A stretch of 49,079 nt of DNA from a virus. Lineage: Duplodnaviria > Caudoviricetes. The position numbers were made by a program, and so were the translations under genes. The notes below the pieces were generated by a model. It was given only the letters and a program-made list of their open reading frames with translations. It was not told the origin of the DNA and did no database searches. The stretch is from IMG/VR virus record IMGVR_UViG_3300038829_000052, positions 1-49,079 of that record, one strand, 5' to 3'. Below, one piece after another: positions 1 through 49,079 of the stretch. How positions within the stretch are numbered: position 1 is the stretch's first letter; each line of letters begins with the position of its first letter.

Positions 1-8
1 CCCTTGAC
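1..8. repeat. Terminal overlap cccttgac, identical to 49072-49079 (circular assembly)
   Basis: Identical 8-mer at both ends, and a reading frame is restored across the join. Confidence 0.85.
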
Positions 9-1358
9 GTTGGGGTTAACCTGACCGCTCAAGAACGTCACGTTTGCGATGCCCTCGATATATTTGCCAGCAGCGCCGCCTGTTCCGCCAGGGCCGCCCG
101 CCGCGCCGACGCCCGCCGCGCCAGAAGAACCGGGCGCGCCGGGGGCTCCACCAGTGCCGCCAGTGGCCGCATCGTTGAATGTCGTATCCCCGACGCCGCC
201 CGCGCCGCCTGCTGTGGCCGTGCCACTAGAGCCAGCCGTCGAGCCAAGCACCCCACCGGCAGCGCCGCCCGTTCCAACGGCAGTACCACCACCGCCGCCG
301 CCGCCGCCGCCGCCGTAATTGACCGCCGGCTCGGTCCCCGCTTGTGTGCCGCCGCCGCCGCCGCCACCACCGCCACCGCCCCAAATCTCACCGGCAGCAT
401 TCGTAATCGTGGTTGGCTTGTTGACTTTTAGAGCCGTCCCGCCCGCACTACCGGCAGAGCCGGCGCTATTCGCCCCCTGCCCACCAGCACCACCGGTCCC
501 GCCACCACCGACGATCCTGCCGTTATTCGTGATTTCCCAAACAGTCCCGGCGGGGAACGAAGCAGAAGTGAGATCAATGTCGGCGACGATGACACTGGAA
601 TTAACGACGATGACTCCGGTAAAAGCGCTCGTCCCGTCCCACCCGGCGGCGACGAACTTCGACGCCATGTTGGGGCTGTTTTCGGAAGACGAAAACGTAA
701 CGGTGAATGAACTGGTCGGGCTTGAGCCGGAAGTCGCGACCGTGGCTGAAGAAGCATTGCCGATGTAGTACTGCACCCGACCTAGAAAATTGCCGCCCGC
801 CGTAGCATCAATGCCGGCAGCGTAAATGGCGCCAGCCACGCCTTGAAGACGTGCCGCAAAGACATTGGTAAGAGGATAAACTCCATTACCAGAAACCGTA
901 ATCGTCCCGAAGTAGTTCAGGGCATCCACATTGCCAATATTGACGACCGAACCACCATCAGCCGAAGACGCCCGTAGAACATTCACGAAAAGCCCGGTGA
1001 TCCCTGAATTCGCGGGGAGTAGCGCGATCTGTGCCGTGGCCGAAGCGGCAACCGTGGCCTCCTGATTGACGACCGGGAAGCCACGGGAATCCGCCGCCGT
1101 GGTTGCAGCAGACGTGCCCAGCCGGATAACGCCTGTTAAGGTCGCGGCGGAAGCCAAAAGGATTTGACGAATCGTGACCTCGCCCGCAGAGACGGCGGGA
1201 GACACGAGATCGGGCATCGACAATTCAGAATTGAAAACCTGAGCTACAGAAGCATCGAGATTGGCAATCGAATCGATCGTGTCCACAAGAGCGCGGTTTG
1301 ATACGCTCTTGCCGGTCTCGAAATATCTCCTGAGGGTTGGGCGGCCGAGGACTGCCAC
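1..1358 (-). CDS. Glycine-rich tail fibre/spike-like virion protein (~456 aa). Wraps the circular junction and ends at TAA 49059-49061
   Basis: Translated by hand from GTG at 1358: VAVLGRPTLRRYFETG...poly-Gly/GGAGG tracts...NPNVKG, continuing across the 8-nt terminal overlap as GTS*. The TAA overlaps the ATG of the 49059 gene. The N-terminus is paralogous to 48451-49059. Absent from the ORF track because it runs off the edge. Confidence 0.85.
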   Translation of the reverse strand, partial: MAVLGRPTLRRYFETGKSVSNRALVDTIDSIANLDASVAQVFNSELSMPDLVSPAVSAGEVTIRQILLASAATLTGVIRLGTSAATTAADSRGFPVVNQEATVAASATAQIALLPANSGITGLFVNVLRASSADGGSVVNIGNVDALNYFGTITVSGNGVYPLTNVFAARLQGVAGAIYAAGIDATAGGNFLGRVQYYIGNASSATVATSGSSPTSSFTVTFSSSENSPNMASKFVAAGWDGTSAFTGVIVVNSSVIVADIDLTSASFPAGTVWEITNNGRIVGGGGTGGAGGQGANSAGSAGSAGGTALKVNKPTTITNAAGEIWGGGGGGGGGGGTQAGTEPAVNYGGGGGGGGGGTAVGTGGAAGGVLGSTAGSSGTATAGGAGGVGDTTFNDAATGGTGGAPGAPGSSGAAGVGAAGGPGGTGGAAGKYIEGIANVTFLSGQVNPNVK

Positions 1359-1360
1359 GG

Positions 1361-1834
1361 CTACACCCTGAAATAGCCGATGCCGACGACGAAGTTCGAT
1401 GCGGCAGTCGCGGTTGGGGCCGCCGCGATGACGGCACCGGAAGCCCTGATAAGGCGATTGACATTCGATATACTATCGAAGGAGGGGGCGTGGATTAAGG
1501 TTGTGCCGGAAGCGCCGCCGCCGGAAGTCGCGATGGTGGCGTAATAGTTTGGGTTGTTTCCAACACCAATTTCGACATCTGATCCACCTGCGTCGGCGGA
1601 AGACCCAACAAGCGACCTGACGTAAATATCGAAGATATTCACCGGCCCCGGCAGAAACGCCACCGTCGCCGTTGCCCTGCATGTTCCCTCTACATATTGA
1701 GGAATACCGAGAGATTTCAGCACCGTATGTTGCGTGATGATCTTGTTCGCATTTCCCCCGGACACAACGGGATAGAGCGTGCTCGCCTGCGCAGAAGCCG
1801 ATGAGACGAGGGCCGAGATTTTCCTATTGGGCAT
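1361..1834 (-). CDS. Virion structural/decoration protein (paralog family with 3915, 48451 and the fibre N-terminus)
   Basis: Shares VAFLP..NI..IYV, IG....NYYATI and terminal Y-[FY]-R segments. Lies in the late operon. Confidence 0.65.
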   Translation of the reverse strand: MPNRKISALVSSASAQASTLYPVVSGGNANKIITQHTVLKSLGIPQYVEGTCRATATVAFLPGPVNIFDIYVRSLVGSSADAGGSDVEIGVGNNPNYYATIATSGGGASGTTLIHAPSFDSISNVNRLIRASGAVIAAAPTATAASNFVVGIGYFRV

Positions 1835-1860
1835 CAGCGGCCACCATGGTAGATTGAGGG

Positions 1861-2205
1861 ATGCTCGCCGCGATTTGCCTTGCAGCGTCGCTTGCGTTCT
1901 GCCCCACGGTCGAGGTTCGTTACACCATGGGGCTTGCCCAAATGGACATGTACCGGGGCGTCATCGTCATCTCGCCCGCACTCGAACTGCGGAACGATTC
2001 CGAACGCGCCTATGTTTTCGCGCATGAGATCGGGCACGTCGTTCTTTTGTATTCCGGGTTGATCGGCATTCCTCTGGAAATTGCCGTCGATAAATGGGCG
2101 ATCCAAACCATGACCAAGCTCGGCTACGATTGCCGCGCTGTACGTCCTTTGATGCGGCGTATTCGTATTCCCGCCGAACGCATCGATGCGGTGGTTTGCC
2201 ATTAA
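1861..2205 (+). CDS. Small M48-like zinc metallopeptidase with a hydrophobic/signal-like N-terminus
   Basis: AYVFAHEIGH (HExxH), downstream E-I-A-V-D..A...M...GYD and ERI motifs typical of M48 peptidases. Antisense to the late operon. Confidence 0.75.
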   Translation: MLAAICLAASLAFCPTVEVRYTMGLAQMDMYRGVIVISPALELRNDSERAYVFAHEIGHVVLLYSGLIGIPLEIAVDKWAIQTMTKLGYDCRAVRPLMRRIRIPAERIDAVVCH

Positions 2206-2516
2206 CGCACCGTGATCGTTTCCGAGAGGATGCAAAAATCGGCGTTGTCCTCCAACCCAAAGCGTTGAACACCGTTCTCCTGAACCAGATAGTCGCCGCC
2301 GGCCGCAAGAGTTGCGCGCTCGCGGGTGTCCCTGAGTGCAACCGGATCGCGGCGGGCCTTCACATCCAACTGCGGATGGCGCCCGTCCAGATTATCGCGA
2401 TGGCGCATCTGGCCATCCCAGTCGCGCGCCATTTCTGAGGCGTAATGAGTCAAGCCCGATTCGTCGTCGATAACCAGATGGTCTCCGGGTTTCCAGGTGT
2501 TCCTCAACACGTACAC
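2202..2516 (-). CDS. Conserved phage late protein (GD..VIDD.SG...ASE....WDG......RHPQ type)
   Basis: Motif pattern recalled from podovirus head-tail regions. Coupled to neighbours. Confidence 0.55.
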   Translation of the reverse strand: MYVLRNTWKPGDHLVIDDESGLTHYASEMARDWDGQMRHRDNLDGRHPQLDVKARRDPVALRDTRERATLAAGGDYLVQENGVQRFGLEDNADFCILSETITVR

Positions 2517-3004
2517 TCCTGAAATTCGATTTCCCGAAGCCAGACGTTCGAGGGAGTGGAGATACCAACCTTGACGAGCCTTACATTCGTACCGCCGAGC
2601 GTGAGGCCGGTTATAGCGAAAGCAGCGCTGGTATTCCCGCTGACGCCGATGACGTTTGAGAGTTCCCCGCCAAGCCTCACCTGAAAATCGCCGAAATCGA
2701 ACACCCCACCGACCTTGAACGTGATGCTGTTGATGAGCTTGTTGGTTGCGTGTTCGAAATCGATGTAATCGCCGCTGGCGAAAGCGAGCGGCACATCGAC
2801 GGAATCGGTGCCGTTGTCTCCAATCCCGCCATCCACGAGATTGCTATAGGTTCCCGCATCCCAAACGATGTTGCCGGAAACCGTTATCGAAGCCGAGCGG
2901 TCCCCGCTCACCGTGACCGGCGTGCAGCCGCATGCACCAGCACCCGCAGCAGCGCCGCCCCAACCGAGTCCTAGGCGCCCGTCGGAAGGCCCAAAATAGC
3001 TCAC
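2504..3004 (-). CDS. Putative virion protein with a beta-sandwich/carbohydrate-binding-like domain
   Basis: Beta-rich composition, NLVDG and LREIEF segments reminiscent of discoidin-like folds. Late operon. Confidence 0.45.
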   Translation of the reverse strand: MSYFGPSDGRLGLGWGGAAAGAGACGCTPVTVSGDRSASITVSGNIVWDAGTYSNLVDGGIGDNGTDSVDVPLAFASGDYIDFEHATNKLINSITFKVGGVFDFGDFQVRLGGELSNVIGVSGNTSAAFAITGLTLGGTNVRLVKVGISTPSNVWLREIEFQECTC

Positions 3005-3005
3005 G

Positions 3006-3557
3006 TCAGTACCAGTAGACGGCGCCGCGGATTCCCACGCCCGCCGAGACGTTGACGGAGAAATTCTTCGTCCCGGTCGTCACGAACCAGGGCGAATCCG
3101 ACTTGTCCAACACGATGCTGCCTTTGTCTGCGATGAACATCGGGCCGGTCAGGTCATTCGATGAAGCCGCCGCAGAGGCGAGCCGGAAAGTCACGTTCGC
3201 CGCCGAATTGAACACGAGGAACAGACGGCTGATCCGCGCAACACCCGAAGCAGGAGCCGAAACGAGAGCATAGTTCCCGGCGGAAGCACCGGAGACGTTG
3301 ATCGAAATCCGGGCTTCGGCTTGAGCACCATCAACGATATGCGACGCTGGAAGAGCGAAGTAGGCCGTCACTCTGCCCCCAACGGCACGGGCAGAGACAG
3401 TCATCACGCCGGATTGCGCCGAAACGTCAACGGTGTTGCGAACCGAAGTTGCAATACTCCCCGTATTGGCGCTGACCGGGGTAACGCCCGAACTGACCTC
3501 GACCGTTCCGGTGATGGACGCGGAAACCAGGACGTTTCGCGTGATGCTGAGGGTCAT
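3006..3557 (-). CDS. Ser/Ala/Val-rich virion structural protein
   Basis: Downstream of the capsid gene. Contains six VSA motifs. Confidence 0.6.
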   Translation of the reverse strand: MTLSITRNVLVSASITGTVEVSSGVTPVSANTGSIATSVRNTVDVSAQSGVMTVSARAVGGRVTAYFALPASHIVDGAQAEARISINVSGASAGNYALVSAPASGVARISRLFLVFNSAANVTFRLASAAASSNDLTGPMFIADKGSIVLDKSDSPWFVTTGTKNFSVNVSAGVGIRGAVYWY

Positions 3558-3907
3558 TACGGATCACCCTGCGTAACGGTGAAGATGATCGCGTTCGACC
3601 CGGAAGTGGCGGGCGTGACCCAAAGACGAACGGCCCTTATGGGGGCAACGTAGTTCCCGTCCGTGTTGACTGCCGCACCGGAAGCGTCGGGATGCGGCAT
3701 GGTCTGAGCCCGGGCAACCGAGGCTTCGGCGAGGATCGGCTGTTGGGTGCTTTCAACCGTGTAATCGGCGCCCATCGGGCCGATGACCTGAACGCCCCAA
3801 CTCACGGGCCGGAAGGGAGACCCGTGTACATCCACGGGCACCCAAGCCTGTGCCCCCGAGACCCCGGCGGAGACCGCCGAGACCAGGACGCGGTGATAAA
3901 CCGCCAT
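3557..3907 (-). CDS. Virion structural protein
   Basis: Late operon, coupled stop/start, beta-rich. Confidence 0.6.
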   Translation of the reverse strand: MAVYHRVLVSAVSAGVSGAQAWVPVDVHGSPFRPVSWGVQVIGPMGADYTVESTQQPILAEASVARAQTMPHPDASGAAVNTDGNYVAPIRAVRLWVTPATSGSNAIIFTVTQGDP

Positions 3908-3914
3908 GGGACAC

Positions 3915-4400
3915 CTACCGCTGGAAGTAGCTGATGTAGAGTCGCCCGCCAGCGTGGGTGATGCCGCCGGAAACCGAGGTGAGAGCCGTGCAGTCCACGA
4001 AGACCTGGGTATCCGCCGTTACCGCCGTGCCAATCCAGCTTGCCGCCGACGCTACGGAAGGCAGATTGATAGGATTGCCACCAACCGGGTAGACGCCGAT
4101 GGCCGAGGTCTTGATCGTGGCGAAGTAAGCGTCATTGCCAGCAACCCGACCAACACGCCAGCTGATGCCCTGCGACTGGATCGAGGTCGCCGCCGAAGCG
4201 GCGCTGACCAAGTGCAGCGACATGGCGAGAATGTCGGAGTTCGCGGGAATGATGATACTCGTAGCACCCGAGGCCGTGCCCGCGAGAGAGGCAACCTGAG
4301 TGACCGCGGCGTGGCCAATGGTCGAAGTGGCCGTCGCACCTGTATCCACGCCGGTCTGGAGCGGGCCTGCCCAGCGGGTGCCGATTGATGTCCTACGCAT
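3915..4400 (-). CDS. Putative head decoration protein
   Basis: First gene after the major capsid gene. IPANSDI/YFATI motifs are shared with paralogs. Confidence 0.6.
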   Translation of the reverse strand: MRRTSIGTRWAGPLQTGVDTGATATSTIGHAAVTQVASLAGTASGATSIIIPANSDILAMSLHLVSAASAATSIQSQGISWRVGRVAGNDAYFATIKTSAIGVYPVGGNPINLPSVASAASWIGTAVTADTQVFVDCTALTSVSGGITHAGGRLYISYFQR

Positions 4401-4460
4401 TGGATTTCTTTCACGCGGCCATTATCACCAGTGGCCGCAGGCTGGATCACTTGTCGAAAT

Positions 4461-4492
4461 GGCGGGAGGGTCGTTTTAGTAACCCTCCCGCC
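4461..4492 (-). terminator. Hairpin (probable partial terminator/stabiliser) after the major capsid gene
   Basis: ggcgggagggt-N10-accctcccgcc, an 11-bp perfect stem followed by a short U tract on the minus strand. Confidence 0.65.
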
Positions 4493-4500
4493 AAACCCGG

Positions 4501-5394
4501 TTAAGCGCCGGGGGAGCCGTAAACGCCGTGCGGGTCTGTCCAGCCAGACGCAAACCGCATCGTGGTCAACATCTGGAGGTTCTGGGTCGAGAACTCGTTG
4601 TCTCGCTCCGCCTGCGGCTGGCGGCGCCAGTAGTGGGTCATCCCGTTCTTTGCGCTCGTGATGATCTGCCACTGGTCGCTGTCGGTCAGGTAGGGTGAAA
4701 CCACGACGCTCAGGGAGCCGGCGATGACGTTCTTCGTGTTGTCCGCCGAATCCACGATCTTCTCGGTCTCCATGATCTTCCGCGCCGTGAACTGTAGAGC
4801 GGTCGGGACCAGGAGCTTCATGGGCTTCAAGTTCATGCGGAGGCCCATGTCATCGACGTAGTTCGAGATGTCGATGAACGCCTGTTCCAGTGCCGTCTGC
4901 GTCAGATCGGAAGCGGTCGCGAGGATGTTGGAGTACGTCCCGCCGCCGGCAAGGTTGTGCGATCCGCTGAACAGGATGACCCCGTCCGCGCCCGTAAAAC
5001 CAGCCGTGTAGCCGTTATTGAAGTGGTTGGTGTTGACGGTCTCCAGGGTTTGACTCATGGAATCCGACAACATCCCGGGGATGGAGTTGATGTAGTTGTA
5101 CTGATCGTCCTCCGACATTTCCCGAGTAACCACCGCACCGAGGGCGTACGTGGCGTTCACGTATTCCTTCGGAAAGCCCTGCATCGGATCGGTGAACAGG
5201 GAGGGAGCGCCCTGTTCCTTGATCGCTGCAAGGCCGAGGCGCGTGACGCCAAGTTCCTTTTCGTAGGCTTTGTTCGACTCCTTGATCGTGAACAGTTGGG
5301 ACCAGATCGGCGCCCAGCGTTCGTACTCGTGACCCCAGAGGTCCGCGAGTCCGGGCCAGAGGAGGTCGGCAAAGTTGCCAGTTGTCGTCGTCAT
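4501..5394 (-). CDS. Major capsid protein
   Basis: 297 aa, LLWPGL..LWG.EY N-terminus, KLLVP..L, VSPYLTD, W...GVYGSPGA C-terminus of the HK97-fold Mu-gpT-like capsid family. Follows the scaffold gene. Confidence 0.9.
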   Translation of the reverse strand: MTTTTGNFADLLWPGLADLWGHEYERWAPIWSQLFTIKESNKAYEKELGVTRLGLAAIKEQGAPSLFTDPMQGFPKEYVNATYALGAVVTREMSEDDQYNYINSIPGMLSDSMSQTLETVNTNHFNNGYTAGFTGADGVILFSGSHNLAGGGTYSNILATASDLTQTALEQAFIDISNYVDDMGLRMNLKPMKLLVPTALQFTARKIMETEKIVDSADNTKNVIAGSLSVVVSPYLTDSDQWQIITSAKNGMTHYWRRQPQAERDNEFSTQNLQMLTTMRFASGWTDPHGVYGSPGA

Positions 5395-5408
5395 TGTGTG
5401 ACCTCCTA

Positions 5409-6005
5409 TTAGGCGTCGGCAGCTTCAAGCGGGCCCTGGATTCGGGTAGCGCGCCTGAAGACATGGTTGGAAATGCGAACGAGCACGTTGTTCGCCGAAC
5501 CGCCGACACGATCTACTTCCGTGGGAGCGAGGGAGTAGATTTGGAGCGGATGACCCGCAGCAGTCGCGACGGGCGAGGCGACACGCTGGCCGCCGTTGCC
5601 GTTCGCCGTGACCGGGGCGCCCGTGACGATTGTCACGAACTGACCCATGTTGGAGGGACCGACCGAAGCCAGAATCTCGGCCTCGAACAGCGCATCCGGG
5701 TCGTCGCAGACCAAGACGTAAGCTGACGCCGAAACGCCAATCATCTTGTTGGCTTCGTGCGTGAGCGGGCGCCGATCCGCGTTGAAAAGTCCGACGATGA
5801 CGCCCAAAGCAGCGGGCGCGTTCGCGGTCGTGATCGCGTTCTGATAACGCTGAACCTTCCGGTTTGCGTCGTAGAACACCAAGTCCCCGAGCATGAGAAT
5901 ATTGGTGTTGGACCCTGTGGGGTACATGTTCGCCGCAGCGGGCGGTTGTCCGTCCTGGCGGCGAGCCGGTACTAGACCACGGGCGTTAACGCCTGTCGTA
6001 GCCAT
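5409..6005 (-). CDS. Capsid-associated (cement/decoration) protein
   Basis: GLVP.R, GD.V, V.DDPD..FE and V.ISNH motifs typical of the gene preceding this capsid type. Confidence 0.65.
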   Translation of the reverse strand: MATTGVNARGLVPARRQDGQPPAAANMYPTGSNTNILMLGDLVFYDANRKVQRYQNAITTANAPAALGVIVGLFNADRRPLTHEANKMIGVSASAYVLVCDDPDALFEAEILASVGPSNMGQFVTIVTGAPVTANGNGGQRVASPVATAAGHPLQIYSLAPTEVDRVGGSANNVLVRISNHVFRRATRIQGPLEAADA

Positions 6006-6012
6006 ATTTCAC

Positions 6013-6441
6013 CTATTCGATGACTGTGATAACTGTTTTGCCGTAGATTTTCGCCGCCATTCCGCCGCTAGCCCGTTTCCGGTTATCGGCTTCCGCTTTG
6101 TCCCGCAGTCCCGCCGTCTGTCGCCGCGTTTGCTCGTTGAAGAATTCTCGGTGTTCCTGATAGTCTTCGTCTGGTAGAAGGCAGAGAACCGATCCTCGGT
6201 ACTCCGTTACCGTATCCAGATTGCTTCCGTCCTCGATATGACCCGGGCGGTCGTGGAGATTCTTGGAGCCCGTGACCTGCGAATACGGAACCCAGCCGTC
6301 CGCGCGTCGGCGCGCGTAATTGGCGGGGTCCTGTGTGTTCACCCATCGGCTCTGATAGCCGGGGACGTGTTCGGTATTGAGAAGGGCCGAGGGTTTCCAG
6401 GACTTCTTGCCCTTCTTGGCTTCTTTGACAGTTTCCGTCAT
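6013..6441 (-). CDS. Conserved head-region protein (true start MTETVKE at 6441)
   Basis: W.P..L...PGY..RWVN....N...R...GW.P motif. ATGA overlap with the scaffold stop. Confidence 0.7.
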   Translation of the reverse strand: MTETVKEAKKGKKSWKPSALLNTEHVPGYQSRWVNTQDPANYARRRADGWVPYSQVTGSKNLHDRPGHIEDGSNLDTVTEYRGSVLCLLPDEDYQEHREFFNEQTRRQTAGLRDKAEADNRKRASGGMAAKIYGKTVITVIE

Positions 6442-7241
6442 TTCGTCCTCATGAGCGCCTTCTGCGCTGCGTAAGCCTTGTAGCGATCCGCCGGGTCTTT
6501 CCGGTGAGCCAGCATCCGGTCGGCGTGGAATTTCTCCTCCGCCGTCAACTCGTCCTTCTGCGCCGGACCCTTCATCTGCGAAGTGCTCAGAACCGCCGGG
6601 GTCCGGGCCGCGCCGTTCGGCTTCTGCATGTGATTGTCGAGTTCCATCAGCAGAAACGGCAGGGTTGATTCGTTGAGGGATCGTCCCTCCTGTTCCCAGC
6701 GCTCCTTGATCTTGAACAACAGCCCCGTCGCCTTGGGGTTGTCGGGGCTGTCCGGGATGATCCACGGGCGCTTGAGTTCGCCATTTTCGTTTGTTTCGAC
6801 GGCCCATTTCTCGGCTCCCGCTTTCCACCACTCGACCGGCTTCGCTTCTGGCTTGGCAAGAGGTTTGTCGAGAGATGTAAGCTGGCTTACAAGTTTCAGT
6901 TCATCCTCAACCCGTCCTTCGTCCCTGGCGTTCTTGATCGCCTGGGTGATCTTCGCCTTGGTGTCCTCGGTCTTGTCCGTTTCGAGACGGGCGAGCCTTT
7001 CGTCGATAGCCTTCTGAAGATCGTCGTTGTGCTTCCGAAGGCCCTCACGCTCCTCTTTTCCGGCCTTGACTTGGTGGTAGAGGTAGCGAGTACGCGTATC
7101 GACCGCGGTTTTCTGCTCCGGTGTAAGGCCGAGCGCATCCCAATCGACCGGCTCATATCCGGGCGGCCTGGGTTTCTCGGTCGGCTCGGCTACCGGCGGC
7201 ACGACTGCCGACGGTGTCTCGGTCTTGGTTTCCTCGGTCAT
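6438..7241 (-). CDS. Scaffolding protein
   Basis: Charged coiled-coil protein between portal and capsid, with a C-terminal LT.EE..A...YKAYA helix pair. Confidence 0.75.
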   Translation of the reverse strand: MTEETKTETPSAVVPPVAEPTEKPRPPGYEPVDWDALGLTPEQKTAVDTRTRYLYHQVKAGKEEREGLRKHNDDLQKAIDERLARLETDKTEDTKAKITQAIKNARDEGRVEDELKLVSQLTSLDKPLAKPEAKPVEWWKAGAEKWAVETNENGELKRPWIIPDSPDNPKATGLLFKIKERWEQEGRSLNESTLPFLLMELDNHMQKPNGAARTPAVLSTSQMKGPAQKDELTAEEKFHADRMLAHRKDPADRYKAYAAQKALMRTK

Positions 7242-7504
7242 GTCTCAACCACGGCTATGATATCTTCCTCGGCAACTACGAACGTCTCGATGCCATCAAC
7301 CCGCAGTGTTGCTCCGGCGTGTTGCCCGAACAAAACCCTGTCGCCCTTCTTCACCGCTCCCGTGCATGTCGGCCCTACGGCCACTACCAGGCCCCGCGAA
7401 GGGGCGTTCCGGTCTCTTGCAGTTTCCGGGATGATGATGCTTCCGGCCTTCAGCTGTTCACGTTCGAGCAACACACGGTCGAACAACGGTCTCAGTTTCT
7501 CCAC
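7238..7504 (-). CDS. groES: Co-chaperonin GroES (Cpn10)
   Basis: LRPLFDRVLL, GSIIIPETA, GLVVAVGP, VKKGDRVLF, EEDIIAV. Confidence 0.93.
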   Translation of the reverse strand: MEKLRPLFDRVLLEREQLKAGSIIIPETARDRNAPSRGLVVAVGPTCTGAVKKGDRVLFGQHAGATLRVDGIETFVVAEEDIIAVVET

Positions 7505-7505
7505 G

Positions 7506-7976
7506 TTAACCTCTCAGGAGTGCACTCAGGAAAGACTCGGTTGAATCCGCCCTCGGCTGAACGCCGAAGACGTTTGACGCAAATTGTTTTTCGATGGGTA
7601 GAACGCCGCCCGGAAGACCCTTCGCGGGGTCGTATTCCGAGAGCAGAAGATTCTTGTAATAGTCCTTGGTCGCGGGGTCGCTGAACCGCGAATCGCCGGA
7701 TTGAGTCCCATACGTCGCGATCTGCGCGCGCTTCTGAAGGGATGTCATTCCGGGAGAGAAGCGAAGAAAGCCGGGCTCGTTCAGGGAACTCGGCTTCTGT
7801 CCTGCAATACCACTGGCAGTCAAATCGGCTGCTGGACCGGCGGGAACGGGGGCCGCCGCTGCGCCTGGGGTATCGATCGTATTCGGCTTCTTCGTGGAGT
7901 CGTAAATGCCCTTACCCGCCGACGCCACCGCCGCCAGGGCACCCATCACTCCAACGATTGTCGATATCGCCGCCAT
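7506..7976 (-). CDS. Putative internal virion/ejection-like protein
   Basis: Hydrophobic Ala/Gly N-terminus (MAAISTIVGVMGALAAVASAG) directly after the GNAT gene, as for podovirus internal proteins. Confidence 0.45.
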   Translation of the reverse strand: MAAISTIVGVMGALAAVASAGKGIYDSTKKPNTIDTPGAAAAPVPAGPAADLTASGIAGQKPSSLNEPGFLRFSPGMTSLQKRAQIATYGTQSGDSRFSDPATKDYYKNLLLSEYDPAKGLPGGVLPIEKQFASNVFGVQPRADSTESFLSALLRG

Positions 7977-8427
7977 CCCGAAGGTACTGACCGCCTATCG
8001 GATGAAAACCCATCCGACGATAGAACCTGTCAACCTTCTCGGGACGCAGGGCCGTATCTAGCCTGATCATTTGCCGCTTAAGACCAAGCGACTCGGCCCA
8101 CTCGACGAACGCGAGGATCAATCCCCGCGCCGTTTGGTAGCTCCGGTATTCGGGCGCTATATAAAACACGTCGTGCGCCGCAATCTTCATCGAGGTAAAG
8201 ATATACCCCGACACGAACCCATTGAGCCACCCGACAATATTAGAACCATTCTCGGCTACAATGCAACAGAATTTATCGGGGTGAGCAAAGACCGCCTCGG
8301 CGTTTGCCCGGAGCACCGCGCCATCTATAGGCGGATACCAAACGCGGCTTTCCAGCCGCATCCGTTCCCCGAGTTCGATCAGACGCGGTAAATCCTCAAT
8401 CCTTCCGTTTCTCAGCGAAGTACTCAA
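7912..8427 (-). CDS. GNAT-family acetyltransferase
   Basis: R.G..EDLPRL, IVG, FYIAPEYR, RFYRRMGF motifs. Confidence 0.85.
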   Translation of the reverse strand: MSTSLRNGRIEDLPRLIELGERMRLESRVWYPPIDGAVLRANAEAVFAHPDKFCCIVAENGSNIVGWLNGFVSGYIFTSMKIAAHDVFYIAPEYRSYQTARGLILAFVEWAESLGLKRQMIRLDTALRPEKVDRFYRRMGFHPIGGQYLRDGGDIDNRWSDGCPGGGGVGG

Positions 8428-8444
8428 GAATCCACCTCAGAACG

Positions 8445-8669
8445 TCATGCTGTCCCTTGAGTTGGGAATAACAGAAGCGGCGGCGCTTCCGTTTCGCCGC
8501 CAATTTTATACCATTCCTCATGACGCGCAGATTTGCGTCGGTGGCAATTGGCGCATCTGACCTCGCATTTGGCGATTTCGTCTATCAACAACTGGAGTCT
8601 GTAGGAGCGGGCGATTAATTCTGGAATTGTTGGGAATATTTCTGAGCCTACCCATTTTCCTCTCGTTCC
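8445..8669 (-). pseudogene. Truncated HNH endonuclease relic
   Basis: Hand translation gives ...LLIDEIAKCEVRCANCHRRKS..., a typical HNH C-terminus. An in-frame stop lies just upstream and there is no ATG or N-terminal half. Confidence 0.6.
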
Positions 8670-8809
8670 TCAAAATAATCCTTAATCCACCTTACTATAT
8701 CATGCCGTTCCTTGCACCTCGCCAATCCCTCCAGGCTGGACACCCCCAGCCATGCTTGGGGCCGGTCCCATTGCGCCCGGAACTCCTTGAGGAACATTTC
8801 CGCGTCCAT
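8648..8809 (-). CDS. Small hypothetical protein (53 aa) overlapping the portal 3' end
   Basis: MDAEMFLKEF...HDIVRWIKDYFEEREENG. Its C-terminus is duplicated downstream at 8396-8460. Confidence 0.45.
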   Translation of the reverse strand: MDAEMFLKEFRAQWDRPQAWLGVSSLEGLARCKERHDIVRWIKDYFEEREENG

Positions 8810-10694
8810 GCTCGGCCTCGTACATCTGCGCTATATGCATCTGGATGTGTTGTTCAAGCGCCTTCTTGCCTTCCGGGGGTAGTTGAGCCGTAAAGCCGTC
8901 GTGACCCTCCTTGCCCATCAAAAGCTCTTGGTGAGCAACGATGTGGCCCATGTGGTCTTGATCTGGATAAGGCGGGGGGACCATCGGCTGCGGCATGAGG
9001 GCCGTGGCGTTTTCCTTGTAGGGGTCGTCCTCTCTCGGAGGAAGTGGGGGCGGGAAGATTTCGTCTATGTTCGGCTCCTCGATAGCCTCCAGATACCGCT
9101 TGCCCACGGCATAAATCGCCATCGGGTTCTGCATGGTCAGAGGGTTCGTCATCACGAACTGAAGCACCGCCTGGGCGCGCATCAGTTTCTTCTCGGTCGT
9201 GGCCTGCTTCGGATCGGCGAGGGGTTGGACCATCAAATCCCCCCGGTAATCGTCCTTCGTCACCGCATCGGATTCAGCCGAGCCGTCATCCATGAACATG
9301 ACGTATGGCTCTACGTCAGGCATGTATTTCGTGTTCAGATCATAATACTTCTGAAGCTCCCGGCCCCAGGCTTCGATGACTCTCGCTTGAACAGCTCCGT
9401 AAACCTCAAGCGCCTGTTCGATCAGGGCCATCGCCATCGTCGGCTGGTACACCTTATCGGCCTGACCCGAGACGAGTTCCGTCACCGAGCCCAAACGATC
9501 CGACCTACCGGAAAATAGTTCGATCAACTGTCCGATGGATGCAGACGGGCCGGGAAATTTGAACTGGTAAATCCCCTTAGCGATGTCCTCCATCGAGGCG
9601 TTGATCTTGCGGAACTTCCCGAGTTCGATTTCGATCTCTCCGCCCTTCACGTCTAGTTGCGAAGAAACGAATCCCGAGGCGTTGCCGATATTCGCCAACG
9701 TGGCGGCGTCGATTGCTTGACGGACAAGCTTGTTCACGGCCTTGTTGATCGGGCCTATCAGATGGCCCATGCCGAGACCGTAAAAACCCTCGGGATTTGG
9801 TAGGTAATTGTAGTGCGTGAAGTACTCGACCGCCCGCTTGTTGTCGGTCGGGGCGCCTTGTTCGTCCGCGTCGAAGCGATAGGCAAGCCGAAGAAGCTTC
9901 TTCGATTGACGGCAAACCCAGGCAATATAAGGCTCGGCGATACCGTCGCCGTCCAAATCCCAAACGGCGTGTTGTTCCAGAACGCAGCAATCCGTCTTTA
10001 CTGCGGGTTCTGTCAGACCTTGGCTTTTGTCGGTCTCCGATTGCGTCGGGGTTTTCTCGCCGTTGTTATAAACCTCTGGCTCTGCGGAGTAGAATTGAGC
10101 TTGAACGAGGATTCGGGCGTCGTTGATGGTTTGCCAAACGATTTGCGTCTTGCGCTCGACCGAATCGATGTCTCGTGGGCCGACTCCATAAGGGATCACC
10201 AAATCTTCGGGCCGGACGTTTTCGACCATGTTCCGGCCCAGCACCGGATGAAAATACGTTTTGGTGAAAAAGCTCCCATGCAAGGGAAGACCGAACAGCA
10301 GGCGGTCCTTGTCGGCTTTGTACCCCCGGTCCCGGACCATCAACTGCCAGGACATATGCTTTGCCACACGCTTTGCTCGGGCCTCGACCTCGACATCCAA
10401 CTTCAACGTGGGAACGGCGGTAACAACCGTTCGACCGGGGAACAGGGCCTTATAGGCGCGCGCGTGGAACTGCGTGCAGGCTTCCGTCAGAAGCGGCAGC
10501 GATTCCTCGGAGGCCCCGGGCCAAGGCGGGGACTTGGGCTTCTCCGACTGATTGAACAGCCGAAGCCAACCGGCGTGCATTTCGAGCCAGCCCTTGCGGG
10601 AATCGTTATCCGACTCGAAGTCCTTGACGACCTGGGCGGCCAGTTTGTTCTGGTCGTCTTCAGGAAGCTTGGGTGCTAGGTTATCCAAAGACAC
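8700..10694 (-). CDS. Portal protein (P22-like)
   Basis: 664 aa. SR..W, PWPGAS...PLL.EAC.QF.ARAY, FYGLG.GHL, Pro/Gln-rich tail. Lies between terL and scaffold. Confidence 0.92.
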   Translation of the reverse strand: MSLDNLAPKLPEDDQNKLAAQVVKDFESDNDSRKGWLEMHAGWLRLFNQSEKPKSPPWPGASEESLPLLTEACTQFHARAYKALFPGRTVVTAVPTLKLDVEVEARAKRVAKHMSWQLMVRDRGYKADKDRLLFGLPLHGSFFTKTYFHPVLGRNMVENVRPEDLVIPYGVGPRDIDSVERKTQIVWQTINDARILVQAQFYSAEPEVYNNGEKTPTQSETDKSQGLTEPAVKTDCCVLEQHAVWDLDGDGIAEPYIAWVCRQSKKLLRLAYRFDADEQGAPTDNKRAVEYFTHYNYLPNPEGFYGLGMGHLIGPINKAVNKLVRQAIDAATLANIGNASGFVSSQLDVKGGEIEIELGKFRKINASMEDIAKGIYQFKFPGPSASIGQLIELFSGRSDRLGSVTELVSGQADKVYQPTMAMALIEQALEVYGAVQARVIEAWGRELQKYYDLNTKYMPDVEPYVMFMDDGSAESDAVTKDDYRGDLMVQPLADPKQATTEKKLMRAQAVLQFVMTNPLTMQNPMAIYAVGKRYLEAIEEPNIDEIFPPPLPPREDDPYKENATALMPQPMVPPPYPDQDHMGHIVAHQELLMGKEGHDGFTAQLPPEGKKALEQHIQMHIAQMYEAEHGRGNVPQGVPGAMGPAPSMAGGVQPGGIGEVQGTA

Positions 10695-12042
10695 GGCAGA
10701 AATCCTGTCGCCGGGGCACTTGGTCCCGGATGATGGAGGCTACCGCTCCACCGTGAACTTCAATTTCTACCGTGTCGTCTTCCATCATGGCCCGCAACTC
10801 GCCGAGTTGGGCCACCTTTTCGTAATCCGTCCAGATATCGCCGTCCGTAAAGGGCCGACCGTTCTTGATTCCGATCTTCACCCGGCCCCCACCGGGACCA
10901 TCATAGCACAGATCGTATCCGAATAAATGCACTTTACGGAAACCCAGGAGACCCGCAATCGTCACCCCCCGGGTTGCCGAGGAACATCCCCCGGCGAGCA
11001 TGACCGTCTTGCCCTGGGTCGCGTATGACTCGGCGACGACCTTCTGCTCCCCCGCCCCCACGGCGGCGTGGTAAAGCCACGCCCGCGCGCCCTTGGCCTG
11101 AAGCGTCTTGAACACCGAAGGATGGCACATCGAAGCCACGATGTAATTTACCTTTGGGTGGGGAGTGTCGATGAACTCTTTGACGTGCCCCCGGGGGTCC
11201 AAAAGGATGCAGGCAAAGGGCGGGATACCGGCGGCGATCAGCCGATCATGTGCGGACTTGACGGCGAAGATGGTCCCGCCGTTCAGGGCCATTTGGGTGA
11301 TCGTCGCGATTTCTTTTTCCAACGACGGCCCGCCCGCACACATCAGGGCTACGCCATCGTGAACCCGGCAATGGGGTAGCCGAAACGGGTGGTACATACT
11401 CAGGGCATGGCGGATGTTGTCCTGAATCTCATGGTCAGACCCTACATTCTTGGTCTTGACCTTGATCTCCTGTCCCCCCAGGGGAGGATAAACCGCCATC
11501 TGAACGTAACCGCAACGCTTCCCGTCCTTGAAAACCGGGTCTTTCTGCGGAAGGATCGTGGCCTTCAATTCGTCAACGAGTTTGTTGCACCCGAATTGAG
11601 CGGTATCCATGACCGCGCCGTTTTCGTCGGCGACATAATAATCGTCGAACACGATGCAGCGGGATTGCTTGGACAGATTGTAGTCGCCGCGAATCGTATC
11701 GACGGAATGACCGCCATCGATGAACACAAAATCCGCGTTCACGGGCTGGTTCAGATCGCGTGAGTTCGCCTTGATGACATTGATCCTGGCGTTCGTCGCC
11801 GCCTTGATCTTGTCGTGGACATCCTGAATCTTCTGGTGCGCCTTCACGTTGGATTCGGCGGCGTCGAGTTCAGCCGTCCCGTCCTCGAATAGATCAACGC
11901 CAGCGTATTGCACCCCCGGTTTGTGCTTCTGCGCCGCCTTGAGCATTTCGATGGCGCGGTCGCCATTCCACGTGCCGAATTCGAAGATGGTTTCGGGCTT
12001 GGCTTGGTCGATCAATTGGAGCAGTTGGGCGTAGCGGTTCAT
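10681..12042 (-). CDS. Fusion: class I SAM methyltransferase + DUF115/MAF_flag10 (Maf-like glycosyltransferase/MptE-like) domain
   Basis: N-terminal EFGTWNG...D.F...DFVFIDGGHS...FDDY (Methyltransf_24-like). C-terminal AGGPSL...AV.SA...L...GI.P.....DP...GF..VHLFGYD. Confidence 0.8.
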   Translation of the reverse strand: MNRYAQLLQLIDQAKPETIFEFGTWNGDRAIEMLKAAQKHKPGVQYAGVDLFEDGTAELDAAESNVKAHQKIQDVHDKIKAATNARINVIKANSRDLNQPVNADFVFIDGGHSVDTIRGDYNLSKQSRCIVFDDYYVADENGAVMDTAQFGCNKLVDELKATILPQKDPVFKDGKRCGYVQMAVYPPLGGQEIKVKTKNVGSDHEIQDNIRHALSMYHPFRLPHCRVHDGVALMCAGGPSLEKEIATITQMALNGGTIFAVKSAHDRLIAAGIPPFACILLDPRGHVKEFIDTPHPKVNYIVASMCHPSVFKTLQAKGARAWLYHAAVGAGEQKVVAESYATQGKTVMLAGGCSSATRGVTIAGLLGFRKVHLFGYDLCYDGPGGGRVKIGIKNGRPFTDGDIWTDYEKVAQLGELRAMMEDDTVEIEVHGGAVASIIRDQVPRRQDFCRVFG

Positions 12043-12290
12043 ATTTCGTACTTCGTCACAATTTGTTTCGGTTTCGGAACGATGATCTCGCCTTTGATAA
12101 TCAAAACGGCCTTATCATCGACGCCCATCCAGCACCCCTTGTCGTGGTGCGGGATTTTGTCGAGAAAGACAGGCGCGCGGTTGCAATCCTCGACGCACTC
12201 TCGAATGTACTCGTGGATGCCTTTTTCGGTTATCTCGCGGATGCTTGTGCCATCCTCCCCCGAGGAGAGAATGAAGAATTTTTCAGACAC
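12039..12290 (-). CDS. Hypothetical protein
   Basis: Inserted ORF with AAGGAG upstream. Confidence 0.55.
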   Translation of the reverse strand: MSEKFFILSSGEDGTSIREITEKGIHEYIRECVEDCNRAPVFLDKIPHHDKGCWMGVDDKAVLIIKGEIIVPKPKQIVTKYEI

Positions 12291-12332
12291 GGATCATCTC
12301 CTTCACGGCGTCGGTAAGTTGGGTGTAGCGGG

Positions 12333-12722
12333 TCATTTACCAGCCTTTTTGTTGAGCGGGAATACAGCGTGAGCCGCCGCTTCAAATTCGGCCTTACAGG
12401 CAGCGCGAGATTCGGGGGGCAAATCAGGATATGAAATTCCGTTCCCACATCTCTCGCCTTTTTCCTCTTTCCATTTATTCATAAATTTTTGCCAAAGTGC
12501 GTTCTTATGGTTTTGGTGGCTCCTCCACTGATCGAGACACCCGAGATCGCAAAAATAATAATCGCGCTCAACCGGAGGATAGATCATCATGCTGGTATAA
12601 AACCCGCTCCCGCGCCCCGGTTTGCTTTCTGCGCACAATACAAGGCGATAATCAACGCAATTACTACGCGTTGTAAGATCGTGACCACAGCCGTCGCATT
12701 CAACCTTCGTCGTTTTAGCCAT
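12333..12722 (-). CDS. Hypothetical Cys-rich (CDGC...FC..C, zinc-finger-like) protein
   Basis: ORF with RBS, lower GC than its flanks. Confidence 0.55.
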   Translation of the reverse strand: MAKTTKVECDGCGHDLTTRSNCVDYRLVLCAESKPGRGSGFYTSMMIYPPVERDYYFCDLGCLDQWRSHQNHKNALWQKFMNKWKEEKGERCGNGISYPDLPPESRAACKAEFEAAAHAVFPLNKKAGK

Positions 12723-12734
12723 CGACCATCTCCT

Positions 12735-13049
12735 TCACGGCCCCGTTGCGAAAACCGCGCGCGCAAATAGAGACCGCTGCGCTGCGCGCGCTTCACTTCT
12801 CAAATAGTCTCTATACTTGTTTTTGTAGTGGCGTTCCATTCGAGCTTTCTTTATTTTGCTGGCATTTCGTAGATAATAAAGCTTTTTCTTTCTGCTAATT
12901 GCGGCGGCTCCAAGAGCATACCGCCAACGCTTTCGTCTATTTATTTCATCTCGTCTAAGCCAACGTCGGCACCTCATCCAAAACAAAATTTTGGCGCGGT
13001 TACGTTGATAATGAAGCCGGCGTTTTCGGCGGAATTCATCCCGCGTCAC
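12735..13049 (-). CDS. Arg/Lys-rich hypothetical protein (resembles the basic N-terminal arms of HNH endonucleases)
   Basis: Repeating R..Y.RN...I units, AT-rich. Confidence 0.4.
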   Translation of the reverse strand: MTRDEFRRKRRLHYQRNRAKILFWMRCRRWLRRDEINRRKRWRYALGAAAISRKKKLYYLRNASKIKKARMERHYKNKYRDYLRSEARAAQRSLFARAVFATGP

Positions 13050-13824
13050 TGACCATCTCTCTCACAGCTTCAACGACTTGCTCGACGCTTATCACTTCCA
13101 TGGCAGCCCGGCAGTGATCACAGGGCGTGACGGTGCCGCAGCCGAGGGGGTATTTATCGGCAGCCACATATAGATTCTTGTGATTGGCGTACCCTGTAAC
13201 GTCAGGGCTGATATATCCGCCAAACACAACAACGGCTCGTTTGCCGAGGGCGGCGGCGGCGTGGTGGAGTCCTCCTTCGTGGCCGACATATCCGATGCTC
13301 CTTTCGAGGATCGCGCAGGCGTGGCGGAAGGTGGGCGCCTCCCGCATTTCATAAAATAAAACCCGGTGCGGCACGCCAATCTCAATGCGTCGGTCAAAGA
13401 ACTCTTGCCAGTGCGGCCATTGTTTGTTGGCGCCGCCACCGCCTTTTTCCTTATGCCTGGATTCGGTGACGATGAACCTTTCGCCGAACAGGCGCGTCTC
13501 ATTTGCCGCCCACTCCCGCTCCTCATCCGTCAGCCGAATCTCCCCCGGCGCAATATCCCATTTCCGCCAGAGGATGCGGTTGTCTTTCATGCCGCTGTAG
13601 TAGTGTCTGACAGACGGGCCGTTCCGCAACACCGCACAATCGAGCGTCATCTGCTTTTGCATGAACGGGAGGCCATCCCATAGCGTATCCCAATACGGCT
13701 CCCATTTCGCATCCACGGGGCAGACACGCTGGTTCGTCATTGCGTTGGTGCGTTTCGCGATGCCGGATAGCATTAAACTGTCGCCAAAACCGATTGGAGT
13801 CTCTCCTTTTGTTTGGCCGCCCAC
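13036..13824 (-). CDS. Glycosyltransferase family 9 (heptosyltransferase-like). Probable start ATC at 13794
   Basis: GFGD.LM N-terminus, K.W, YVGHEGGLHHAAAALGKRAVVVFG, C....C..C...M..ISVEQV. Confidence 0.85.
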   Translation of the reverse strand: MGGQTKGETPIGFGDSLMLSGIAKRTNAMTNQRVCPVDAKWEPYWDTLWDGLPFMQKQMTLDCAVLRNGPSVRHYYSGMKDNRILWRKWDIAPGEIRLTDEEREWAANETRLFGERFIVTESRHKEKGGGGANKQWPHWQEFFDRRIEIGVPHRVLFYEMREAPTFRHACAILERSIGYVGHEGGLHHAAAALGKRAVVVFGGYISPDVTGYANHKNLYVAADKYPLGCGTVTPCDHCRAAMEVISVEQVVEAVREMVSDAG

Positions 13825-13875
13825 CTACGACTGGCGGCCCAATTCGTTTTCTTGCCATTGCTGCGAGCCATAACC

Positions 13876-14337
13876 CTATAGAACTTCTTTGAAGAATTTG
13901 TTAAGATCAGTTTTCAAATTTTCCCGGTCATCTTTATGACCATTCAGCCAATTCGCGATCTCACATGCACAAGCTGCCCTTTGCTTTCCCTCGATGTTGG
14001 CGAGCATAGCGTTGTATCGCTTCTCGGAAGCCCCGAGAGAAGCCAGAGAAAGAGCGGTCCATCCAACCCCATATTTCTTTGCTTCTCCCCATATTGCCTC
14101 GGTGCGCGCCGCGATCTCTCGGGCGACTTCGGGGCCAAGAGTCATGAGCCTGTGATCAAATGAGCGCCACGGCGGGACGCGAGCCGTAATCGCATCGTCT
14201 TCGCCAAATTCGACGGTGAAAAACCGATATATGGCATCGTGAAAATGTAGTGCTGCCGAGCGGCATTTGCATTTATCGCAAGGTCTATTGCGCGAAGAAT
14301 CGAAAAGACAACGGCGTTTTGTCTTGGGCAGCCTCAT
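13876..14337 (-). CDS. Hypothetical protein
   Basis: ORF with GGAG RBS inside the GT cluster. Confidence 0.5.
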   Translation of the reverse strand: MRLPKTKRRCLFDSSRNRPCDKCKCRSAALHFHDAIYRFFTVEFGEDDAITARVPPWRSFDHRLMTLGPEVAREIAARTEAIWGEAKKYGVGWTALSLASLGASEKRYNAMLANIEGKQRAACACEIANWLNGHKDDRENLKTDLNKFFKEVL

Positions 14338-14357
14338 TATTTTATCTCCTTAGTTCA

Positions 14358-15065
14358 TCAAGTTGGTATTTTCTTCGCATAAGCCCACCATTCGGCATCG
14401 AAGTCAGATTTGACCGCTAATTCCATATCCGGCGTTCCCCCAGTGAAATGAACGCCCTTGGGCGTAATTGCCGGATTACTGTGCCCGACAAGCCAATTCC
14501 ATGTTTCCGGTAGGGGACCGATGTCGTCGTCTTGAGCCCACCGCATCCCATGCAGCCACCAGCCATCGGCGGAATTGACGGTGTACGCCGAAAGCTCGCG
14601 GCATTTGCTGGGGGTGAACAGCATCAGGGAGGACCAGTTCTTCCGGTCATAAACCGTCTGAAGTACCCCATCCATCTTGGAGTATTCCGTGGGCTTGTGA
14701 TCGTGCTGGACGCATTGAACGGCCAAGTCGGGATTGTAGAGGTCCAGCAGTTCTTTGATGTCCGCTCTTACGAGAAAGTCTCCATCCATGAACAGGGCCG
14801 GTTCGTCATCGTATTTGCAGATGTGGGGGACGAGGAACCGAGTGAAGCTGAACAGGGTGGAGAATGGTTTTCGGTCTCTGGCATCGTACATCTGGCCGGA
14901 TTCGTCAACAAAGTATGCCCTGCGAAAACCGGGCTTTCGTAGTTCGTGCATCTTGAGGAGTTTGATGTCGAGCGGAATAGAGGAATGTGCAAGCAAAGAA
15001 TCGCGGCACACCTTGGATGCAACGTCGTCCCGAACATCGTAGCCGATGAATATGCGGAGGGTCAT
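14358..15065 (-). CDS. GT-A fold glycosyltransferase (GT8-like)
   Basis: IFIGYD, ST.FSFTRFLVP, FMDGD (DxD), RKNWSS, WNWLV, HFT.G.P. Confidence 0.88.
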   Translation of the reverse strand: MTLRIFIGYDVRDDVASKVCRDSLLAHSSIPLDIKLLKMHELRKPGFRRAYFVDESGQMYDARDRKPFSTLFSFTRFLVPHICKYDDEPALFMDGDFLVRADIKELLDLYNPDLAVQCVQHDHKPTEYSKMDGVLQTVYDRKNWSSLMLFTPSKCRELSAYTVNSADGWWLHGMRWAQDDDIGPLPETWNWLVGHSNPAITPKGVHFTGGTPDMELAVKSDFDAEWWAYAKKIPT

Positions 15066-15307
15066 GACAACACACTCGCAGAGGAACGTTTCACGCGATA
15101 CTGTGCTTCATGGAGGGCTTCCTTCGCCCGCGCCCACCCGCCGCAAATGCGCGCCGCCGGCTTGATTATTCGCCAGTCTATTTCAACGGTGCGCCAGTCA
15201 ACGTCTCCGGCGGTATTGAGAATTTCTACCGCCGTTTCTCTCGGGTGGGGGTCCCCCTGAAACGCGAGAATTTTCGCGACCTCAGCCAGCATGACGGCGC
15301 GGCTCAT
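15062..15307 (-). CDS. Hypothetical protein
   Basis: ATGA-coupled at both ends. Confidence 0.5.
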   Translation of the reverse strand: MSRAVMLAEVAKILAFQGDPHPRETAVEILNTAGDVDWRTVEIDWRIIKPAARICGGWARAKEALHEAQYRVKRSSASVLS

Positions 15308-15822
15308 GGCGTTTCCAGAAGACTGGCTTCGATGTTCGTATCGGCGCCGGCTTCGGCTATCTTATTTGCCCACCACCCCATCGGACGAATGGTAACATGC
15401 GTGTTTCTGCCGTCCGGCAGCGTTTTCTTGGCCGCGCGGCAACAGACGGTGAAGAACACGTACTTCGTCGCCAGCTTATAGATGCCCTCGATCATGGGCG
15501 TGATTTCTTCTTCCGGTACATGCTCCAAGACATCCGAGCAGATCACCATGTCGAATTTGCCGCCCGGCAGTTCGTCGAGACCCGGGACGGCGGGATCGTA
15601 CATCGTCACGTCCACGCCCCACTTCTTGTCGAGCGAGTGCGGCGGCATGTATTGATAGCCCTGACCGGAGCCGTAATCGAGGACGGTTTTGATGCCATGC
15701 TCTTTGACGAGCGCGCCGATCTCATCCGCGAATTTCAAGACGGACAGGCCGAGGAATTTCCCCTGGGCGTGAAGTGCGCGGTATTGATCGAGAAGCGACA
15801 TTTCGTGTGGCGATCTATTCAT
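15304..15822 (-). CDS. Class I SAM-dependent methyltransferase (Methyltransf_23-like)
   Basis: VLDYGSGQG, YDP, FDMVICSDVLEHVP. Confidence 0.88.
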   Translation of the reverse strand: MNRSPHEMSLLDQYRALHAQGKFLGLSVLKFADEIGALVKEHGIKTVLDYGSGQGYQYMPPHSLDKKWGVDVTMYDPAVPGLDELPGGKFDMVICSDVLEHVPEEEITPMIEGIYKLATKYVFFTVCCRAAKKTLPDGRNTHVTIRPMGWWANKIAEAGADTNIEASLLETP

Positions 15823-16699
15823 TTAACATTCTCCATGCCGTACCATCAGCAATCTCGGAAAGTGAAAATTGCTGATAACCCAGCCAGTTACAAAGCCTGT
15901 TAACCCTTCCTCTGTCGAAATAATCCGGGCTTTCGAGATTATCCCACGCCCACGATAGATCGCCGATGCAATGGTCTCCCAAGGCAATGGCTGGAGTGCC
16001 GCCGATCAAGGCATGTAGCGCGGCCATGCTTTCATGGGTGATTACACAGTGCGTCGTCGGCAGGATTTCACGAAGGCCGCCCTTGAACAGCTTCACCCGG
16101 ATCGGGCGGTCGGTGCGCTTCTTGATCTCCGCATCGACCTGGGCAACCCATAGGGCGGGGTCGATTCTCTGGTATTGGGCGACGAATTTGGAAGGTGGGA
16201 TAACCAGGATGTCGTCGCCCTTCTTGTTCCACATCCCGATGACATTGACCCGAGTATCGTTCCATCTATCGGGGGGGCGGTCCTCGCACTCGGTCGCTTG
16301 AAATGCGTTCTTCGTAACCCGGTAATATCCACTCAAATCGCCGGCTTCGTGATTCGATTGCTTCACATAGCCGTTGTCGATGTGCCAATAGTCGTGCCGC
16401 ATCAATTTTGCCGAGGCGATTAGTTCCCCACATCCACGGAGAATCCCGTATGTCGCCATCGGACCCGTGACGATGAACCCGCGCTGCATCAATTCTCTCG
16501 TCGAGCGGTTGAAATCGTAGCCCTGTTCCCCGAGGGCCTGCGGAAGCTGGACGGTCTTCCCTCCACATCCTTGGGCGAAGGCCCCCGCGATCTTCTGCGA
16601 AAGGATATGCGGGGTCACGTAAACGGTCGGCGGCTCGTCGCATTGTTCGGCGATGGCAACCGATGTAATCGCGATGGCTTCGGCGAGGCTACCAGTCAT
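15815..16699 (-). CDS. GT-B fold, capsule-polysaccharide-synthesis-like glycosyltransferase
   Basis: YGILRG, W.IDNGY, YYRVTKN, ILVIPPS, TDRPIRV, C.IT..S.AAL.ALI.G.P, L.YQQFSL.EI..G.AW. Confidence 0.7.
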   Translation of the reverse strand: MTGSLAEAIAITSVAIAEQCDEPPTVYVTPHILSQKIAGAFAQGCGGKTVQLPQALGEQGYDFNRSTRELMQRGFIVTGPMATYGILRGCGELIASAKLMRHDYWHIDNGYVKQSNHEAGDLSGYYRVTKNAFQATECEDRPPDRWNDTRVNVIGMWNKKGDDILVIPPSKFVAQYQRIDPALWVAQVDAEIKKRTDRPIRVKLFKGGLREILPTTHCVITHESMAALHALIGGTPAIALGDHCIGDLSWAWDNLESPDYFDRGRVNRLCNWLGYQQFSLSEIADGTAWRMLNE

Positions 16700-16854
16700 A
16701 TCCGGCCCAATACGCCCGCCATTTCAAATTCCGGGCCAAGCGCTTAGTTTCTCCTGCCCCAAGTTTACCCAACAGAAACACTGCCAAAGCGCAACGTGCG
16801 GTCTCCAGCGCCTCGGCTTTTTGTGAAGCCGCCCGCAATTCCTCGATTAAATTT

Positions 16855-18369
16855 TCAAGCAGTTGCATAAGGATCAATCCTCCGTTGCCTCGGTTTGCCC
16901 ATATCATCGTATTCCTGCTTCGTCGTCACGGAGGAGCGATATGCGAGCGCATACTGTAATTCATCATATACGTGGCACTCTTGATTCTTGTCCGGGCCTT
17001 TGTCGGGATCGTTTTCGTCAAGAACCAGTGGCGGGACCGTCCGCCAGAACTGCGTGCAGTTCGCCGTGATGAACAACATGGGGTCGTCGGAGGTATTGCC
17101 GTCTTTTGAAAACTTACTATTGCCGGCAAGACGCGCGATGATTTCGGCGTAGTTGACCTTCAAATCCTTTCTCGATTGGATTAGATTGATTCTGCCGTCC
17201 GTGACACGGAACATGCGTTCTCTCGGAGAGGGGCCGTCGTGGGAAGACCACATACCAGAGTCGCCAACACGGGCGGTGGGGGCGGGCGCGGGACACTCTC
17301 CGGTTATTCGCCCGTAGTAATCGACAATCGTCGCCCTGTGGTTCGCCTCGCGCTCTAAGATTCCGTTTGCGACCTGATCAGCTGATAGTCTGAGTCCGTG
17401 GTTGGGTCGCCCATCAAAGCCATACCACTCGGCGTAACGAATAACGGCTCCGGCAGGGAGGTCTCGCTCTGGCCATCCGTCCTTAGCGGCGAGAGCAGCA
17501 CCATCGGAGACCGCATACCAACCAACTGAGAAAGGGCGAGCCGTCCCCCAGTCCAGGGCCATAAACCTTGTCCAATGACGCGGAGGAGAAAATTGCCTGA
17601 GCTGGTGTCTCTCTCTAGAGAGATTGTGCAGGGCAGCGCCAACAACAGCGTCCCAATCGCCTTCTGTAAGGGCTCTGGCGAGTTCGGGGGCGAGGGCGCG
17701 AAACTGTCCTGCATAGGATTTGTCCAGATAGAGGTTATCCGCCATCTTGGCGGGAATGAAGATCGACGGCCATCCGTGATCTTCCGGGTTCTTGGGGTCT
17801 CGCATCGATTCGTCGTAGAAATACTTCAAGGGGGGGGACGGATCGATGAAGGTGGTTTTCAAGAACTGGTGCCCGGGCCCCCCGGGATTACTGGCGTAGA
17901 CGATCCTGGGGAGCCAGCCCTTGCCCTTGGGCGTCCACGAACCGAGACGGACGCGAGTTCTCAAATACGTGATTTGGTATTCCGTGAGGTGAGCAGCCTC
18001 GTCTATGCCAAGCCAGTGAATTTCCGCACCTTGGTAGCGGAGAACGTCCTTCTCCTTCTCGCAATAACAGAAGTTTATACCCGACCCGTTGTAGAATTCG
18101 AACCGTTTCTTGGTGTCGTTGTACTTTCCCAAGACCGGGGGGATCAACTGCTGTATCTTGCGGATGTGGTTGTCTTCCAACTCACCCAGGGTTCGGCGGA
18201 ACAGGTAGGCGTCGAGACCATGGTTATCGAGGCAGAAGGAAATCGCATCCCATAGAAGCGAGTAGCTCTTGCCGCCGCCGGCAGCGCCCCCGTAAAATAT
18301 CTGCCGGGCGGCTGTCGTGTGCAGAAGCTTCTGTTTGTCCTGGGGCTCGTAGGGGAGGGTGATGTTCAC
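16855..18369 (-). CDS. terL: Terminase large subunit
   Basis: YGGAAGGGKS (Walker A), GIDEA (Walker B), ASNPGG.GH, LDWG nuclease motif, H.YD.L.Y. Confidence 0.95.
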   Translation of the reverse strand: MNITLPYEPQDKQKLLHTTAARQIFYGGAAGGGKSYSLLWDAISFCLDNHGLDAYLFRRTLGELEDNHIRKIQQLIPPVLGKYNDTKKRFEFYNGSGINFCYCEKEKDVLRYQGAEIHWLGIDEAAHLTEYQITYLRTRVRLGSWTPKGKGWLPRIVYASNPGGPGHQFLKTTFIDPSPPLKYFYDESMRDPKNPEDHGWPSIFIPAKMADNLYLDKSYAGQFRALAPELARALTEGDWDAVVGAALHNLSRERHQLRQFSPPRHWTRFMALDWGTARPFSVGWYAVSDGAALAAKDGWPERDLPAGAVIRYAEWYGFDGRPNHGLRLSADQVANGILEREANHRATIVDYYGRITGECPAPAPTARVGDSGMWSSHDGPSPRERMFRVTDGRINLIQSRKDLKVNYAEIIARLAGNSKFSKDGNTSDDPMLFITANCTQFWRTVPPLVLDENDPDKGPDKNQECHVYDELQYALAYRSSVTTKQEYDDMGKPRQRRIDPYATA

Positions 18370-18761
18370 TCGTACTTTGCTTTCAGCGCGGCGAGCGTCT
18401 CGCGTTCCAGTGCAACCCGGGCCGCCTTATCACGCGCCTCTCTCGCTTCCGCCTCAGCGGCCCGCTCGGCGATGTCTTCCGGTGTTTCGGGGCGGGACCA
18501 ACTCGCGTATATTGAAAGCCCTCCCTCGTCACCATAACATCTGAATTCCGTGGAAGCCCGATACTCGGGGGGCACTTGATCGAGAAGTGTCTGCGCCCAA
18601 GCTACCAATTCAGGGAGCGTGCCGGGGAACCCCTCCCCGATTTCCAGATAGGTCTCGATCTTCCCCAAACCACGCGGAAGTGGCGCGATCCAATTCATCG
18701 AGGCACCGCTTGTGCAAATCATGGCGGAGGCAACACAAAAGGTATCGAAAGTGTTGTTCAC
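18366..18761 (-). CDS. Hypothetical protein
   Basis: RPET.E...R....ERE.LA.LKAKYE C-terminus, coupled to terL. Confidence 0.55.
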   Translation of the reverse strand: MNNTFDTFCVASAMICTSGASMNWIAPLPRGLGKIETYLEIGEGFPGTLPELVAWAQTLLDQVPPEYRASTEFRCYGDEGGLSIYASWSRPETPEDIAERAAEAEAREARDKAARVALERETLAALKAKYE

Positions 18762-18837
18762 GTCAGAAACCAGATGACGAACGGCGCCACCACCATAATC
18801 CCCGGGGGCACAAGCAACACCAGCCAGAGCCAGATGT

Positions 18838-19071
18838 TCACCGCCCCGCCGCCCACGCCAAAAACAGCGCCAGCACGCCCGTCACCGCCCCAAGGAGAAC
18901 CTGACCCGATACCAGAAGCGCCCCCGACATGAACGCCAGGGTCGTCTGCGACGCCGAAACCCGCCATCGGGGAATCAGCCCCATCTCCTGCTTGATCTTG
19001 ATCACAAGCGAGGTCGGCACCGAAGGATGCCGGATAACCACCTTGTCGGGCCGGGCCGCTACCTTCCACAT
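18838..19071 (-). CDS. Small membrane protein (followed by a 27-aa hydrophobic ORF at 18758-18841)
   Basis: Hydrophobic C-terminal half, coupled starts. Confidence 0.5.
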   Translation of the reverse strand: MWKVAARPDKVVIRHPSVPTSLVIKIKQEMGLIPRWRVSASQTTLAFMSGALLVSGQVLLGAVTGVLALFLAWAAGR

Positions 19072-19462
19072 CTCGTCACCATAGAATGATTATAGACTAC
19101 ATTTCGATCCAGGGGCGGTCAAGCAGTTGCCGGCGGCTACCGTGGAATGGTATTTTATCCAGATGTGCCCGTTCCCACCACAATCCGTCCTCGCCCGCAT
19201 CTGGCGCCGATCATACGGGCTATACGACTGGCTCTACGACTACCCCAATATCGTCGATTACCAGGGCGCCCACAACGATAAGGGCTACATCTACGATGAG
19301 CCCCGCAATAATCATACGTGTACGAACGATGGTGCTACCTAAGGTTACGTCCGATTCGGCCCTATTGTCTCGCAACACACTGATCCAAAACACACATTTC
19401 TTTTACATTGCGTAAAAAATCGTAGGTTCCCCCAATACCCCCTCCCCACACAGAGGTGCATC

Positions 19463-19660
19463 GTGACAGAAATAGAGGCTGACAGGCCCGAAACTGAAAT
19501 CACCCCAGCCATGATTGAGGCTGGGGTGCACGCCTATCTGGATCACGGTGAGCTTTTCGAGACGCTCAAGGAGATCGTCACCGCAATCTATCGTGCCATG
19601 GACGAAGCTAAGGGCGCCCGCCTGCCGCCTGAGGCAAATCCACCGCCAGCCTCAAGCTAA
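19463..19660 (+). CDS. Hypothetical protein (EITPAMIEAG type)
   Basis: GAGG RBS. Motif common in alphaproteobacterial phage small ORFs. Confidence 0.55.
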   Translation: MTEIEADRPETEITPAMIEAGVHAYLDHGELFETLKEIVTAIYRAMDEAKGARLPPEANPPPASS

Positions 19661-19936
19661 ACATGGCTACTGAGTCCATGGATTTTCCCAACCCAGCCCC
19701 CGAGGTCTGCAACAGACCGGATCAAGCCCATCCATTGCAGGGCCGCCCGCAGATGCCTAGCCGATGGGTTACTCGGGTGGCTACCGATACACGGGTGTGA
19801 ATACACGCGCAGCCGATCCGCCGAGGCCCCAGGCCACTTCACCAACGTGGGGGTAGCCTCATCGGACCAGGTGCCGGTCGTACCACATATGGTGTCGGAC
19901 GGGGTGGCGATGTGGTAGCCCGTCACCACACATAGC

Positions 19937-19949
19937 TAAGCCATTGATG
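19937..19949 (-). promoter_or_regulatory. IHF-like binding site
   Basis: Minus strand cATCAAtggcTTA versus consensus WATCAAnnnnTTR (one mismatch). Confidence 0.45.
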
Positions 19950-19973
19950 TTGCTAGTGTGCGCTGCGGTATAA

Positions 19974-20001
19974 GTGTTCCATAATGTACATTATGCGATG
20001 T
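19974..20001 (-). other. dif-like XerC/XerD recombination site
   Basis: ACATCGCATAA-TGTACA-TTATGGAACAC versus E. coli dif GGTGCGCATAA-TGTATA-TTATGTTAAAT: 19/28 overall, 17/18 in the core. 11-6-11 architecture, non-coding context. Confidence 0.75.
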
Positions 20002-20100
20002 GCAGTTGCGAGATAGCGCGTGGTGATGGTGTGGTAATGGGCTACCGCAGTACAGGAGCGCGAGAGGCGGAGCGAGTATCTCCCACCTATCCGGCCTCAT

Positions 20101-20349
20101 CTATGTTTCAGCGCCGCGATGTTTCCCGGGAAACATTCTACTGAGCCACATATGCCAAATCTTGTGACAGGGCTGGCAGAGCCATGACACGTCTAGGGGC
20201 TTGCGGTAGTCGTGGTGGTGTTTGTGGGCTTGAGCTCTACAGAGGGCGCAGGGTTGGCGGGTGATCTTGCCGCGGCGTTGGTAGCCGTTGGCAGTAGCCC
20301 GGACAATTGAGCGTCGTTGCTGTTCTGAGGCGAGGTTGCGGTATCTCAA
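20101..20349 (-). CDS. Small HNH endonuclease (terminase-associated)
   Basis: PCALC...HHHDY.KPLDV.WLCQPCH..WH. TTG start overlaps the terS stop. Confidence 0.75.
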   Translation of the reverse strand: MRYRNLASEQQRRSIVRATANGYQRRGKITRQPCALCRAQAHKHHHDYRKPLDVSWLCQPCHKIWHMWLSRMFPGKHRGAET

Positions 20350-20945
20350 GCCTTGTGCTCCACGGTCACGACCGGCGCATCTTCGGCGCGGCCGATGTTC
20401 AGATTGACCTGAATATTGGTGCCGCCTGACTTCTCGGCGTAGTCGCCTTTGGTCTTTGCGTGGGATTGGAGGCGCCATTGGGCGGCTTTCCAGTCTCGGG
20501 GCGCGGCTGCGTCGACATGGCCCACCATTGAAGCATGCCAGGTCTCTATCGAGCGTTCGCAGAGTTCGGCAAATTCTGCATCGGTTTCCCGCCAGTTAGT
20601 TAGTGTGCGCTCACTTATGCCCGCCAATGATGCTGCGGTGCGGTATGGCAAGCCTTTTTGGAGTGATTCTAGGATAGCGCGGGCGGCCGGTTCGGTCCTG
20701 GTGGTGGTGGTAGCCGCGCCAGCGGCTTGGGCGACTATGCTTGGTAGCCGAGCGGTAGCCGCTACGATGGCGCTCTTTGCATCCCAGCCTTCCTTGGCGC
20801 CGCGCTTCTGGATCGCCCTATGTGTGATTGGGACACCATCCCGGGCAAGGGTGCGCTTGGCGCATTCCCGCGTTGACAGGCCGGCGGCGAAATCGGTTCG
20901 GATGGCATTCCAATCGACGCCGGGCTTTGAATTATAACGCGACAT
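20346..20945 (-). CDS. terS: Terminase small subunit
   Basis: DW.AIR.DF.AG.S.RE...AI.KR..KEGW HTH, a second HTH (G.PYR.AA.LAGISERTL.NW), DWKAA.W.L. Confidence 0.8.
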   Translation of the reverse strand: MSRYNSKPGVDWNAIRTDFAAGLSTRECAKRTLARDGVPITHRAIQKRGAKEGWDAKSAIVAATARLPSIVAQAAGAATTTTRTEPAARAILESLQKGLPYRTAASLAGISERTLTNWRETDAEFAELCERSIETWHASMVGHVDAAAPRDWKAAQWRLQSHAKTKGDYAEKSGGTNIQVNLNIGRAEDAPVVTVEHKA

Positions 20946-21013
20946 TATCGACTCGCTACCTTTTGCCGATTATAGCCCATTCCGGTGCGCGTGGAAATAA
21001 TTGCATTCTCCTG

Positions 21014-21050
21014 TTGACATGGGCCGCGTAATGCCGTAGATATACGGCAT
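21014..21050 (+). promoter_or_regulatory. Sigma70-type promoter with an overlapping palindromic operator
   Basis: TTGACA-N17-TAGATA, with ATGCCGTA-gata-TACGGCAT covering the -10. Confidence 0.7.
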
Positions 21051-21091
21051 GGCTACGGCAGATGCCGGGCTGAAACGGTAGGAGACCGGAC

Positions 21092-21301
21092 ATGATCCGC
21101 ATCGAAGTGATTGCCAAGTCGGTGTACGGCGAGACCAAGTTTTACCCGGCCAATTACGCCGCCGAGAAGCTGGCCGCCATCGCGGGCACAAAGACGCTAA
21201 CCGCCTCCGCCCTGCTCAATGCCAAGGCGATGGGCTGCGACGTGGTGATCGACGGCGACAAAACGCTCAACCAGATGATCTGCGCGCAATTCGCGGCGTA
21301 G
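21092..21301 (+). CDS. Hypothetical early protein
   Basis: AGGAG RBS, KSVYG...YPAN..A..LA.IAGTKTLT motif. Confidence 0.65.
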   Translation: MIRIEVIAKSVYGETKFYPANYAAEKLAAIAGTKTLTASALLNAKAMGCDVVIDGDKTLNQMICAQFAA

Positions 21302-21324
21302 TCACTGAACACGGGAAAACCAAC

Positions 21325-21528
21325 ATGACACGCATTCCCCACTGGCAACAGCAAATGTTCGACGTATGGGCCAATCTCGGCCACGTCTACCACATTCGCT
21401 TCACACGCAACGGCTCGCCCAAAGTGAGCCTGGACGGCCACAAGGCTACAACGATGGCCTCCGCGCTGGAGAAGATCGAACGCGCCATGACGAACGTGGC
21501 CGCGTCAAATTGGTTCGGGGCACAGTAG
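21325..21528 (+). CDS. Hypothetical protein
   Basis: In the plus-strand island. Confidence 0.55.
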   Translation: MTRIPHWQQQMFDVWANLGHVYHIRFTRNGSPKVSLDGHKATTMASALEKIERAMTNVAASNWFGAQ

Positions 21529-21549
21529 CACACAAGAGGAGCAAGTAAC

Positions 21550-21747
21550 ATGACACACCGCAAAGAACTTGAATCGCTCAAGGCCCGCTTAGAGGGAGGG
21601 GGCGCGAAGGTTTACTTTTACCACGATGCGGACGGGTACATCGAGCACATTGCGGTCGATGCCATTGGATTCGGGACATATCCCATGGCGCCCATTTCCT
21701 TCGCCGAACGGGCCCGGGAATATCTCGCTGATATGGGGAGCAAGTAA
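21550..21747 (+). CDS. Hypothetical protein
   Basis: GGAG RBS, flanked by 20-bp direct repeats. Confidence 0.6.
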   Translation: MTHRKELESLKARLEGGGAKVYFYHDADGYIEHIAVDAIGFGTYPMAPISFAERAREYLADMGSK

Positions 21748-21748
21748 C

Positions 21749-22219
21749 ATGACACAGACACGCGAACACGCCCTAGAGGCGGCTTTGAAGTCCATCGTCA
21801 CGGAAGATAGCCGCGCCTGCGAAATGGCGGACTATCGTCATGCCTCGGACTTTCACCCGTTGCGCGCCTCTATCTGTGGAGCACGCGCCGCCCTCGCCCT
21901 CCCGCCCGATCCGGCGCCCGTTGCCGCTGGCGAATGGCGCCAATGGACCGACGCGCAGCAACCGGAAACGATCATTCGTCAAAACGGTAGCGTCGTGGCG
22001 CGTTGTGTCGGCGACCAAGGGCGCCAATTCACAGACGCCCGCCTCATAGCGGCCGCCCCCGACATGCTCGCGGTGCTCAAAAACGCGGCTGCCTTAATCG
22101 GAGAATCGAAAGGGGTTGATGGCTTTCATCTAAACGGCGATTTGGCTGAATGGGGCGAATTTGATCTGCCGAATGAGATTGAAGCCGCCATCGCCCGCGC
22201 CACCGGCAAGGAGGGTTGA
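21749..22219 (+). CDS. Hypothetical protein (ARLIAAAPDML type)
   Basis: GGAG RBS, common phage motif. Confidence 0.65.
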   Translation: MTQTREHALEAALKSIVTEDSRACEMADYRHASDFHPLRASICGARAALALPPDPAPVAAGEWRQWTDAQQPETIIRQNGSVVARCVGDQGRQFTDARLIAAAPDMLAVLKNAAALIGESKGVDGFHLNGDLAEWGEFDLPNEIEAAIARATGKEG

Positions 22220-22257
22220 GCCGTGGATTTCATCCCCCATGCCCTTAGCGAGGCCCC

Positions 22258-22494
22258 ATGAGCCCATCCCCCGTCCGAAGCCCCCAATGCTCACCAGCGG
22301 CCCGCCTAGCCCGTTATGGGCGGCTTCTGTGGGGAGAGCAGTGGCAATCAGCCATGGCTAGGGAGCTAGGGGTCAACATTCGAACGGTCCAGCGGTGGGC
22401 GGCGGGGGTGAATGAGCCGCCAGAGGGGGTGTGGCTCGAATTGAGAATGCGGGCGCGCGATAGGATTACTGCACTGCGGGAGGTTGTGGGGTAG
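22258..22494 (+). CDS. Helix-turn-helix DNA-binding protein
   Basis: WQSAMARELGVNIRTVQRWAAG..EPP. Confidence 0.75.
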   Translation: MSPSPVRSPQCSPAARLARYGRLLWGEQWQSAMARELGVNIRTVQRWAAGVNEPPEGVWLELRMRARDRITALREVVG

Positions 22495-22522
22495 TCATGG
22501 CTTCGGTTTTGGAAGGCGAGAA

Positions 22523-22735
22523 ATGACAACAGTTACGAGTAACCCAAAAGCTGACGCGGCGCGCGAAGAATTATTTGACGAATGGTATGGCAAACTCCCA
22601 GAAGAAGTTAAAAAAACCATAGGGGAAGCAAATTTAGTCATTTCTAAATTGCTTAATAATTTGACGCCGGAACACAGAGTGTCAAGCGCACATCATCACG
22701 CTTTTGTGATAGCGCCACGCCTTGCATATCTATAG
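22523..22735 (+). CDS. Hypothetical protein (AT-rich insert)
   Basis: ORF with lower GC. Confidence 0.45.
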   Translation: MTTVTSNPKADAAREELFDEWYGKLPEEVKKTIGEANLVISKLLNNLTPEHRVSSAHHHAFVIAPRLAYL

Positions 22736-22793
22736 CCCTATGCTATGTTGCGTTTACCGGGTTGCAGCGCGGATTAATCATAAGGAGAGACCC

Positions 22794-23051
22794 ATGCTGA
22801 AGATCAATCCCAAGTTTATGACCATCAACGGCAAACGCATCGGCATCTATATCGCGCGCGGGCCGTGGGTTACGGGCGTCGATCCCACCACGATCAAGAT
22901 CACGCCGCGCCGCCATAGCTTCCCGCCCGAAGTGGCTGCCGTGTTCAAGATCGAGAACAACAGCGACAGTCAGACCGACTATTTCGAGCGTGATAGTATC
23001 CGCATCACCGCGGACCATCCGCTATACGATCTCGTCAAGAAAGCCGCTTAG
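22794..23051 (+). CDS. Hypothetical protein (ENNSD.QTDYFE.D.I type)
   Basis: TAAGGAG RBS. Confidence 0.65.
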   Translation: MLKINPKFMTINGKRIGIYIARGPWVTGVDPTTIKITPRRHSFPPEVAAVFKIENNSDSQTDYFERDSIRITADHPLYDLVKKAA

Positions 23052-23113
23052 GGTAGTCGGGGCGGCGCCTTGCAGGGCAGCCGCCCCTCCGCCCATGCCG
23101 AAGGAGACACGAC

Positions 23114-23485
23114 ATGCGCATATACGAGCCAACACCTAAACAGATTGCGGATTGGCGGCAATGGGTCGAATCAAGGCCCCCCGTTGTACGTAAGATTGCC
23201 GAGAAACTCGATCCATGGACGCTGTTTCGGGTGAAATCGACCAATCAAAACGTAATACTCTATTCGATCTCGGAAGACGGCACCGTGACCGTCAACGTAA
23301 CGGGCGAATACAATTTAGTGATGTTTGAACAACAGGTGTTTGGAATCGATCCGAACGACCTAGCGCCTGCGACCAAACTTCCGCCTATTGTTGGCGTCCT
23401 GCTGAACGAAAGGCAGCAAAAGCAGTTCATTAAATCGGAGCGCGACAGGATCAAGCGGGAACGCGCTGCCGGACGAAAGGGCTAA
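23114..23485 (+). CDS. Hypothetical protein
   Basis: AAGGAG RBS. Confidence 0.6.
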   Translation: MRIYEPTPKQIADWRQWVESRPPVVRKIAEKLDPWTLFRVKSTNQNVILYSISEDGTVTVNVTGEYNLVMFEQQVFGIDPNDLAPATKLPPIVGVLLNERQQKQFIKSERDRIKRERAAGRKG

Positions 23486-23488
23486 GAC

Positions 23489-23674
23489 ATGATGGAATAC
23501 AACACAGCATCAACCCTCAAACATGCCCGCCAAGCCCTCAGGATGACCCAGGATGCTTTCGGAGAGGCTTTGGGCGTCCATTGGACCACCATCAGCCGAT
23601 ACGAGCGTGGGGCGCCAATTCCGCGCGTTGTGGCTTTGGCGGTCGAATGTCTGTTGCGGCGCAGCAAAGAGTAG
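23489..23674 (+). CDS. XRE-family HTH regulator
   Basis: LKHARQALRMTQDAFGEALGVHWTTISRYERG..IP. Confidence 0.85.
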   Translation: MMEYNTASTLKHARQALRMTQDAFGEALGVHWTTISRYERGAPIPRVVALAVECLLRRSKE

Positions 23675-23953
23675 TCACGGCTTCGGCGCCTTCTCAAGCA
23701 TGGGCCGAGCCGCAAGCATTGACCGCCACACGTCGGCGGCCCGTGGTGTTCCGCTCAGGTCTTTCATGTATTGCGTCGGCACCCTCGGCACCAGCACCCA
23801 CCCCGCGGCCTCGGCGGCGGCCAGGGCGGCGCGCACTTTGGCTGCCCGCATCATTTCAGGAGATGCGAGCGCCATTGCCCGGTCGATTGGCTCAAGGTCC
23901 AACACGCTAAATTCATCAAGCGCGCGCGCCATCTTCTCGATAACGTCCGTCAT
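23675..23953 (-). CDS. Hypothetical protein
   Basis: GWVLVPR.PT..M...WR.MLAA.P motif of small phage proteins. Confidence 0.6.
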   Translation of the reverse strand: MTDVIEKMARALDEFSVLDLEPIDRAMALASPEMMRAAKVRAALAAAEAAGWVLVPRVPTQYMKDLSGTPRAADVWRSMLAARPMLEKAPKP

Positions 23954-24240
23954 GTCGGCACCTTCTTGGCGCGCACTGCTTTAGCGACGTTGTGGGCGGC
24001 CATGCCCGCGATGTCCGATCCATGCGGGCCAGAAAATGCGCGGCGGGCATACGCATCGGCCAAAACAGCCGCATCCTCCAGCCCCTCGTTGTACGCGGCC
24101 TTGAGGGCGGCGGCGAACATCTCTTGCAGTTTTGCGTGTATGAGTTTGTGGGGCCGCTGCTCGGCAGTTAGCGGGATTGCCCACCATTCCGAAACGCGAT
24201 CTTCCACAATCTCTCGCGCCTTCGCGTCGAAGTCTGTCAT
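23950..24240 (-). CDS. Hypothetical protein
   Basis: ATGA-coupled, AYNEGLEDAA motif. Confidence 0.55.
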   Translation of the reverse strand: MTDFDAKAREIVEDRVSEWWAIPLTAEQRPHKLIHAKLQEMFAAALKAAYNEGLEDAAVLADAYARRAFSGPHGSDIAGMAAHNVAKAVRAKKVPT

Positions 24241-24635
24241 GGCTTCACCAAGATATCCCGGATGCGCGCCAGCCCATCGGCGGAGCACAGGCTGTTGACC
24301 GCGCGCTTTCCAATCGAGCCGATCAAGATTCCGCGTTGCGCGTTCGTCAGGTACCCGGCGTGCTTGTTCAGCCCGTCCTTGATCGCACCGCGAACGCACA
24401 TCGCGACGTAATCCGCCAGTTCTTGCGGGCACCCTATTGGAATGGGATGGAGTCGGACCTTCCCTTCGCGAGCCCACTTAACCTGAGCGCGCGTTCCACT
24501 GCTGGCGGTGCCCGTGCGTCGCGGGTCGAGGTTGCCAGCATCAGCCGTGGTTTCAGACGCAGTTTGGCCGCCACGGCCATCATCAGCGGCGGTTACAGCA
24601 CCGCCAATCTCGTTTATATCATTCATCGCGCTCAT
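24237..24635 (-). CDS. Hypothetical protein
   Basis: ATGA-coupled at both ends. Confidence 0.5.
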   Translation of the reverse strand: MSAMNDINEIGGAVTAADDGRGGQTASETTADAGNLDPRRTGTASSGTRAQVKWAREGKVRLHPIPIGCPQELADYVAMCVRGAIKDGLNKHAGYLTNAQRGILIGSIGKRAVNSLCSADGLARIRDILVKP

Positions 24636-25036
24636 GGCTTCACCGCTTTCATGGGGAACACATTCGCCGGCACCATCCGCGCAAACACGGGCAAGTCCTC
24701 GACCGATTTAGCGCACTCAATCTCCGGCGTTATCGGCTTGCCAGCCGCCTTGTAGAACGCCAGCACCTCGGCAACGGTTTGCGCGGGCCTGACCACGGGC
24801 TCGGGCTTGATCGTTTCGTGTAACTCGCCGTCCATCCATCTGCCGGCCCTTAACCACGTTGCCGGGTGCGGAATGTACCGCGCCTCTTTGCCTTCCGAAA
24901 TGCACCATGCGGCGAATTTCTTGGCGCCGTCGATGATAGCGTTCGCATCGTATTTTGCCGTCATTTGTCGCCATGCTTTCTCAGCATCCAAACGACCAAC
25001 TTTCCTTGGGTATGCTCTGTAGAACTCATCGAACAT
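24632..25036 (-). CDS. Short phage replication protein (C-terminal domain of replisome-organiser/initiator type only)
   Basis: FDEFY.AYPRKVG...A.KAW...YIPHPATWL...RW.D. Confidence 0.75.
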   Translation of the reverse strand: MFDEFYRAYPRKVGRLDAEKAWRQMTAKYDANAIIDGAKKFAAWCISEGKEARYIPHPATWLRAGRWMDGELHETIKPEPVVRPAQTVAEVLAFYKAAGKPITPEIECAKSVEDLPVFARMVPANVFPMKAVKP

Positions 25037-25465
25037 TCCACCCTCTTAGATTATGTCCCTTCGGTTTGGCTCGGTTGTGCAGGCATAGATCGACTTACCG
25101 CGATTTCTCACGGCAGATCGCCATGCCTGCGCCTTGTCCCTTTCGGACGGCTTCGGCGCGTTTCGGCCTCTGGGATAGGTGACGATCCTCCCAAAGTCGG
25201 CCCCAACTGATCGAGCCCCATCGCACAGGGCTACCGCGATGCTGCGCCTCGGGCCTTGCGATCCGGCGCTGCGGGGCGGTCGCAGTCCTGGTTCCCCGCC
25301 GTAGCCGACAAGCGCCAGCGCAAGTCAAAGCGCCCACTTGCCGAGGCGGGTGGTTGCATGTATTTTCTTCGGGAGAGGTTCCGCCACCCCGCCAGGTGCG
25401 TAACCCGGCCCCGGTGAGTGAAAGCTCCCGGGGCCATTCGTTTGACGCTAGCCCAAGATTGGCTT
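25037..25465 (-). ncRNA. Candidate large structured non-coding RNA or structured replication origin
   Basis: No credible ORF. Many stems: GGCCCCGG/CCGGGGCC, nested CUUGCG-GGCGCU-GCGGGG/CCCCGC-AGCGCC-CGCAAG, GCAGGCAU/AUGCCUGC enclosing CCGUGA-GAAA-UCGCGG. GAAA loops read on the minus strand. Confidence 0.55.
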
Positions 25466-25945
25466 TCACGCAAGCCTTTCTCGTGCCGCCGCCAGCAGCG
25501 CCTTGAAATCCGCATCCTCCACAGCCCGCGCCACGCGGATTCCGTGCAGCACCGTCGAGTGATCGCGGCGGAAGTACCGGCCTATCTGCGGTGTGGATTT
25601 ACCCGTCAGTTCGTGCGCCAGCAGGAAGGCCGCTTGCCGGGGCCGGGCGATGTAGAGCTTGCGGTTTTGCGATCTCAACTCATCAAATGCCACGTTCCAC
25701 GCCCAGCAGACGGCTTGGGCGATGCGGTCCAATTCCAGCCGGGGCGGCTCTACCGGCCTCGCCATCGCGTGTTGCATCGCAACATGGGGGTTGATCTTGA
25801 CCCTGACGGAAACCGCGTAGGAAGGCCGTACAGGCGGTTTGGGTGCCCTCGGGCGGGCATAGAGCCTTGGGGGCACGAAAGGGCGATGTGGGGCCTCGTT
25901 GCGGGCCGTGGGGACGTGGTTTGCCCTAATAATTGCGACCATCAT
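25466..25945 (-). CDS. DnaA C-terminal (domain IV, Bac_DnaA_C) HTH protein
   Basis: L.S..R...IARPRQ.A..L..ELT..S.PQIGR.F.RDHSTV.HG. Confidence 0.88.
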   Translation of the reverse strand: MMVAIIRANHVPTARNEAPHRPFVPPRLYARPRAPKPPVRPSYAVSVRVKINPHVAMQHAMARPVEPPRLELDRIAQAVCWAWNVAFDELRSQNRKLYIARPRQAAFLLAHELTGKSTPQIGRYFRRDHSTVLHGIRVARAVEDADFKALLAAARERLA

Positions 25946-26163
25946 TTCACCCCCGGTATGCCGTGTGTTTTGATCTCGTAGATCGTCCCCGCCTTGTGCG
26001 GCTTCGGCACGAGTTCGATCTTCACCACGATCCCACGGTCGGCGTAGTATTTGCGGATGCGGGCCGCGCACTTCTTGGCCGATTCCAGATTTTCGTCGGC
26101 GCGGGGCTTGTAGTCGGGGAAGCGGGAGATTTTCAAATTTGACGCATTATCATCGTGTCTCAT
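25942..26163 (-). CDS. Hypothetical protein
   Basis: ATGA-coupled at both ends. Confidence 0.5.
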
Positions 26164-26836
26164 ACCAGAGAGCCCTGTTTCATCTTCGGTTCGGGGAGCG
26201 GCAGCCGTGGCTCGCGTGTTGCGGCTTCGATCCGGCGGCACGCAATGTCGAAATACTTGGGCTCGATCTCGATGCCGATGAACTTCCGCCCGAGCTTCAC
26301 GCAGGCTACGCCCGTGGTGCCGCTGCCCATGAAGGGATCGAGGATCGTTTCGGTATCGCCGATTTGTTCAATCGACCACACCATCAACTCGACGGGCTTC
26401 TGTGACGGGTGTGCGGCGGTTTGTAGAGACTTTTCGAGCGATGCGGATTTGACTGACTTCTCAAACCGGCGCGCGTTCATATCGAGCGACGTCCACGCAA
26501 GCTCAAGATCGGCCATCGAGGGCGCGTTGCCGGTTTTCGTCCATGCGAGCCAGCCGCGAGATTGAGGAAGCGCGAAGTGGTTGCCGCCCAAATTACAACC
26601 TTGTCGGAAACCTTCAGAAATGCAGTTAAATCAGGCTTTTCATTGTCCCAAGTTTCGCGTACCATGCCGTTTGCGCGTTGGTAGCGCGTCGGCTGCGCCG
26701 CGAATCCAATCCCATACGGCGGGTCGGTAATCACGGCATCCACCCCGCCCAACGTCGGCAGCACCTCCCGGCAATCCCCGAGATACAGCGTGCAGTCGCC
26801 GATGTGCTCGACCCTCAAATCGGCCTCCACAGACAA
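26160..26836 (-). pseudogene. N6-adenine/N4-cytosine DNA methyltransferase split by a 1-nt frameshift near 26588
   Basis: 5' frame has LYLGDC...TDPPYG...VVIW. 3' frame has GGNHF...HPSQKP...[11 protein letters not shown]...FIGIE. One G is missing from the expected TGG-GGC-GGC-AAC. Confidence 0.85.
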
Positions 26837-26954
26837 AGCGAATGGAACCCATGCGCGCCCGGCAGCGGTTCAACGATGAACGGAAGCATCCAACCCCGCG
26901 CGAGATAGGCGAGGAAGCCGGTGAGGGGGGCGTAGAGATAGAGGCAGTCGTCGG

Positions 26955-27527
26955 TCATGCTACGAACTTTTCTTTCTCATTGCCCCATGTCACCCAATCC
27001 GGGCGAGGCGTGCGGGCGAATAGTTCGCAGCGCGGCACATCACCACAAAGCCTGACAATGGCGTTGTGTATCTCATCGGGCTTCCGGGAATGTTCTCGAA
27101 CCGGGGAGAAGATAACTTGAGCCTCGCCCTTGCTGATCCGCTCGTACCCATTGCCCCGGGTGGCAAGCCAGCACTGCTCCATTCCCGCCCTTGTGTGATA
27201 GCCGAGCCCCATCCGAACGTCCTCGCCCGAGTAGAACAGCCGATCCTGCTTGCCCTTGATCTTCACCCAAGCGAAGGCAACCGTTTTGAATTTGAAGCCC
27301 CACGCCTCGATGAGTTCAAGGGCTTCCGGTAGCATCGGCTGCACCACCCATAGAAACAGCGCCGCGTCTTTCCATGCGATTGACGAAACGGGCAGCGCCT
27401 TGATGTCGGAAGGGGACATGCAGTTATAGTGTTGCGACGCCCCCCTGCCTTCACCACGATGCGACCACGCGGCAAAGGACCAGGGGGGATCGGCAAGTAT
27501 TACCTCGAAGGGACCGGCGGGAAGCAC
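26955..27527 (-). CDS. MT-A70 family adenine methyltransferase
   Basis: ILADPPW, HY.CM, LFLW, AWGF.FKT..F.WVK, G.GY.TR...E, REHSRKPD, ELFAR. Confidence 0.93.
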   Translation of the reverse strand: MLPAGPFEVILADPPWSFAAWSHRGEGRGASQHYNCMSPSDIKALPVSSIAWKDAALFLWVVQPMLPEALELIEAWGFKFKTVAFAWVKIKGKQDRLFYSGEDVRMGLGYHTRAGMEQCWLATRGNGYERISKGEAQVIFSPVREHSRKPDEIHNAIVRLCGDVPRCELFARTPRPDWVTWGNEKEKFVA

Positions 27528-28336
27528 TATGCCACCACCCGCATGTAACCCTTCATATTGAGCGGGCGCGGCAATCGCTGGAGGCTTTCACCAACGCTCC
27601 ATTTCTCGAATGCGGTTATGGCGCGACGACACACCTTTTCGTTTTGGCCGCCGCCGTAGCGTCCCCGCGCCCAAACGATTACCTCGTGAGCGGCCTGAAT
27701 CCCGTCCATTTGGCCGTTGGCCTTAGTTCCCCTGTCTGCGAGAACCGCTCGCCAAAACCGCTCGGCTTTTGTGCCGTGCTTGTGGTGGGTGAGAAGAATC
27801 GCGCCGACTATCCCGGTGGGCAACATTCCCCGGCGAAGATTCAGGGTATCTAGGAACGCGATCGAGGCGCTTATAGTCCTCATAACCTCGTATTCCCGCC
27901 CCTTCATCCCTATATTTCGGGAGACAATGTTAATGGCGTTCGCGATGAGGCCGTTTCGCACGATGTCGGAAACTGCGCCGATCCCGCTCTCACGAAGGCC
28001 GCCGTACACTCGATCAGCGGCTTTCTCGACCGCCGCCTGGCTGTCGTAATGGGTATAAAGTTCCTTCGCTTCTTCTATGGAGTGAACGTCATAGACGACG
28101 ACGTTCAGTTTTTCGGGCTTATCCACATCTCCGCGCTGCCACATCAACGAGCGCGTATGCCCGTCAAGTTTGGTAAGTTCGCCATTGGGCAGTCTGGCGG
28201 CGGCGACAACGGCGTGATCCTTGGAGGGCTTCAAAAGATGTTTGGACTTTTCGGCCCGCCCCTCCGTGTCGCGCTGGCGAGGGTTGTCTTGAATTTGCGC
28301 CCATTCGTCGGTAGTCATTCTGAGCATTGTCGTCAC
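27527..28336 (-). CDS. Hypothetical protein with a ParB/Srx-like N-terminal motif
   Basis: NPRQR...LDGHTR resembles the ParB-like (D)G(H/Q)(H/T)R motif. Confidence 0.5.
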   Translation of the reverse strand: MTTMLRMTTDEWAQIQDNPRQRDTEGRAEKSKHLLKPSKDHAVVAAARLPNGELTKLDGHTRSLMWQRGDVDKPEKLNVVVYDVHSIEEAKELYTHYDSQAAVEKAADRVYGGLRESGIGAVSDIVRNGLIANAINIVSRNIGMKGREYEVMRTISASIAFLDTLNLRRGMLPTGIVGAILLTHHKHGTKAERFWRAVLADRGTKANGQMDGIQAAHEVIVWARGRYGGGQNEKVCRRAITAFEKWSVGESLQRLPRPLNMKGYMRVVA

Positions 28337-28370
28337 GGCTCGCCTCCTTGATTAAGGTTTAGGACACGTT

Positions 28371-28703
28371 TCATGCTGCGCGGACCTCTACTTCAGCACC
28401 CCTCACATTGTCATTCCACGCGCACAGCACGGACACGACAAAGCGGTCATCCGCGATCATCCGCATCTTCGTTAACAAATCCAAGATCGCTTTGATTCGA
28501 TTGTCACAGTCAGCGCGTTTATCGCGGGGGCCGATTTGGATGTTCACCAGGACATCTCCCGAGAACTTCTGGGGGCGTTGGGATAGGAGGGTGTAACCAG
28601 CCTCGGTTAGCCATGCCGTATAGGATTTGGTTTTCACTCGGCCCCGACCCGGCACGTTCCGGTACATCTGGTTGACCGATGGCGGCATAGATAGGCGGAT
28701 CAT
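28371..28703 (-). CDS. rusA: RusA-family Holliday junction resolvase
   Basis: PPSVN..Y, R.D.DN..KA..D.L.....DD..V. Confidence 0.88.
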   Translation of the reverse strand: MIRLSMPPSVNQMYRNVPGRGRVKTKSYTAWLTEAGYTLLSQRPQKFSGDVLVNIQIGPRDKRADCDNRIKAILDLLTKMRMIADDRFVVSVLCAWNDNVRGAEVEVRAA

Positions 28704-28827
28704 TTCGCGAGTTCCCGCCGCAACAGCGTCGCGGTCCAGTTCCGGTACTCCCGCCAGCGCGATTGCTTTTGGCCCTGCGGGGATGAGCGCCAGCGTTTGC
28801 GGAGGCGGGCGTGCTTGGGGGGGCGTT

Positions 28828-29028
28828 TCATGGGCGCGTCATTTCCGCAACGATCATGGGATCGTAGTAATCCGCCGCCATCATGACGATGCCGCGCTTG
28901 CATCGGCTTGCGGCAAAGGCGCGTGCAAGGTGAGCCATCGCGCGGTCATACGATTTGTGGGTCGCACCCGTGCGATACCACTTGCGGCACCCTGCCAAGC
29001 GCAGATGCACGGAATAGGTTCTGTTCAT
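28828..29028 (-). CDS. Hypothetical protein
   Basis: Part of a chain of coupled small minus-strand ORFs (28700-29453). Confidence 0.4.
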   Translation of the reverse strand: MNRTYSVHLRLAGCRKWYRTGATHKSYDRAMAHLARAFAASRCKRGIVMMAADYYDPMIVAEMTRP

Positions 29029-29276
29029 GCCGCGATTGATGTGAATGGGGGCGGCGAGCGGCGCGGTCGCTCCACGCCGCTCGCCGTGGCCGGGCACAAT
29101 GGGCACCGTGCTCACCGGCCGTCCGGGCGCGGGATGTGGCGCGCCGGGATTCACTTCACTTCCTCCGCATCCGCCGCGCGACGCCCAGCCACCAATTCGC
29201 CCACGCGGCGTGACGGTCGGATTTCTTGAGCGCGAACCAGCGGAGAACTCTGCGCCATCGTCGCAAGCTCGGCCTC

Positions 29277-29453
29277 TCATGCGCGCGCTTTCTTGCGCCC
29301 ATTCTTGCGTTTGGCCGCAATTTTTGCTGCCGACCGCCGCTTCCTGGCATAAATCCTATTGTAGGCCCGCACATGCTCGCGATTTTCGTCGCGCCACATT
29401 GCACGATAGCGGTTGGGGTCGCGCGTCGATATGCCGGGGAAATCGTCTCTCAT
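29277..29453 (-). CDS. Small basic protein, first gene of the leftward early arm
   Basis: WR.ENREHVRAYNR.Y.RKRR. Directly below the divergent promoter. Confidence 0.45.
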   Translation of the reverse strand: MRDDFPGISTRDPNRYRAMWRDENREHVRAYNRIYARKRRSAAKIAAKRKNGRKKARA

Positions 29454-29454
29454 G

Positions 29455-29543
29455 GGGGCATGAATGGCATAAACTGCTGCCGTGGTCAAGACTCGAAAAA
29501 TTCCGATTAATGTTCTTGACCCAGCCCCGCCAGTGTGCATGAT
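29455..29543. promoter_or_regulatory. Back-to-back divergent promoters (both -35 TTGACC)
   Basis: ggtcaaga (29484-29491) and tcttgacc (29514-29521) are inverted around an AT-rich spacer. Plus strand TTGACC-N16-CATGAT. Confidence 0.55.
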
Positions 29544-29572
29544 GCGCCCCGTTCACCCGAACGGAGCGCCAC

Positions 29573-30484
29573 ATGCCCACCCCGATCAAAACCCAAGCCG
29601 AACTCGACGCCGCAATCGCAGCGCGTCCGAACGATTGGCATATCGTCGCCGAGGGCCGGTTTTCGATCAGCATTGGGCGCGTCGAGGCGTGGGGAAACGC
29701 GTCCGTCGAGGCGCGGGAAAACGCGTCCGTCGAGGCGCGGGGAAACGCGTCCGTCGTGGCGTGGGGAAACGCGTCCGTCGAGGCGCGGGGAAACGCGTCC
29801 GTCGTGGCGTGGGGAAACGCGTCCGTCGTGGCGTGGGGAAACGCGTCCGTCGAGGCGCGGGAAAACGCGTCCGTCGAGGCGCGGGAAAACGCGTCCGTCG
29901 AGGCGTGGGGAAACGCGTCCGTCGAGGCGTGGGGAAACGCGTCCGTCGAGGCGCGGGAAAACGCGTCCGTCGAGGCGTGGGGAAATGTCTTCGTTCGCCT
30001 TTTCAGCGCCCTGAAAATCACTGTGTCGTTCGGCGTCATAATCGCCAAACACGGTGAAGCGAAGACGCTGACGGGCGGTCAAATCGTCGAGTGCAAGCCG
30101 CCGCTGACCGCAAAGGAATGGTGCGAGCATCACGGCATCGCCGTCAAAGACGGTGTTGCGCTAGTGTTCAAAGGTGTGAATGCCGAGTTCCATTCCGAAC
30201 AGGGCGGCGTCTACACCCCAGGCTCAACTCCGGTCGCGCCGGATTGGGACGGCGGCAAAGCCGAGTGTGGCGGCGGCCTTCACTTTTCGCCGCTACCGCA
30301 GATGACGCACGAATTTTGCACGCCCATCAAATTCGTTGCGTGCCCCGTGGCTCTCGCGGATATGCGGGCGCCGCAAGAGGGCGACGATTACCCGAACAAG
30401 ATCAAGGCGCGCGGCGCGCACGCGCCGGTCTACGAAGTTGACAAGAAGGGCGATCGTGTCGCGCCCACGGAGAAAGCCGCATGA
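29573..30484 (+). CDS. Octapeptide-repeat (beta-solenoid-like) protein with a C-terminal CGGGLHF domain
   Basis: 13 x V[EV]A[WR][GE]NAS, then FK.V...F.S..G..Y.PG...CGGGLHF...K.KA. Confidence 0.8.
   Translation: MPTPIKTQAELDAAIAARPNDWHIVAEGRFSISIGRVEAWGNASVEARENASVEARGNASVVAWGNASVEARGNASVVAWGNASVVAWGNASVEARENASVEARENASVEAWGNASVEAWGNASVEARENASVEAWGNVFVRLFSALKITVSFGVIIAKHGEAKTLTGGQIVECKPPLTAKEWCEHHGIAVKDGVALVFKGVNAEFHSEQGGVYTPGSTPVAPDWDGGKAECGGGLHFSPLPQMTHEFCTPIKFVACPVALADMRAPQEGDDYPNKIKARGAHAPVYEVDKKGDRVAPTEKAA
29681..29992 (+). repeat. 24-bp tandem repeat, 12 full copies plus 1 partial
   Basis: gtcg[a/t]ggcg[t/c]ggg[g/a]aaacgcgtcc. Confidence 0.95.
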
Positions 30485-30720
30485 AACCCATCGATCTCTC
30501 CTGGACCGCAAAGCCGCCCGAAGGCACGGGCGCCGGATCGCGGCTGGCCACGATCATCGCAGAGGCTGCGCAGTATCAAATGCAAGCCGGTGCGCTGCTC
30601 TCGGAAGCCAAACTCATGCGCGCCGCCGCCGTGAAAGCCGCGCGCCGTGCCGAGCGGATGATCGCGCCCTCGTCGAGTTCGTGGAGCGCTGAGCGCGTTC
30701 GCCGAAACGTTGAGGAATAA
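30481..30720 (+). CDS. Hypothetical protein
   Basis: ATGA-coupled. Confidence 0.5.
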   Translation: MKPIDLSWTAKPPEGTGAGSRLATIIAEAAQYQMQAGALLSEAKLMRAAAVKAARRAERMIAPSSSSWSAERVRRNVEE

Positions 30721-30723
30721 GCA

Positions 30724-30999
30724 ATGGGCCTGAACATCTTCACACGCGGACTGACGGGCGGCTATGCGGAAGAAGCCGCCGCAGCAGATCGCGAGCGCCG
30801 CCAGGAAGACGCGGACGCGGATATCGCCGAGATCACGAAGGCCCGAAACGCGTGGATCGCTTGCCGAGACGAGTTCGCGCGGCTGTTCAAGCATTGGCGC
30901 GTCGATCACACGGCCATTCTCGAGGACGCGGACGCCGGACTGCACGATGCGTGCGGCGACTTGATCGGCGCGATCCGGCAGCGGCACAGAGTGGAGTAA
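30724..30999 (+). CDS. Hypothetical protein
   Basis: GAGG RBS. Confidence 0.55.
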   Translation: MGLNIFTRGLTGGYAEEAAAADRERRQEDADADIAEITKARNAWIACRDEFARLFKHWRVDHTAILEDADAGLHDACGDLIGAIRQRHRVE

Positions 31000-31058
31000 G
31001 GCGATAACCAATACCGACGCCACGTAGCCGAGATCAACATCCAAAGCAGGAAAATACC

Positions 31059-31172
31059 ATGGCCTATGTTTCGAAGAACCTCTCCGTGCTCGCCTATACC
31101 AACGGCTTCTCGCTCTGGCACTACACCACGCCCGACGCCGCCGCGTTGATCGCGCGATTGCGGAAAGAATAG
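31059..31172 (+). CDS. 37-aa ORF (MAYVSKNLSVLAYTNGFSLWHYTTPD...), probably a truncated fragment
   Basis: Hand translation, AGGA RBS. Confidence 0.5.
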   Translation: MAYVSKNLSVLAYTNGFSLWHYTTPDAAALIARLRKE

Positions 31173-31174
31173 CC

Positions 31175-31366
31175 ATGCCCATCTTCCCCCGCCATGACTA
31201 CACCGCAGACGGCACGCTCGGCCAATCCCTCCGCCGCGCCGCCGAGGAACGCCCCGGCTTCATGCGCTCGCTCATCGGCGGGTTGGGGCGCGCGCGGTTC
31301 TGGATCGGCATCGCGCTGACCGCTGCGGCGGGCTGGTTCATCGTGTGGGCGGGGGTGCTCGCATGA
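31175..31366 (+). CDS. Small membrane protein
   Basis: C-terminal hydrophobic helix. Confidence 0.5.
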   Translation: MPIFPRHDYTADGTLGQSLRRAAEERPGFMRSLIGGLGRARFWIGIALTAAAGWFIVWAGVLA

Positions 31367-31572
31367 CGTGGCAACCGATTGAGACGGCGCCGAGGGATGG
31401 CACATCAATATTGATCGTCAATAACCGCACGCGACCGGCCATGCAGGCCGTCGTTTATTGGGATGAAGATGCGCACAGCGTTGATTGGCGGTGGGCCGTA
31501 GATGATGCGGAATTTTCCTATCATCGTGAGTATCCAACCCACTGGATGCCCCTCCCGGAGCCGCCGAAATGA
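31363..31572 (+). CDS. DUF551-type protein (copy 1)
   Basis: WQPIETAPRDG...PTHWMPLPEPP. Confidence 0.85.
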   Translation: MTWQPIETAPRDGTSILIVNNRTRPAMQAVVYWDEDAHSVDWRWAVDDAEFSYHREYPTHWMPLPEPPK

Positions 31573-31880
31573 TCTTCCTTCGCCGCCCGCTGACGGTCGA
31601 GCTTACCGAAATGATCGCCCAACTCGGCACCATCATCGCCGCCGCGCGCACGCTCGTCCCGCAGCTCTGCGCTGAGGTGGAGAAGTGGCGTAACGAATGT
31701 ACATATTTGCGCGAAGATAAGGCCGTGCTTGAGTCCGCTATTCATTCGATGAAGGCAGATGAAAACATGATGCTCGCCCTCAAGCAAAACGCCGAGCAAT
31801 TGCAGTACGAGGCCGAGCGCAAATTGACAGTCACACTCGCGCGCATCGCCGAGCTTGAGGCCAAGGGAGAGGGGAAATGA
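31569..31880 (+). CDS. Coiled-coil hypothetical protein
   Basis: ATGA-coupled. Confidence 0.55.
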   Translation: MIFLRRPLTVELTEMIAQLGTIIAAARTLVPQLCAEVEKWRNECTYLREDKAVLESAIHSMKADENMMLALKQNAEQLQYEAERKLTVTLARIAELEAKGEGK

Positions 31881-32170
31881 GTGATACCAAGAATTGCTAC
31901 GGATGCAAATTCGCGGTGTTCGAGGATTTTGGTTACTCGAACTACACCGTCGAAGGGACGAGTTTCAGTTGTGCGAAGCGTGCACACCCTGACGGCACTT
32001 TTGATCGCTTTTACGGTGAGGATGCGCGACTTCGCCATGCGGAAAAGTGTGATGCTTTCGAGGAAGGTGAAGCGGCCAGTGTCGATTGTGAGCGCGAGTC
32101 ACTGAAAGATGGCACGCTCACTGCCGAACAGCTTGGAATCTACCAGACACATCTGGACGCACCCCAATGA
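31877..32170 (+). CDS. Cys-rich hypothetical protein
   Basis: C..CKF....D.GYSNYTVEG....C. Confidence 0.6.
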   Translation: MSDTKNCYGCKFAVFEDFGYSNYTVEGTSFSCAKRAHPDGTFDRFYGEDARLRHAEKCDAFEEGEAASVDCERESLKDGTLTAEQLGIYQTHLDAPQ

Positions 32171-32339
32171 CCCCCTCAACCCAACGGGCGCTCGTCGAGG
32201 CGCTGCGCGAATGCCGCACGTATCTCGGCACTCAAGCCACATCGAATTGGCACAACACGGACAAGCGGCCAAACCGTGCAGAAATAGTCCTGCATTCCGT
32301 CAACGGCGCCCTCGCGCGCGCCGAGAAGGAGATGGGGTC

Positions 32340-32747
32340 GTGAGCAAGGAAGCGGCGGAGAGGATTATTGCGGACAGCCACGAAGGGCGCGATCACATCT
32401 TTTACTACAAACAGGATGCGGTTGATGTCGCCCGAGCCTACCTCGCCCTTCTCGCCCCCAGCGAGGATGACGAGAAGGTGGCTAGGGCGCTCGTCAAACA
32501 GCACTTCTGCGAAGGCTCATTCAAGGAAATTCAGGATGATTTGACAGTTGCCATCGCCCAAGCCCTCTCCGCCGCGCGAGCCCGGCAGAGGGAGGCGGAT
32601 GCGAAGATCGCAACAGATGACGCCGACAGAAATATTGAAGCCGCCGGTCGCGCAAATATGTGCGGCGACGTTCCGTCCGCGCTGCATCACGAATTAGAAG
32701 CCAGCACAGGCTATCGCATCGCCGCCGCCATCCGAGGCGCGCCATAG
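32340..32747 (+). CDS. Hypothetical protein
   Basis: GTG start after GGAG, IAAAIR C-terminus. Confidence 0.5.
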   Translation: MSKEAAERIIADSHEGRDHIFYYKQDAVDVARAYLALLAPSEDDEKVARALVKQHFCEGSFKEIQDDLTVAIAQALSAARARQREADAKIATDDADRNIEAAGRANMCGDVPSALHHELEASTGYRIAAAIRGAP

Positions 32748-32905
32748 GGGGATGGAGCCATGAGAGTCCTGGGAATGTTCGGCGGGATATGGTTGGCGCT
32801 AGGCGTGATGGGACTGGCGGGGATTGCTCCTGCAGCCGCTCAATGGATCGATTGCACCATTGTCGTCGTGGGCGCCGGATTAATTGGCCTCGCATGGAGT
32901 CAGCC

Positions 32906-33190
32906 ATGATGTTCATCCACAAAGCATTGACGGTAGAACTTACCGAACTGATCGCCCAGCTCGGCAAACTCGTGCTCGCAGATGACGGGATGACGCCCGA
33001 GGAAGTCCGCGATCTCCGCGAATTCATGCAGGCATACCGCGCGAAACATCATGCGGAATTGCGCGATGCGGAACGTGCCGGAATCTCGCTGAGGCGCGCG
33101 GCGAATGTGGTGCCGATCAGCGCGTTCGTGCGGGTGGAGCGGGCTTATGAGGGCTTGCCGTGCGACGTGGAACCGAAGGGAGCGGCGTGA
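32906..33190 (+). CDS. Hypothetical protein sharing its N-terminus with 31569
   Basis: LTVELTE.IAQLG is present in both. GGAG RBS. Confidence 0.55.
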   Translation: MMFIHKALTVELTELIAQLGKLVLADDGMTPEEVRDLREFMQAYRAKHHAELRDAERAGISLRRAANVVPISAFVRVERAYEGLPCDVEPKGAA

Positions 33191-33319
33191 TGGACGATAC
33201 AGGTAATCTCGTCCAGACAATCTATCGTGCAGTTGCCGATTTGGCGGAAGAACAGCGTTTTATGACTATCGACGAACGGGAAATGCTTCGTGCTGCGCGA
33301 CTCAACATAATGAGGGTTC

Positions 33320-33559
33320 TTGATGCCGACCTTCTGCTTCGAGTGCGATTTCTGTCAGAGAGACCACAAGGGCGCCCCCGAATATACTTGGACATGTCTG
33401 ATGTTCCCAAGACTGGAATCGGGCTTTCTCAGCCCGACGATACGAGACTCGAATCTCCCACCGTACATGCACTGTAAAAATATCAATGGCGGCGCTTGTC
33501 CGCTGTTTAAGCATAAAGCTGACGGTCAATCCAATCTATCTCTTCAAGAAGGAAAATGA
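33320..33559 (+). CDS. Cys-rich hypothetical protein
   Basis: C..C..C...W.C..FPR...PPY..C..IN.G.CPL. Confidence 0.55.
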   Translation: MMPTFCFECDFCQRDHKGAPEYTWTCLMFPRLESGFLSPTIRDSNLPPYMHCKNINGGACPLFKHKADGQSNLSLQEGK

Positions 33560-33560
33560 C

Positions 33561-33944
33561 ATGCGAATCTCCGGTGCCTTCCCGTCCACCTATCTCAAAG
33601 CTGCCGATCTCCAAGGAAAGTCGGTGCGGGTCAAGATCGACCGCATCGCCATGGAAGACATTGGCGGGGATCACAAGCCCGTTCTGTACTTCGAAGGCAA
33701 GGACAAGGGCATGGTCCTGAACAAGACCAACGCGAACAACATCGCGGCTGCCTACGGCGATGAAAGTGACGACTGGGGCGGAGCCGAAGTGGAACTATTC
33801 GAGGCCCAGGTCGATTTCCAAGGTAAGACCGTGCCGGCTATTCGCGTCCGCATCCCGCCGAGGAAACCGGAGAAGGCCGCGCAGCGCCCCGCCCCAGAAA
33901 CCAAGCCGCCGAGCAATTTCGATGATTCGGACATCCCGTTCTAG
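33561..33944 (+). CDS. Putative single-stranded DNA-binding protein
   Basis: FPS.YLKA.DL...KP.LYF......LNKTN...G...DW.G. Acidic DDSDIPF tail characteristic of SSBs. Confidence 0.65.
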   Translation: MRISGAFPSTYLKAADLQGKSVRVKIDRIAMEDIGGDHKPVLYFEGKDKGMVLNKTNANNIAAAYGDESDDWGGAEVELFEAQVDFQGKTVPAIRVRIPPRKPEKAAQRPAPETKPPSNFDDSDIPF

Positions 33945-33947
33945 GCC

Positions 33948-34271
33948 ATGATCGCCGAATCAGAAGTCGAGAACGCCGTGACGTGGCTGGCGAGAAACGC
34001 CCAGCACATCGCCGCCGCTCGTGCCGAGATGATCTATTGCGACGAATACCGCAAGAGCCTCAAGGCAATTCTCATGTCGGAATCGAACGAGACGGCAAAC
34101 AACGCCAAGGAAACATGGGCCTACGCGCATCCGAAGTATCTTGAGCATCTTCAAGCGTACAAAAAATCCGTGCTGGAATACGAAAAGATGCGGGCGATGC
34201 GCGAGGCCGCGATGATGAAAATCGAAGCGTGGCGTTCCATGAACGCGAACTATCGGGCAATCAAGGTATGA
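33948..34271 (+). CDS. Helical recombination-mediator (UvsY-like) protein
   Basis: A.A.A...Y....K...A.......E..AYA.P.Y...IEAWRS.NAN.R. Next to the SSB-like gene. Confidence 0.5.
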   Translation: MIAESEVENAVTWLARNAQHIAAARAEMIYCDEYRKSLKAILMSESNETANNAKETWAYAHPKYLEHLQAYKKSVLEYEKMRAMREAAMMKIEAWRSMNANYRAIKV

Positions 34272-34385
34272 TACCGGGGATGAACTCCGAAGTGCTGGAA
34301 CGGGAAGTGATGGGTTTATTGGAATGAGCCGAGGGCGCATTCGAAATGACCGCCGTCACCCCACGCTTCGATATGGAGGTGGTCA

Positions 34386-34598
34386 ATGGCTGAGTGGCAA
34401 CCGATTGAGACGGCGCCGAGGGATGAGACGCGGGTTATGCTGTTCTGCCAGTACGACGGCATCTGTACCGCCGAGTGGTGGCAAGGCGAGTGGCTGGTTT
34501 ACGCTGACAAATATCAGCCTGCCTACGATCTTGACGGCAAGGCGCTGAAAGCCTCGGCCGCGACCCACTGGCAGCCACTCCCGGAGCCGCCGAAGTGA
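34386..34598 (+). CDS. DUF551-type protein (copy 2)
   Basis: WQPIETAPRD...ATHWQPLPEPP. Confidence 0.85.
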   Translation: MAEWQPIETAPRDETRVMLFCQYDGICTAEWWQGEWLVYADKYQPAYDLDGKALKASAATHWQPLPEPPK

Positions 34599-34945
34599 CC
34601 AACTTCCGCAACCCACCCCTCCGCGACCGCGCGTATCTCGATCACCTGAGAACGCGCCCCTGCATCGTCACGCTGAGAGGCGATACGGAGCCCGCGCATC
34701 TTCGCCTTCTCGGATCGGGCGGCATGGGCAAGAAGCCAAATGACAACCGCGTGCTCCCGCTGCATTGGGAACTCCACCGCCAGCAATCCACGAACGGCGA
34801 GGGAAAGTGCTGGCTCCGGTGGACTCGTGAGTATCCAGAATTCGTGCCGAGGATGGCCGAGCGGTATCCTGATCTGTGGTTTCGGTTTCTGATCTCGGTG
34901 GCCGAGGCCGAGCACGAAAACTGGCGGAGGATCGCCCGTGGGTAA
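34595..34945 (+). CDS. DUF968/Ref-like HNH-fold nuclease
   Basis: R...YL..LR..PC....EPAH.R...GMG.KP.D...LPL...H..Q. Confidence 0.7.
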   Translation: MTNFRNPPLRDRAYLDHLRTRPCIVTLRGDTEPAHLRLLGSGGMGKKPNDNRVLPLHWELHRQQSTNGEGKCWLRWTREYPEFVPRMAERYPDLWFRFLISVAEAEHENWRRIARG

Positions 34946-34955
34946 AGACAGCGCC

Positions 34956-35201
34956 ATGACCCTGATCGAGAACCTGGATGCTTCGAGCATCGCATATAAA
35001 TTTCTCATGCAGCCATTTCTCTGGTTCGGTCTTGGGCTTTTTTGCTTAGTACTCGGCTATTTCCTTCAGGCCGTCGGGAACAAAAAAATCGAAAATGGAA
35101 GGCATGGTCTTGGGCGCGGTATCTGGTGGTCCGGGACGTTTGCTGCCCTCGGCGCGCCCCTTGTTTTCATCGGCGGATGGTGGGGAGGGTGGCTGTTGTG
35201 A
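34956..35201 (+). CDS. Two-helix membrane protein
   Basis: Two hydrophobic segments. Confidence 0.55.
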   Translation: MTLIENLDASSIAYKFLMQPFLWFGLGLFCLVLGYFLQAVGNKKIENGRHGLGRGIWWSGTFAALGAPLVFIGGWWGGWLL

Positions 35202-35509
35202 CCTTGATCGAGAAGCTGGAAGGCGCGACCGAGGGCTCGCGCGAGTTGGACGCGGAGATACATGTTGCGGTTGGCGGCACCGAATTCACCGTTCCGTACT
35301 ACACCACCAGCATCGACGCCGCGCTGACGCTCGTGCCGGAGGGGCGAGCGCGGCGCACTATCTATCTCCCGTGCGGTTTCTGGCCGTATCGCGTCTGGGT
35401 TTACCGCGACGCTCACAGGCCGCTCGAACAAGACAGCGGCGCGCCTGTATTGGGCCGCACAGAAGCGCTCGCCCTCTGCATCGCCGCATTGCGCGCGAGG
35501 CTCCCATGA
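35198..35509 (+). CDS. Phage ABA-sandwich-like protein
   Basis: SRELDAEI...PYYTTSIDAALTLVPEG...ALALCIAALRAR. Confidence 0.7.
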   Translation: MTLIEKLEGATEGSRELDAEIHVAVGGTEFTVPYYTTSIDAALTLVPEGRARRTIYLPCGFWPYRVWVYRDAHRPLEQDSGAPVLGRTEALALCIAALRARLP

Positions 35510-36018
35510 CCACCGACGCAAAGGCGGCGCACCGTGCGCCCCATGCAAAGACCCGCGCGCGCTCGTGACGTGGAGACGCGCGGACGAATCGTGCGGGCGG
35601 CATGTGCCGATGACGAACGAGCAGCGGGGCGAGCGATGAAAACCGGCTGGGAAATGTGCGACGACGGCCAGCTTGTCAATCTCCACGAGCTGCATGTCGA
35701 GTTCGTGCGCAAAGACCCGACAGACGCCTTGTCGGTCGAATATCGAGATGGCCTCGCGGCCGAAATGAAACGACGTGGCATGCCACTGCCACAGCAGCAG
35801 CCGCTCCAGCGAACCAGTGTGGAATAATCAGGAGGTCGAACGATGAAGCCCTGGCGCAACAACATCGAACGATGGAACGCGGTGTGCGAACGCTTCGCGC
35901 GGTCCTACTGGATGCGGCGCCTTGGTTGCGCGACGTTCACGCTCATAGCTCTGATGGCCGCCGTTCGCGCCGCGGAACTTGTGGCCGAACAGGTGCACGA
36001 CCAGCAGCAGGTGAAGCC

Positions 36019-36270
36019 GTGAGCGAAGCCGCTGCCAAATTGAGTGCGAAGGGCGCCGAACTAATCTGCGAGATCGAGAAGCGCCTCGACGAGGTCGCCG
36101 GCATCCCGATCTTGTTCGTGACGTTCATGCTCGTCGAAGATGGCGACAGCACGCGCGTCGAATACATCAGCAATTTCCAGGGCAAAGCGAAGTTTGCGAA
36201 AGTACTCCGGGAGATTGCCGAGAACCTAGAGCGCGGCGTTCCCATGCCACAAGCGCACTCGCGCCACTGA
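36019..36270 (+). CDS. Hypothetical protein
   Basis: GTG start, F........YISN motif. Confidence 0.5.
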   Translation: MSEAAAKLSAKGAELICEIEKRLDEVAGIPILFVTFMLVEDGDSTRVEYISNFQGKAKFAKVLREIAENLERGVPMPQAHSRH

Positions 36271-36293
36271 TGATGAACAAGTAGGAGCACGCG

Positions 36294-36605
36294 ATGCCAA
36301 AATTCCGAAAGAAGCCAATCGAGATCGAAGCCTTCCAGTTCCGCGAGCACGCGAGCATTGCAGATTGGCCGACATGGGCGCAGGCGGTGCTGCTGCACAA
36401 TGTTGACGGCATGGTGGTGACGCGCCACGTCGAGGTGCCCAAAGATCGGCGCATCGTTCACCACGGCGATCATCTGCAAATTCCGACACTTGAAGGCGTG
36501 ATGCGCGCCAACGATGGCGACTATGTGATCCAGGGCGTGAAGGGCGAGATCTATCCGTGCAAGCCCGAAATATTCGAGGCATCCTACGACGCCGTGAGCA
36601 GCTGA
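36294..36605 (+). CDS. Widespread small phage protein (RKKP..IEA...TLEG.M.A..GD.VI.GV.GE.YPCKP.IF type)
   Basis: Strong family motif, AGGAG RBS. Confidence 0.8.
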   Translation: MPKFRKKPIEIEAFQFREHASIADWPTWAQAVLLHNVDGMVVTRHVEVPKDRRIVHHGDHLQIPTLEGVMRANDGDYVIQGVKGEIYPCKPEIFEASYDAVSS

Positions 36606-36933
36606 TAGACAGCAAGATTGCCGTCGCTGTCGTGTTCGACACGGTGTCTATCGATTTGCATTGCGGCGACGAATACGAAGCGCAATCGCTATACGATGAA
36701 GTGGTTGCGCGCTTGAGCCGAGGGGAGCCGTTGACCCTTCGGCTCATCAAGCCCGAACAGGTGCACGACCAGCAGCGGGGCGAGAAGTGAAGAAGCGAGA
36801 CGCCTACAAGATCGCCACGGACATTGTTCGCGAGGCCAATTTGCCGTTGACGCGGCTCGCCTATGCTCAGGCTGTTACGCCACGCGACGCAATGCGAATA
36901 TGCGGTATTAGGTAGCAAACGCACCTAGGAGTT

Positions 36934-37578
36934 CTAGGGCATTGGTACGGGTATTGTTTCCACCGATTTTTGAGCCCTTGCCAGCAGCATATCCTCAAAC
37001 TCTTTGATGTTCCCGGTGGAGAAATATTTCCCCCATCGCACAGCTTGACCACCCAGTGACACGAATAGCATCGGGGCGGCCATGGCCAGCACCGTTAGGT
37101 AGAGCGCAATAAGCGTTTCGTATCTGCTTAGGGAAAACGTGAAATGGCATACGTTATCGGCAACGCCAAGAATCAGCATAGCAACCGCAACGATTGTGCC
37201 GCCAACCGTGATGCGGCGATCCCAGTGATGGTGAAAAACGATACAGTATATCCACCACCAGACACCGTGCGGCAGCCGGTCTTTGGCCCTTTCAGATTTG
37301 GCTTTGTCGGCGACAGGTTGGTTGCTGTTATCGTTGTCCGGCAATCCAGCGAGGACAGCGACCTGCCGATACCATTTACTGCCTACAAATCCGGATAAAT
37401 CCGTCTTATCCTTGTACGATTGCTGGAATCGCTCAAGCTCGTCTTTTGCGTGCTTTCTTATTTTCTCGCGATACCTAAAACGCGTGAGGTTTAGATATGC
37501 CAGATTGATAGCAAGCGCCGCCCCGGCGAGTGGCTCTAAAGCAGGCAACAGAGATGACGGGTTGCACAGGCCGGGCAC
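36934..37578 (-). CDS. Multi-pass membrane protein
   Basis: 3-4 hydrophobic helices, lower GC. Confidence 0.7.
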   Translation of the reverse strand: MPGLCNPSSLLPALEPLAGAALAINLAYLNLTRFRYREKIRKHAKDELERFQQSYKDKTDLSGFVGSKWYRQVAVLAGLPDNDNSNQPVADKAKSERAKDRLPHGVWWWIYCIVFHHHWDRRITVGGTIVAVAMLILGVADNVCHFTFSLSRYETLIALYLTVLAMAAPMLFVSLGGQAVRWGKYFSTGNIKEFEDMLLARAQKSVETIPVPMP

Positions 37579-37643
37579 TTATGCCTCTTTTACCCGTCAC
37601 AAACGGGTAATAAAGCATGCTCGATTTCTAGGCTGAATACAAC

Positions 37644-38201
37644 CTATGCGGAGGCGGCTGGATGCATGTCGGGCTGTTCGGTGGCAACCGGACGCCACGT
37701 CACCTTGGTCCCGTGTTCCCAAAGCACTTCGAAGACCTTTTGCATGTTAGCGGCCCCCTTGGGTTCGCCAAATGCTGCAATGGCCTCGTGCTTTGTGCGG
37801 TCCGATTCGAAGCGGTAGCTGTCCCCGTCCATTTCAAGGAAATGATACTTGTACGAATCCCGAATCTCCGGGGGAACGGCCCTCACCTCAACGTTAGGCG
37901 CTGTCCGGAATTTGGCAAAAAACGGGTGTTCGGCAAAATTCACCGTTTCTGGCTTTTCTAGAAGAATCCTGACGTTATGATCGGTCGTCGCAAGAAACAG
38001 CTGGGCTTGCTCCAACGTTTCTTCCGGACCGTATACGCGCGCGTTCATGCCGCCCGACAAAATGCAGACGTGCTTCTTGGCGTGCGCGAACATCCGTTCG
38101 ACGATGATCGCGGCATGCTCCAGGGACCCATTGAAAATGGGCCGGCCCCGCCTTTCGCGGGCCAGCATTTCAACGCGGTTACGGTAGTCCACGAGCGGCA
38201 T
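37644..38201 (-). CDS. PLD-fold-like protein lacking a canonical HKD motif
   Basis: MF..AK..V.I.SG, VRILL, NVEVR, HF...D...YRFE, FE.LW pattern of PLD/TrmB-sugar-binding-like folds. Confidence 0.6.
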   Translation of the reverse strand: MPLVDYRNRVEMLARERRGRPIFNGSLEHAAIIVERMFAHAKKHVCILSGGMNARVYGPEETLEQAQLFLATTDHNVRILLEKPETVNFAEHPFFAKFRTAPNVEVRAVPPEIRDSYKYHFLEMDGDSYRFESDRTKHEAIAAFGEPKGAANMQKVFEVLWEHGTKVTWRPVATEQPDMHPAASA

Positions 38202-38367
38202 TACTCCGTGTGAGCGGCGCTCACGCGCCGCCCCTCCTCAACGAGACGGGGGTTGTTCGGTTCCCAGGCTGGAATGCGTGCCATTGCCCTCACGCTTGCC
38301 CGATTGTTCGCAGGTGCGAACGACTACAAGCACGGATTGTACTCCAATCCGCGCTGGGGACAAACCG

Positions 38368-38607
38368 TTATGTGGGTAACTCGGACGAAATATCAAGATG
38401 CCGCACGCCCGCCGCCGCCAGGCATTGGAAAAGGAACACAGCGGTAAATCCACCGCGGCTGATCTTGTTGTTGATGTTCCTTTCTGTCTCGTTAATCCCC
38501 ATCGCCTTAAGCCGCTCAGACAGTTGCTTGTAGCTGACATTCCTACGCTTCAACTCGCCTTTTAGGATGCCCTTCACCCCGGCTTGCCAGTCCTTGTCTA
38601 TGGGCAT
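38368..38607 (-). CDS. DUF6471-type HTH protein
   Basis: W...VKG.LK.ELKRR.V.Y.QL.E.L..MG..ETE.NI.NKISRG.F.A.F..QCL.A.G. Confidence 0.85.
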   Translation of the reverse strand: MPIDKDWQAGVKGILKGELKRRNVSYKQLSERLKAMGINETERNINNKISRGGFTAVFLFQCLAAAGVRHLDISSELPT

Positions 38608-38694
38608 GAAATACCCCCAAATCTAGTGGTGTATATCACCATATTCGCGCAAGTTAGCGGTTGCGAGTTATACGAAAGGGCGGGTTGGTATAAG

Positions 38695-38934
38695 TCATCG
38701 TGGCCCGAGGCTTCCGGCGCGGTCGCCGAGCAGGCATTTCTGGTGATGGTGCTCCTGGTTCGCAGCGTGCGCGCGAAGGTTCGGGATCGTCTCGACGGCC
38801 GCCGCCGGGGCGGACATGGCCCATGGGGTGTAGAGGATACAGAGGTCGGCGCGGGGCGGGAGCGGGGGAAGTTTGGCGTTGGAACCGCAGGCGGAAAGTG
38901 CTATAAGCATCGGTATCAGGCTAATTGCCCACAT
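38695..38934 (-). CDS. Lipoprotein, o-spanin (Rz1-like)
   Basis: Signal peptide with lipobox LSA-C, Pro-rich. End of the lysis cassette. Confidence 0.65.
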   Translation of the reverse strand: MWAISLIPMLIALSACGSNAKLPPLPPRADLCILYTPWAMSAPAAAVETIPNLRAHAANQEHHHQKCLLGDRAGSLGPR

Positions 38935-39020
38935 TCGCGGGGATGGAGGCGAACATGATCCGGGGCGTCTAAAACGCCCGACCGAAGCGGCCCTCTCATC
39001 GGGGCCGTTTTGTTTTCCGG

Positions 39021-39314
39021 TCATGGCCGACACGCGGCGGGTTCGGGTTTGCAACAGCCACTGGCCGGCCCCTGCACCACGCAAAGCCTCAACCGCGCAT
39101 CCGGCAGCGCCATGAACTGCGCGGTCACGCGGTTACGATCCGCGATAGCTTCGTCCTTGGCCTTGACGGCAGCGGCGAGTTGGTCGCGCTGCAATTCGAT
39201 CACGGCGGCGCGACGGATGCGGGACTCCCACAGGAAGTACGCGCCAGCCACCAGCGAGACGATCAAGAGGCTGCCGAAAATCTTGGCGCCGAGGGATGCG
39301 AACAGAGCGCCCAT
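39021..39314 (-). CDS. i-spanin (Rz-like)
   Basis: N-terminal TM helix, coiled coil and C-terminal cysteines. Confidence 0.65.
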   Translation of the reverse strand: MGALFASLGAKIFGSLLIVSLVAGAYFLWESRIRRAAVIELQRDQLAAAVKAKDEAIADRNRVTAQFMALPDARLRLCVVQGPASGCCKPEPAACRP

Positions 39315-39415
39315 CACCGCACCAGCATGACGATGCCGACCGCAAGCGCCGTACATCCGCTCACGATGAAGCCGATTGTCAGAATAAACTGCCAGAAGGT
39401 CATGTCGTTGGTCAT
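39314..39415 (-). CDS. 33-aa membrane peptide in the lysis cassette
   Basis: MTNDMTFWQFILTIGFIVSGCTALAVGIVMLVR, coupled at both ends. Confidence 0.45.
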   Translation of the reverse strand: MTNDMTFWQFILTIGFIVSGCTALAVGIVMLVR

Positions 39416-39915
39416 GCCGCCCCCCTATAGGCCGCGACCTCTGCCACGATCTCGGCCTTATCGAGCTTGCCGGGGCACTCGGTCGCCTGCATTTCGCGGT
39501 GGAACTTGAGGGCGTCGGGCGGGAGATCGAAACGATCCTGCACCGCCGCGATGATGCGGATGAGATTGTCCCGCTGCGCGCCCCTGAGTTCGTCCGTGCG
39601 GAAGTCGCCGAAGGTTTCGATCATGAACGGGCGCTTCTGGAAGTCGTAGCCGTTGTGGCCCGTGGCGGAGGCCGGCGCCAGGTTCCAATCGCGCCCAAGC
39701 CAGATCGTGCCGTCCGGGCCGAGCGTCACATGCTGCGCGAAGTCGCGATAGCCGCGCGTCTTGACGTGGTAATTGCGGATGGCCTGAACGGATGCAGCAC
39801 CCTTCCATGTCGCTATCGGATCAGCGGTATGGTGAAGGTGAAACGCCGTCACCTCACCTTTCCAGTCGAAATCCAGAACACGGACCTCGAATTCTTCGAT
39901 GGTGATGGGTGTCAT
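39412..39915 (-). CDS. Endolysin, N-acetylmuramoyl-L-alanine amidase (Amidase_2)
   Basis: HLHHT, I..YH...RG..D...H....DG.I..GR, HR....TECPG. Confidence 0.9.
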   Translation of the reverse strand: MTPITIEEFEVRVLDFDWKGEVTAFHLHHTADPIATWKGAASVQAIRNYHVKTRGYRDFAQHVTLGPDGTIWLGRDWNLAPASATGHNGYDFQKRPFMIETFGDFRTDELRGAQRDNLIRIIAAVQDRFDLPPDALKFHREMQATECPGKLDKAEIVAEVAAYRGAA

Positions 39916-39968
39916 GGTCTCTCCGTGGGTTGGGGGTTCGATGATATCCCCAAACCGCCTCATCGTCG

Positions 39969-40181
39969 TCATCGTCCTTCGTGGGCAGACAAAACCCGCC
40001 CAGCCACGTTTCCGGGTGAAGCCTCTCGCACATCTTCAAGTCTCCGCCGAATAACGGAACCGAAAGAGAGATAGGCATCCAACAGTGCCTCGGTCGAAAA
40101 TCGCGCGGTGTCGCAGCGCAGGCTATCGCCGTCAACGATCAGGGCAATCACGGTTTCATTCAGGGTCAGTCCCGGCCTCAT
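39969..40181 (-). CDS. Hypothetical protein
   Basis: ATGA-coupled. Confidence 0.45.
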   Translation of the reverse strand: MRPGLTLNETVIALIVDGDSLRCDTARFSTEALLDAYLSFGSVIRRRLEDVREASPGNVAGRVLSAHEGR

Positions 40182-40375
40182 GGTCTCAGTGCCGCGTCGA
40201 TTCCGGTCGCAATCGTCTCGATCAATTCCGCGATCTGCGAGTTCATGTCCTTGATCTGGTGCGACACCGCGATTCCACAGGGGCGGCCATCGTTCGTGTA
40301 GCAAATGTGTAAGTGTAGCTTGCCATAATCGGTTTCGATGCTCGTTGTATCGGAGGGCAAACGGGTGATTATCAT
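40178..40375 (-). CDS. Small protein resembling the N-terminal part of the TSCPD domain
   Basis: RLP..T..I.T.YGKL.L.I....DGRP. Confidence 0.45.
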   Translation of the reverse strand: MIITRLPSDTTSIETDYGKLHLHICYTNDGRPCGIAVSHQIKDMNSQIAELIETIATGIDAALRP

Positions 40376-41370
40376 GCGAAACGACGCTCCAATTCCGACA
40401 TGGGCAGAGCATCAACCCCGACAATCTGTCCGCCCTGCAAGGTTAGCACACAACACCCCCACCACCAACCGCTAAGGGCACCGTGGTAGATATATTCCTC
40501 GACGTGCCCCTGGGGCAGCGCGCAACCGAGATTTAGGATCGTGACGTGCTTTGACGGCCCAAGTTTAGGGGCGCGGACATCACGTTTGACATGCGAGTGC
40601 CCTATAACGTGATCGAAGATCGCGTCGTTAGCGATTGTATTCTCGGAGTTTTTGCCGCCGTAGGTCTTGCCGAGACGGTTGAGCGCAGCATGCACGAATC
40701 CCGTCCCGGCCAGGAAAAAATATTCCCCGTATTCGGTCGTCGTCCAGCCGTGATCTGCGAATGTCTGTAATAACTCCCCGGTAAGCATCCCCGACACTTC
40801 CGGCCTCTGATTCTCAAACAGCCACACCCGCCGTTCGTGGTTGCCCATTGTGCAGTGCAACTTGGGCTTATGGCCGGCCAGCCCCTCGGACAGCGCGCCC
40901 ATGGCCTCGTTTAGGCTTTGAACGTCGTGGTGGTAGGGGTTCTTGAGCTTCCCGGCCAAGGTATCGTTAGGGATATGGGACGATAGCGAGTCGAAACTAC
41001 CGAAATCGCCGATCTGGACGATCCAATCAACACCTCGTTCGTTCGCCAGGGCCCCCATCCAACGGAAACGGTCCTTGGAGAGGCTTGGACAGTCGTGGGC
41101 ATCACCTATCGCCAACACCCTCGTAACCGCGCCCTCGGGGCTCGCTGAGGCTTTTACGCGTATCCTGAGCTTCTCCGGCGGAGGCTCGATTTCTTTCTCA
41201 AGATTCGCCGTGAGCCCGAGCCGGGCGGCCAGACCGCCGGGGCGCAGCCAGCCGTTAACGGTGGCATAAGGACGATTCAGGCTTTGGGCCACCCCCATAT
41301 CGGTCATGCCGGTGGCCGAAAGATTTACCGCCCGCTGAACCTCGGTTTGTTCGGCGTAGCGGCCAGCCAT
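40372..41370 (-). CDS. Calcineurin-like metallophosphoesterase with an N-terminal HTH-like segment
   Basis: GDAH, GD, GNHE, H and GHSH motifs. Confidence 0.88.
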   Translation of the reverse strand: MAGRYAEQTEVQRAVNLSATGMTDMGVAQSLNRPYATVNGWLRPGGLAARLGLTANLEKEIEPPPEKLRIRVKASASPEGAVTRVLAIGDAHDCPSLSKDRFRWMGALANERGVDWIVQIGDFGSFDSLSSHIPNDTLAGKLKNPYHHDVQSLNEAMGALSEGLAGHKPKLHCTMGNHERRVWLFENQRPEVSGMLTGELLQTFADHGWTTTEYGEYFFLAGTGFVHAALNRLGKTYGGKNSENTIANDAIFDHVIGHSHVKRDVRAPKLGPSKHVTILNLGCALPQGHVEEYIYHGALSGWWWGCCVLTLQGGQIVGVDALPMSELERRFA

Positions 41371-41558
41371 CAGAACACGCCCGTCTTGCGGGCGTACTGA
41401 ACCAGTTCCCCAAGTGCTATCTCGTCCTGTTTGGCTTTGAGTTTTTCCAGCGTTCGCGCCAATTTTCTTGCCGCGAGTATCCGTTGCGCGCTACTGTCTT
41501 CCGCCGCTCGCTTGAGGGAGTCGAGACCGTTGCGGTATGGCTCTTTGGACTTAAACAT
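41370..41558 (-). CDS. Hypothetical protein
   Basis: Coupled ORF. Confidence 0.5.
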   Translation of the reverse strand: MFKSKEPYRNGLDSLKRAAEDSSAQRILAARKLARTLEKLKAKQDEIALGELVQYARKTGVF

Positions 41559-41802
41559 TGGCGCGGCCCTTGATGACTTCGGTTAGCGCCAGCATCGCGT
41601 GGGCCTGGTCTTTATCATTCTCAATGCTCTTTGTGAGTAGTGCCGTTGTTTCGGCGTGGCTCAATTTTTGATCGGCAAGACGGGCCGCTTCCAGAGCGCG
41701 GACTTCCCGGTAGAGAATTACGACCGCCGCGAACAATGCGGATGCTATGGCATAAATGCCATAATCTTGCAGCGTCTTCGCGAGGCCCGCAATTTCGGTC
41801 AT
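41551..41802 (-). CDS. Putative holin/antiholin-like single-TM protein
   Basis: One N-terminal TM helix followed by a coiled coil, upstream of the endolysin. Confidence 0.5.
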   Translation of the reverse strand: MTEIAGLAKTLQDYGIYAIASALFAAVVILYREVRALEAARLADQKLSHAETTALLTKSIENDKDQAHAMLALTEVIKGRANV

Positions 41803-41803
41803 T

Positions 41804-42268
41804 TCAGCTACCGCTATAGGGCGCGAAGAAGCATTTCACCTGATTCGCCCAAAAACACACCCAATATTGCCCGTCCTGGGAAATCTGTATTTGATTCCCC
41901 GGTATAGTAATATTGCCATAATCAGGCAGAGTTACTCCGTCTCCGCGAGGCATCACCCGATCCGGTGGAACAACGTGGCAATCCTTCCCCGCATCGCAGC
42001 ACCGCTCGCCCTTGAAGTTAGACTCGCGGTCAACCCATGAATTTGCCGCCAGCTTTTGATGAACCAATAAGAGCGGGCCACTGTTTCCAATATACCCAAA
42101 TGGGGATAGACGCGGCGGGAATGCCTGAACCGACGAAAGGGCGCCCAAAAACCACATTGTCACGCCAATAACGGCGATTATAATGGCGTACGCGATATAA
42201 TCGAGGAGACGGGACATGACCAAAAACGAAACACTCTGGTTTGGCATCTTCCTGGGTGGGATGCTCAT
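41804..42268 (-). CDS. Membrane-anchored/exported Cys-rich protein
   Basis: TM helix followed by CC...DC...S.DG...VC....CFF.P. Confidence 0.6.
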   Translation of the reverse strand: MSIPPRKMPNQSVSFLVMSRLLDYIAYAIIIAVIGVTMWFLGALSSVQAFPPRLSPFGYIGNSGPLLLVHQKLAANSWVDRESNFKGERCCDAGKDCHVVPPDRVMPRGDGVTLPDYGNITIPGNQIQISQDGQYWVCFWANQVKCFFAPYSGS

Positions 42269-42286
42269 TCTAACGATCTTGCGTTA

Positions 42287-43771
42287 TCACTGAGCCAATT
42301 CCAGGCCAGACGCGGCGACGGCAGAGCGAATCATCTCCTGTTCCATTCTGCTGAGGGGCTGAGTGTATCTGTAACCACGTAGGGCTGTATCGACGGCAGC
42401 CCCAGCCCTGCCTTTCGTCATCGCCGTGGCGCCAAGGCGGCTTGCGATGCCCGTGGTGGCCATACTTAAACCGAGCATGGGCGAAAGATTCTCAGCGCCC
42501 AGCGCGGCCACTATCGGAAGCGGGCCAGTCGGGGCCATTTTGCCGAGATATCTAAGAGTGTTGCCCGCCAAAGAACCTTGAGATACGCGGCGAATGGCGG
42601 CTTGTTCATCGGGCGAGAAAAACCGCATTTCCCGGCCTCGCTTGGCGAAAGTCCTAAATTCGGCGCGAAGGGCGTTTTCGATACCGGAAACGGAATATTG
42701 CGATTTTCCCAGCGTGGCTCGGTCAATCAATGTTTCCAGCGTCTCGGCTTTTGCAGAACGCGAATAGGCATCGCGCGCCGTTCTGAGTGCGGCGATTCCC
42801 GCTGCTGGGTCTCCTGTTATCACATCCTCGGGGCCAGCCCTGCTCACAAAGCGATCAAGCCGCGTTTTGATTCGGCTTACCAAACGCGCGTCGGCATAAG
42901 CGCGAGCATCATTCGCGGCGCTTTGCGCAGCATTAATATTGCGTCTGAGAATTTCCGCCCTTTCCAAAGTGAGCGGTCCTAGAGATAGATCGTCACCAAC
43001 CAATCTCATTGTATTGGCGGCTTGGGGATACAACCCAACAGCTGCCGGGCTATCGAGCCTCAACCCCTGACGCCCCAAATCATCAGCCATGCCGATGACC
43101 ATGTTCTGCGTGGCCTGTGGATTGAAAACCACACCGGCACGATTGGCGTCATCATAAGCAGCGGCAGCCTGTCGGTTGAGAGCTTCCCGGGTGGGGGGCG
43201 GGTTGGCTCTCCTCCCCACTACATTGAGTACGCGTCCGGCGATGATTGGCGTTAGGATGCTGCCAAGAAACGAGCCGGTTTCGCCACCGAGCTCCTGCCC
43301 AACGCCAGAACCTAGGCCGGCGGTGATTGCTCCAACCGGGCCGGCCCCCATTGTTGCCACGCCCGTTGCTGTTCTGACGCCGGAAGCAATATCTTTGCGT
43401 AGCCCCGTCATCGGCACGCCGATCTTTGACGGGTCCGTGGGGATGCCGATTTTTTCTGCCAACTCCGAGGGAACAGTTGTCTTGCCGGGAATGCCTTCGG
43501 GGCGAAGGCCGGTTTTCTTCAGGAGCCAACTCGCGATATCGCGTCCTGTTTCCGGTAATCCCGGGCCGAGACGATAGAGCGTATCCGCCGTGTCACCCGC
43601 TCCTTGGATTGCCGCGGTCCCCACAATCTTGGCCGTATTGCCAAGCGCAGCCATTCCCTTGTCCCCAGCCCAACCCATTTCCTGGCTGAATTTATCGGCC
43701 AAAGCATTGGGGTCGCCGTCGCCGTCTATTTCATAGGTTTTGCCGTCAGGCCCCTGGATTTGGAGTTTCAT
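42287..43771 (-). CDS. DNA ejection/internal virion protein
   Basis: GPDGKTYEI.G N-terminus, Gly/Ala hydrophobic middle. Last of three large helical genes after the tail genes. Confidence 0.7.
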   Translation of the reverse strand: MKLQIQGPDGKTYEIDGDGDPNALADKFSQEMGWAGDKGMAALGNTAKIVGTAAIQGAGDTADTLYRLGPGLPETGRDIASWLLKKTGLRPEGIPGKTTVPSELAEKIGIPTDPSKIGVPMTGLRKDIASGVRTATGVATMGAGPVGAITAGLGSGVGQELGGETGSFLGSILTPIIAGRVLNVVGRRANPPPTREALNRQAAAAYDDANRAGVVFNPQATQNMVIGMADDLGRQGLRLDSPAAVGLYPQAANTMRLVGDDLSLGPLTLERAEILRRNINAAQSAANDARAYADARLVSRIKTRLDRFVSRAGPEDVITGDPAAGIAALRTARDAYSRSAKAETLETLIDRATLGKSQYSVSGIENALRAEFRTFAKRGREMRFFSPDEQAAIRRVSQGSLAGNTLRYLGKMAPTGPLPIVAALGAENLSPMLGLSMATTGIASRLGATAMTKGRAGAAVDTALRGYRYTQPLSRMEQEMIRSAVAASGLELAQ

Positions 43772-45081
43772 TGCACGACTCGATAACGCGTGCCGCCCGG
43801 CGTCTTGTTCCAAGTGTCTTTGGTGGGGGCGCCCGGTTTGTCGATGGCGGATTCGATTTCAGAGATTGACGGCGTAATCGGCCCACGATAACCAGCCAAC
43901 GTGCCGTGCTTTTCAAAGTACGCAGCGGCCTTCGTCTTGGCATCAACAGCTCGTTCCATGGCCAAAACCAATCGGCCCAAGCGCTCTGCATTGTATTTCG
44001 GATCAAGTGCCGGGTTGTAGGCTCGTTCAATCAGGCGGAAACCTTCCTTTTGGGTGAATTGAGCGCCGAGGATCAGTCGCAGATTCCGCTGGACAACTTC
44101 CTCCACCAATTCCAACGCCTGAGTTTCTTTGGGGTAGGTGAGGCGCTGAACGCCTCGGGGGAGAGAGCCGAAAATCGGGCCAGTTAGACTCTCGCCCGCC
44201 TTCAGTCTGTCGGAAACGCTTTTGAGTTGCGCCAAGTTCTTTTGAATATCGGCGATGCCGCCAGAACCCATGAGTTCGGCGTATTCCTTGCCGAATTTCT
44301 TATCGACCTCGACTTGAGCCGGCGTGAGAACGGGTTTGCCCTTCCATATCCGATAGGGCGGCTCGCCTTCTTTTGCCGGCTCGGCGCCGACTTGCGGAGG
44401 CGTTTCCGGCCCGAGTTCGAACGGCACGGTCGGCACGGCGCCGGGTGTTCTGCCGACAAATTGAGGCCCGCGCTTCGATTGATCCAAAATGGCCGCAACT
44501 TCATTCGCGGCGCGGTCTCCTGGGGCGGAGCCGGGCGCATATTCAATTTCAGCGTGAGGCGTGCGCGTTCTAATTTGCGGCCCAGAAGTGGCAGTCGGGA
44601 TAACAGGTTCCACTTTCCCGGATTTGCTGACGCGGGCATAGATTGGCGTTCCCTCGCGAGTCTCGCCAACCTTTTCGACCGTCCAGCTTTCCTTTTCTGA
44701 TTGAGTCCGAGTAAGTTCAAGGCGGGCACGGTCGATTTCGTTCGTCGCAAGAAACCGACGCTCTTGTGCCTTCATTTCTTCAAGCTGCTTATCTAGCCCC
44801 ATGACATTCAGAAACATATTCATGGCCCCGCCCGTCGCCTGTTGGCGCGCGGCATCTAGGGGGGCGAGGCTCTTGGCGAACGGCGTGCCCCCACCGGAAG
44901 CATCCAGGGCCGCCAGCCCCACATCGCCCAGCCGCGAGATCGGATCGTTGCGGACCGTCGCATCCCGGATCATGCTTTCCATGAGCGGGGCGAACATGGA
45001 TTTCAGGCTATCGGGCGTGCTTCCAATCGCCGTGTTCTGAGGCGAAGAAACTTGGCCGATCATATCGAGAAGGGATGCCAT
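43768..45081 (-). CDS. DNA ejection/internal virion protein
   Basis: Helical. VDK.F.K.Y, LR.ILGAQFT.KEG segment. Position in the operon. Confidence 0.7.
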   Translation of the reverse strand: MASLLDMIGQVSSPQNTAIGSTPDSLKSMFAPLMESMIRDATVRNDPISRLGDVGLAALDASGGGTPFAKSLAPLDAARQQATGGAMNMFLNVMGLDKQLEEMKAQERRFLATNEIDRARLELTRTQSEKESWTVEKVGETREGTPIYARVSKSGKVEPVIPTATSGPQIRTRTPHAEIEYAPGSAPGDRAANEVAAILDQSKRGPQFVGRTPGAVPTVPFELGPETPPQVGAEPAKEGEPPYRIWKGKPVLTPAQVEVDKKFGKEYAELMGSGGIADIQKNLAQLKSVSDRLKAGESLTGPIFGSLPRGVQRLTYPKETQALELVEEVVQRNLRLILGAQFTQKEGFRLIERAYNPALDPKYNAERLGRLVLAMERAVDAKTKAAAYFEKHGTLAGYRGPITPSISEIESAIDKPGAPTKDTWNKTPGGTRYRVVQ

Positions 45082-45705
45082 CTATCGCTCCTGATACGCG
45101 CCGCCGTACATATCTGGGACCGACGACACGCCGAACTCCTTGGTTCCCTGCTTCGGCTTACCGATCATCTCGCCCAGGCGCATGATACCCTGAGACGCCG
45201 CGCCAAAACCCGTATTTCTGTTCTGGCGATTGAATAGCTGCATCAACATGGAGGGCTGAACGAGGCTGCCGAAGGATGCGGCGTTGCGCTGTTGTCCGCC
45301 GGCCATGTTCAGAAGTTGCTGGCGCGCGGTCTCGCGAGCCTTCATCCCGGCATCCTGAAATCCCTTGGCGAGAATGCCCCAAATTGTCTCGTCCCGCCTT
45401 TCGGGGTTGATCGTGCCACGGCCGGTGGCGCCCCTTGAAGCGATCTCGCGCATGATCCGATCTACCGAAGAAATCAGGTCGGTGCGGTTGCGCTGCTCTT
45501 CCAGGCCGGAAATATTGCGGAAATATTGAGAATTCGGATCGGCAGAGGCCGCCATGTAGGTATTGGCGTTGCCCGCCGCCTGGGCCGCCTCGGCTATTCC
45601 ATAGGGCTGCGGTTCCTTGCGGAACGCCTGTGCAATCCCGCCGCCAAGGCCGCCGACCGCCCCCAGAAGACGGATGATGTTGCCCCAATCGGTTTCAGCC
45701 ATCAC
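45082..45705 (-). CDS. DNA ejection (pilot-like) protein
   Basis: Gly/Ala/Gln-rich, directly after the nozzle gene. Confidence 0.65.
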   Translation of the reverse strand: MMAETDWGNIIRLLGAVGGLGGGIAQAFRKEPQPYGIAEAAQAAGNANTYMAASADPNSQYFRNISGLEEQRNRTDLISSVDRIMREIASRGATGRGTINPERRDETIWGILAKGFQDAGMKARETARQQLLNMAGGQQRNAASFGSLVQPSMLMQLFNRQNRNTGFGAASQGIMRLGEMIGKPKQGTKEFGVSSVPDMYGGAYQER

Positions 45706-47768
45706 TGTTTCCCATGGCGGGAGAAATAAACCGTAAACCGGCTCAACACGTCCGGTCCGGTCCCGCCTTCCGTCGTGAACCTTAGCTTCACGGCCTCCCC
45801 TCGCCAGCGAAGGGATTCCTTCACGTTGTTCACGGTTGACCCTCCGATTTTGGAGGTGCCCACAACGAAATTCCCGACAGCGGCGCCCGCAGAAGTGGCG
45901 ATGCTTATGCTGTCGGAAGACATGCCCGAGTCATAGTCGCCCTCGGCTTCGATAGTATAGGCGACGTTACCGCCCACGTCAAAGATGGGCTTGATATACT
46001 GGCCCTGACAGATCGAAACGGGCGCTGGGGAGCCCCTGACGGCATGGGGCTTGAGATGGGCGGATTCGAACTCGGTCGTATAATTCCCCCCGTCATCTTG
46101 ATAATCCCCCTGGTCGAAAATATAGACCTTCCCGCCGGGGCCGCAGCACAGAAGATCGCCGTTTGACATGATCTTATAATCGTTCTGCTGGGCGAATTTT
46201 CCGTCAAAAACCGACCAAGAGCCGCCCTGGGGCGATAGACCCTGCTGTCTCCCGAGATAGGTCGTATAGTTGAAGTTGTAGATTCTGGCGCCGATCTTAA
46301 TCATCAACCAGGAACGGCGCGAATAGTGAAAGCATTTGATCCCCGATTCGGGGGTTGTCTGAAGTTCCTCGCGGATCGTCGATTTGATGGCTTCGGAGAT
46401 ATTCGCCCGGTTCAAGGTAGAAGCATCCGAGGCCATCGAGACGGATTGCACCCCATCGCCCGTCAGGAAAGCCGCGTCGTTGCCGATGGAGATCAATCCA
46501 CCTTCCGCCGCAACCCCCTGGGGGAACAAGCCAACCGGGGTGAAATTCGCCGTGTCCAGCGGGTCAACACCGGAATAGAGAAAGATGTTCTTCTTCCCGC
46601 CCAAGACCAGGAACCTTTGGAAAGAGGTCATGTCAACGACGTAATCCCCTTGGGGTTGAAGGCCACCAAACTTGAACGTCGAGGCGTCTAGCGTGGCCCC
46701 ATTCGTCATGTCCTGGGGGTCTCCGGGGCCGGAAATCCTGATCTTTCGGCGGTCTCTCGCATCGATGTAAAAGACATAGCCAAAGTGATTATGGGTGTGC
46801 GAGGCAATCGGCATTGCCGATTTCAGGAACACGCCGGAATCCGCCGTCACTTGGCTTGGAACGGATGTCACGGTCAATTGGCCGGAGGCGATTGCGCTCA
46901 CCCGAGCCACAGCAGAACGAGTAGTGTTGTAGAAATAGTCTCCCACGCGAGTTTCCGTGCCGGGCCAGTTCGTAAGCCCCGAGACCCCGATGGTCGTCGG
47001 CGTGGCTGGCGCGGCCAGGGTGCCCGTATTGTCGGGGTCTCCGTTCGTGGGGATGACGTTCAACTCGACAAGATCGATCAGCCGGTAAAGGTCTCCCGCG
47101 GCGTTGTTGACGCCCTCCCCGAGAGCTCGCCCGGAAGCGCCCATTGGCGTATGAACGAGCCGGCCGAGAGCGGCGGCAGACGCAACTGAAGCCGTCGTGT
47201 TCGCCGTGACAATGCCCGTGACAACGCTGAAGGTGCCCCGGGTCACGTTATGAACGAGATCGTTGACCCTCGCCCCCCGGATCACCCAATCCCCAACACT
47301 GGAATCCTCGAAACCGTTGGCCGTGACGGCGGCCATTGTTCCCTCGGCGATCTTCGCCAGGAGTTCCGTGAAGGTTATACCGTCTTCGGTATAAAAGTTC
47401 CGGTCGGTGCCGTTATCGAAGATCAACTTGTCGTCGAATTGGATCGAATGAAGCCGATTGGTCGTGTCGATATTCGACCTTACGACCGTCCAGGTAGAGG
47501 CGCCATCGTATCGGTAAAGACTCCCGCCACCATCCACAAAGCGAACACTCGCACCGTCCTTCTTCACCAACTCATGTATCGCCGTAAGATTCGGAGAACC
47601 GGCAACCGTCATCCCATATTGACGGATGCCCTGCCGCATCTCGGCGCCGCCCGCAGTGTTGAGAAAGCGGTTGCGAAGCGTAATGGCGTAATCTGGCGGG
47701 ACCTCGGTTTCGATGAACGAGGTCGCGAGGCCCTTTGGTGAGATGGAATAAGTGCGGTCCAGGAGCAT
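45702..47768 (-). CDS. Tail nozzle/stabilisation protein (P22 gp10/T7 tubular B-like)
   Basis: 688 aa, beta-propeller-like, follows the adaptor gene. Confidence 0.78.
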   Translation of the reverse strand: MLLDRTYSISPKGLATSFIETEVPPDYAITLRNRFLNTAGGAEMRQGIRQYGMTVAGSPNLTAIHELVKKDGASVRFVDGGGSLYRYDGASTWTVVRSNIDTTNRLHSIQFDDKLIFDNGTDRNFYTEDGITFTELLAKIAEGTMAAVTANGFEDSSVGDWVIRGARVNDLVHNVTRGTFSVVTGIVTANTTASVASAAALGRLVHTPMGASGRALGEGVNNAAGDLYRLIDLVELNVIPTNGDPDNTGTLAAPATPTTIGVSGLTNWPGTETRVGDYFYNTTRSAVARVSAIASGQLTVTSVPSQVTADSGVFLKSAMPIASHTHNHFGYVFYIDARDRRKIRISGPGDPQDMTNGATLDASTFKFGGLQPQGDYVVDMTSFQRFLVLGGKKNIFLYSGVDPLDTANFTPVGLFPQGVAAEGGLISIGNDAAFLTGDGVQSVSMASDASTLNRANISEAIKSTIREELQTTPESGIKCFHYSRRSWLMIKIGARIYNFNYTTYLGRQQGLSPQGGSWSVFDGKFAQQNDYKIMSNGDLLCCGPGGKVYIFDQGDYQDDGGNYTTEFESAHLKPHAVRGSPAPVSICQGQYIKPIFDVGGNVAYTIEAEGDYDSGMSSDSISIATSAGAAVGNFVVGTSKIGGSTVNNVKESLRWRGEAVKLRFTTEGGTGPDVLSRFTVYFSRHGKQ

Positions 47769-48451
47769 TAGCCGCCCCTTGGTTGAAAATAGACCGAATT
47801 TCCGACATCGGCATTGAAGCGGTTGTTCGCCTCTTTCCGCATACGCAGGGCTTCTGTGTAGGCCGTTTGGAATTCCCTCGTCGGGTTCCCTCCGCTTTCG
47901 CTCAATAGAGCCTTGGCGTAAAGCGATTGCACGACGAGATTCGCCGGAAATGGAATGACAAGAGCGCCGTTCGTCGTCGAGTAGATGAATGGCTTTTGGA
48001 AATAGAGGACGTTGAATGTTTTCCCCGAAACATCCGTGGGAATAGGTGCCACCCGGAAGTTGGGATTTCCGGACGAGACGTTGACGCCTTCAATGGCAAC
48101 CTGTCGGGGGGTGCCGTAGTTCCCGATCCTGTTGAGTTGGCGAAGCGTTGCCAAATCCTGCCAGATCAGAGGAGACGTAGCGGACCCATACACGATCTCG
48201 TTGACGTTCTTTACCAACCCGGAGACTTGAACTTCATAAACTGCCGTCGAGGAAATGGCGGTGACGTTCACTTCTCGGATGTATTCCTGCCAGTCGCCCG
48301 AATCGGCGATTTCATCCATGACCTCGTTGAGCATGTCCAATAGTTCGCGCGACTTCTTGGTTGAAGTCACGGCAGACGAGGCGTTCAGACCGAGCTTGCG
48401 TTCGACCCGATTGATGACCGTTAGCACCGTCTCTCTGAGGCCCGTGGTCAT
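47768..48451 (-). CDS. Head-tail adaptor (tail tubular protein A-like)
   Basis: T.L..INRV..KLG, LNE...EI....DW, G.P, P.P motifs. Confidence 0.78.
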   Translation of the reverse strand: MTTGLRETVLTVINRVERKLGLNASSAVTSTKKSRELLDMLNEVMDEIADSGDWQEYIREVNVTAISSTAVYEVQVSGLVKNVNEIVYGSATSPLIWQDLATLRQLNRIGNYGTPRQVAIEGVNVSSGNPNFRVAPIPTDVSGKTFNVLYFQKPFIYSTTNGALVIPFPANLVVQSLYAKALLSESGGNPTREFQTAYTEALRMRKEANNRFNADVGNSVYFQPRGG

Positions 48452-49059
48452 TACGTCCTCTTATAGTATTGAACGATGCCGATGCAGTTCGTCGCGGCTG
48501 AAGCACCGCTGCACACCATTTCCACGCGACCGGAAACGCCGGTCAATCTAGAAGCCGACACGGCAGTAAAGTCATATAGACCGCCGGCAGAAACCGTGAT
48601 CGTGCCGAAGTAGTTGCGGGAATCTGAGTTCCCGACGTTCACCCTGACACCGCCGGCAGCCGCGGAGCCATTGACGATAACTTTCACGGCCAAGCGTGCG
48701 ATATTCGATGTGGTCGGGAGAAAGGCGACTTGCGCCGTGGTATTCGAGCCCACGGTGGTCTCTTGGACAACCAATATGTCGCCGCGCGAATCGGCGGCCG
48801 AGGTGGCGGCGGAAACGCCTTGCCTGACTCGTCCGGTTAATGTTGCAGCCGAGCCCGTAATCAAGCCCGCAACGACAATGGTCCCAGCGGATATATTCGT
48901 CGCCACGAGAACCGGCGTGGAGATTTCAGATTGAAACGCCTGAGCTGTCGTATCAAAGAGATTGGCGCCGGAATCGACAAGATCGCCAAATTGCGCGGAC
49001 GTAGGGATGTCGCCCGTCTCAAAATAAGCCTTGAGGGTGACTCGTGAAACGACGGCCAT
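48451..49059 (-). CDS. Virion structural protein, full-length paralog of the fibre N-terminal ~200 aa
   Basis: TLK.YFETG...DS.ANL, SAATLTG, AADSRG, NYFGTITVS and VQYY are shared. Confidence 0.75.
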   Translation of the reverse strand: MAVVSRVTLKAYFETGDIPTSAQFGDLVDSGANLFDTTAQAFQSEISTPVLVATNISAGTIVVAGLITGSAATLTGRVRQGVSAATSAADSRGDILVVQETTVGSNTTAQVAFLPTTSNIARLAVKVIVNGSAAAGGVRVNVGNSDSRNYFGTITVSAGGLYDFTAVSASRLTGVSGRVEMVCSGASAATNCIGIVQYYKRT

Positions 49060-49079
49060 TACGAAGTCCCGCCCTTGAC

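Follow-up and report, generated by a model that had tools for sequence, protein, structure and literature searches.

We wondered what a tailed phage might gain from a dif-like XerCD site that sits between its two terminase genes. The stretch of DNA analyzed here, referred to as the window, is the 49,079-base record of a tailed phage, with a CheckV completeness of 100%. Its ends have 8 bases in common and one ORF continues over the junction as far as a stop codon that shares bases with the following start, so the record is probably one whole circle. A sequence-only reading had reported the site and had recognized no tyrosine or serine recombinase in what appeared to be a complete genome. Six-frame searches of the window agreed with this, yielding no tyrosine integrase (PF00589), no resolvase (PF00239) and no large serine recombinase (PF07508). 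The 28-mer was found exactly where that reading had placed it, on the minus strand and between terS and terL, both of which are also minus-strand genes. Scans against PHROG (98 ORFs) and Pfam (130 ORFs), hand-picked among the 310 ORFs listed, gave the following features, shown here together with the 28-mer:

8700..10694, minus strand: portal protein of a tailed phage (PHROG 1216, PF23899, PF24175)
16855..18369, minus strand: terminase large subunit, terL (PHROG 979, E 5e-37; PF03237)
19974..20001, minus strand: dif-type 28-mer (XerC arm 19991-20001, spacer 19985-19990, XerD arm 19974-19984)
20101..20478, minus strand: endonuclease-like ORF between terS and the site (PHROG 2340, E 2e-16)
20346..20945, minus strand: terminase small subunit, terS (PHROG 4102/4044/1482, E 3e-8)
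24632..25036, minus strand: replication initiation protein (PHROG 270, E 2e-17)
28371..28703, minus strand: RusA-like Holliday junction resolvase (PF05866, PHROG 34)

The 28-mer lies 344 bases past the terS stop and 1604 bases before the start of the terL ORF. Capsid and amidase genes were identified in the same scans, and the SU10-type portal together with an adaptor suggests a podovirus. Since none of the window ORFs scanned matched a DNA polymerase, the phage likely needs a circular template. Rfam returned no family in the window and no promoter was found at the 28-mer.

Elsewhere in the window, a block between terL and the portal gene (10681-16699) holds glycosyltransferase-like, methyltransferase and MptE-like genes, and an acetyltransferase gene and a GroES gene follow the portal gene; some parts occur in relatives too. 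Positions 29573-30484 hold a 303-residue ORF of short tandem repeats (PHROG 15773). The region 33486-33944 (ORF 33561-33941) may, judged by its position, encode an annealing or ssDNA-binding protein; it belongs to an unnamed viral family (PHROG 21613) and its Atlas matches are likewise unnamed.

We asked how closely the 28-mer resembles a host dif. Its two arms, of 11 bp each, flank a 6-bp centre and are partly dyad-symmetrical about it, and its inner 16 bases form a perfect palindrome. Both the 11-6-11 dif architecture and the core identity of 17/18 to E. coli dif that had been claimed for it were reproduced (dif taken from MG1655; 19/28 overall). The 12 specified inner-arm bases have one exact match in the window, the 28-mer itself, and such a match arose in 5 of 1000 dinucleotide shuffles. 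Scored with a matrix built from 23 host dif sites, the 28-mer reached 25.1 bits, against 8.1 for the runner-up in the window and 16.4 for the maximum of 20 shuffles, a test that is partly circular because the 23 sites had been found with a pattern derived from the window. Allowing at most one mismatch, the 15 specified arm bases were present in 161 of 301 alphaproteobacterial genomes (including the unpublished G032, on which nothing here depends), mostly once per genome, and the reversed control in few. This supports the alphaproteobacterial host proposed earlier, for which a comparison with host dif collections had been suggested. The 28-mer is identical to four of five sampled host dif sites at 21-23 of 28 positions and to the fifth at 19 of 28. 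Host spacers listed for Alphaproteobacteria are mostly a few related AT-rich words. In the rows shown in Table 1 of PMC2731167, Rhizobiales and Rickettsiales have the same XerD arm type, and the beta and delta entries have others. Judged by sequence, then, the arms are of the alphaproteobacterial dif type. As described in excerpts of the same source, the chromosomal dif of Alphaproteobacteria has in common with the 28-mer the 11-6-11 layout, both arm cores, the single copy and the intergenic position (PMC2731167). Unlike it, the window site is carried by a phage next to terS, its spacer drifts and an IHF-like motif is adjacent. Counted with what we take to be the KOPS motif, the window has two copies pointing towards the XerD side and four pointing away, which is no chromosome-terminus pattern for this phage record. 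Pooled over seven site-bearing records the polarity was 33 to 14, with 13 to 3 in one record (G306) alone, coding-strand bias being uncontrolled in these counts.

We then turned to relatives of the phage. TerL searches returned 230 loci, among them an identical copy of the window (L083) that was kept out of the support. The sequence-only reading had proposed looking for the 28-mer between terS and terL of related phages; the arms are indeed kept upstream of terL in seven lineages with 48-64% TerL identity (L001/L002/L084, L086, L009, L014, L027, L092 and L106), with a changed spacer. Three more distant lineages (L133/L164, L034 and L044) also carry a site upstream of terL. In TerL relatives with an identified terS the site comes about 10 to 2700 bases after this gene, and the gap from site to terL is about 0.3 to 3.7 kb. 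One relative, seen in contig runs X3 and X4, has roughly 2 kb of extra DNA between site and terL (window counterpart 18253-19796). Among 21 whole records scanned, the best site was located upstream of terL in seven, two of which (G308 and G320) do not exceed their own shuffles, and 14 had no site above shuffles. The site is present in 11 of the 35 rows of a TerL tree and forces at least four gains or losses, some of the rows scored as lacking it being partial loci. A large TerL clade, in which terS mostly abuts terL, is without the site, and within the group of TerL relatives the orientation of the site has flipped. The arms of L164 match the dif of its gammaproteobacterial bin at 11/11 (XerC) and 10/11 (XerD) positions and the spacer at 3/6; binning is weak evidence of a host, and to that extent the arms may track the dif class of the host while the spacer differs.

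Among 16 deposited phages chosen for the similarity of their TerL, a site after terS is present in two, C72C1 (OQ984150) and MJing1 (OQ540923). MJing1 was deposited as a Microcystis phage, yet its XerD arm is of the alphaproteobacterial type, and the arm type may point to a co-cultured host. Excerpts of PMC2731167 state that Pelagibacter lacks Xer. Pelagibacter phages had been considered as a negative control, and none of four has a site; with sites in only two of all 16 deposited phages chosen by TerL, this comparison does not discriminate. The cultured TerL relative phiM5 is without a dif-like site and has a 357-bp terminal repeat that ends 36 bases before terL. The ORF in this repeat was not named terS because it did not match the TerS set. 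With terS alone as query no viral relatives were obtained, an exact 23-base match of the site was absent from IMG/VR, and short blastn searches of deposited phages gave chance-level matches only.

A scan of IMG/VR for exact arms extended the picture to at least 120 loci, with about 390 estimated in all. The reversed control pattern gave 113 matches, so about 3 in 10 pattern matches may be due to chance. We searched 80 of the loci together with their flanks for terL (132 ORFs of 330-700 residues, 13 longer ones falling outside this range). In 36 of these 80 listed loci terL lies within 5 kb, and the site is upstream of it in 36/36 and within 1.3 kb in 27. These 36 loci fall into 13 TerL clusters at 40% identity, and in 33 of them the XerD arm comes first along terL. 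When 20 of the other 40 listed loci were analyzed with their flanks, terL was found in 12, with the site upstream and the XerD arm first in 12/12. Eight more of the 80, recovered with wider flanks or across contig ends, also have the site upstream of terL, with orientations of 4:4. The window site itself has the minority orientation. A terS gene was identified in 23 listed loci, with the site after this gene in 16 of them and before it in seven. In 18 of 120 listed loci (5.9 expected) the nearest contig end is no more than 300 bases away from the site, and on contigs longer than 20 kb this holds for 6 of 64 (1.0 expected); for the control, it holds for three of 80 listed matches, counted by eye. 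The position upstream of terL is a weak argument on its own because ORF-free DNA crowds there anyway, with 24-66% of it within 4 kb in the five larger site-bearing records (G000, G306-G308 and G320; crude count).

Further genes of the site-bearing phages were surveyed as well. Among 47 records searched, only 3 of 24 near-complete site-bearing ones encode an integrase. Annealing proteins (ERF, RecT, Sak4 and one weak Rad52) were detected in 11/25 site-bearing records vs 10/14 records without the site (Fisher p 0.18), and the idea that the site replaces an annealing protein is therefore unsupported. Neither an FtsK-gamma activator nor an XafT-type activator, presumably of the PF12375 (DUF3653) family, exceeded the cut-off in any of 41 records. 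Judged by gene content (replication protein, ligase, CobS/CobT-like), about nine of the 80 listed loci belong to phage-plasmids. In one group of phage-plasmids (L339, L349, L352, L363, L364, L371, L372, L392, L396 and L459), most have an alphaproteobacterial dif-like site beside the replication gene.

The spacer behaves differently from the arms. The 119 listed exact-arm viral sites have 80 kinds of spacer, with a host-type spacer in one. The two relatives L001 and L002 are identical at 2394 of 2400 positions, and their spacers differ. The bases next to the arms lean towards the host bases (last A in 93/119 and third T in 75/119 of the listed sites). The window spacer differs at one base from a spacer common among hosts, with the bases on the XerC side unchanged; a host-type XerC-side triplet is found in 32/119 listed viral sites, and several clade members retain host-like triplets. 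The sequence-only reading had pointed out that the window spacer is palindromic, which is correct; that the palindrome matters did not hold up, as none of the 119 sites has a palindromic spacer and near-identical relatives differ in theirs, and we reject the palindromic spacer as a feature of the site. Nor should it remove directionality, as had been claimed. From what is known of the tetramer, the site should still be directional by virtue of its unequal XerC and XerD arms.

The earlier reading had also described an IHF-like site about 25 bp away. Using what we take to be the IHF consensus, we located it at nearly that distance:

19937..19949, minus strand: IHF-consensus-like 13-mer with one mismatch, on the XerD side of the 28-mer, 24 bp from the XerD arm and 52 bases from where the 28-mer starts

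The window contains 16 matches of this quality vs 19.2 expected, so the single motif is at chance level. The motif recurs beside related sites, on either side and at varying offsets: +52/+53 in the window, L092 and L034, -27 in L086 and L014, and -21 in L001/L002; it is missing beside the site of L009. An exact IHF consensus lies within 80 bases of the site in 28 of 120 listed IMG/VR loci, vs 0.8 expected from shuffles, and beside one of the 23 host dif sites used. A second element was found on the other side of the 28-mer:

20119..20136, no strand assigned: perfect 18-bp palindrome, 14/16 to the parS consensus

It is 118 bases away from the dif-like site and resembles what we take to be the parS consensus, as well as, presumably, a Noc-binding site. 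Palindromes of this kind also lie near the site in L086 and L133/L164. We rejected the palindrome as a fixed partner since most site-bearing relatives, and 120/120 listed pattern loci, lack it in the vicinity of the site.

Taken together, we propose that host XerC and XerD recombine two copies of the site on the phage's own DNA, most likely circularizing a predicted terminally redundant genome, and we put the probability of this reading at roughly 0.4. The site would recombine with its own copy, since its arms follow the host while its spacer drifts. Action on own DNA also fits better than integration, because spacers drift, two integrase-bearing phages carry the site and no prophage was found split at it. 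Circularization is favored over the handling of multimers by the closeness to terS, the orientation bias, the excess at contig ends and the terminal repeat that precedes terL in phiM5, the last two being indirect pointers to a site within the terminal redundancy. The sequence-only reading had offered integration or multimer resolution; its notion of an action on the phage's own DNA holds up better than integration, and circularization of terminally redundant DNA had not been considered there. A wider version of our proposal, which we advance a little more tentatively, is that a host-matched dif accompanied by an IHF site is located at the packaging end of many unrelated tailed phages, most of which have no integrase, and that host XerCD, in the manner of Cre, circularizes the injected genome via terminal copies.

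Phage P1 circularizes by Cre at loxP, a recombinase site near its pac and packaging genes. The window shares with P1 a tyrosine-recombinase site close to the terminase genes and, probably, the need for a circular template. Unlike in P1, the recombinase would be host XerCD, as no Cre-like gene is encoded beside the site, and the terminal redundancy is a prediction. We infer that the system would be a host-enzyme analogue of P1 pac-loxP-Cre and not a member of it. Two copies of the site would be present whenever the virion genome is terminally redundant or a multimer has formed. If packaging starts in or near terS, the site would fall within the terminal redundancy and be present twice, in direct repeat. 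XerCD would then pair the two terminal copies, which would always have the same spacer, and IHF might bend the flank and aid pairing. The second exchange could be performed by FtsK-activated XerD, or the junction could be cut by the phage RusA or by replication. Alternatively, a XerC-only exchange might be completed by RusA or replication, as at cer, where excerpts of PMC5357621 describe a XerC-only exchange that is completed afterwards. Several findings speak against circularization. In seven of 23 loci the site comes before terS and would not be duplicated by packaging from a P22-like pac, and an annealing protein that could circularize the genome is encoded by 11 of 25 site-bearing records. 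In addition, KOPS polarity in the window is unfavorable and no XerD activator gene exceeded the cut-off in 41 records. ORF-free DNA upstream of terL weakens the argument from position, eight loci split 4:4 in orientation, the window has the minority orientation, phiM5 has the terminal repeat and no site, and about 113 of the roughly 390 pattern matches may be due to chance.

The closest alternative, which we regard as less likely, is that host XerCD resolves or unlinks multimers on replicating circles or in a plasmid-like carrier state, as at cer and psi, with the proximity to terS merely reflecting non-coding space. It accounts equally well for spacer drift and for an accessory-like IHF motif, and it can draw on the non-coding DNA upstream of terL, the phage-plasmids (about 9/80 listed loci, most with the site beside a replication gene) and the parS-like palindrome near the site in the window and L086. 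According to excerpts of PMC5357621, the plasmid sites cer and psi share with the window site the use, here proposed, of host XerCD between own copies, a divergent spacer and a candidate accessory site in the flank. Unlike at cer and psi, the candidate accessory factor is IHF, on either side and at several offsets, and plasmid partition genes were not found: ParA (PF13614) and an S24 repressor are absent from the window and four relatives, and ParB from the 130 window ORFs scanned. The palindrome, moreover, is absent near the site in most relatives and all 120 listed pattern loci, and multimer resolution leaves the orientation bias and the contig-end excess unexplained.

We also considered that XerC and XerD might bind without recombining. 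Together with IHF, they would assemble into a bent complex on the packaging origin and there determine the terminase cut, shield the end or act as a repressor of late transcription. IHF is known to help cleavage at lambda cos and P1 pac, and mere binding would account for the closeness to terS, the orientation bias and the freedom of the spacer. It would leave open why the two arms are conserved at a distance of exactly 6 bases and why host bases are favored at the spacer positions adjacent to them, features that a cleaved site would be expected to show. We found no precedent for such a complex and consider it improbable.

Integration of the phage at host dif by host XerCD, which would resemble that of IMEX and leave a prophage split between terS and terL, appears about as doubtful, or marginally more so. 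Searches found no integrase in the window or in 21 of 24 near-complete records with the site, and the window spacer retains the XerC-side bases that, in excerpts of PMC5357621, are used in VGJphi-type integration, as do several clade members with host-like triplets. In addition, gokushovirus dif motifs vary in their spacer and yet integrate, according to excerpts of PMC7062461. Against this, only 32/119 listed sites have the host-type triplet, G320 and G325 carry both the site and their own integrase, and the provirus G335 has the site internally. We looked for prophages flanked by dif copies, as the earlier reading had suggested, and in this small sample found none. GTDB contained no close prophage (best TerL 44%). 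A clear dif-like site lies within 1.5 kb in none of 30 integrated terL loci, the best from 72 positive genomes among 401 alphaproteobacterial ones. Among the joints and loose ends listed for contig runs X1-X4 none is at the site, which argues weakly, and the window and four relatives lack an S24 repressor. With IMEX (CTXphi, VGJphi, TLCphi, the gonococcal island and enterogokushoviruses, as covered by excerpts of PMC5357621, PMC9226527 and PMC7062461) the window shares the lack of an own integrase, a dif-like site and, presumably, reliance on XerCD. Unlike these, it is a tailed dsDNA phage with the site inside its packaging operon and no integrated form found and, unlike TLCphi-type IMEX, it has no XafT-type (DUF3653) gene above the cut-off, as was the case in all 41 records searched.

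Host genomes contained further dif-like sites. In two alphaproteobacterial genomes (L498 in G130:C9 and L501 in G239:C1), a terL is followed at 500-600 bases by a second dif-like site, which has a spacer of its own. Both of these terL genes follow a ParB-methylase gene and the one ORF tested after each is not a portal gene; the two loci may be capsid-less islands. Two genomes, G276 and G047 (L239, L240 and L264-L271), have four to six dif-like sites each on different contigs, with one shared variant XerC arm and different spacers, and no terL is near the four that were checked. In two host genomes dif-like sites are directly beside tyrosine integrase genes (L499 and L500).

Finally, that the 28-mer is a phage operator or a terminase recognition palindrome resembling dif by chance is very improbable: the perfect palindrome of its inner 16 bases, a small HTH gene at 23516-23626 in the window and the 113 matches of the reversed control would fit, but unrelated phages, whose TerS proteins are unrelated too, retain in the outer bases the XerC/XerD asymmetry of host dif, the arms follow the host class, the site is single-copy and its palindromic centre is not conserved.

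In the literature searched (titles and abstract openings, with subscription papers and supplements outside the scope), we found no report of dif beside terminase genes. The work found there deals with plasmid sites, with Bacillus phages that carry Xer-like genes of their own and with integration of filamentous phages, tailless phages and microviruses at dif; the part of PMC11769102 consulted holds nothing relevant to dif beside terminase genes. Within these bounds, Xer hijacking is known for integration of filamentous phages, microviruses and islands and for plasmid dimers, and was not encountered for the packaging end of tailed phages. Sequence comparison presents the site as a variant of Xer hijacking that is real, widespread, host-matched and tied to terminase genes, with a predicted function. 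Because the arms follow the dif of the host, they could serve as a 28-bp host-class barcode for uncultured phages. If our proposal is true, it would add a host-dependent route to genome circularization and, with it, a host factor which the cell might protect or do without.

Follow-up and report, generated by a model that had tools for sequence, protein, structure and literature searches.

Genomic Setting

The window, i.e., the whole stretch of DNA that was analysed, is a 49,079-base virus record with a completeness rating of 100% and carries terminase, portal, capsid, tail, and lysis genes. The host of the phage presumably belongs to the Alphaproteobacteria. The leftward early arm is arranged in the following order: a RusA-like resolvase, two DNA methylases, a stand-alone DnaA domain IV protein, a gap of 429 nt (25037–25465), and an ORF of 134 aa (24632–25036, minus strand), whose ATG is preceded by a ribosome-binding-site-like purine tract on the same strand (25037–25046). 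The DnaA domain IV gene (Bac_DnaA_C, 25466–25942, minus strand; PF08299, E 4.4e-21) lies upstream of the structured element that occupies the gap and ends with its own stop. The first-pass annotation had counted this protein as part of a candidate replication module. It is present as described, but no link to the element is evident, and the sole DnaA-box match in the window is located at 28119, with none in the element.

No helicase, primase, polymerase, or integrase family was found in the window when 94 ORFs were compared with PHROGs and 93 with Pfam; many of the ORFs are without any family. Six-frame searches of the window gave no match to DUF1376, HTH_36, DnaB_C, or Pol A, and 210 N-terminal initiator halves had no tblastn match anywhere in it. 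The earlier statement that no helicase, primase, or polymerase is recognisable is, hence, borne out for the complete genome. An origin-binding Rep protein is absent from the replicon—the C-terminal domain being the only part of an initiator that was found—and the N-terminal DNA-binding domain and iteron linker of lambdoid O-type initiators are absent from the whole genome.

The turning point of the cumulative GC skew (29628) lies away from the element, and the skew is uninformative. Neither a sigma-70-like promoter for the element on the minus strand nor a plus-strand promoter match near it was found. The trace of the element in RNA libraries consists of one 151-nt contig at a depth of 2.8 in one library, which is insufficient to show transcription.

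The 134-aa Protein

Matches to phrog_270, phrog_9474, and phrog_9327 and in BFVD identify the 134-aa protein as an intact C-terminal initiator domain of the YPRK type that stands alone and bears a family-specific tail. Residues 2–71 match the C-terminal parts of phage initiator profiles only (phrog_270 positions 179–250 of 383), and the predicted model, with a pLDDT of 85, features a fold that matches phage-initiator C-termini in BFVD—in agreement with the earlier description of this domain as normally the C-terminal part of a larger initiator. An in-frame stop lies three codons upstream of the ATG (identical record L081). The PDB yielded no match by Foldseek or by sequence. VIA matches to SPP1 G39P (1no1; Z 4.7, rmsd 2.4, 56 aligned) and DnaD (2zc2; Z 3.8, rmsd 3.5, 58 aligned) are at background level, and a DnaD match in BFVD has an E of 4.7e-3.

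A search that is blind to fused forms gave 23 homologues of 128–151 aa among 30 candidates, 20 of which are 47–70% identical over more than 90% of the 134-aa protein. When longer proteins were searched, 8 of 161 candidates matched with an identity of at most 51%, seven of them carrying DUF1376 or HTH_36. The 312 loci with a YPRK domain comprise 92 stand-alone, 202 fused, and 4 intermediate cases as well as 14 at a contig edge. Stand-alone domains are, hence, common and conserved.

Extent and Folding of the Element

The element in front of the truncated initiator gene is a real, previously uncatalogued structured element. Its conserved non-coding core, predicted to be an RNA, spans 25053–25350 on the minus strand, has a length of 298 nt, and ends 16 nt before the ATG. 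Parts of the region are held by 20 sequencing runs from 11 studies, of which seven were compared and 13 with a small share were left out. Relatives in these seven runs keep the element while the flanks diverge. Pieces within 25053–25350 occur in six runs (X6, X9, X12, X13, X17, and X18); contigs continue as unlike sequence beyond 25053 in X6 and X18 and beyond 25350 in X6 and X9. The limits of the core follow from these loose contig ends and not from missing cover of the flanking genes, which in X6, X12, and X13 arises partly from the choice of runs. X3, a 25-kb contig, is 92% alike over 25262–25959 and has 24980–25261 swapped for 288 other letters; here, the 3′ 210 nt of the element diverge together with the start of the 134-aa gene. 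Dense pairing had been described over approximately 430 nt. The structured element is real, but its conserved part is confined to 25053–25350.

The minus strand of 25037–25465 folds with a z of −2.90, better than all of 100 shuffled sequences (0/100 as good), and the plus strand with +0.11. For the 298-nt core, the values are −3.07 and +0.24, respectively. RNA energy parameters fit the element better than DNA parameters, with which the core reaches −1.2 on the minus and −0.3 on the plus strand. Since 2 of 110 background tiles of 300 nt also reach a z of −3 or below, folding alone is only modest evidence.

The search of Rfam that had been proposed earlier was run and found no family: There is no match at gathering level, the best one at E ≤ 10 having 20 bits. 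When IMG/VR was scanned with patterns, 0, 30, and 113 sequences matched, and blastn detected no similarity between any of them and the element. No match was found among 50,697 phage records, three short chance matches were found among 72,556 plasmids, and the class of G002 contains just chance matches of 20–70 nt, in 41 of 401 genomes. Among the 312 YPRK loci, L081, which is the same phage, is the only one that matches. The element bears no iteron array, as had been noted before: The longest exact direct repeats measure 9 and 8 nt and occur in two copies each. Its longest G runs are 4 nt.

The first-pass annotation saw no credible ORF in the gap. A GTG frame of 124 codons (25095–25469) does span the element, but it has no family match and is shifted in four of five relatives' contigs with indels. 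This frame could be read as the decayed 5′ coding half of an initiator, and GCGGGGAA...CCCCGCAGC, which we take to resemble the P4/P6 junction of group I introns, could be read as part of an intron-like ribozyme; the probability of either is close to negligible. The decayed half is refuted by the frameshifts and by the comparison of the element with 202 N-terminal initiator halves, whose best tblastn E of 0.003 is the chance level for that many queries. The group I topology was rejected because no Rfam intron family matches at E ≤ 10, the P3-like pairing is without a supporting change (its partners being mostly not covered), and neither a canonical P7 nor an interrupted gene was seen.

Stems and Covariation

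As the folding z is only moderately rare, the case for the structure rests on covariation. Every stem named in the first-pass annotation is present in the sequence. X6 record 6 carries 16 changes in 130 nt, the variant letters having been assigned to contigs by matching depth figures, from which the linkage is inferred. Ten of the 16 changes form five double compensatory pairs in stems named beforehand, with no breaks there, and five such pairs were reached by 0 of 200,000 random placements. Two double changes fall on AGCCC/GGGCU; UGGGA/UCCCA has three double and two one-sided changes, and the terminal stem three one-sided changes at G·U pairs. The minus strand, hence, carries a fold that covaries and contains interleaved stems, i.e., a pseudoknot or switch. 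Of the three results named beforehand as refuting (no covarying structure, folding no better than in shuffled sequence, and a decayed coding half), none occurred. From 5′ to 3′ on this strand, its parts are as follows.

The hairpin GGCCCCGG/CCGGGGCC (25407–25435) is present as annotated but lies beyond the conserved core: X6 and X9 diverge at 25350, and X3 has a loop insertion and no listed change in the stem. The 5′ hairpin region (25305–25348) allows for alternative pairings, with variants in relatives. The MFE hairpin 25344–25330/25305–25321 is kept by two one-sided changes and broken by one. The outer CCAC/GUGG pairs of the CCACCCGCC hairpin, which had been proposed here, did not hold; they are broken twice in X3, where CGCCU/GGGCG is kept by two changes instead. 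The MFE pairing CAGG/CCUG was rejected as well, being broken twice. The central domain (25231–25299) consists of the predicted pairings GCGGGG/CCCCGC and GCGCC/GGCGC with a GCAA loop and has no variant among the letters listed. The nested CUUGCG/GGCGCU/GCGGGG domain proposed for this part is, thus, found in the sequence, but it is mostly invariant, shows no covariation, and competes with the hairpin of 25344–25330 with 25305–25321.

The pseudoknot or switch (25214–25241) is formed by CAUCGC/GCGAUG interleaved with AGCCC/GGGCU. The latter covaries—C25230–G25216 is changed to A–U and C25229–G25217 to G–C in X6, X17, and X18, which represents one recurring haplotype and not independent events—but CAUCGC/GCGAUG is invariant in the compared runs, and the earlier proposal of a pseudoknot or switch is, hence, backed by covariation for one of its two stems. 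Because there is no linker on the 3′ side between the interleaved stems, they may alternate as a switch.

The hairpin UUUGGGA/UCCCAGA (25169–25195) carries the three double and two one-sided pair-keeping changes of X6 record 6. It is followed by a GAAA-tetraloop hairpin (25135–25148) that contains copy 1 of a direct repeat (AAGGGACA, 25135–25142); its loop is unchanged, and G25148·A25137 is changed to A–U in relatives. The long terminal hairpin GCAGGCAU...AUGCCUGC (25079–25130) has a variable loop and one-sided changes: U25110·G25101 to C–G and to U–A, and G25122·U to A–U, with the loop and closing pair varying. GAAA loops had been noted at both places. That of CC-GAAA-GG stands, but the loop 25104–25107 of the terminal hairpin is swapped for U-rich loops in all three covering relatives' contigs. 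The purine-rich 3′ end (25053–25075), conserved up to 25053, contains copy 2 of the direct repeat (25054–25061). The 3′ layouts of L003 and L082 are similar to that of the element by eye only. The 8-nt purine-rich repeat could play the part of an rG stretch; such repeats are common, occurring in 56 of 85 fused controls, and a repeat-hairpin-repeat scan was rejected as a marker of the element for this lack of specificity.

The earlier preference for a minus-strand RNA is supported by two observations: Only this strand folds above chance, and the one-sided changes pass through G·U pairs there. The same fold could nonetheless belong to a folded ssDNA origin or a primosome assembly site similar to the pas of phiX174, which transcription would expose to binding by PriA or the stand-alone domain. 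This reading is quite improbable in view of the weaker folding with DNA parameters (z −1.2 vs −3.07) and of the changes via G·U pairs, the kept GNRA loop, and the interleaved stems, features that are commoner in RNA. It accounts equally well for the mutual exclusion described below, agrees with just one strand folding, and profits from the inability of covariation to separate RNA from ssDNA (PMC5737381).

Cassettes in Another Phage Group

In a scan of 40 YPRK loci, nearly all stand-alone, with Rfam, Betaproteobacteria-1 (RF02932) was found upstream of the YPRK domain in five. A profile extended from these matches recognised 9 of 92 stand-alone loci, five of which were seeds, and 0 of 202 fused loci. 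One cro-like gene is common to 42 of the 92 stand-alone loci, and all 42 carry behind it a cassette of about 200–250 nt. The cassettes are of type A in 28 loci (seven by eye), Betaproteobacteria-1 in seven, type B in five, and type C in two (by eye). At least four unrelated cassettes share one slot. Covariation was detected for 13 of 47 pairs of type A (0/500 shuffles; the structure was predicted from the same alignment), for 4 of 46 pairs of type B in five sequences, and for 5 of 27 pairs of the 3′ extension of Betaproteobacteria-1. In crude comparisons of stand-alone with fused domains, minimum-z upstream folding shows no excess (21 vs 41 of 85, p 0.46), and the ORF-free gap has a median of 203 vs 92 nt (21 vs 85 loci, p 0.016).

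No homology between these cassettes and the window element is detectable, and they, hence, support its interpretation by position and gene content only. The by-eye suggestion that the element is a homologue of Betaproteobacteria-1 was rejected with model R1 (5.8 bits, E 6.2); the element is below the gathering threshold of RF02932 and has no match to the model of the RF02932 3′ extension. Model R1 also rejected the homology of 25 other loci, including L003 and L082, to Betaproteobacteria-1.

The position of the element in front of the gene brings up a cis-acting mRNA leader that would control translation of the 134-aa gene via the pseudoknot switch, for which the rep control of ColIb-P9 is a precedent (PMC6380287). 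The core ending 16 nt before the ATG fits this idea, as do the alternative partners of GGGCU, which is able to pair with AGCCC or with the 3′ CGAGCC, and the 3′ 210 nt of X3 that diverge along with the gene start. However, the ribosome-binding site lies outside the conserved core with a spacer that differs between relatives, and an antisense RNA was not detected. Among the phages of the other group, other genes and a distance of up to about 2 kb can separate the cassette from the YPRK gene, or the YPRK gene is missing; such a distance argues that the cassette is not simply a leader of this gene. A leader function is, all in all, distinctly unlikely.

Mutual Exclusion of Cassette and Full Initiator

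The cro-like gene was the sole criterion by which loci were chosen. The 80 best of 436 confirmed loci were taken, drawn from 37 of the 64 parts of IMG/VR, one of them being the same contig as a seed. Eleven loci with less than 1,400 nt downstream, none of which had both features, were dropped. The remaining 69 loci (from the best 80 of 436) divide into 44 with only a cassette, of roughly 200–300 nt, 24 with a full initiator only, 0 with both, and 1 with neither; type D (three loci) was defined after the fact, and without it the last figure is 4. Within the same selection from the best 80 of 436, a stand-alone YPRK gene accompanies 29 of the 44 cassettes and is missing from the stretch in 15, and the full-length initiators of the 24 loci are of the DUF1376 or phrog_26426 type. 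The non-redundant counts, likewise from the best 80 of 436, are 36/14/0/1, with a Fisher value of 1.2e-11 that is not corrected for kinship. Seven state switches fall on the tree of 50 cro genes, from which the 'neither' locus was left out; supported branches require at least five of them, and loci in opposite states can be 91–93% identical in cro. In whole records, DUF1376 is present in 0 of 12 cassette phages (eight at least 90% complete) and in three of four initiator controls, the fourth having another N-terminal type.

Cassettes and a full initiator never being found together in these loci, the predicted RNA is likely a replication origin. The initial proposal of an RNA in place of the DNA-binding half draws real support from this exclusion, the strongest evidence on function, which was observed in another phage group and not in relatives of the window element. 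Two complete cassette genomes with terminal repeats (G559 and G562) are without the YPRK domain and yielded no initiator, loader, helicase, primase, or polymerase (PHROGs, 85 of their 93 ORFs of at least 75 aa). The stand-alone YPRK domain, hence, looks dispensable in cassette phages. This makes an R-loop origin more plausible than an obligatory RNP. The initiator-type phages lack DnaB and Pol A as well, so this absence is not specific to cassette phages.

Both complete genomes encode Erf, SSB, and an exonuclease among the ORFs of at least 75 aa that were scanned, which would allow for recombination-dependent replication. The cassettes could, accordingly, be independent non-coding RNAs or transcription-control elements (antiterminator, anti-defence, or GOLLD/ROOL-like) in an early-operon slot, with replication by recombination or by an unrecognised small protein. 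The sharing of one slot by at least four unrelated cassettes fits such a role, and so does the occurrence of Betaproteobacteria-1 outside phages. Among 151 bacterial genomes, eight carry it beside Tn7-like genes or islands, and none of the eight stretches (6–10.5 kb) has the YPRK domain on its strand: Three loci neighbour TniB/TniQ genes (two of them near-identical), a fourth lies next to a phage repressor and RdgC, and the remaining ones are in island-like DNA. An independent role is unlikely, however, as it leaves unexplained that 0 of the 69 loci (from the best 80 of 436) have both cassette and initiator across at least five switches.

Proposed Mechanism

The reading we prefer, by analogy with plasmids and with about an even chance of being right, is that the element acts in cis as a ColE1-like R-loop replication origin RNA that works with host enzymes and replaces the origin-binding half of the initiator, the 134-aa protein being an accessory. 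In ColE1, the transcript persists as a hybrid, which either serves Pol I as a primer once RNase H has cut it or displaces a strand so that the helicase can be loaded (PMC4412123), and MRB plasmids follow the same scheme with unrelated RNAs (PMC6380287). PriA binds R-loops, and the restart proteins replicate ColE1-like plasmids and phiX174 (PMC5778457). The ARRPOF motif belongs to a region that is capable of replication in the absence of its rep gene (PMC5737381).

Transferred to the phage, the element would be transcribed within the leftward early operon and fold as it is made. The fold would hold the purine-rich 3′ end (25053–25075)—the candidate RNA–DNA hybrid end—on the template as a persistent hybrid, as RNA II does in ColE1. 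By the same analogy, the hybrid would prime host Pol I after RNase H cleavage and/or expose the other strand, and host restart proteins of the PriA pathway may then load the host helicase. The 134-aa domain would serve as an accessory ssDNA-binding protein or loader adaptor, not as a specificity factor. A bolder version, which we hold with little confidence, is that several unrelated structured-RNA families have repeatedly replaced the origin-binding half of initiators. In this phage, the RNA would be the targeting half of a split RNA–protein initiator: It would keep the R-loop open and be bound by the stand-alone domain, which in turn would load the host helicase.

Many small tailed phages are without a recognisable replication gene, and how their replication starts is unexplained. 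Should the cassettes prove to be RNA origins, the ColE1 mode of priming by RNA would extend to tailed phages and be exchangeable with a protein initiator. This would provide a testable function for the orphan Rfam family Betaproteobacteria-1 and for at least four uncatalogued cassette types and could yield new compact origins. In the mostly open-access literature covered, we found no description of phage initiators being replaced by structured RNAs, and none of any function that Betaproteobacteria-1 has. The candidate phage RNAs of PMC10690425, which measure at most 151 nt, could hold a fragment of the element.

Comparison with Known Systems

ColE1 RNA II and the MRB primer RNAs share with the element a long structured transcript—predicted in the case of the element—and the lack of an origin-binding Rep in the replicon, and the element is predicted to rely, as they do, on host RNase H, Pol I, and restart proteins (PMC4412123 and PMC6380287). 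Unlike ColE1, the element resides in a tailed-phage genome, has no plasmid or Rfam sequence match and no homology to RNA I or RNA II, has no identified equivalent of the antisense RNA I and no long G tract, and keeps a truncated initiator domain downstream. If the model holds, it works like a ColE1-type RNA origin; by sequence, it is not a member of that family. ARRPOF, GEBRO, and PAGEV are structured motifs of 223–349 nt tied to replication regions and resemble the element in this respect; they differ in being plasmid-borne and from other taxa, and the element has no Rfam match to them (PMC5737381).

Betaproteobacteria-1 sits in a comparable slot, in front of stand-alone YPRK genes, has a 3′ layout that is similar by eye, and is exclusive with full initiators in the 69 loci from the best 80 of 436. 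Unlike Betaproteobacteria-1, the element is longer, has a different 5′ domain, and does not match RF02932. The lambdoid O-type or replisome-organiser initiators (DUF1376, HTH_36) bear as their C-terminal domain the counterpart of the first 70 residues of the 134-aa protein; their N-terminal DNA-binding domain and iteron linker have no equivalent in this genome. R-loop origins of T4 use a promoter, an unwinding element, and the phage's own replisome. Like the proposed element, oriF and oriG of T4 are phage origins that start from a persistent RNA–DNA hybrid (PMC4412123); unlike T4, the element has a conserved covarying fold, and its window has no replisome genes found in it.

Structured Tracts Upstream of Stand-Alone YPRK Genes

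Further structured tracts lie directly upstream of stand-alone YPRK genes, that is, genes for the initiator C-terminal domain without the N-terminal DNA-binding half, in loci of other genomes (L003:2670–2985, L082:1–222, L002, L004, and L152). Relative to shuffled sequence, the tracts of L003 and L082 fold with z-values of −3.05 and −2.63, respectively, and both are similar to the 3′ half of the window element as judged by eye.

Additional Features of the Window

The sequence CCGA(A/G) recurs on the minus strand at an exact spacing of 10 nt, with three copies at 25146–25166 and two at 25064–25074; these putative phased sites could be bound by protein on the DNA. Two of the background tiles, 8101–8400 (−) and 44101–44400 (−), have folding z-values of −3 or lower, each computed from 12 shuffles. 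An N6/N4 methylase at 26160–26836 (−) is split into two overlapping frames, 26477–26836 and 26160–26591, which is probably an assembly difference because L081, a record of the same phage, carries 26 extra bases in this region compared with the window. The first gene of the rightward arm, at 29573–30484 (+), encodes a 303-aa protein with approximately 13 tandem 8-residue repeats (phrog_15773), and the GC-skew minimum of the window, at 29628, falls within its range.

Betaproteobacteria-1

At L051:2424–2540 and L132:1348–1463, Betaproteobacteria-1 does not stop where its Rfam model does: a 3′ extension of approximately 75 nt follows, which is conserved and covaries. In L132, the end of this extension immediately precedes a stand-alone YPRK gene. 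In L486, L490, and L491, the motif adjoins TniQ inside Tn7-like elements of bacterial genomes, and the 3′ extension of these copies is longer.

Cassette Phages

G559 (L574 and L575) and G562 (L576 and L577) are complete cassette phages of 33 to 35 kb with terminal repeats, and no recognizable replication initiator, helicase, primase, or polymerase was found in either genome. Among the 69 cro-like loci, only L571 lacks both a full initiator and a cassette of any defined type. Approximately 260 to 290 nt past its cro-like gene, a noncoding stretch bears a G7-TA-G7 tract, and an HNH gene comes next.

In other phages, a single slot holds four uncatalogued cassette types, A to D (L011:1299–1536; L058:1195–1394; the tracts that follow the cro-like gene in L105 and L077; and L553). 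Covariation is present in types A and B, and types C and D share stretches of 70 to 75% identity. Rfam gave no relevant match in L011, L052, L058, L065, L069, L076, L077, or L105. In L047, L052, L065, and L066, the cro-like gene is separated from the cassette by a conserved hairpin element of 130 nt, which lies directly upstream of the cassette. This element has no Rfam match in the two loci scanned (L052 and L065) and bears some resemblance to c4 antisense RNA.
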